Source: Bacteroidia bacterium
GTDB lineage: Bacteria; Bacteroidota; Bacteroidia; Bacteroidales; GCA-2748055
NCBI GenBank assembly: GCA_004525825.1
Contig: SPBY01000001.1
Span: 1 to 24,936 of the forward strand
DNA length: 24,936 nucleotides
Direction: 5' to 3'
Made by a program: the position numbers and the translations under genes
Notes under the pieces: model-generated
What the model was told of the DNA's origin: nothing
Database searches by the model: none
The model's input: only the letters and a program-made list of their open reading frames with translations
In this document: positions 1 to 24,936 of the stretch, piece by piece
How the letters are laid out: the number at the start of each line of letters is the position of its first letter
How positions within the stretch are numbered: position 1 is the first letter of the stretch

Positions 1-88
1 TACTGCTTCTCTGGACACCGATTATATCGGCAAATTTTGAAGGACTTATCTGTTCCAGGTCCAGCAGCTGAAGAAGACGTTCTTTCAT
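1..88 (-). CDS. XRE-family helix-turn-helix transcriptional regulator (5' part only; runs off the window)
   Basis: Manual translation from ATG at 88: MKERLLQLLDLEQISPSKFADIIGVQRSS. The FAxxIGVQRSS helix pattern is typical of a conserved Bacteroidota XRE/Cro-C1 HTH protein. Not in the supplied ORF track because it is truncated. Confidence 0.85.
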   Translation of the reverse strand, partial: MKERLLQLLDLEQISPSKFADIIGVQRSS

Positions 89-102
89 AGCGTTAGCGTT
101 GA

Positions 103-114
103 TTACAAATGTAA
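103..114. promoter_or_regulatory. Near-palindromic box 1, TTACAAATGTAA; on the minus strand it contains TACATTTG (113->106), a Bacteroidota -7 element for the HTH gene
   Basis: Exact TAnnTTTG match 17 nt upstream of the HTH ATG, embedded in a TTACA-N2-TGTAA dyad. No -33 TTTG at canonical spacing. Confidence 0.65.
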
Positions 115-149
115 CAAGAATATTGTTTCCATATGTGAATTCTAATAAT

Positions 150-161
150 TCACATTTGTAA
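150..161. promoter_or_regulatory. Near-palindromic box 2, TCACATTTGTAA (1 mismatch), overlapping a 9-bp inverted repeat ATGTGAATT/AATTCACAT (133-155)
   Basis: Read directly from the sequence. Confidence 0.5.
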
Positions 162-198
162 CATAGATAAAATTATAGCTAAAAGCACTTATATCTTA

Positions 199-385
199 TG
201 GAACAGTCCTGGTTCCAGCTTAGTTGCTGATCTGCGTATTTTTGCAGTTATAATAAATTTTGCTTATAAATGAAGCCCAGCGTGGAACCCCTGATAACAG
301 GGCGCTAATAGCCAGCTCAGTAAGCCATATAGCCCTTGAAGCGCGTATAAAGGCGTTAATTTGCCGTGAAAACGGCTTAACCAAA
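199..385 (+). ncRNA. Candidate structured RNA or cis-element (unclassified)
   Basis: GC-richer island in AT-rich DNA with hairpins TGGAAC/GTTCCA (199-217), AGCG..CCCTG-ATAA-CAGGG-CGCT (279-306) and GTTAA..GCCGT-GAAA-ACGGC-TTAAC (355-381, GNRA loop on + strand). No family recognised. Confidence 0.25.
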
Positions 386-420
386 CATATACTTGAGATA
401 AATGCTATATAACACTGGTA

Positions 421-545
421 ATAAGATTAATAATATGAATATCTTTCAGTCTGAAAGCTTCTTTTTCGCTCATTTCAAGAAATATTTATATTATTTAGTG
501 CAAATAAATACTATATAAGTCTGATTATTAAGTGATTATTATTGT
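421..545. other. Very AT-rich tract (481-540: 9 G/C in 60 nt), with palindrome CTTTCAG-T-CTGAAAG (443-457) and direct repeat TGATTATTA at 522 and 533
   Basis: Base counting by eye; surrounding coding DNA is roughly 50% GC. Confidence 0.8.
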
Positions 546-555
546 TTCCTTACAA

Positions 556-587
556 TTTGAAAGTGGGTATGTATTTGTTTACATTTG
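556..587 (+). promoter_or_regulatory. Consensus Bacteroidota housekeeping-sigma promoter TTTG-N20-TACATTTG, overlapping box 3 (TTACATTTGTAA, 579-590)
   Basis: TTTG 556-559, 20-nt spacer, TACATTTG 580-587; fits TTTG-N19-21-TAnnTTTG. Confidence 0.65.
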
Positions 588-649
588 TAACGAGTAAGAA
601 AGTGTACTTCTGTTGTCTTATGTCAATTATTCCTTACTTTTTGTCTTGA

Positions 650-688
650 TTACATTTGTAACAGGTCTGATTTGAGTTACATATGTCA
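650..688. promoter_or_regulatory. Boxes 4 and 5: TTACATTTGTAA (650-661) and TTACATATGTCA (677-688)
   Basis: Read directly; box 4 is identical to box 3. TATGTCAATT direct repeat at 619 and 682. Confidence 0.55.
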
Positions 689-1033
689 ATTTTGTAAACT
701 GTATACTTAGGTGCTTTCTAAACTCATTTTTTCCAATTGTTGTTACAAAGAAGAAAGCACAGGATCCTTCTCAGCTTGAAAGATCCTGCTTGCATCCTCA
801 TCCCTCCTCCCCTTTGGCTTTTCCACCTTTGCATATGCGTCTGGGATTCCAATAAGTATTTTAAGCGCTCTCACTGGAAAATTCCCTGGCAGAGTACCAG
901 AGCAGGACCAAATATGGGCTTCTGAAGAAGTTAAAATGAAAGGATTACTGGATATGTATTCTGAAAAACAGACATTTAGATACAAGAAGTGTTGGAATCC
1001 CTGGATATCAAACCAGGAAAAATCAGGTCTATT

Positions 1034-2311
1034 TTATGGATTTTGCTCCAATTCTCCTTCCGAACGGGCCACAATTGAGGCCACTGTGGAGTCACCGGTG
1101 ATATTCACAACCGTTCTAAGCATATCCAGGGGTCTGTCCACACCTAGAATGAGTGCCAGTCCCTCTACGGGTAGTCCCACCGAATTGAGCACGATGATCA
1201 GCATAACAATGCTTCCACTGGGAATCCCAGGACTGCCTATGGAAGCCAGGGTCGCAGTCAATACTATTGTCAGCTGCTGGATCAGGGTCAGATCAATGCC
1301 AAATACTTGTGCTATAAAGACCGCCGCAATGGCCTGGTAACAACTGGTTCCATCCATGTTGATGGTCACCCCCACTGGCAGTACAAAGTTGGCAATGGGT
1401 TTGGACACCCCCAGTTCATGGGTCACCTGTTTCATGGTTACGGGCAGGGTTGCAGCACTGGAGCTGGTGGTAAAGGCCACCAGTTGTGCAGGGAGAATCC
1501 CCTTCATGAAACCAAGAATCTTCATGCCTGTAAATATCCGTATCAGCAAAGGATAGAATCCAAGGATCAGAAGAAACAGTGCCACAACTACGGTCAGCAT
1601 ATACATGCCCAGGGCGGTAAATATATCGGCATCGCCGGAAAAATCCACCACCAGGGCTGCCATCAGGGCAAAAACGCCGATGGGTGCAAAGCGCATGACC
1701 ATATCCACTATCTTAAGAATCACGTCGTTGAGTCCGTCGAAGAAATCCTTGACCACCTGGGTTTTCTCTCCGGGTATCAGAACCAGGGCAATGCTGAACA
1801 GGATGGCAAAGAAAATAATCTGCAGCATCTTGGAGTTGTCACCCGCTGCCAGGAAGAAGTTCTCCGGGATCATTTCCTCGAAGAAGTGAAGAGGACTCTG
1901 CTTCTCATACTCCTGGGCCGACTCCTGCCGGGTCTCCACCTGGCTACCGAACTTCTCCCGGTACTGCTCCTGCCTGTCATCGGGGAAAACATCTCCCGGT
2001 TTGAAAATATTCACCAAGGCCAGTCCCACGGTAGTCGCGAATACAGTGGTTATTATATATATCACGATGGTTTTGTAACCTATCCTGGACAGCTTGGTAA
2101 TATCGGTCAGGCTGGAAATGCCCTTCACCAGGGAGACGAAAATCAGGGGTACTGCAATCAGTTTAAGCAATTTCAAAAAGATGTTTCCCCAGGGTTTTAC
2201 CCAGTTGGTGGTAAATTCTTCCCACCCGGTCCAAACCGAGACCAGTCCCCAGAGGATTCCAAGTCCCATTCCAATAAAAATCTTTGCCCAGAGTGGTAGT
2301 TTCTTCAACAT
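1034..2311 (-). CDS. Dicarboxylate/amino acid:cation symporter (DAACS/SDF family, GltP-like)
   Basis: 425 aa, multiple TM helices; family motifs FTTSSSAATLP, GVTINMDGT, ASIGSPGIP, DRPLDMLRTVVNITGD. Confidence 0.93.
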   Translation of the reverse strand: MLKKLPLWAKIFIGMGLGILWGLVSVWTGWEEFTTNWVKPWGNIFLKLLKLIAVPLIFVSLVKGISSLTDITKLSRIGYKTIVIYIITTVFATTVGLALVNIFKPGDVFPDDRQEQYREKFGSQVETRQESAQEYEKQSPLHFFEEMIPENFFLAAGDNSKMLQIIFFAILFSIALVLIPGEKTQVVKDFFDGLNDVILKIVDMVMRFAPIGVFALMAALVVDFSGDADIFTALGMYMLTVVVALFLLILGFYPLLIRIFTGMKILGFMKGILPAQLVAFTTSSSAATLPVTMKQVTHELGVSKPIANFVLPVGVTINMDGTSCYQAIAAVFIAQVFGIDLTLIQQLTIVLTATLASIGSPGIPSGSIVMLIIVLNSVGLPVEGLALILGVDRPLDMLRTVVNITGDSTVASIVARSEGELEQNP

Positions 2312-2333
2312 TGTTTCTATTTATTAAATTTCT

Positions 2334-5198
2334 CTATACCAGTGCTCTATATAGTATTTCTGCCGGGTGGAAGGCCTGTCTTCCCGTACCATCAAGGATT
2401 TGGTGCCTGCAAGAGGTACCCGGGGCTGCCACCAGTGTTCCTTCCCCTGCTTTTCTTACTGCAGGAAACAAAACCAGTTCCCCCACCTTCATGGAGAGTT
2501 CGTAATGTTCCTTCTCATAACCGAACGAACCAGCCATTCCACAACACCCCGAAGGAATCTCCTCCACCCTGTAGTTCTCTGGTATGGAGAGAATCCGCCG
2601 GGTCGGATCGGTGCTGGCAATGGATTTCTGCTGACAGTGTCCATGAAATTTCAGCTCTGTTGCTTCTTTAGTGAACAGGGATTTGTCAAACAATCCTTTT
2701 TCAAAGGCCCGCTCGAGGTACTCTTCCATGGTATAACAATGATCCGCCAATGTCAGGGCGCGCTCTTTATACTCTTTCCCCACCAGTTCAGGAAACTCAT
2801 CCCGGAAGCCAAGAATGGCTGAGGGTTCAATCCCCACTAGCGGTCTCTCTTCAGATACTTTGGGGAACAAAAGCACTACACTTTTCCTGGCTATCTTCCT
2901 GGCTTTTTTAAGCAGGCCCTTGGAAATATAGGTGCGGGCACTGACAGGGTGATCCACAATGTGCACCCTGATTCCCAGCCTATTAAGAAGTCTGATGCAT
3001 ACTATTCCCAGCGAAGTGTCATTGTAATTTGTAAACTCATCCACATAGAGAACCACCTCCGGGGCATCCTCCACAAGGGCTTCATTCAAACTGCGGAGGT
3101 GCTTGCGCGCCCAGCTTCGCAGGGATCTCTTCCCGAGAGTGGGAATGCTTCTGTCCCTTGCAAATCCAAGCACACTCTTCAACAGTGGAGCCGTGATCCT
3201 GCCCGTGGCCACCCGGTTGAAAATCCACGGAAACAGCATGCCCAGCCGGTTCACCACGGAAATATTGGCAATGAGCCAGGTACGCATGGGGACCGGATGA
3301 TGACTGTACCAGTGCTGCATAAACTCGGCCTTGAGCTTAGCCATGTCCACGCTGGAAGGACATTCCGATTTGCATGCCTTGCAAGAGAGACAGAGGTCAA
3401 GAATCTCGTAAATTTCGGGCTGATCAAATGGCTTTTTCAGTCCTTTTACCGAGAGCAACTCACGCAGAACATTGGCCCTGGCACGGGTGGTTGCCGACTC
3501 ATCCCGGGTGGCCATGTAGCTGGGACACATGGTGCCTCCTGTCACTTCAGTTTTTCTACAATCGCCTGATCCATTGCACTTTTCAATAAGATTCATGAAT
3601 CCACCCTCTTTCGAGAAATCGAACCAGGTAGAGAATTCCGGAGATCGGTGACCGGGTTGGAAACGCAGATGTGTATTCATGGAAGGGGTGTCGATGACCT
3701 TTCCTTCATTGAATATGCCTTCCGGATCGAACAGCTGTTTGATTTTCCGGAACAATTGAAAATTGTGTTCCCCCACCATCAAAGGAATAAACTCACCCCG
3801 GAGCCTTCCGTCGCCATGTTCCCCGCTGAGCGAACCCCGGTATTTTTTCACCAGTAAGGCGGTCTCCAGTGCGATGTCGTGATACAGCTGTACATCGCCC
3901 GGATCTTTCAGGTTCAAAATAGGCCTCAGGTGCAGTTCCCCTACGGAAATATGGGCATGGTAAACACATGCAAGTCCGTGTTTATCAAGGAGTTGATTGA
4001 ATTCGCCTATGTAATCCTCCAGTACCTCCACATTTACGCTGGTATCCTCGATCACAGTGACCGGACGCCCCTCTCCCGGGATGTTGGAAAGGACCCCCAG
4101 GCCCGCTTTTCTCAGGGCCCAAACCTTGGAGATTTCTTTTCCACTAAGCACAGGAAAATGATAGCCCAGACCGGCCTTCCTCATCTCATTTTCCATGGCC
4201 ATGATCCGCTTCTTCAACACAGATTCATCTTCATCCACCATCTCAACCATCAGAACCGCTCCGGGATCGCCCTCCAGGAAGAAGCGGTTCTTCTTCTGGC
4301 TCAGGTTCTCTTTGGTACAGTCAAGGATGGTCTTATCCATCAGTTCCACGGCTGTTGGAAAGTGTTTCAGAGCAGCCAGGTTTCCCCTGATGGCTTCCAT
4401 AACTGAATGAAAATGAATGGGAACCAGTGCTTTGTGGGGAGGAGGTAATGGGACCAGATTGAGTTTTGCCTCGGTCATAAACAGCAGGGTTCCCTCCGAT
4501 CCTGAAAGCAGGCGGCACAGGTTAAAATCCTTGTGTCTAGAGCCATCAGCCAAAAACTGGGGAGAGTTCAGCAATTCATCCAGGGCATAGCCGGTGTTCC
4601 TCCTGACCACCCCCGGGTCGGGAAATTCATTTATGATCTCAGACTGGTTCTTCTTATCACTGAGAATCGCGTTGATATCCCGGTAGATACCCCCTTCAAG
4701 ACCCTCTATTTCAAGTTTTTCCGAATATGCTTCCTGGTTCAGAGGTGCAAACTCACACACAGAAGCATCACTCAGTACTGCCCTGACCGAAAGGGTATGG
4801 TCCCGGGTGGCTCCGTACACAAGAGAATGTAAGCCGCAGCTATTGTTGCCTATCATCCCTCCGATCATGCTTCGGTTGGAGGTGGAGGTCTCGGGACTAA
4901 AAAATAGACCCGTGGATTTCAGGGCAATGTTTAATTCATCCAGCACCACTCCGGGTTCTACCCGCACCCATCGTTCCTGTTCATTGATCTGCAGGATCCT
5001 GGTCATGTGCCTCGAAACGTCCACTACCACTCCCTTACCAACCACCTGGCCTGCCAGCGAGGTCCCTGCAGTTCTGGGAATCAGGGACACATGGTTCTCA
5101 CGGGCAAAGCGCACCAGCTCACGGATGTCATTTTCATGGGAAGGATAGACCACCGCCTGCGGATACTCCTTATAATCGGAGGCATCGGTGGAGTACAT
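2334..5198 (-). CDS. FAD-binding / Fe-S / CCG-domain oxidoreductase (YdiJ / Dld-II-like D-2-hydroxyacid dehydrogenase); true start probably upstream of 5198
   Basis: PRTAGTSLAGQ and PETSTSNRSMIGGMIGNNSCG (FAD-binding domain), SGEHGDG (FAD-oxidase C-terminal), CNGSGDC and CLSCKACKSEC (4Fe-4S), HGHC...CCGMAG (CCG domain). The frame stays open upstream with family-like sequence. Confidence 0.9.
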   Translation of the reverse strand: MYSTDASDYKEYPQAVVYPSHENDIRELVRFARENHVSLIPRTAGTSLAGQVVGKGVVVDVSRHMTRILQINEQERWVRVEPGVVLDELNIALKSTGLFFSPETSTSNRSMIGGMIGNNSCGLHSLVYGATRDHTLSVRAVLSDASVCEFAPLNQEAYSEKLEIEGLEGGIYRDINAILSDKKNQSEIINEFPDPGVVRRNTGYALDELLNSPQFLADGSRHKDFNLCRLLSGSEGTLLFMTEAKLNLVPLPPPHKALVPIHFHSVMEAIRGNLAALKHFPTAVELMDKTILDCTKENLSQKKNRFFLEGDPGAVLMVEMVDEDESVLKKRIMAMENEMRKAGLGYHFPVLSGKEISKVWALRKAGLGVLSNIPGEGRPVTVIEDTSVNVEVLEDYIGEFNQLLDKHGLACVYHAHISVGELHLRPILNLKDPGDVQLYHDIALETALLVKKYRGSLSGEHGDGRLRGEFIPLMVGEHNFQLFRKIKQLFDPEGIFNEGKVIDTPSMNTHLRFQPGHRSPEFSTWFDFSKEGGFMNLIEKCNGSGDCRKTEVTGGTMCPSYMATRDESATTRARANVLRELLSVKGLKKPFDQPEIYEILDLCLSCKACKSECPSSVDMAKLKAEFMQHWYSHHPVPMRTWLIANISVVNRLGMLFPWIFNRVATGRITAPLLKSVLGFARDRSIPTLGKRSLRSWARKHLRSLNEALVEDAPEVVLYVDEFTNYNDTSLGIVCIRLLNRLGIRVHIVDHPVSARTYISKGLLKKARKIARKSVVLLFPKVSEERPLVGIEPSAILGFRDEFPELVGKEYKERALTLADHCYTMEEYLERAFEKGLFDKSLFTKEATELKFHGHCQQKSIASTDPTRRILSIPENYRVEEIPSGCCGMAGSFGYEKEHYELSMKVGELVLFPAVRKAGEGTLVAAPGTSCRHQILDGTGRQAFHPAEILYRALV

Positions 5199-5296
5199 AA
5201 TCAGTCTCAGACGATCGGTATGCAGCTCGCCATCGAGACGCGCCCGAAGCTCTTCAAACTTGCCCTGCTCTATTTGTGTGGACCTTTTCAGATCAA

Positions 5297-5304
5297 CAAA
5301 TATA
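5297..5304 (-). promoter_or_regulatory. -7 element TATATTTG for the oxidoreductase gene
   Basis: Exact TAnnTTTG; a TTTG lies 16 nt upstream (5321-5324), slightly short of canonical spacing. Confidence 0.55.
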
Positions 5305-5346
5305 GCAGAATCTCCAAAGCCAAAAAGCCCCCACCTCAGACTTTCA

Positions 5347-5374
5347 CCTTTTCCCTTTTCCCTTTTCCCTTTTA
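5347..5374. repeat. Heptamer tandem repeat (CCTTTTC)x3 + CCTTTTA, immediately after the DUF1338 stop codon
   Basis: Read directly from the sequence. Confidence 0.9.
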
Positions 5375-6172
5375 CCTGAAATCGGTGCTCTCAAAGATCT
5401 TATCGGCCGAACCAGCTATAAAACCGCTGAATATGCGACCATGCTCATCGGGATACCTCAGGGCAAATTCATAGTAACATCCCGGAATGGTATGTACTCC
5501 GTCTGTGAAGCTGACTTTCACCCGGTCTGCCAGGGTGCTTGATTGTTCCAGCAGCTGTTCAGGGCTTCCTTTGATCTCGCCTCCGGAGTTGTTCAGGGGG
5601 TATCCATTCTCCTTTAAAAAGTCATTTACCGCTTCTAAGCGGTCAAATCCATTGAGGTAGTTGATGCTTACGGTAAAATGATTGGCGCGGAAACCAAAGG
5701 CATATAGCCAGGCCGCATATTCTGACTCCTCCCTCAAGCGCTCAAATACTTCATATGAAATAGATTTGCTCAGGTTCCCCCGAAAAATTAGTTCAGGCGA
5801 TGCAAGGAGCTCTTCCGGGACTGCATCCAGTTGACTGCGGACCATCCTGCGGAGATTTTCAGAGAACTCATCCAGAATCAGTTCGCTGATAAATACACGG
5901 GGGGACTCTGCATCTTCAGGCAGCTCATAATGTCTGGCTCTCAACTTTTTAGCTTCAAAATAATAATCTCCTGCAGGAACATAGCCTGCCTCCAGAAAGG
6001 GACGGGCAATCACATCGATGTTTACCCTGGGATCGTCGAAGGTGCGAAAGGCCACATGGTCGTTCACCACTCTTTCCCCCGAATTTTGAAACAGATTATA
6101 TATAAGTTCTGCACTTGGATTCTCCCCGGTATACTGTTCCCATAACTTTTCAAATATTTCAGCAGCTTTCAT
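5372..6172 (-). CDS. DUF1338-family protein, 2-oxoadipate dioxygenase/decarboxylase (HglS/YdcJ-like, short form)
   Basis: 266 aa; NDHVAFRT, RANHFTVS, CYYEFALRY and C-terminal FIAGSADKIFEST motifs. Candidate Fe(II) triad H39/H165/E235 and keto-acid-binding R43 by analogy to HglS. Confidence 0.85.
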   Translation of the reverse strand: MKAAEIFEKLWEQYTGENPSAELIYNLFQNSGERVVNDHVAFRTFDDPRVNIDVIARPFLEAGYVPAGDYYFEAKKLRARHYELPEDAESPRVFISELILDEFSENLRRMVRSQLDAVPEELLASPELIFRGNLSKSISYEVFERLREESEYAAWLYAFGFRANHFTVSINYLNGFDRLEAVNDFLKENGYPLNNSGGEIKGSPEQLLEQSSTLADRVKVSFTDGVHTIPGCYYEFALRYPDEHGRIFSGFIAGSADKIFESTDFR

Positions 6173-6261
6173 GTTTTGTAGGTTTATATTTTATAATAAC
6201 CACCATCCTTCAAAAGTGTTGAAAAAGTTGTTTCGGGAAGAAGGGGCTGTATTTTTTTAAC

Positions 6262-6269
6262 TACCTTTA
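6262..6269 (+). promoter_or_regulatory. Possible -7 element TACCTTTA for the pta operon
   Basis: One mismatch to TAnnTTTG, 38 nt upstream of the pta ATG in a divergent intergenic region. Confidence 0.35.
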
Positions 6270-6307
6270 GTGTCGGCAAATAACAAAACTCAAATTATTG
6301 ATAATCA

Positions 6308-7321
6308 ATGAATTTAATTGAAAAAATTAAAGAAAAGGCCCGCATGGACTGCCAACGAATTGTGCTTCCGGAAGGCTTTGAAGATAGAACCGTAATGGCT
6401 GCAGATGCCATTATCAGAGAGAAACTGTGTTACATCTACCTGATTGCCGATCCGGTGGAACTGGAAAAAAAGGTTCAGAAATTCGGTCTGCATAACATCA
6501 AAAAGGCCACAGTGATTAATCCCAAGGACCACCCCAAGAAGCAGGAATACACAGAACTTCTGTACGAGATCAGGAAATCCAAGGGCATGACCCTGAAAGA
6601 AGCATCCATATTGGTGGAAGATCCCCTCTATTTGGGAACCCTTATGATCAAAGCCGGAGATGCAGACGGAGAAGTGGCCGGTGCTGCCAATTCCACGGGC
6701 GATGTCCTGCGACCCGCCTTCCAGATTGTGAAAACCCTGCCTGGCATCAGCATTGTTTCGGGTGCTTTTATCATGATTCTCCCGGACCACTCTTTCGGAG
6801 AAGATGGGGTAATCGTATTTGCCGACGGAGCTGTCCATCCTGACCCCGATGAGAAGCAACTGGCTGAAATAGCTGTGGCTACTGCCGGTACGACCCGTTC
6901 CATACTTGGTTTTGAACCGCGGATTGCCATGGTCAGCTTCTCCACCAAAGGGAGTGCCTCTCATCCTATGGTGGATAAGGTAGTGAATGCCACCAGACTG
7001 GCCAAAGAGATGGATCCTAGCCTGATCATCGATGGCGAATTGCAAGCCGATGCCGCACTGATCGAGGCCATAGCCAAGAGCAAGGCACCGGACAGTGCCA
7101 TACAGGGAAATGCCAATGTACTGATCTTTCCCGATCTGAATGTGGGAAATACTGCATATAAACTGGTGCAGAGGCTGGCCAAAGCCGAAGCTATAGGCCC
7201 CGTGCTGCAAGGGATGGCTGCACCTATCAATGATCTTTCACGGGGATGTTCTGTGAGCGATATTGTAAACCTGGTGGCTATTACTTGCAACCAGGCCGCA
7301 GGATTGAAAAAACAGAAATAA
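6308..7321 (+). CDS. pta: Phosphate acetyltransferase (short, PTA_PTB domain only)
   Basis: RIVLPEG, SFSTKGSA, DGELQADAA, ANVLIFPDLNVGNTAYK, GPVLQG, NDLSRGCS motifs; adjacent to ackA. Confidence 0.96.
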   Translation: MNLIEKIKEKARMDCQRIVLPEGFEDRTVMAADAIIREKLCYIYLIADPVELEKKVQKFGLHNIKKATVINPKDHPKKQEYTELLYEIRKSKGMTLKEASILVEDPLYLGTLMIKAGDADGEVAGAANSTGDVLRPAFQIVKTLPGISIVSGAFIMILPDHSFGEDGVIVFADGAVHPDPDEKQLAEIAVATAGTTRSILGFEPRIAMVSFSTKGSASHPMVDKVVNATRLAKEMDPSLIIDGELQADAALIEAIAKSKAPDSAIQGNANVLIFPDLNVGNTAYKLVQRLAKAEAIGPVLQGMAAPINDLSRGCSVSDIVNLVAITCNQAAGLKKQK

Positions 7322-7355
7322 GAACTATATATCAGAATTTAACAGACCACAATTC

Positions 7356-8567
7356 ATGATTATATTAGTACTAAACTGCGGCAGCTCTTCCATTAAGTAC
7401 CAGTTATTTAACATGGGCGAAAATGAAGAGTCGGTGATTGCCAAGGGCATAATAGAACGCATTGGTTTTACCGATGCTGTGATCTCGCACAAACCCACTG
7501 GAAAAGACAAGTACAAGGAAATCAAGCCAATCATGGACCATACTGCCGCAATCAACCTGGTCATGGCAGCCCTGGTGGATAAGGCCCACGGCGTGATAAA
7601 AAGCATTCAAGAAATAGCTGCAGTGGGTCACCGTGTAGTACAGGGTGGTGAAAAATACCTGGAGAGCGTGCTGATCACCAAGGAGGTGATCCAGGACATT
7701 GAAGCCTGTGTAGATCTGGCTCCTCTCCACAATCCGGCCAACCTGAAAGGCATTATTTCGGTGGACCACTTGCTTCCAGGAATCCCTCAGATCGCAGTAT
7801 TTGATACTTCTTTTCACCAGAGCATGCCACCCTATGCCTTTATGTATGCCATTCCTCGTGAATATTATGAGAAATACGGGGTAAGGAAATACGGGTACCA
7901 CGGCACCAGCCATAAATACGTCTATAAGAGAACCAGCCAGATCCTGGGCAAGGATACACGCGATTTGAAGGTGGTAAGCTGCCACCTGGGCAATGGAGCT
8001 TCGGTGACCGCCATAGAACATGGAAGATCGATAGATACTTCCATGGGCTTTACCCCTGTCGACGGACTGATCATGGGTACTCGGACCGGGGATATCGATC
8101 CCGGTGTATTGCTCTTCCTGGCCGACAAGGAGCACCTGAGTCTGAAAGGGATTAGCAACATGATTAACAAACGCAGTGGCATGATGGGAATCTCGGAGAT
8201 ATCTGCGGATATGCGTGACCTGGAACTGGCTTATTATGAAGGGAATGAGCGTGCCAACCTGGCTTTGACCATGTATGCCTACCGGGTGAAGAAATTCATC
8301 GGGGCCTATGCGGCCATCATGAACGGTCTCGATTGTGTGATCTTTACCGGGGGAATTGGGGAGAACGATTTCAACATCCGTCGCATGATCTGTCAGCACA
8401 TGGAATACCTGGGACTCGATTTCGATGAAATTGGGAACCATGGTGTGAAGGGGGAGGATAAGATTATCTCCAAGCCCGATTCCAGGGTGACTGCCCTGGT
8501 AGTAAAAACCAACGAAGAGCTGGTGATCGCCACAGACACTTTCAAGATCCTTAAAAAGTGCTTCTAA
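7356..8567 (+). CDS. ackA: Acetate kinase
   Basis: LVLNCGSSSIKYQ, GHRVVQGG, PLHNPAN, YGYHGTSH, CHLGNGAS, TSMGFTP, FTGGIGEN, TNEELVIA. Confidence 0.97.
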   Translation: MIILVLNCGSSSIKYQLFNMGENEESVIAKGIIERIGFTDAVISHKPTGKDKYKEIKPIMDHTAAINLVMAALVDKAHGVIKSIQEIAAVGHRVVQGGEKYLESVLITKEVIQDIEACVDLAPLHNPANLKGIISVDHLLPGIPQIAVFDTSFHQSMPPYAFMYAIPREYYEKYGVRKYGYHGTSHKYVYKRTSQILGKDTRDLKVVSCHLGNGASVTAIEHGRSIDTSMGFTPVDGLIMGTRTGDIDPGVLLFLADKEHLSLKGISNMINKRSGMMGISEISADMRDLELAYYEGNERANLALTMYAYRVKKFIGAYAAIMNGLDCVIFTGGIGENDFNIRRMICQHMEYLGLDFDEIGNHGVKGEDKIISKPDSRVTALVVKTNEELVIATDTFKILKKCF

Positions 8568-8596
8568 AGGCAAATGTGTTGAACATCATAACTGGA

Positions 8597-8630
8597 TACC
8601 CGGTTTGCGCCGGGTAATTCTTTTTCTTTG
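8597..8630 (+). terminator. Possible intrinsic terminator between ackA and ptb
   Basis: 7-bp stem TACCCGG/CCGGGTA (8597-8616) with TTTGCG loop, followed by ATTCTTTTTCTTTG. Confidence 0.5.
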
Positions 8631-8651
8631 TGGTGAATAAATGATTATAAT

Positions 8652-9581
8652 ATGCTGACAAAACTTTCACAGTTGCGCGATTTACTGGACAAAAGCCATA
8701 AACCAAAAAAACTGGTGCTGGCAGCCTCTGAAGATGCACACTCCCTGAATGCTGTGATAAATGCAGCCAAACAGAACATCATTCGTCCGGTGTTTGTAGG
8801 GGACAAGGAGAAGACTTTCGGGATGGCAGAAATCCTGAACCTGGATATTGGGAAATATGAGTTTGTGGAATCTTCACATCCCATAGATTCCATAATCATC
8901 TCTGTTAAGATGGTTCACGATGGCGCAGCCGATGTGTTGATGAAGGGGAAAGTGGGCACCTCTGACATGCTTCACGCTGTGCTGAACAAGGACTACGGTC
9001 TCCGCACAGGGAAACTCCTCTCCCATTTTGCCTATTTTGAGGTGGAGAACTACCACAAACTGATCGCAGTGACCGATGTGGCCATGAACATTGCGCCTAC
9101 TCTCACTGAGAAAATCCAGATTCTGAACAATGCTGTAATGGTCTTGAACAGCCTGGGTATAGCAAAGCCCAAAGTGGCAGTGCTGGGTGCCATCGAAAAG
9201 GTGAATACCGACATGGATGCCACCCTGGATGCGGCCCTGCTCTCGAAAATGAACCAGCGCGACCAGATTCTCAACTGCATTGTGGACGGTCCGCTCGCTT
9301 TCGATAATGCGGTCTCCCTGGAAAGTGCCAAGCATAAGGAAATCAAAAGTGATGTGGCCGGAGATACAGACCTGCTGCTGATGCCTGATATAGAGGTGGG
9401 GAATGTGCTCTACAAAACCCTGGTATTTTTTGCAAAGGCCAAAGTGGCTTCCATGATTGTGGGTGCCTCGGTACCCATTGTACTGACCTCCAGGTCCGAT
9501 TCTGAGCAGGCAAAATTCGATTCTATCGTACTGGCCGCAGTGTTTGCTGCCAACCAGGAGAAAGGCAGAATAACAGGCTAA
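8652..9581 (+). CDS. ptb: Phosphate butyryltransferase / branched-chain acyl phosphotransferase
   Basis: LMKGKVGTSDML, TDVAMNIAP, VDGPLAFDNAVS, LLMPDIEVGNVLYK, PIVLTSRSDS; adjacent to buk. Confidence 0.9.
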   Translation: MLTKLSQLRDLLDKSHKPKKLVLAASEDAHSLNAVINAAKQNIIRPVFVGDKEKTFGMAEILNLDIGKYEFVESSHPIDSIIISVKMVHDGAADVLMKGKVGTSDMLHAVLNKDYGLRTGKLLSHFAYFEVENYHKLIAVTDVAMNIAPTLTEKIQILNNAVMVLNSLGIAKPKVAVLGAIEKVNTDMDATLDAALLSKMNQRDQILNCIVDGPLAFDNAVSLESAKHKEIKSDVAGDTDLLLMPDIEVGNVLYKTLVFFAKAKVASMIVGASVPIVLTSRSDSEQAKFDSIVLAAVFAANQEKGRITG

Positions 9582-9594
9582 AAAGTGGTTTATT

Positions 9595-10680
9595 ATGGGT
9601 GCTGACTATATACTAGTAATCAATCCGGGGGCTACTTCCACCAAAATAGCGGTCTACCGCAACAATAGTTCGATTTTCTTAAAAGGCATCCGTCACGAGG
9701 GTGGCGATCTTGAAAAATTTGCGCACGCCGCAGATCAGCTCCCCTACCGGCTCAAACTGGTACTAAGCGAGGTGAAGGAGAATCATATACCCCAAGACCA
9801 GGTGGGTATGATTATTGCCAGAGGGGGTTTGATCCACCCCATCGAGTCGGGTGTGTATGAGGTGAATGAGCAAATGATTAAAGACCTTTCAGAGGGTGTA
9901 ATGGGCGAACATGCCAGCAATCTGGGGGGACTGATTGCTCACAGGCTGCTGGAAACATTTACAAAGGCTAAGGCCTTTATAGCAGACCCGGTGGTGGTGG
10001 ATGAATTGGATGAAGTGGCCAGAATCAGCGGTCATCCCCAGTTTCAGCGCACTTCCATCTTCCACGCCCTGAATCAAAAGTCTGTGGCCAGAATGCATGC
10101 CCATTCCATGGGCAGGGAGTATGAAGACATGAATCTGGTGGTGGCCCACATGGGAAGCGGGGTCTCCGTGGGGGCACATCAAAAAGGAAGGGTGGTGGAT
10201 GTGAATAACGCCCTTGATGGAGAGGGTCCTTTCGGCCCGGAACGATCAGGGACCCTGCCCAACGGGGCGCTGGCCAGGTATTGCTTCCAGGAGGGAAACT
10301 CTTGGGAAAAAGTCAGAAAAATGCTGATCGGTGAAGGGGGAATGTTTGCCTACCTGGGCCATAAGGATGCTCAGCTTTTGGAAAAAATGGCCCGTGAGGG
10401 TGATGAGGAAGCAGGACTGATCCATGCGGCCATGGCCTATCAGGTGAGCAAAGAGATTGGCGCCATGGCTGCAGCACTTTCCGGCAGCATCGACGGCATC
10501 CTGATTACCGGCGGAATGGCGCACAATCCAGGTCTGACCACTGCCATCAAAAAGCAGATCGAATTCATAGCCCCGGTATTTATCTACCCTGGTGAGGATG
10601 AAATGAGGGCGCTGGCCCACAACGGTTCCCTGCTGCTAAACGGAAAAGTCTCCGCGAAACAGTATATTGGGAAAAAATAG
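9595..10680 (+). CDS. buk: Butyrate kinase
   Basis: INPGATSTKIAVY, HASNLG, DPVVVDE, FHALNQK, GRVVDVNN, GPFGPERSG, YPGEDEMRALA. Confidence 0.95.
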   Translation: MGADYILVINPGATSTKIAVYRNNSSIFLKGIRHEGGDLEKFAHAADQLPYRLKLVLSEVKENHIPQDQVGMIIARGGLIHPIESGVYEVNEQMIKDLSEGVMGEHASNLGGLIAHRLLETFTKAKAFIADPVVVDELDEVARISGHPQFQRTSIFHALNQKSVARMHAHSMGREYEDMNLVVAHMGSGVSVGAHQKGRVVDVNNALDGEGPFGPERSGTLPNGALARYCFQEGNSWEKVRKMLIGEGGMFAYLGHKDAQLLEKMAREGDEEAGLIHAAMAYQVSKEIGAMAAALSGSIDGILITGGMAHNPGLTTAIKKQIEFIAPVFIYPGEDEMRALAHNGSLLLNGKVSAKQYIGKK

Positions 10681-10684
10681 ATAC

Positions 10685-11262
10685 ATGAAGAAGGTCCTCC
10701 TGCTGATACTCCTTTTTACCGTGTTAGCAGCTTCTCTTCAGGCCCAGGAAGAAATTCCGAGCCGCAAGGGAAAGATCTTCCTCATCCCCGAAGTCTGGCT
10801 CTCCTTCGGAACCCGGACCTATATCGAGGTAGCGCCCATGGTGGGTTACCACATAAACAACCGCCTTTCCGTGGGACTGGGGCCCCACTTTATTTACGAG
10901 TCTCAAAAAGCTTATCCTCCCTACCCTGCATACGAAACCTGGGCTTACGGTCTCAAAGGATTTGTACGTTTTGCTATCATCACCAATGCCGAGGAGTTTC
11001 TTCCCATCAAACTGTTCAGTGATTTGTTCGTGCATGTGGAGTACGAAGGACTGAGCCTTGAAAAAACCATATACATCCCCCCTATAACGATGCCGGCCGC
11101 TTTGTCTACCAGGGATTTCTGGTGGGAGGCGGTTTCTCCCAGCGGGTGGGAATGTATAACTCTGTTTCTTTCATGGTTCTTTGGGACATCAACGAATCCA
11201 CCTATTCACCCTATGCAAATCCAATTTTCAGAATAGGTTTCAACGCCTTCTTTAACAAATAA
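10685..11262 (+). pseudogene. Secreted outer-membrane beta-barrel hypothetical protein, frameshifted near 11062-11083 (authentic or sequencing error)
   Basis: Signal peptide MKKVLLLILLFTVLAASLQA|Q from ATG 10685 and alternating beta-strand pattern. The -1 frame from 11083 reads YNDAGRFVYQGFLVGGGFSQRVGMYNSVSFMVLWDINESTYSPYANPIFRIGFNAFFNK* (stop 11260-11262), a much better barrel C-terminus than the ORF-track tail. Confidence 0.8.
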
Positions 11263-11271
11263 GTTTCTTCC

Positions 11272-12585
11272 ATGGATCACTTACCTTCCCTTGAAAACTT
11301 TTCATCCAATGGCCTGGTCATCATCGGATCCTTGATCATCATCATCTCTTATCTCTTCAACCTGTTGGCCAAACGTTACAGCATACCCAGTGTGTTGCTA
11401 CTGATATTTCTTGGCCTGGGAATGAAAGGAATCGTATCGGCCACAGGGCTTAGGGTTCCCGAGCTGACCCCTATCCTGGAGGTGCTTGGGATTATCGGCT
11501 TAATCATGATCGTACTGGAAGCTTCCCTGGATCTCAAACTGGCCGGAGAGAAGAGAAAACTGATTTCAAGGGCATTCTTTACTGCCCTGGTGAACCTGTT
11601 CATCTCAACCATCCTCATCGCTCTGGTCATGATGGTTTACATCAAGGTGGACCTTACCACAGGGCTGCTTTATGCTGTTCCCTTCTCCATCATGAGTTCG
11701 GCCATCATTATCCCCAGTGTCTCGGTACTCCGCGGGGACAAAAAGGAGTTCATGATCTATGAAAGCACCTTTTCGGACATCCTGGGAATCATGCTGTTCT
11801 ATTTCCTGATCAGCAGCCTGGAGACAGAAAGTTTCGGAGAAATGAGTCTGGCCGTCCTGCTCAACCTTACCCTTACTGTATTGGTCTCGCTGGCAGCCAG
11901 CTATTTTCTCATCTTCCTCTTCCAAAAGATTCGTACTGAACTGAAGTTGTTCCTTCTGATCGCAGTTTTGATCCTGCTTTACGCACTCAGCAAGATGTTC
12001 CATCTCTCCAGCCTGCTGATCATCCTGGTGTTCGGTCTGATCCTTTCCAACAGGAACATCTTCTTCCCTGGAAAAATGAAGAAGTACCTGAATGAAGAAC
12101 ACATGGTCACCATTTTCGACAATTTTAAGATGATTACCCTGGAGTCCTCCTTTGTGGTCCGCACCTTTTTCTTTGTGATATTTGGATTTACCATCGTTTT
12201 GACCAAGTTGCTCGATCTGAAAGTATGGTTGGTGAGCATCCTGATCCTGGGAATCCTTTACGGAATCAGGTGGGCATGGTTCCGGCTGGTCATCCGTAAG
12301 GATATCTACCCTGACGTATGGATGGCTCCCAGGGGACTGATCACCATCCTGCTCTTCCACTCCATTCCTAAAAGCCTGGTGGTGGCCGAGTTCAATACGG
12401 AGATACTTTTGCTGGTAATTCTCTCCTCCAGCATTCTGATGGCTGTGTCGCTGATAAGATACCGGAAGTCAGGCCCAAAAGAGCCTGAACTGGTGGGGTC
12501 ACATACGGTCTCAGAGGCAGTCTCTGATTCAGTCTCTGATGAGATCTCAGAGGGAAACTCCTACCCTGAGGAGGACCTTCAATGA
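11272..12585 (+). CDS. Cation:proton antiporter (CPA1 / Na+/H+ exchanger family)
   Basis: About 12 TM segments; SIPSVLLLIFLG, IYESTFSDILG, APRGLITILLF motifs. Confidence 0.88.
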   Translation: MDHLPSLENFSSNGLVIIGSLIIIISYLFNLLAKRYSIPSVLLLIFLGLGMKGIVSATGLRVPELTPILEVLGIIGLIMIVLEASLDLKLAGEKRKLISRAFFTALVNLFISTILIALVMMVYIKVDLTTGLLYAVPFSIMSSAIIIPSVSVLRGDKKEFMIYESTFSDILGIMLFYFLISSLETESFGEMSLAVLLNLTLTVLVSLAASYFLIFLFQKIRTELKLFLLIAVLILLYALSKMFHLSSLLIILVFGLILSNRNIFFPGKMKKYLNEEHMVTIFDNFKMITLESSFVVRTFFFVIFGFTIVLTKLLDLKVWLVSILILGILYGIRWAWFRLVIRKDIYPDVWMAPRGLITILLFHSIPKSLVVAEFNTEILLLVILSSSILMAVSLIRYRKSGPKEPELVGSHTVSEAVSDSVSDEISEGNSYPEEDLQ

Positions 12586-12687
12586 ACAGGATGATTTAAA
12601 AATTTGTTAAATACCTCATAGGGCTTCATTTCCCTTCAGAGAAAGAGAAATAATTGCTTTCTTTGCAACTTGAAAATTTTATAGATC

Positions 12688-13287
12688 ATGATTGCTGAAA
12701 AAAATAAGGTAGTATCCATCGTCTATGAGCTTAGATCCGGATCAAAAGAGGGTGAAGTAGTTGAATCACTGAACGCAGAGAATCCACTCACTTTCCTTTT
12801 TGGAACAGGCGGACTGCTTCCCATATTTGAAGAGAACCTGAGTGGTCTGGGTAGCGGTGACAGTTTTGAATTCGAACTTGGATTGGAGGATGCCTATGGC
12901 CCGGTAGTGGAGAATGCCATTGTAGACGTTCCGCAGAGCGTATTTGAGGTGGACGGACAAATTGACGAATCGCTGATGCAGATAGGAAACATGGTCCCCA
13001 TGATGGATTCGGAAGGCAGGCGCCTGAACGGCAAAGTCATAGCGATTGAAGGAGACGCCGTTAAGATGGATTTTAACCATCCCATGGCTGGAAGTGACCT
13101 CTATTTCAAGGGCCAGGTGACTGACGTTCGTAGCGCCACCGATGAGGAACTTACTCACGGTCATGTGCACGCGACAAGTGGTTGCGGATGTGGTGGAAGC
13201 GAAAGTGGCGAATGCAATAGCGACAATTGCGAGGACGACAACTGCAAGAGCGACGGCGAAGGCGGATCCTGCGGTTGCGGCTGCTAG
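12688..13287 (+). CDS. slyD: FKBP-type peptidyl-prolyl isomerase SlyD with His/Cys-rich tail
   Basis: PLTFLFGTGGLLP, AYG, MDFNHPMAGSDLYF, VRSATDEELTHGHVH; C-terminal tail with 8 Cys. Confidence 0.93.
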   Translation: MIAEKNKVVSIVYELRSGSKEGEVVESLNAENPLTFLFGTGGLLPIFEENLSGLGSGDSFEFELGLEDAYGPVVENAIVDVPQSVFEVDGQIDESLMQIGNMVPMMDSEGRRLNGKVIAIEGDAVKMDFNHPMAGSDLYFKGQVTDVRSATDEELTHGHVHATSGCGCGGSESGECNSDNCEDDNCKSDGEGGSCGCGC

Positions 13288-13302
13288 CCCACCATGGATC
13301 TT

Positions 13303-14079
13303 CTAATCCAGTTCAAAGCGGTCCGCATCTTTCCAGACCGGGAAGGTATCCCTGTAATCCCTGAGTTTATCCAGGTCCAGCTTACAGGATAGTACGCCAG
13401 GTTGTTTGTCCATTTTACTCATGATGCTCCCCATGGGATCAATGGCACAGGTACCCCCGGTGTGCACCGTTCCCAGTCCATCCGTACCCGCCCGGTTGAC
13501 CCCAAGAAAATAGCACTGGTTCTCGATGGCCCGGGCCCTGGTAAGCACATCCCACACCTGCTGCCGGTGAGCCGGCCAATTTGCCACATTCAGAAGCACA
13601 TCATAATCCCCCTGGTTCCTGCTGAATACCGGAAATCTCAGATCGTAACAGATCTGGGGCAGAATCCTGAATTCTCCCAGGGTAACTACCTTTCTGGTAC
13701 TCCCTGGAATGAAGTGCTCATCTTCCCGGCCCAAACGAAACAGGTGTCGTTTATCATAATGGTCCTCCAGACCTTGGGGGGATACCCAGTAAAGCCTGTT
13801 GTATATCTTTTGCTTATCCCTTACAATCATGCTGCCTGAGATGTGAATTTCCTTTTCCCTGGCGATCTTTTGCATCCAGGCCAGCGCCTTCCCGTCCGCT
13901 CCTTCGGCAAAGCGATCCGACTGCATGGTGAATCCCGTTGAAAAAGTTTCGGGCAGAGCCACCAGGTCGGTTCCCGGAGGTACCTGCTCCAACATCCGGT
14001 CCATCAGTTCCAGGTTGGCATCAATTTCTTCCCAGACCAGATCGGCCTGGACCAGGCTCACATTCAGTTGCTTCTTCAT
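13303..14079 (-). CDS. Nitrilase-superfamily amidohydrolase (omega-amidase YafV/Nit2-like)
   Basis: Catalytic triad motifs LPETF (E), YDKRHLF (K), ICYDLRFP (C); ARAIENQCY. Confidence 0.9.
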   Translation of the reverse strand: MKKQLNVSLVQADLVWEEIDANLELMDRMLEQVPPGTDLVALPETFSTGFTMQSDRFAEGADGKALAWMQKIAREKEIHISGSMIVRDKQKIYNRLYWVSPQGLEDHYDKRHLFRLGREDEHFIPGSTRKVVTLGEFRILPQICYDLRFPVFSRNQGDYDVLLNVANWPAHRQQVWDVLTRARAIENQCYFLGVNRAGTDGLGTVHTGGTCAIDPMGSIMSKMDKQPGVLSCKLDLDKLRDYRDTFPVWKDADRFELD

Positions 14080-14164
14080 ATTGATGTTTTACACCCATGT
14101 AAAGCTAGCAGCTTTCTGTTAATGATACAATTATCAACACTTATTGTACAGGCTTCCATTTATA

Positions 14165-14214
14165 TTAACTTAACATTAAATTAATGTTAGGTGTCTGATT
14201 AAACCCTATTTTTG
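14165..14214 (+). promoter_or_regulatory. Phosphate-transporter promoter: -7 box TATTTTTG (14207-14214) with an upstream operator-like element
   Basis: Perfect dyad TAACATTAA-A-TTAATGTTA (14171-14189) over the -33 position; TTAR repeats at an 11-bp period (14165, 14176, 14187). Confidence 0.6.
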
Positions 14215-14239
14215 AAGCTAAATCTAACTTTTACTTCCC

Positions 14240-16504
14240 ATGGAAACGTATTACATTCTCATCGTTGGTGTATTGTTTCTTCTGGCCATTTCTGACCTGA
14301 TTGTAGGGGTTAGCAATGATGCCGTAAACTTCCTTAATTCTGCCATTGGCTCCAAAGCAGCCCCCTTTAAAATCATTCTGGCCATAGCCGCTGCAGGGGT
14401 GCTTGTGGGAGCGGTATTCTCCAATGGGATGATGGAAGTGGCCCGTAAGGGGATTTTCAATCCTGAATTTTTCGCCTTCAAAGAGATCATGGTCATTTTC
14501 CTGGCTGTGATGCTCACGGACATCCTGCTGCTCGATTTCTTCAACACCATAGGTTTGCCTACTTCGACCACTGTATCCATTGTATTTGAGATCCTGGGAT
14601 CGGCCGTGGCTGTTTCACTATACAAAATTACCAGAAGCAGCGAAGTCGCTTATGAAATGAGCGACTACATCAATGTGGAAAAAACAGTGATGATTATTGT
14701 AGGCATCTTCCTTTCCGTGGTCATTGCTTTTTCGGTGGGTATGATCATCCAATGGATAGTCAGGCTCGCCTTCTCGTTTAATGTGAATAAATCGCATAAA
14801 TACTGGACAGGTCTTTGGGGCGGTTTTGCCATTACCGCCATTCTCTATTTCCTGTTAATCAAAGGGGCCAAGGGATCCACCCTGGTTTCGGCCGAAATGC
14901 TGACTTTCATTAAGGCTCACACCACCAGGATTTTGTTGATCAGTTTTGTGGGCTGGACCGTACTTTTCCAGTTGCTGAGCCTCTTTACCCGGATCAACAT
15001 ACTGAAAATCACCGTACTCGTAGGTACATTTGCCCTGGCCATGGCCTTTGCCGGGAACGACCTGGTAAATTTCATCGGGGTCCCCCTGGCTGGTTTTGAA
15101 TCCTTCAAAGCTTTTATGGCTTCGGGGAGTGCTGAACCGGGTAGTTTCCTGATGAGCGCCTTGCGCGAACCCGTAAATACCCCCATTTATTTCCTGATTG
15201 CTGCGGGTTTGATCATGGTACTAACTCTGCGCTTCTCCAAAAAAGCGAAAACGGTGACTGCCACCACCATTGATTTGAGCAGACAGAGTGAAGGCTCTGA
15301 GCGTTTTGACTCCTCGTCCCTGGCCAGGTTCCTTGTCAGAAGGTCAATAGAGATGAGCAACGGTTTCGCAAAGATCAGTCCCCCTGCTGTCACACGATTT
15401 ATTCAGACCCGTTTCGATGCAGAAAGTCACCGCGATGAGAAGAAGACGGGCCTGGCCTTTGACCTGGTTCGGGCTTCGGTAAACCTGGTGGTGGCAAGTA
15501 TACTGCTTGCCCTAGGTACCTCCCTAAAACTCCCCCTCTCCACCACCTATGTAACCTTTATGGTGGCTATGGGAACCTCACTGGCCGACGGTGCCTGGGG
15601 CAGGGAGAGTGCTGTCTACCGCATTACAGGTGTATTAACAGTCATTGGTGGCTGGTTCTTTACTGCCTTCAGCGCTTTCCTGGCTTCCTTCCTGATCGCT
15701 TCGCTGATCTTCTTTGGGAAATTGCCGGTGATCCTGATCCTTATTGCATTATCCATCTTCATACTTCTTAGAACCCATGCCTTCCACAAAAGAAGAACAG
15801 AGAAGAAGGAGCAGATCGAAGGTAAGATCATTACCGCTTCCTACGAGGTACTCAAGTCCTGTGATGATGAGGTTAGGAGCTCCATCCTTAAAGTATCCAA
15901 GATACTCTACCTGACCTATACCAACCTGTTCAAGGAAAAACATAAGGAACTTAAAAACCTGAAGAAGGAGACCAAGCATCTTAGCAAAGACATCAAACGG
16001 ATCCAGGAGGCCATTCCTGAGACCCTGCAGAAATTCAAAGTGAACGAGCTTGCCAGTGGTCATCACTACGTCCAGGTGGTGGACTATATGAAAGAAATGT
16101 GCAACTCACTGATGCACATTGTACAGCCTGCCTTCAACCACCTGGATAACAACCATTCTATGGACAAGGAGCAGATCGATGCCCTGAAAAACTTCAATGA
16201 GAAAGCCAGTGAATTCTTCAATTTCCTCATAAATATATTGACGAACAGGAATTACGACAGCATTGATGAACTGGTGCAGCGCCGGGACGAAATGATCGGT
16301 CTGGTCAACGTTATTCTGCTCAACCGAATCAAGCTATTGAAGAAAACCCAGAAAGGGGTTAAGTTGAGTGTCACTTACATAGAGATGCTATCCGAAACTA
16401 AGAACCTGTTCCTCAATGTGGTACAACTGGTAAAAGCAGACGCACTGCTGCAGGATTCTCTGGGTAAAAGTGAGGGGGACATAGAATTGCAGATCCTGAA
16501 TTAG
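14240..16504 (+). CDS. Inorganic phosphate transporter (PiT family) with a long helical, PhoU-like cytoplasmic C-terminus
   Basis: Two PiT signature repeats (VSNDAVNFL, AGNDLVNFIG) plus LPTSTT/LPLSTT; the last ~240 aa are soluble and helical. Confidence 0.88.
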   Translation: METYYILIVGVLFLLAISDLIVGVSNDAVNFLNSAIGSKAAPFKIILAIAAAGVLVGAVFSNGMMEVARKGIFNPEFFAFKEIMVIFLAVMLTDILLLDFFNTIGLPTSTTVSIVFEILGSAVAVSLYKITRSSEVAYEMSDYINVEKTVMIIVGIFLSVVIAFSVGMIIQWIVRLAFSFNVNKSHKYWTGLWGGFAITAILYFLLIKGAKGSTLVSAEMLTFIKAHTTRILLISFVGWTVLFQLLSLFTRINILKITVLVGTFALAMAFAGNDLVNFIGVPLAGFESFKAFMASGSAEPGSFLMSALREPVNTPIYFLIAAGLIMVLTLRFSKKAKTVTATTIDLSRQSEGSERFDSSSLARFLVRRSIEMSNGFAKISPPAVTRFIQTRFDAESHRDEKKTGLAFDLVRASVNLVVASILLALGTSLKLPLSTTYVTFMVAMGTSLADGAWGRESAVYRITGVLTVIGGWFFTAFSAFLASFLIASLIFFGKLPVILILIALSIFILLRTHAFHKRRTEKKEQIEGKIITASYEVLKSCDDEVRSSILKVSKILYLTYTNLFKEKHKELKNLKKETKHLSKDIKRIQEAIPETLQKFKVNELASGHHYVQVVDYMKEMCNSLMHIVQPAFNHLDNNHSMDKEQIDALKNFNEKASEFFNFLINILTNRNYDSIDELVQRRDEMIGLVNVILLNRIKLLKKTQKGVKLSVTYIEMLSETKNLFLNVVQLVKADALLQDSLGKSEGDIELQILN

Positions 16505-16517
16505 CAGGGAACAGGCT

Positions 16518-17219
16518 TTAATGCTTCACATATTTGTAACCAATTCCTTTTACGGTCTGGATGTATTTATCACCCAGTTTCTCACGGAGTTTGCGTATGT
16601 GAACATCAATGGTGCGGTCGCCCACCACGATATTATCTCCCCAGACACGGTCGAAGATCTCCTCCCTGGTAAATACCTTTTCGGGTTTTGAAATCAGCAG
16701 GGAGATCATTTCAAATTCTTTTTTCGGGAGGCATATGTCCTTGCCATTCTTAACTACCAGGTATCGCTCCTTATCCACGACCAGTTCTCCCGAAACTATC
16801 TTATTCTCAGAAGCTGAGTCGCTTTCTTCAATTTTTACCCTGCGTCTTTTCAGCAAAGCTTTCACCCTGCTAACCAGTACCTTGGGTTTAATGGGTTTGG
16901 TGATATAATCGTCCCCGCCTGCCTCGAAGCCTGCGATCTGAGAGTAGTCCTCTCCCCTGGCACTTAAAAAAGCCACCAGGGTATTCTCACAGCTTTCGAT
17001 ATTCCTGATCTCCCTGCAGGCTTCGATACCATCCATTACCGGCATCATCACATCCATCAGGACCAGATCTGGTTGGATCTCCCGGGTCATCTGAACCGCC
17101 TCTTGTCCATTGGAGGCCGTAAAAATATGGAAGCCTTCGTTCCTGAGATTGTAACTCAGAAACTCCAGAATGTCCTTCTCATCGTCCACAAGCAATATCT
17201 TGTAGTCACTCCATTTCAT
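16518..17219 (-). CDS. OmpR/PhoB-family response regulator
   Basis: Receiver motifs LLVDDE, LMDVMMPVMDG, DDYITKP; winged helix FTREEIFDRVWG..DRTIDVHIRKLREKLG..TVKGIGY. Confidence 0.95.
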   Translation of the reverse strand: MKWSDYKILLVDDEKDILEFLSYNLRNEGFHIFTASNGQEAVQMTREIQPDLVLMDVMMPVMDGIEACREIRNIESCENTLVAFLSARGEDYSQIAGFEAGGDDYITKPIKPKVLVSRVKALLKRRRVKIEESDSASENKIVSGELVVDKERYLVVKNGKDICLPKKEFEMISLLISKPEKVFTREEIFDRVWGDNIVVGDRTIDVHIRKLREKLGDKYIQTVKGIGYKYVKH

Positions 17220-17259
17220 GGGTTCTTAGAGACTTGTTTGTTTTTCTGATGCATGCTGA

Positions 17260-18777
17260 CTACTCCCTGTGCTCCTTGCGGTTAAGATCAAATACTGTTT
17301 TGACTGGCGAGAAAGTATCGATGGGTACCTCCACAAAAAGGGTGAGCCATTGGGCCATGGCCCCGTTCCAGAGTCCAGGTAATTCAAGGGCTTTCAGCGA
17401 CTTCCCTCCCTGTGATTTTTCAGAGATGAAACCGGTATTCTGGTCCACATAGCGGTTTAGGTTGAATTTATTTCCCTGGTAGTCACAAACACTGCAAACC
17501 AGATCGACCGGATTGAAGTGGGTGGATGCATTTACCATCAAAATCTTCTCCGGATCTTCCATATCGATCTGGGAGGCCTCCACTATCTGCAAGGAAATTT
17601 CTCCCGATTCGGACCGCACATAAAAGGGCCCTCCGCCCGGCTCGCCTTCGTTTCGGACCATGCCGCACACCCTGATGGGGCGGTTCATGGTGGCAATCAG
17701 CCATTTTCTTAATTCGCTGGCATCCCACTCTTTCAGCATATCCGGAATGGGAATTCCCAGCCGTTCATGCAGGTAGCTTACCATGCTATCCATGCGGGTC
17801 TTCTCCACCTTTTCTTTCCCGGTCAGTTGCTGCAGGTAATAAAACACTTTGGAACGGATCTCCAGCAATACCCCACCCAGCACCTGCTTGTGTTTCACCC
17901 GGATGATCTTGCGCGAATCGGGAGCCACGTTATCTATGTTGCTGATAAAGACCAGGTCGGAATCCAGGGCATCCAGGTTCCGTATCAGGGCTCCGTGTCC
18001 GGCGGGTCTGAAAAGCAGGGATCCGTCGGGATTGCGGAAGGGTTCGTTGTCCAGATCCACTGCAATGGTATCGGTTTCCGGCTTCTGAAATGAAAAGGAG
18101 AGATCGACCATAAAGCCTGTCTCCTTTTCAATCACGGGCAAGATTCTGGCTGCTTCTGTCTGGAATCCATTCAGGTGATCGGGGGAAACCGTCAGGTGCA
18201 CCCTTACCACCTTTTCCCGATTTCCACAATATTTAACTGCTTCACGCACATGCTCCTCAAAGGCAGTTCTACGATCCGATTTGCTGTATTTATGAAATTT
18301 CAGAAGACCTTTGGGTTTGTTCCCGTAATTCAGTCCCTCTTGGCCAAGCACCTGTGTGAGAATTTCAGCAGGGGTGGTATTTTCCCCAAGCTTGAGATCC
18401 TCGTAAAATGGGTATTTCTCCAACTTCCTGAAAAAACGATCCATCTTATCATTGCTTTCAATCCACTCCTCCTGCTGAGCCAGAGTGGTCCCTTCCAGCT
18501 TATCCAGTGCACCGTACAGTGTATTAAACATGCGTGTGGCCGCACCTGAAGCAGGAACAAAACGGATGATCCTGAAGTCGGGAGCGTTGTCGAGAAAAAT
18601 ATCCAGGAAATGTTTCTCTTCCCCCTCGTAAATTACCATTACTCCTTTCCCGGGAGTGGCAGGCATGGTGATATTGGAAGGTGGAAATCCCTGTATAAAA
18701 TGCTTGATCTGTCGGTTGATCTCATCTATATGGATCCCCTTGGAGCGTATCTGCTGGAGGTCTTTCTGGCTGAACAT
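17260..18777 (-). CDS. DUF4301-family protein (probable nucleotide-diphospho-sugar transferase fold)
   Basis: FVPASGAATRMF, KPKGLLKFH, FRPAGHGAL, NIDNV, EPGGGPF, HFNPVDLVC, ELPGLWNGAM, FSPVKTVFDL. Confidence 0.85.
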   Translation of the reverse strand: MFSQKDLQQIRSKGIHIDEINRQIKHFIQGFPPSNITMPATPGKGVMVIYEGEEKHFLDIFLDNAPDFRIIRFVPASGAATRMFNTLYGALDKLEGTTLAQQEEWIESNDKMDRFFRKLEKYPFYEDLKLGENTTPAEILTQVLGQEGLNYGNKPKGLLKFHKYSKSDRRTAFEEHVREAVKYCGNREKVVRVHLTVSPDHLNGFQTEAARILPVIEKETGFMVDLSFSFQKPETDTIAVDLDNEPFRNPDGSLLFRPAGHGALIRNLDALDSDLVFISNIDNVAPDSRKIIRVKHKQVLGGVLLEIRSKVFYYLQQLTGKEKVEKTRMDSMVSYLHERLGIPIPDMLKEWDASELRKWLIATMNRPIRVCGMVRNEGEPGGGPFYVRSESGEISLQIVEASQIDMEDPEKILMVNASTHFNPVDLVCSVCDYQGNKFNLNRYVDQNTGFISEKSQGGKSLKALELPGLWNGAMAQWLTLFVEVPIDTFSPVKTVFDLNRKEHRE

Positions 18778-18818
18778 GAAATGGCGGTTTCCGATTAGCC
18801 CTCAAGATAAAAAAAGTT

Positions 18819-19394
18819 TCAGATTATTACCCCGTTTTTTCCAGCCTTTAGAGCCTTGATATTCAGTTCTACCACATCCGCTCCTTTTCTACTGAAAAGT
18901 GTATCCAATGCCCCTTCCAGGCTCTCTCGTGTGAGGCCCAGGTAGTCTGAGGCGGCTCCAAGCATCACCATGTTGGAAACTTTCTGGGAACCAATCTCCC
19001 TGGCAATGGCAAAGGCATCCAGGATGATGTGGTTTTTCAGCTTCCTGATTTCTTTTAATAGTGCATCCTGGGGGGGGTAGTCATCGATGTTTTCAAAAGT
19101 CTTGCTGCTGGTCACCACCCATCCGTCTTTTGCCAGGAAGGGAAGGTAACGCAAGGCCTCCATGGGCTCCACCGAGAGGATCATATCACAGCTGCCTTCC
19201 GGAATCAGGTCAGATGAAATAGGGGAATCGGAAATTCTCAGGTGTGACTGAACCGCTCCTCCGCGCTGACTCATCCCATGCACTTCTGCCTGCTTCAGGT
19301 AAAGCCCCGACTCTACAGCAGCCATTCCGATCACCGCAGCAATGGACAGGATTCCCTGTCCCCCAACCCCTGCCAGTATAATATCTCTTTTCAT
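18819..19394 (-). CDS. iorB: Indolepyruvate:ferredoxin oxidoreductase subunit beta
   Basis: LAGVGGQGIL, AEVHGMSQRGGAVQSHLR, NMVMLGA; immediately downstream of iorA. Confidence 0.93.
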   Translation of the reverse strand: MKRDIILAGVGGQGILSIAAVIGMAAVESGLYLKQAEVHGMSQRGGAVQSHLRISDSPISSDLIPEGSCDMILSVEPMEALRYLPFLAKDGWVVTSSKTFENIDDYPPQDALLKEIRKLKNHIILDAFAIAREIGSQKVSNMVMLGAASDYLGLTRESLEGALDTLFSRKGADVVELNIKALKAGKNGVII

Positions 19395-19405
19395 AATTTA
19401 TGACT

Positions 19406-20998
19406 TTACAGACTTTTGACTTTCTTGGAGGCCGTTTGAATACACTTGCGCTGGGCAATAATTACCGACACTCCATGATATTCCAACTCATCCGAAATTA
19501 TTATCCGGTTCTCCTCATGGTGCTTTCGCAGTGGATTCATGACCCTGATATGCTCCTCCTCCACCCCTAGCCCCTTGCATATCTCTAACAGCCGGTTGGT
19601 GGCATGTGACTGCTGTCCCCCGGTCATACCGGTGGTGGAGTTGTCCGAGATAATTATTGTTATTGGGGTCTCTTCCACCACTGCATCCAACAAACCAGTC
19701 ATGCCTGAATGGGTGAAGGTGGAATCCCCGATGACAGCCACGGCGGGATGTAATCCGGCATCCGACGCCCCCTTGGCCATGGTTATGGAAGCTCCCATAT
19801 CCACACAGGAGTTGATGGCATTGTAAGGCGGAAGGGCTCCCAGGGTATAACAACCTATGTCTGAGAATACCCTGCCGGGTTCGTAAGACTCCAGGGCCTC
19901 TGTCAGTGCATTGTACATATCGATGTGACCGCAACCCTTGCAAAGGGCCGGAGGCCTGTTTTTGACAATTTCAGGCACCTCGCGGGTGGGTTCTACCGGA
20001 ATTCCCAGGGCCTGTTTCACCAGCAAGGGGCTTAGTTCGCCATCCCTGGGTAGTACACCATTCAGCCGGCCACTGATACGGTGACTGTTCTCCAGGACCC
20101 CTACCAGCGACTCCTCCAGAATGGGGGCACCCTCCTCCAGCACAAGTACCCGATCCACCTTCTTCACAAACTGGTTCAGCAAAGCCGCAGGTACGGGATA
20201 TTGGGAGATTTTCAACACAGGATGGTCCATTCCAGCCGTCCCGGCCACTTCCTGGTAATAGTTGTAAGCCAGTCCACAGGCTATCACACCTATAGAAGTG
20301 TCTTTCCCTTCCTCCATCCTGTTTAAGCCTGAGTTCCCTCCCTCCTGCTCAAGCTTTTCCTGGGTGGAAAGCAGCATCTTGTAACGCTTTCTTGCAATAG
20401 ACGGAAGCAGGATAAACTGTTTCAGATCGGATGGAAGTTTCACCGGATTCTCCTCCCGGTTGGCCGTGCGCTCCACAGAAGAGCGTGAGTGGGCCAGACG
20501 TGTAGTGATTCTGAGCATTACGGGCAATGCGTACTTTTCGGAGAGGTCGAATCCATAGCGGGTCATTTCGTAGGCCTCTTGCTGGGTAGAAGGTTCCAGC
20601 ACCGGGACCATAGAAAATTTGCCGTAGAACCTGGAGTCCTGTTCATTCTGGGAAGAGTGCATGGATGGATCATCGGCCACCACCACCACCAGTCCGCCAT
20701 TCACCCCGGTCATGCCGGCATTTATAAATGCATCGGCAGCCACATTGAGCCCCACATGTTTCATACATACCAGGGCACGTTTTCCTGCATAGGACATACC
20801 AAGTCCCGCCTCCATGGCAGTCTTCTCATTGGCTGACCATTGTGAGTGTACCTTACGCTCCTGAGCCTCTTTGGATTTCTGAATGTATTCGGTGATTTCT
20901 GTGGAGGGTGTACCAGGGTATGCATATACACCCGAAAGGCCTGCATCCAGTGCTCCCTGGCCTATGGCTTCGTCTCCCAACAATACAAATCTGGACAT
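19406..20998 (-). CDS. iorA: Indolepyruvate:ferredoxin oxidoreductase subunit alpha
   Basis: GDEAIGQG, YPGTPSTEI, NEKTAME, MKHVGLNVAAD, SSQNEQDSR, RPPALCKGCGH, DIGCYTLG, TPP motif GDSTFTHSG..DNSTTGMTGGQ. ATG 20998 preferred over TTG 21004. Confidence 0.95.
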   Translation of the reverse strand: MSRFVLLGDEAIGQGALDAGLSGVYAYPGTPSTEITEYIQKSKEAQERKVHSQWSANEKTAMEAGLGMSYAGKRALVCMKHVGLNVAADAFINAGMTGVNGGLVVVVADDPSMHSSQNEQDSRFYGKFSMVPVLEPSTQQEAYEMTRYGFDLSEKYALPVMLRITTRLAHSRSSVERTANREENPVKLPSDLKQFILLPSIARKRYKMLLSTQEKLEQEGGNSGLNRMEEGKDTSIGVIACGLAYNYYQEVAGTAGMDHPVLKISQYPVPAALLNQFVKKVDRVLVLEEGAPILEESLVGVLENSHRISGRLNGVLPRDGELSPLLVKQALGIPVEPTREVPEIVKNRPPALCKGCGHIDMYNALTEALESYEPGRVFSDIGCYTLGALPPYNAINSCVDMGASITMAKGASDAGLHPAVAVIGDSTFTHSGMTGLLDAVVEETPITIIISDNSTTGMTGGQQSHATNRLLEICKGLGVEEEHIRVMNPLRKHHEENRIIISDELEYHGVSVIIAQRKCIQTASKKVKSL

Positions 20999-21020
20999 GA
21001 ACAACAGCTTTTAAGTTGCT

Positions 21021-21028
21021 CAAAATTA
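21021..21028 (-). promoter_or_regulatory. -7 element TAATTTTG for iorAB
   Basis: Exact TAnnTTTG, 22 nt upstream of ATG 20998. Confidence 0.6.
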
Positions 21029-21100
21029 TATAAAATAAGGACGGGGATTAGCTATTCTAAAACATGCTTGCACAAGCTATGGTAGCTTACAATGCCTTGA

Positions 21101-21511
21101 TTAGGAGGTGATTGTAATGATCAGACGTCGAGATCCTCCATGATCCCTGAACTCACCCAGGTAGATCCCCTGCCAGGTACCCAGGTTCAGTTTCCCACGG
21201 GTGATGGGAATGGTGAGCGAATTACCGATGAGGGAGGCCTTCAGATGGGCCGGCATGTCATCGGCTCCTTCATAGATATGAGAATACAGGGGATGGTAAG
21301 CTGGAACCAGATCATTCATAAAGGCCTCAAAATCCTCTCTCACCGATGGGTCGGCGTTCTCATTGAGCGTGAGACCCGCCGAAGTATGCTGGATGAGTAC
21401 ATGCATGATGCCTGTTTCGGGGAGTTCACCTGCTGCCTCAAGCACCTTTCGGGTAATCAGATGAAAGCCTCTGGGCATAGGAGAAAGTGTGATTGTTTTC
21501 TGGGTGATCAT
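21101..21511 (-). CDS. yjbQ: YjbQ / UPF0047 family protein (secondary thiamine-phosphate synthase activity reported for the family)
   Basis: QHTSAGLTLNENADPSV, HLKASLIG, LNLGTWQGIYLGEF. Confidence 0.93.
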   Translation of the reverse strand: MITQKTITLSPMPRGFHLITRKVLEAAGELPETGIMHVLIQHTSAGLTLNENADPSVREDFEAFMNDLVPAYHPLYSHIYEGADDMPAHLKASLIGNSLTIPITRGKLNLGTWQGIYLGEFRDHGGSRRLIITITS

Positions 21512-21537
21512 GGCCCTGTTTAAGTGTTAATATTTCA

Positions 21538-21566
21538 CAAAAATAATTCTTAAATGCAGCAGCCAA
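21538..21566 (-). promoter_or_regulatory. yjbQ promoter TTG-N18-TATTTTTG
   Basis: -7 box at 21545->21538, TTG at 21566->21564. Confidence 0.55.
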
Positions 21567-21590
21567 CTCTATTTGCGGTATTTTTTTATC

Positions 21591-21598
21591 TACTTTTG
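21591..21598 (+). promoter_or_regulatory. -7 element TACTTTTG, 4 nt before ATG 21603
   Basis: Exact TAnnTTTG; lies inside the TTG-21573 extension of the ORF-track call, which argues against that start. Confidence 0.5.
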
Positions 21599-21602
21599 GA
21601 GC

Positions 21603-22277
21603 ATGTTTTTCGGGAAACAGAGGGTCTGTTTGAGCTTACTGATGGGATTTTTTCTCCTGGCAGGAGCCTGCATGAATGTGGAGGGTCAGAGAAAACGGGA
21701 CCAGGAGACGATCCAGGATAAGGAACTGGTGCAGTTTTCCGGGATCGTGAGAGATCTTGAACACCGTCCCCTCCCTCATGTGAACATCATTATCCTGACC
21801 GAGAGACGGGGGACCACCTCCGACCAAAGGGGCATGTTCTCTTTTGTGGTGAGGCCCAGCGATACCATTTTATTCAGCCACATGGGGCACAAAGGTACCA
21901 TCCACATTATACCCGATTCCCTGGGAGGACAGCAGTACCCTGCAGACATCTTCATGGTCAGCGATACCTTCCATTTGGCTGAAGTCAGAATCTATCCATG
22001 GAAAACCTACCATGAGTTCAAAGAAGCCTTCCTGGCCCTGGAGCTGCCCGATGACGACGAGCAGCGTGCCTATCACAACATTGCCCTGATTAAAACACAG
22101 ATAAAAATGAATGATTTTGGACCCAGTCCAAATATCAATTTCCGGGAGGTGATGAAGCAGCAGTACAACCAGCTTTATACGGCCGGTCAGACCCCCTATT
22201 ACACCATTTTCGATCCCATGCGGTGGGCCAAGTTCTTCGATGCAGTGAAACGGGGCGACTTCAAACAGGATAAATAA
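21603..22277 (+). CDS. Secreted carboxypeptidase-like regulatory domain (CarboxypepD_reg) protein
   Basis: Signal peptide ending VEG|Q; SGIVRD..PLPHVNIII...GTTSDQRGMFSF...DTILFSHMG pattern; start reassigned to ATG 21603. Confidence 0.8.
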   Translation: MFFGKQRVCLSLLMGFFLLAGACMNVEGQRKRDQETIQDKELVQFSGIVRDLEHRPLPHVNIIILTERRGTTSDQRGMFSFVVRPSDTILFSHMGHKGTIHIIPDSLGGQQYPADIFMVSDTFHLAEVRIYPWKTYHEFKEAFLALELPDDDEQRAYHNIALIKTQIKMNDFGPSPNINFREVMKQQYNQLYTAGQTPYYTIFDPMRWAKFFDAVKRGDFKQDK

Positions 22278-22341
22278 GAAGCTCCTGCGCAATTTCAGCA
22301 ATAATTTATCAGTTAGTACTATATTCGGAAAACTTCTGATT

Positions 22342-24804
22342 GTGGATTACCGTTTGCCACTCATTACACTGTTTCTTACCCTCGCCCTGGCTTTGAACGG
22401 ACAGGACAAAGCCATGTTGACAGGAAGTGTGAAGGACAGCATCGGCGATCCTGTGGAACTGGCCAATGTGGCACTGCTGGGGACCGGGGATGGGACCATG
22501 ACAAATCTTGACGGCCGTTATGAACTGGAGATTCCTACGGGCCGCTCCTACACCGTGGTAATCTCCTGCGTGGGATACCTCACCAAGCAGTTTGCCGTCC
22601 GCCTTGGGCCGGGAGAATCAAGAAACCAGGACATTACGCTTCTCAGAGATGTGCGGGCCATCAAAGAGGTATCGGTCAGTGCCCGGCAGGAAAGGGCCAG
22701 TACCTTCCAACGCATTGATGTGGAGGATCTGAATTACATGCCAACTGCCACGGGAAAAGTGGAGACCATCATTAAATCCCAGGCCGGGGTCAGTTCCAAC
22801 AACGAACTAAGCTCCCAATACTCCGTAAGGGGTGGGAACTTTGATGAAAACCTGGTCTATGTGAACGATATTGAGATTTACAGGCCTTTCCTGGTGCGTT
22901 CCGGGCAACAGGAGGGTCTGAGCTTTGTAAATTCCGATCTGGTATCCTCCATCAAATTCTCTGCCGGGGGATACGATGCCAGGTATGGCGACAAGATGTC
23001 CTCGGCGCTTGATATTACTTATAAGAGGCCACAACAGTTCAGGGGATCCGCTTCGATCAGTCTTCTTGGTGCCTCTGCACACCTGGAAGGTGCCTCCAAA
23101 ACAAAACGCTTTACCTTCCTGGCCGGTTACCGTTACAAAACCACCACCTACCTGCTGAATACCCTGGAAACCAGTGGAGACTACAAACCCCAGTTTTCGG
23201 ACTTTCAAACCCTGCTCACCTACCAGCTCACTAAAAAATTGGAGATCTCTTTCCTGGGCAATTACTCCTCCAACCTTTACCAGTTTGTTCCAAGCACCAG
23301 GAATACGGAATTTGGCACCAAGGACCTGCCCCTGAACCTGAAAATTTACTATGATGGTCAGGAGCTGGACAGGTATAACACTTACCTGGGAGCACTGTCG
23401 CTTCGATGGACACCTGTGAAGGGCCTGTCTCTGAAAGTGACCGGATCGGCATTCCGGACCTCCGAAGAGGAGACATTCGATATCATGGGGCAATACTGGA
23501 TCAATGAACTTGACAACACCATCAATTCCGAAACCTATGGCGATTCCATACTTAATATTGGTGTGGGAACAGCCCTTACACACGCCCGGAACTATCTGGA
23601 TGCCATAGTGATATCCGGATCGCACCTGGGAAGCTACCGCAGCGCTAATAATCATCTGCAATGGGGAATCAACTACCAGTACCAGGACTTTTCGGACCGA
23701 ATCAGTGAATGGGAACTGATTGACTCTGCCGGTTATGTGATTCCCTATGACGGTGAGGAACTGATCCTGACCAAATCGAGGAAATCTAACAACGACATAA
23801 ACTACGACCAGTACAGTGCTTTTGTCCAGAACACGCTGGAAATCAATAGTGTAAATGCCGACTATTACGTCACTACCGGGATCCGCGCCAGTGTATGGAA
23901 TTTCAACCGGACCACCATGATCAGTCCGCGCATTACCTTAAGTACCCAGCCCAATTGGAAACATGATATGATGTTTCATTTCTCAGCCGGGTATTATTAC
24001 CAGCCCCCCTTTTACAAAGAGATGCGGATGCCCGACGGTGCAATCAATTATGATGTCCGGCCACAGCGGTCCATTCACCTGCTGGTGGGAGGTGATTACC
24101 TGTTCTCCCTGTGGGACAGGCCCTTTAAGCTTAGCGGGGAAGCCTGGTATAAATGGCTAAACAACCTGATTCCGTATAAGATAGATAATGTCCGCTTATC
24201 CTACGCGGGAGAGAATATCTCCGAGGGTTTTGCACGGGGAATCGATTTCAAGTTAAATGGGGAGTTTGTACAGGGAGCTGAGTCATGGCTTACCTTTTCC
24301 CTCCTACAAACAAGGGAAGATGTGGAAGGGGATGTGATGCTTGAATGGAACGGCAGTGAATTTATTCAGAAGCCCGCCGGTGAGTTTCCCAGGCCCACTG
24401 ACCAGATATTTACCTTCGGACTTTATTTCCAGGATTACTTCCCCAACAATCCGGGGTATAAGGTACATCTGAATGCCTTCTATGGCACGGGGCTACCATT
24501 GAGCAGTCCCAACGATGAGCAATATTATACCCAGCTGCGAATGCGTCCCTATCGCAGGGTCGACATTGGCTTTTCCAAAGTGATCAAAAGGGAAACCGAT
24601 GTGTGGGGCGAAAGAAACCCACTCCGCTTTTTTGAAAGTATCTGGATCAGCGCAGAGATCTTTAATCTCCTCGGCATCAAGAACGAAGCATCCTACCTGT
24701 GGGTTCGGACCATCTCCGGCCAGCGAGGTATCCCGGGCATGTTCGGCATTCCCAACTACCTCACCGGCCGCAGGTTCAACCTCAAAATATCAATCAGCTT
24801 CTAA
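22342..24804 (+). CDS. TonB-dependent receptor with N-terminal carboxypeptidase-regulatory-like domain
   Basis: Signal peptide; TonB-box-like IKEVSVSA; plug motif SQYSVRGGNFDENLVYVNDIEIY; C-terminal RFNLKISISF ending in Phe; GTG start. Confidence 0.92.
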   Translation: MDYRLPLITLFLTLALALNGQDKAMLTGSVKDSIGDPVELANVALLGTGDGTMTNLDGRYELEIPTGRSYTVVISCVGYLTKQFAVRLGPGESRNQDITLLRDVRAIKEVSVSARQERASTFQRIDVEDLNYMPTATGKVETIIKSQAGVSSNNELSSQYSVRGGNFDENLVYVNDIEIYRPFLVRSGQQEGLSFVNSDLVSSIKFSAGGYDARYGDKMSSALDITYKRPQQFRGSASISLLGASAHLEGASKTKRFTFLAGYRYKTTTYLLNTLETSGDYKPQFSDFQTLLTYQLTKKLEISFLGNYSSNLYQFVPSTRNTEFGTKDLPLNLKIYYDGQELDRYNTYLGALSLRWTPVKGLSLKVTGSAFRTSEEETFDIMGQYWINELDNTINSETYGDSILNIGVGTALTHARNYLDAIVISGSHLGSYRSANNHLQWGINYQYQDFSDRISEWELIDSAGYVIPYDGEELILTKSRKSNNDINYDQYSAFVQNTLEINSVNADYYVTTGIRASVWNFNRTTMISPRITLSTQPNWKHDMMFHFSAGYYYQPPFYKEMRMPDGAINYDVRPQRSIHLLVGGDYLFSLWDRPFKLSGEAWYKWLNNLIPYKIDNVRLSYAGENISEGFARGIDFKLNGEFVQGAESWLTFSLLQTREDVEGDVMLEWNGSEFIQKPAGEFPRPTDQIFTFGLYFQDYFPNNPGYKVHLNAFYGTGLPLSSPNDEQYYTQLRMRPYRRVDIGFSKVIKRETDVWGERNPLRFFESIWISAEIFNLLGIKNEASYLWVRTISGQRGIPGMFGIPNYLTGRRFNLKISISF

Positions 24805-24808
24805 AGGA

Positions 24809-24936
24809 CTATTTGCATTTCCCGGAGACAAGGAATTTGCTGATCTCATTCCGGGTACGCTCCCGCTTTTCCCAGGCAATCACACTTTCTGGTAATTGTG
24901 CTACATCGCCCTTATAACCGATGGCCATCATGGCCA
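24809..24936 (-). CDS. Nitroreductase-family protein (3' end only)
   Basis: Manual translation: ..AMMAIGYKGDVAQLPESVIAWEKRERTRNEISKFLVSGKCK* (TAG at 24811-24809). AIGY followed by LP and RxRxR is typical of nitroreductase C-termini. Confidence 0.7.
   Translation of the reverse strand, partial: AMMAIGYKGDVAQLPESVIAWEKRERTRNEISKFLVSGKCK

Follow-up and report, generated by a model that had tools for sequence, protein, structure and literature searches.

Palindromic dyads upstream of an XRE-family regulator gene in Bacteroidia: a conserved array of probable autoregulatory operators

Regulators that act through clustered operators, several of them on their own promoter, provide the closest comparison for the locus described here. 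The switches of lambda CI and 434 are built on a five-helix, XRE-type helix-turn-helix (HTH) domain, and at lambda OR the regulator's own promoter is overlapped by three palindromic operators in a row, with 24 and 23 bp from one centre to the next, while a second operator cluster, OL, at a distance of 2.4 kb suggests looping. Cooperation between operators over tens to hundreds of bp, with repression that is sensitive to helical phase, is found in autonomous chromosomal regulators such as GalR (OE/OI), DeoR (O1/O2/O3) and LacI (O1/O2/O3), which belong to the LacI/GalR and DeoR families and have known ligands and large effector domains. A further set, including B. subtilis SinR, Deinococcus DdrO and the restriction-modification controller (C) proteins C.AhdI and C.Csp231I, bind as dimers to inverted repeats, with paired operators of the OL/OR type over their own promoter and feedback control. 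Replication origins (oriC) offer a further comparison, in that repeated protein boxes and an AT-rich tract lie side by side in an extended stretch of non-coding DNA.

The locus reported here combines traits of these systems. Six to seven sites related to the 12-bp dyad TTACA-WW-TGTAA are spread over about 590 bp upstream of a gene for an XRE/HTH_3 regulator, in a proximal triplet with the same operator spacing as lambda OR and a second cluster further out. Unlike the phage switches, the regulator gene is chromosomal, conserved across orders of the Bacteroidia and not part of a prophage; the clusters lie about 430 bp apart as against the 2.4 kb of lambda, there is no divergent cro-like gene, and the half-site centres of the 12-bp operator are closer together than those of the 434 and lambda operators. 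The array is also much larger than those of SinR, DdrO and the C proteins, and its operator is conserved class-wide. On the comparative evidence set out below, we consider it likely that the adjacent XRE/HTH_3 protein uses the dyads as its operators, in negative autoregulation with probable looping between the clusters, so that in its mode of action the array would be a Cro/CI-like autoregulatory operator array.

The dyad array in the window

The window, by which we mean the whole stretch of DNA analysed, comprises the first 24,936 bases of one contig from an assembly of 723 contigs (3.88 Mb, 86% complete). The regulator gene starts at position 88 on the minus strand, and the contig end cuts its open reading frame (ORF) after 29 codons (positions 2 to 88, translated as MKERLLQLLDLEQISPSKFADIIGVQRSS); the rest of the gene, together with pyrD, lies beyond the contig end and is unassembled. 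The rightward neighbour of the array is a gene for an SDF (GltP-like) symporter (1034-2311, minus strand), and from the start of the HTH gene at 88 and the position of the symporter gene it follows that 89-1033, upstream of the HTH gene, is a 945-bp ORF-free region.

A scan for TTACAWWTGTAA at up to one mismatch returned five sites in the 24.9-kb window, starting at 103, 150, 579, 650 and 677, against 0.19 expected; none of 100 shuffled versions of the window reached five, and no further site was found elsewhere in the window at this threshold. The 3.88-Mb assembly holds six exact dyads, three of them at the array, with two of the remaining three within coding sequence and one in an intergenic, promoter-like position. 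When one mismatch is allowed, the assembly-wide count is at background (33 against 35 for a reversed-pattern control), and clusters of dyads occur at the array locus only. No wider dyad regulon was found in the source genome by this assembly-wide count, lone sites being at background frequency.

Three predicted operators make up the proximal cluster. O1 (TTACAAATGTAA, 103-114), located by the dyad scan and a scan for -7 boxes, includes, at 113-106 on the minus strand and 15 bp before the ATG, the -7 box TACATTTG of the promoter from which the regulator gene would be transcribed. O2 (127-138, TTCCATATGTGA) is degenerate, with two mismatches, and aligns with a conserved site at -50 in relatives; it lies 24 bp from O1. 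O3 (TCACATTTGTAA, 150-161, one mismatch) matches the -74 site of relatives and lies 23 bp from O2. In the distal cluster, O4 (579-590) and O5 (650-661), both reading TTACATTTGTAA, and O6 (677-688, TTACATATGTCA, one mismatch, 27 bp from O5) were predicted by the dyad scan, O4 being conserved in the genus and O5 and O6 being placed by genus alignment as well. A degenerate distal site at 550-561 (TTACAATTTGAA), recognised by alignment with better-conserved sites in relatives, lies within the conserved block CTTACAATYTGAAAG and includes a -33-like TTTG at 556-559. Because the degenerate sites at 127 and 550 align with sites in relatives, the layout is one of three proximal and three to four distal sites.

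Two of the distal sites also hold promoter elements. O4 contains an outward-facing -7 box TACATTTG at 580-587 on the plus strand, 20 bp downstream of the TTTG at 556-559, and TTTG-N20-TACATTTG at 556-587 is a candidate for a good divergent promoter facing outward. O5 carries TACATTTG at 651-658 on the plus strand in the window; its equivalent in most relatives reads TTACAATTGTAA, so that it is the palindrome of O5, rather than its -7 box, that is conserved. The original prediction, made from the window alone, had described the five near-palindromes, with no exact copy noticed elsewhere in the window and a -7 element inside those at 103, 579 and 650, on either side of an AT-rich tract with an 11-bp-spaced repeat, and the scans recovered each of these features.

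Conservation of the layout and co-occurrence with the regulator

Conservation of the motif upstream of orthologous regulator genes extends from the genus through the order to other orders of the class. When 41 relatives were searched at the DNA level, the locus was detected in 20 of 24 same-genus genomes, with matches covering positions 1-200, about 500-690 and the end of the symporter gene. In all 11 genus loci that were fetched, the proximal sites lie at -26, -50 and -74 from the ATG (spacing 24 and 23 bp); beyond them, at a distance of about 430 bp, come three distal sites with spacings of 70 and 27 bp. A back-translated search using one genome per species yielded at least 589 loci encoding relatives of the regulator, among them those of the cultured relatives Marinifilum and Alkaliflexus; in the best 80 loci, the proximal triplet is nearly universal and the distal cluster is present in most. 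The 69 order-level loci with enough flanking sequence carry on average 2.04 proximal and 2.12 distal sites, where shuffled and coding DNA give 0.27 and 0.12, respectively. The gap between the clusters ranges from 55 to 592 bp across families, and any loop geometry would therefore be lineage-specific.

Within a 400-genome sample of the phylum, no sampled family of the window's order lacked the regulator. It was also present in several families belonging to other orders of the class (e.g., 27 of 28 genomes in one of them), and absent from most other families. In most of the 16 loci fetched from other orders the dyad recurs at -40 to -60; a pair spaced by 24 bp at -260 to -315 is found in many. 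The distribution of exact dyads follows that of the regulator: in five regulator-encoding genomes the sole exact-dyad cluster is found at the regulator gene (in one genome of 4.9 Mb, all three exact dyads fall within 2.3 kb of it), and in five complete genomes without a homologue (E ≤1e-10) exact dyads match the control in frequency, and no two of them lie within 1 kb.

At the ATG-proximal site (about -26) the centre of the palindrome is TT, so that the site reads TACATTTG toward the gene, in 67 of 72 loci; other sites have AA, AT or TA centres, do not hold a -7 box, and are therefore kept as palindromes and not as promoters. This bears on the proposal that the dyads are bound by some other protein, or are merely palindromic contexts of -7 elements: TACATTTG does fit what we take to be the Bacteroidota -7 consensus, TAnnTTTG, and isolated exact copies occur at promoter-like positions (e.g., C493:6050), but palindromes centred on AT, TA or AA are equally conserved, clusters are found only beside the regulator gene and only in genomes that encode it, and outside the locus the motif is at background frequency. 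We regard this explanation as very unlikely.

The sites are also phased. Distances between neighbouring sites peak at 12, 23/24, 34, 47, 58 and 70 bp, with a best period of 11.7 bp (Rayleigh R = 0.53; null maximum 0.195), which indicates that the predicted operators would be bound in register along the helix. For phasing over the longer range between the clusters, R is 0.155 where the null 95th percentile is 0.132, a marginal signal that, given that the relatives are not mutually independent, should be interpreted with caution. Taken together, the dyads are real, rare, conserved, phased and co-occurring with the regulator, and O1 overlaps a promoter element.

The spacer between the operator clusters (162-549), delimited by genus alignment and a list of gaps, holds short conserved blocks, the tract of 85% A+T at 481-540 and a pair of TGATTATTA copies at 522 and 533, 11 bp apart. 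Within the genus, most loci place O4 429-434 bp from O3, a few deviating to 421-424, 445 or 458 bp, and the spacer sequence has diverged by roughly 50%, as estimated from the alignment. That its length has been kept despite this divergence fits a geometric constraint. Two features stand outside the operator model, namely the conserved blocks of the spacer and an AACCAGT motif with strand asymmetry (29 against 6). An invertible promoter was considered and rejected, there being no recombinase gene nearby and the spacer orientation being identical in all aligned relatives.

Gene neighbourhood and replication features

Downstream of the regulator gene, the association with pyrimidine biosynthesis is pronounced within the order. 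Among the best 80 of the at least 589 loci, 68 order-level loci have the regulator followed by a dihydroorotate dehydrogenase gene, which is a class 2 pyrD in some (31 bp from the regulator gene in the same genus) and a class 1B pyrK-pyrD in others. That the association survives this swap of enzyme class hints at co-regulation. In the 16 loci fetched from other orders the association with pyrD is absent.

Upstream, the neighbours differ between lineages and include an SDF symporter, QueA and an M14 peptidase, and a conserved upstream partner gene was rejected on the grounds of this variation. The long non-coding region is kept whichever neighbour is present. In some families of the window's order the gene upstream is a divergent SDF transporter gene, and in other orders the distal pair adjoins the start of a divergent M14 peptidase gene.

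This setting raises a different explanation for the distal cluster, in which it serves mainly as the control region of a separate divergent non-coding or antisense RNA that starts at about 595, under the same repressor and with no loop; such a transcript would run toward the 3' end of the symporter gene. The outward promoter at 556-587 is a good one for the Bacteroidota, and together with the divergent genes beside the cluster in other lineages it makes the divergent transcript a live alternative, compatible with the operator reading. Outward-facing -7 boxes moreover outnumber inward-facing ones among distal sites (55 to 23), and blocks conserved within the genus lie past the cluster, such as CCCTCCTCCCC at 805-818, between the distal cluster and the next gene. 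Against it stand the many distal sites with AT or TA centres, and hence no -7 box, the wealth of indels in region 700-1030 of the genus alignment, and the results of searches for a product. Rfam 15 gave no relevant match at E ≤1 for positions 1-1200 of the window and no match at gathering score for 10 related loci, and no conserved small ORF was found in the spacer. RNAalifold on the genus alignment, which is poor in the spacer, returned a consensus energy of 0 for every window between 138 and 476, with slightly negative energies only where windows overlap dyads; single-sequence folding energies had mean z-scores of -1.0 (plus strand) and -1.3 (minus strand). A structured RNA in the spacer or in 700-1030 was accordingly rejected for want of an Rfam match or a consensus fold, as a weak negative. 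We would rate the loop-free divergent transcript as possible, though somewhat unlikely.

The original prediction had also entertained a replication origin or chromosome-organising site. Under such a reading, initiator or organiser proteins would bind the dyads, and 481-540 would act as the unwinding element. An ORF-free region of about 950 bp with a tract of 85% A+T, multiple phased protein boxes, the retention of the non-coding region beside changing neighbours and the confinement of the motif to a single cluster per genome are all in keeping with such a site. In contrast to oriC, however, positions 1-1100 hold no DnaA box at up to one mismatch, which bears out the earlier remark that no perfect box is present, and the 17 orthologous 1-kb regions hold three, as compared to an estimated 3.6 or so expected. 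In three genomes, the distance between dnaA and the locus is 115, 294 and 341 kb. As the window's assembly consists of 723 contigs, the GC-skew inflection was assessed in relatives. One of these, G018, is a near-complete genome of the same genus; its locus is at 1.292 Mb, and over at least 100 kb to either side neither GC skew nor gene orientation changes. In the 400 kb centred on that point, the stretch of negative GC skew and of bias toward minus-strand genes spans 1.17 to 1.39 Mb. G042, a complete genome, has a single clear inflection in 400 kb, at about 1.49 Mb, close to dnaA and some 145 kb away from the array; a coarse survey of 20 samples in G041 was too noisy to use. The right flank in the window itself has mostly negative GC skew, and O1 keeps a constant distance to the ATG, as befits part of a promoter.

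In these relatives the locus thus lies far from the skew inflection, an outcome that speaks against an origin on the original prediction's own terms. Given the lack of DnaA boxes, the absence of a skew inflection at the locus in two relatives and the 115-340 kb that separate it from dnaA, we consider an origin or organising site extremely improbable. The size of the array, about 600 bp, had been taken as a hint of an origin, and is explained by the conserved design of proximal plus distal operators. Of the earlier interpretation, autoregulation by the HTH protein is supported, on comparative evidence, and the origin or chromosome-organising site is not.

The regulator protein and a possible mechanism

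Since the window holds 29 codons of the regulator gene only, the properties of the protein were taken from orthologues. The 29 residues encoded there share 93-97% identity with the N-terminal ends of orthologues whose full length is 151-171 aa, and orthologues as a whole range from 116 to 200 aa. Residues 9-53 of the G018 orthologue match HTH_3 (Pfam PF01381) at 26.7 bits, against a cut-off of 23, and an AF2 model of residues 1-65 of an orthologue shows a five-helix domain (pLDDT 88-93). Foldseek placed 434 Cro, 434 repressor, DdrO and SinR at the top of its matches to this N-terminal domain (rmsd 1.4-2.4 A), at a probability of 1.00 yet with weak E-values of 0.01-0.1; 434 Cro and 434 repressor, the top structural matches, reach a TM by target of 0.76-0.83, and restriction-modification controller proteins and P2 C are further close solved folds. 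The HTH fold is thus shared with SinR, DdrO and the C proteins, although no sequence match to solved chains was found at E ≤0.01. Prediction of a homodimer gave a score of 0.10 (mark 0.42), a value that weighs neither for nor against a dimer.

The HTH domain is followed by a disordered, acidic linker of variable length and by a C-terminal motif of roughly 20 residues, I-x-x-I-V-I-F-Y-x-D-x-T-F-x-x-Y-x-P, predicted to form a beta hairpin and conserved in an alignment of 49 sequences, in which only the Phe and Tyr positions are (nearly) invariant. Pfam and NCBIfam return HTH families only for the orthologue, with no S24 peptidase or other effector domain. In this the protein differs both from lambda CI, in which a globular C-terminal domain occupies the place of linker and hairpin, and from GalR, DeoR and LacI, which are not of the XRE family and in which an effector domain is visible. 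A cleavable repressor of the CI/LexA type, including the non-canonical LexA of Bacteroidetes, was rejected on the lack of a C-terminal S24 domain, and an antitoxin of the HigA/MqsA type was rejected as well, the neighbours being pyrD or pyrK-pyrD and the non-coding region, with no adjacent toxin gene. Likewise, there is no restriction-modification, toxin or protease partner gene nearby of the kind that accompanies C proteins and their like. Lacking the domains or partner genes that define these groups, the regulator belongs neither with repressors of the CI/LexA type nor with antitoxins or controller proteins. Databases name it an XRE-family regulator only, a literature search on the motif and on a Bacteroides pyrD HTH repressor found nothing relevant, and the family appears to be uncharacterised.

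The original prediction held that the HTH protein binds the boxes and regulates its own gene, possibly by looping, and the conserved layout, the co-occurrence of motif and regulator and the overlap with a -7 box in 67 of 72 loci lend comparative support to this. From these patterns we infer that the adjacent protein is the binder, that it represses and that it forms a loop. Dimers of the regulator would bind the 12-bp palindrome TTACAWWTGTAA, and those on O1 to O3 would cover and shut off the gene's own promoter: as O1 contains the -7 box, its occupancy would block RNA polymerase and result in negative autoregulation. In the window's order, control may extend to the co-directional pyrD just downstream. 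The distal cluster (O4 to O6 and the weak site at 550), some 430 bp upstream, could cooperate through a DNA loop, raising the local concentration of the regulator and stabilising the complex as in OL-OR or the gal and deo systems, and may in addition gate the outward-facing promoter at 580-587. The looped arrangement would resemble that of GalR, DeoR and LacI; taken by itself, looping between the clusters is in our estimation an evenly balanced matter. A more far-reaching scenario, which we think unlikely, is that the six to seven phased sites and the regulator assemble, with a site period of 11.7 bp and a spacer of conserved length, into a wrapped or looped nucleoprotein complex with this locus as its sole genomic target, a class-wide conserved bistable or homeostatic device that perhaps gates a divergent non-coding transcript or is coupled to pyrimidine or aspartate metabolism through the C-terminal hairpin.

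The regulator family extends over several orders of the Bacteroidia with its operator sequence unchanged, and has an unusual build of HTH domain, acidic linker and 20-residue hairpin. In each genome examined, the only clear target is the regulator's own long upstream region. A defined 12-bp operator with a predicted overlap of operator and promoter would offer a ready repressible-promoter part for Bacteroidota genetics. Identifying the signal to which the regulator responds, and whether it controls pyrD or a divergent transcript, would fill a gap in our understanding of regulation in the Bacteroidia.

Pyrimidine genes beside the regulator

A dihydroorotate dehydrogenase is encoded after the regulator gene in 68 of the 80 order-level loci, these being the best 80 of at least 589 loci that encode relatives of the regulator. 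The class of the enzyme varies by lineage, some carrying a class 2 pyrD and others the class 1B pair pyrK-pyrD. Representative regions lie at 16-1068 on the minus strand of one relative's locus (L006) and at 3000-4672 on the plus strand of the Marinifilum locus (L032); in the window, the corresponding position falls to the left of base 1, beyond the assembled contig. Since the link between the genes has outlived the exchange of enzyme class, the arrangement suggests that pyrimidine synthesis is co-regulated. The link is absent from the loci of other orders.

Phasing of neighbouring operators and motifs in the spacer

Across all operator arrays (L013-L092), neighbouring operators are spaced at a period of 11.7 bp, not 10.5 bp, and the bound DNA may be under-twisted or wrapped. 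The spacer separating the two operator clusters carries a further motif, AACCAGT(AT), read on the sense strand of the regulator, at 411-425 and 519-529 in the window and in the spacers of loci L014-L092. Within the 800-bp upstream regions of those order-level loci with enough flank, 29 copies were counted in this orientation versus 6 of the reverse complement. In the genus alignment the motif is accompanied, at a distance of about 35 bp, by a conserved TGAAAGC block, and this pair occurs twice, about 105 bp apart. AACCAGT(AT) could be the site of a second factor or an RNA-level signal. The palindrome CCTGATAACAGG at 290-301, at whose alignment position several relatives in the genus have CCTGATATCAGG, CTGTTATCAG, CTGGTAACAG or CCTGAAATCAGG, may mark a further protein site in the spacer.

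Right flank of the array and skew in a complete relative

Between the distal operators and the 3' end of the SDF symporter gene (1034-2311, minus strand) lies a pyrimidine run, CCCTCCTCCCC (805-818), which is anti-Shine-Dalgarno-like on the plus strand and GGAGG-like on the minus strand; it is kept within the genus and is not conserved in other families. Adjoining the symporter gene is one for a 954-aa protein (2334-5198, minus strand), whose sequence suggests a putative FAD/Fe-S oxidoreductase.

In the complete genome of a relative (G042; contig C1, 1.40-1.80 Mb), cumulative GC skew peaks, passing from plus to minus, within about 30 kb of dnaA. This polarity is the reverse of that usual at an origin, and could be either a true peculiarity or the result of a record deposited in reverse orientation.

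Additional dyads around pyrK and pyrD

Some families have additional dyads in the interval that separates the regulator gene from pyrK and, as a pair at 12-13-bp spacing, immediately 3' of pyrD. Additional dyads were located in L160 (G286, contig C1, positions 182050 and 183775) and at +2210 to +2235 in L031, L032, L046 and L081. The post-pyrD pair of Marinifilum (L032) stands upstream of an ORF that, by eye, looks like a putative aminotransferase. With these extra dyads, the predicted regulon is slightly larger in the families that carry them.

Follow-up and report, generated by a model that had tools for sequence, protein, structure and literature searches.

The window, a stretch of 24,936 nucleotides from a marine-sediment Bacteroidales genome (GCA_004525825.1, contig SPBY01000001.1), contains a DUF1338 gene and a YdiJ-like dehydrogenase gene that probably encode the last two steps of lysine breakdown, together with a loosely linked carrier of the glutamate/aspartate type. 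All three ORFs lie in the same orientation on the minus strand, as the initial annotation had described, with 22 bp between oxidoreductase and symporter and 173 bp between the DUF1338 gene and the oxidoreductase (ORF coordinates). The features of the locus are:

5372-6172, minus strand: DUF1338 gene, HglS-like predicted 2-oxoadipate dioxygenase-decarboxylase of the short 3LHO/FLO7 type, 266 aa (PF07063, PDB matches)
5297-5304, minus strand: TATATTTG, promoter-like box in the DUF1338-oxidoreductase gap (matches the Bacteroidota -7 consensus TAnnTTTG)
2334-5198, minus strand: predicted YdiJ-like FAD/Fe-S 2-hydroxyacid dehydrogenase, 954 aa counted from ATG (Pfam, NCBIfam, tree)
2312-2333, no strand: spacer of 22 bp from oxidoreductase stop to symporter start (ORF coordinates)
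1034-2311, minus strand: SDF (DAACS) symporter of the GltPh/GltP acidic amino-acid type, 425 aa (PF00375, PDB, TM8 motif)

Identity of the two enzymes

By sequence, the DUF1338 protein falls within the short branch of hydroxyglutarate synthases, together with rice FLO7. It matched PF07063 (HGLS) over residues 29-239 with 106.7 bits (cut-off 25), bearing out its proposed family, and a genome search found this domain in single copy. A PDB search returned 3LHO (E = 2e-80, residues 6-264) and rice FLO7 (6W1K, E = 4e-38), and P. putida HglS was absent among the matches at E ≤ 0.01. Alignment with 13 Bacteroidota homologues showed that H39, R43, H165 and E235 are invariant: H39, H165 and E235 form the His-His-Glu metal triad and are aligned with their counterparts in FLO7 and 3LHO, while R43, four residues past the first His in the invariant motif NDHVAFRT, is the substrate arginine. 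The metal triad of P. putida HglS consists of His70, His226 and Glu294, and the substrate-binding arginine, which sets specificity, is Arg74 in HglS and Arg64 in FLO7; conversion of 2-oxoadipate to 2-hydroxyglutarate is catalysed by FLO7, Arabidopsis At1g07040, E. coli YdcJ and HglS (PMC7286885).

The oxidoreductase groups by sequence with E. coli YdiJ and is distinct from a Dld-II-like paralogue. Two of the Pfam domains expected for it were present, FAD_binding_4 (128 bits) and FAD-oxidase_C (158 bits), along with Fer4_17 and Fer4_8; the third, CCG (PF02754), gave no match even at E ≤ 1, and E. coli YdiJ likewise had none at E ≤ 0.01. The C-terminal 360 residues match the GlpC model NF008369 (E = 5.9e-58). 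In BLASTP, residues 3-949 are colinear with residues 42-1013 of E. coli YdiJ at 31% identity. The best NCBIfam model was YdiJ (NF049975) with 615.8 bits, which is below the equivalog cut-off of 1350; for comparison, E. coli YdiJ scored 1727.9 bits and the 916-aa paralogue 189 bits. In a tree with E. coli YdiJ as the only characterised anchor, the Bacteroidota clade (support 100) was sister (SH-aLRT 88) to E. coli YdiJ plus proteobacterial DUF1338-linked enzymes. The earlier YdiJ assignment is retained as probable on the strength of whole-length colinearity, the tree and the domain pattern, at a score short of equivalog status.

The Dld-II-like enzyme is a separate paralogue of 916-947 aa that is carried by the genus, has a CCG match and has Atlas neighbours named D-lactate dehydrogenase; a fragment of it is present in the source genome. 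Its 916-aa form fell far outside the Bacteroidota/YdiJ grouping in the tree, which holds no characterised Dld-II (D-lactate) enzyme, so that D-lactate activity is excluded only indirectly. The genes around the two paralogues are unrelated and give no hint of substrate. A PDB search with the oxidoreductase returned GlcD-only enzymes (glycolate oxidase, LctD, LDHD and D2HGDH) and no fusion enzyme, and therefore did not tell substrates apart.

Linkage and conservation of the locus

The adjacency of the two enzyme genes is widely conserved, which disposes of one of the refuting conditions set by the initial annotation. Of the 80 named loci surveyed for this DUF1338 type, 44 have a YdiJ-like gene no more than 10 kb away, and in 41 of these the distance is at most 2.5 kb. 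Cultured carriers of the pair include Flavobacterium aquidurense DSM 18293 and F. davisii 90-106, in the latter of which 3.7 kb separate the two genes. Two DUF1338 sub-types show it, since in one genome (G227) a YdiJ-like gene adjoins a longer-type DUF1338 that is 36% identical to that of the window; in another (G107) a GlcD-only FAD oxidase occupies the YdiJ-like position beside DUF1338. Other neighbours point to lysine catabolism. A piperideine-6-carboxylate (P6C) dehydrogenase adjoins DUF1338 in Flavobacterium, Cytophagales and others, and scored above the NF050084 cut-off in both loci scanned (L023 and L028); a saccharopine dehydrogenase adjoins DUF1338 in G215, and saccharopine dehydrogenase, P6C dehydrogenase, DUF1338 and YdiJ stand in a row in two proteobacterial metagenome-assembled genomes (MAGs). 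With the 44 YdiJ-linked loci and these neighbours elsewhere, the two-enzyme reading is well supported, and the clustering of two consecutive steps suggested by the initial annotation is supported for a short DUF1338 protein with all four key residues and a YdiJ-grouped dehydrogenase. The arrangement, which the annotation did not know to have been characterised in Bacteroidota, is less novel than was thought: Thompson et al. 2019 reported both that 'glycolate dehydrogenases' adjoin DUF1338 genes and that a Bacteroidetes clade of DUF1338 is monophyletic (10.1101/450254). The enzyme pairing is thus already in the literature and common in Bacteroidota, and is not a new kind of system.

The arrangement of the locus is not due to chance, as it recurs in 15 of the 24 genus genomes searched and in other families. 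These 15 are the genomes that carry the DUF1338 gene, a pseudogene of which occurs in one genome, and the oxidoreductase-symporter pair is constant across the genus, including members that lack DUF1338, with spacers of 22-40 bp in every genus locus examined. The stable unit is therefore the oxidoreductase-symporter pair, and DUF1338 is an accessory, dispensable addition. Beyond the genus, the symporter is linked to the DUF1338-dehydrogenase pair in one Flavobacteriaceae MAG, which with the source genus makes only 3 of the 80 loci. These observations do not support the compact three-gene module in the form proposed, or its dedicated uptake system. A YdiJ-like gene occurs without DUF1338 in most genomes of the order. 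It adjoins pta-ackA-ptb-buk head-to-head, an arrangement shared by the genus and families f58 and f61 (three families). Upstream, a lipoate-protein ligase gene precedes DUF1338 in many Bacteroidales. In four relatives, inserts between DUF1338 and the dehydrogenase hold a ~210-aa protein of no family and an HTH_34 regulator; an aminotransferase was sought in these inserts and not found.

The oxidoreductase gene has a promoter-like box of its own, a putative promoter; the box and its flanks (TGCTATATTTGTTGG) are kept in five relatives, one of which is without DUF1338. A scan for sigma-70 promoters and terminators, a method unsuited to Bacteroidota promoters, gave counts that were not above those of shuffled sequence. 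Coding sequence upstream of the oxidoreductase ATG is conserved, and the true start of the dehydrogenase probably lies about 25 codons upstream, at a conserved ATA (5271-5273). Contigs from RNA libraries that match the window exactly span parts of each of the three genes. These contigs are read-sized and none crosses a gene junction, and DNA may be present in an RNA library; transcript ends and a common transcript are therefore beyond their reach, and stretches without RNA cover are not evidence of silence.

Symporter cargo and enzyme substrates

The symporter is predicted to be an aspartate/glutamate-type carrier, and its link to the lysine pathway is weak. It matched PF00375 (SDF) over residues 7-416 with 436.2 bits, as the annotation of the family implied, and its best PDB match was the aspartate transporter 9BGZ (E = 3.7e-104). 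Its TM8 motif, DRPLDMLRTVVNITGD, agrees with that of GltP and not with that of DctA (LDMLRT in the window, LDMART in E. coli GltP, MSEARA in E. coli DctA). The TM8 Asp and Arg correspond to D394, which binds the substrate amino group, and R397, which binds the distal carboxylate, in GltPh. The score nevertheless fell below both NCBIfam cut-offs (GltP, 267 against 638 bits; DctA, 258 against 513). The label 'dicarboxylate symporter' given initially is accordingly replaced. As for the cargoes that had been suggested, the motif suits glutamate, and the amino-group-binding motif of glutamate/aspartate carriers argues against 2-oxoadipate and 2-hydroxyglutarate.

The remaining suggestion was 2-aminoadipate, which is glutamate plus one methylene group. 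The symporter could be a dedicated importer of this compound, with a general transaminase converting it to 2-oxoadipate and glutamate and the two enzymes regenerating the 2-oxoglutarate consumed. Its position 22 bp downstream of the dehydrogenase gene and a binding motif suited to an acidic amino acid bearing an alpha-amino group as well as a distal carboxylate are in keeping with this. However, the symporter rarely accompanies the enzyme pair, remains beside the dehydrogenase in DUF1338-less members of the genus and has aspartate carriers as its closest solved relatives, and sequence cannot tell 2-aminoadipate from glutamate or aspartate; we therefore consider such a role unlikely. The corresponding closed O2-dependent cycle, in which imported 2-aminoadipate would yield glutamate through a general transaminase and the pathway would regenerate its own 2-oxoglutarate, is put forward as speculation. 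Separately, translation of the dehydrogenase in this lineage may begin at the conserved ATA. If the cycle were true, this GltPh-like carrier would be the first bacterial transporter assigned to 2-aminoadipate.

The search for upstream lysine genes was only partly successful: P6C dehydrogenase is present in 22 of 24 genus genomes and was not found in the source assembly (86% complete). Inspection of the neighbouring genes revealed no lysine cluster around the P6C dehydrogenase of the genus, and L-lysine 6-transaminase (TIGR03251) had no match above cut-off. The only candidates for opening the lysine route are two saccharopine-dehydrogenase-family proteins, 25-28% identical to the DUF1338-linked one, to which NCBIfam assigned no family. 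With respect to oxygen, the source genome has cytochrome bd, and haem-copper oxidases occur in relatives.

A 2-oxoacid substrate other than 2-oxoadipate for the short DUF1338 protein, or a non-catabolic role, with the pair handling a different 2-oxo/2-hydroxy couple, is improbable in our estimate. In favour of it, the assayed short-type members are plant proteins only (FLO7 and At1g07040) and none is bacterial, the lysine-opening enzymes of the genus are candidates only, 9 of the 24 genus genomes do without DUF1338, and in many Bacteroidales the gene follows a lipoate-protein ligase. Against it, neither the specificity arginine nor any residue of the metal triad varies, the four DUF1338 enzymes assayed so far all catalyse the same reaction at identities down to ~15%, P. 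putida HglS accepted 2-oxoadipate only, and genes for P6C and saccharopine dehydrogenases next to DUF1338 in other Bacteroidota and in Proteobacteria suggest a link to lysine.

We give as little credence to a quinone-linked dehydrogenase of the Dld-II kind, acting on D-lactate or another monocarboxylic 2-hydroxyacid, supplying pyruvate to the divergent pta-ackA and adjacent to DUF1338 by accident: the 954-aa enzyme shares the GlcD-GlpC fusion architecture of Dld-II enzymes, keeps its head-to-head position with pta-ackA-ptb-buk in the genus, f58 and f61, and persists without DUF1338, and in Desulfovibrio a D-lactate dehydrogenase gene shares a cluster with por, pta and ack (PMC4481167), but the genus has the separate CCG-containing paralogue whose Atlas neighbours are named D-lactate dehydrogenase, the window enzyme groups with E. 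coli YdiJ, which had no detectable activity on D-lactate (PMC9504171), the neighbouring carrier is of the amino-acid type and not a lactate permease, and 44 of 80 loci show the linkage to DUF1338, which is hardly incidental when the expectation for a single-copy gene in a genome of 4 Mb is ~0.5%.

Proposed pathway and comparison with known systems

The preferred reading, that of the final two steps of lysine catabolism, builds on what was observed of gene identity, key residues, position in the tree and conservation of linkage; from these we infer the substrates, electron acceptor, operon structure and transporter role. 2-Oxoadipate would be formed from lysine via piperideine-6-carboxylate and 2-aminoadipate. 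The DUF1338 protein, as an Fe(II)- and O2-dependent hydroxyglutarate synthase, would convert it to D-2-hydroxyglutarate and CO2, and the 954-aa enzyme, as the Bacteroidota counterpart of YdiJ, would oxidize D-2-hydroxyglutarate to 2-oxoglutarate, its GlpC-like Fe-S domain probably handing the electrons on to the quinone pool. The dehydrogenase-symporter unit presumably also clears D-2-hydroxyglutarate of other origin, as E. coli YdiJ does. DUF1338 would be an accessory gene just upstream of this pair, lost in several species, and the symporter a sodium-coupled glutamate/aspartate-type carrier loosely tied to the pathway.

D-2-hydroxyglutarate is thus a well-founded substrate prediction for a large Bacteroidota clade annotated "FAD-binding and (Fe-S)-binding domain-containing protein". 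Lysine catabolism by the HglS route would seem to be widespread among environmental Bacteroidota, facultative Bacteroidales of sediments among them. The analysis also separates two things that the initial annotation had merged, a stable dehydrogenase-carrier pair and an accessory oxygenase gene gained and lost within one genus. The patchy occurrence of DUF1338 offers a possible natural experiment for asking under which conditions in sediments an O2-dependent branch of amino-acid catabolism is worthwhile.

The predicted chemistry (2-oxoadipate to D-2-hydroxyglutarate to 2-oxoglutarate) and the pairing of protein families are the same as in P. putida, in which HglS (PP_5260) and YdiJ (PP_4493) catalyse the two reactions that complete D-lysine/2-aminoadipate catabolism. 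The DUF1338 protein of the window is so divergent from P. putida HglS that the latter is missed in the PDB search, and has the same short form as FLO7/At1g07040 and 3LHO, an uncharacterised Shewanella frigidimarina protein, with the metal-binding and substrate-binding residues kept. Compared to rice FLO7 it is bacterial, without a transit peptide, and shorter, without the insertions of the plant forms and of the ~302-aa Bacteroidota forms. The oxidoreductase resembles E. coli YdiJ over its whole length, with FAD_binding_4, FAD-oxidase_C and a 4Fe-4S dicluster, no CCG match and a GlpC-like C-terminal part in both, and is about 40-60 residues shorter. [quoted passage not shown] The symporter aligns with GltPh over residues 5-423, with E-values of 1e-76 to 1e-104 for GltPh/GltTk-type carriers, and has the NMDGT and DxxRTxxNxxGD motifs of GltPh, GltTk and E. 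coli GltP.

The DUF1338 protein and the oxidoreductase

The source MAG (3.88 Mb) is 86% complete, and sediment metagenomes, marine and estuarine ones among them, contain DNA near-identical to the window. Three co-oriented genes with a 22-bp gap between oxidoreductase and symporter had been described initially, and the open reading frames bear this out: all lie on the minus strand, with pta, ackA, ptb and buk divergently transcribed on the DUF1338 side.

5372–6172, minus: DUF1338 protein, 266 aa, PF07063/HGLS match
5297–5304, minus: match to the Bacteroidota -7 promoter consensus, TATATTTG, in the 173-bp gap between the DUF1338 and oxidoreductase genes
2334–5198, minus: oxidoreductase, 954 aa, with FAD_binding_4, FAD-oxidase_C and 4Fe-4S dicluster domains (Pfam)
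1034–2311, minus: SDF symporter, 425 aa, starting 22 bp past the oxidoreductase stop

We consider it probable that the DUF1338 protein converts 2-oxoadipate to D-2-hydroxyglutarate and that the oxidoreductase converts this to 2-oxoglutarate, and regard this reading of the locus as a sound functional prediction.

Conversion of 2-oxoadipate to 2-hydroxyglutarate is carried out by HglS, E. coli YdcJ, Arabidopsis At1g07040 and rice FLO7; the HglS-type reaction requires Fe(II) and O2, the metal is bound by a His-His-Glu triad, and a single arginine holds the distal carboxylate and determines specificity (Thompson et al., PMC7286885). In the window protein, H39, R43, H165 and E235 are invariant across 13 aligned homologues from Bacteroidota, which span two sub-types (about 266 and about 302 aa). 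Among solved structures it is nearest to the uncharacterised Shewanella protein 3LHO (E 2e-80) and to FLO7 (6W1K, E 4e-38), and P. putida HglS is absent from its PDB matches (E ≤ 0.01). Given the PF07063 match, these similarities and the invariant residues, the protein is, on every feature testable from sequence, a member of the DUF1338 family, belonging like FLO7 and 3LHO to its short branch. The O2 requirement is no obstacle, since cytochrome bd is encoded in this genome and haem-copper oxidases in relatives. Directly after the DUF1338 stop comes a short tandem repeat of AAGGGA/AAAGGG units (5340–5371, minus strand).

The oxidoreductase aligns over its full length with E. coli YdiJ (31% identity). 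YdiJ is its top-scoring NCBIfam model, and the score of 616 bits falls far short of the equivalog cut-off of 1350 bits. The CCG domain expected initially did not appear with the Pfam CCG model, which does not match E. coli YdiJ either; the NCBIfam GlpC model matches the C-terminal part. The nearest named ESM-Atlas clusters carry generic names or that of D-2-hydroxyglutarate dehydrogenase. Genus relatives also contain a paralogue (916–947 aa, 26–30% identical; a fragment is found in the window's own genome), which scores just 189 bits on the YdiJ model, has a Pfam CCG match and has as nearest named clusters "D-lactate dehydrogenase (cytochrome)" of Pseudomonadota (936–949 aa). In a 51-sequence tree, Bacteroidota YdiJ-like proteins, DUF1338-linked or not, form a single clade (support 100), whose sister group (support 88) comprises E. 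coli YdiJ and two DUF1338-linked enzymes from Proteobacteria; a very long branch leads to the paralogue, which lies outside. With E. coli YdiJ as the tree's characterised anchor, this argues only indirectly against D-lactate activity of the oxidoreductase.

Probable start and promoter of the oxidoreductase gene

The oxidoreductase frame is open for 64 codons 5' of the ATG at 5198 (minus strand), with no in-frame ATG, GTG or TTG in this stretch, and at least about 22 codons within 5199–5273 (minus) are clearly coding: over the 25 codons preceding the ATG, comparison with relative G318 gives 12 synonymous differences and 7 others that are mostly conservative. An ATA at 5271–5273, 23 nt past the -7 box, is kept in six genus loci, and other relatives have ATG at about this position. 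The ATA is likely a non-canonical start, and the annotated protein is probably too short by about 25 residues. The gene probably has its own promoter, because the -7 box matches the consensus and is kept in relatives, one of which lacks DUF1338. All three genes are covered in part by contigs from RNA libraries of sediment and estuary origin, some of these contigs being identical to the window; they are uninformative on transcript structure, and their mapping passed over 5340–5375 as repeat.

Gene linkage and lysine pathway context

DUF1338 is uncommon across the phylum (12/301 genomes sampled). Conservation of its adjacency to the YdiJ-like gene was confirmed in a scan of species-representative genomes, which yielded 80 named short-type DUF1338 loci, nearly all from Bacteroidota: in 44 of them a YdiJ-like gene is no more than 10 kb away, against a chance expectation of about 0.5% (single-copy gene, 4-Mb genome); in 41 the distance is at most 2.5 kb, and in 37 the two genes share a strand. 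In G227 the gene right after a longer-type DUF1338 (only 36% identical to the window's) is YdiJ-like, and a GlcD-only FAD oxidase takes that gene's place in G107. A lipoate-protein ligase (LplA-B_cat) gene directly precedes the pair in 22/80 loci (L012, L050, L053, L057–L059, L064 and L066–L072 among them), an arrangement seen in many Bacteroidales and Lentimicrobiaceae MAGs and not in the window's genus.

In every genus locus examined, symporter and oxidoreductase genes are followed by the oppositely transcribed pta, ackA, ptb and buk. DUF1338 is present in 15/24 genus genomes, on the side of the oxidoreductase gene that faces pta in every carrier locus examined, and cleanly absent from a contiguous locus in five (96–99% complete). 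In G313 three in-frame stop codons make it a pseudogene, beside an intact oxidoreductase and symporter (L013 10663–11461), which looks like gene loss under way. The intermingling of carriers and non-carriers in the oxidoreductase tree points to repeated loss or gain. Some members, with or without DUF1338, have a two-gene cassette just 5' of the oxidoreductase gene, which parts it from DUF1338 in four genomes; it encodes a protein of about 210 aa that matches no Pfam family, together with a winged-helix regulator of 100 aa (HTH_34), and may be a local regulator.

L006 9115–10106; L007 4832–5790; L009 10148–11078; L014 7186–8144: two-gene cassette

L-Piperideine-6-carboxylate dehydrogenase (P6C DH) is encoded in 22/24 genus genomes, away from the DUF1338 locus, and in four genomes from other families of the order, both DUF1338 carriers of those families included; it was not found in the window's assembly (86% complete). 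L-lysine 6-transaminase (LAT) gave no match above cut-off, and the only candidates for the lysine-opening step are two saccharopine-dehydrogenase-family proteins, to which NCBIfam assigns no specific family. In G215 and G051 an aldehyde dehydrogenase above the P6C DH equivalog cut-off lies beside DUF1338, with saccharopine dehydrogenase additionally present in G215; close homologues adjoin DUF1338 in Flavobacterium, Cyclobacteriaceae and Cytophagales loci. Saccharopine dehydrogenase, P6C DH, DUF1338 and YdiJ are consecutive in two proteobacterial MAGs.

Elsewhere in the window, a two-subunit indolepyruvate-type 2-oxoacid:ferredoxin oxidoreductase (POR_N/TPP and POR gamma domains; 18819–21004, minus, and 17260–18777) adjoins a DUF4301 protein; together with ptb-buk it suggests fermentation of amino-acid-derived 2-oxoacids.

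The symporter and comparison with known systems

The best solved relatives of the symporter are aspartate transporters, 9BGZ (E 3.7e-104) and GltPh (about 1e-77). Its TM8 (DRPLDMLRTVVNITGD), like that of E. coli GltP (DRILDMARTALNVVGN) and unlike that of E. coli DctA (DRFMSEARALTNLVGN), has the aspartate and arginine which we take, from GltPh, to bind the substrate amino group and distal carboxylate, respectively. From this motif the predicted cargo is an acidic amino acid, and not 2-oxoadipate or 2-hydroxyglutarate; it may be 2-aminoadipate, which is no better supported than glutamate or aspartate. Just 3/80 loci have the carrier linked to the two-enzyme pair, and the symporter keeps its place beside the oxidoreductase in genus loci without DUF1338. 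Of the compact module proposed in the initial annotation, the two-enzyme core is retained as probable, whereas the dedicated uptake system is not upheld.

That annotation knew of no characterised three-gene arrangement of this kind in Bacteroidota. The DUF1338/dehydrogenase adjacency within it is already known: many DUF1338 genes adjoin annotated glycolate dehydrogenases, an adjacency tied to the PP_5260/PP_4493 steps, and the Bacteroidetes DUF1338 homologues form a clade (Thompson et al. 2019, 10.1101/450254).
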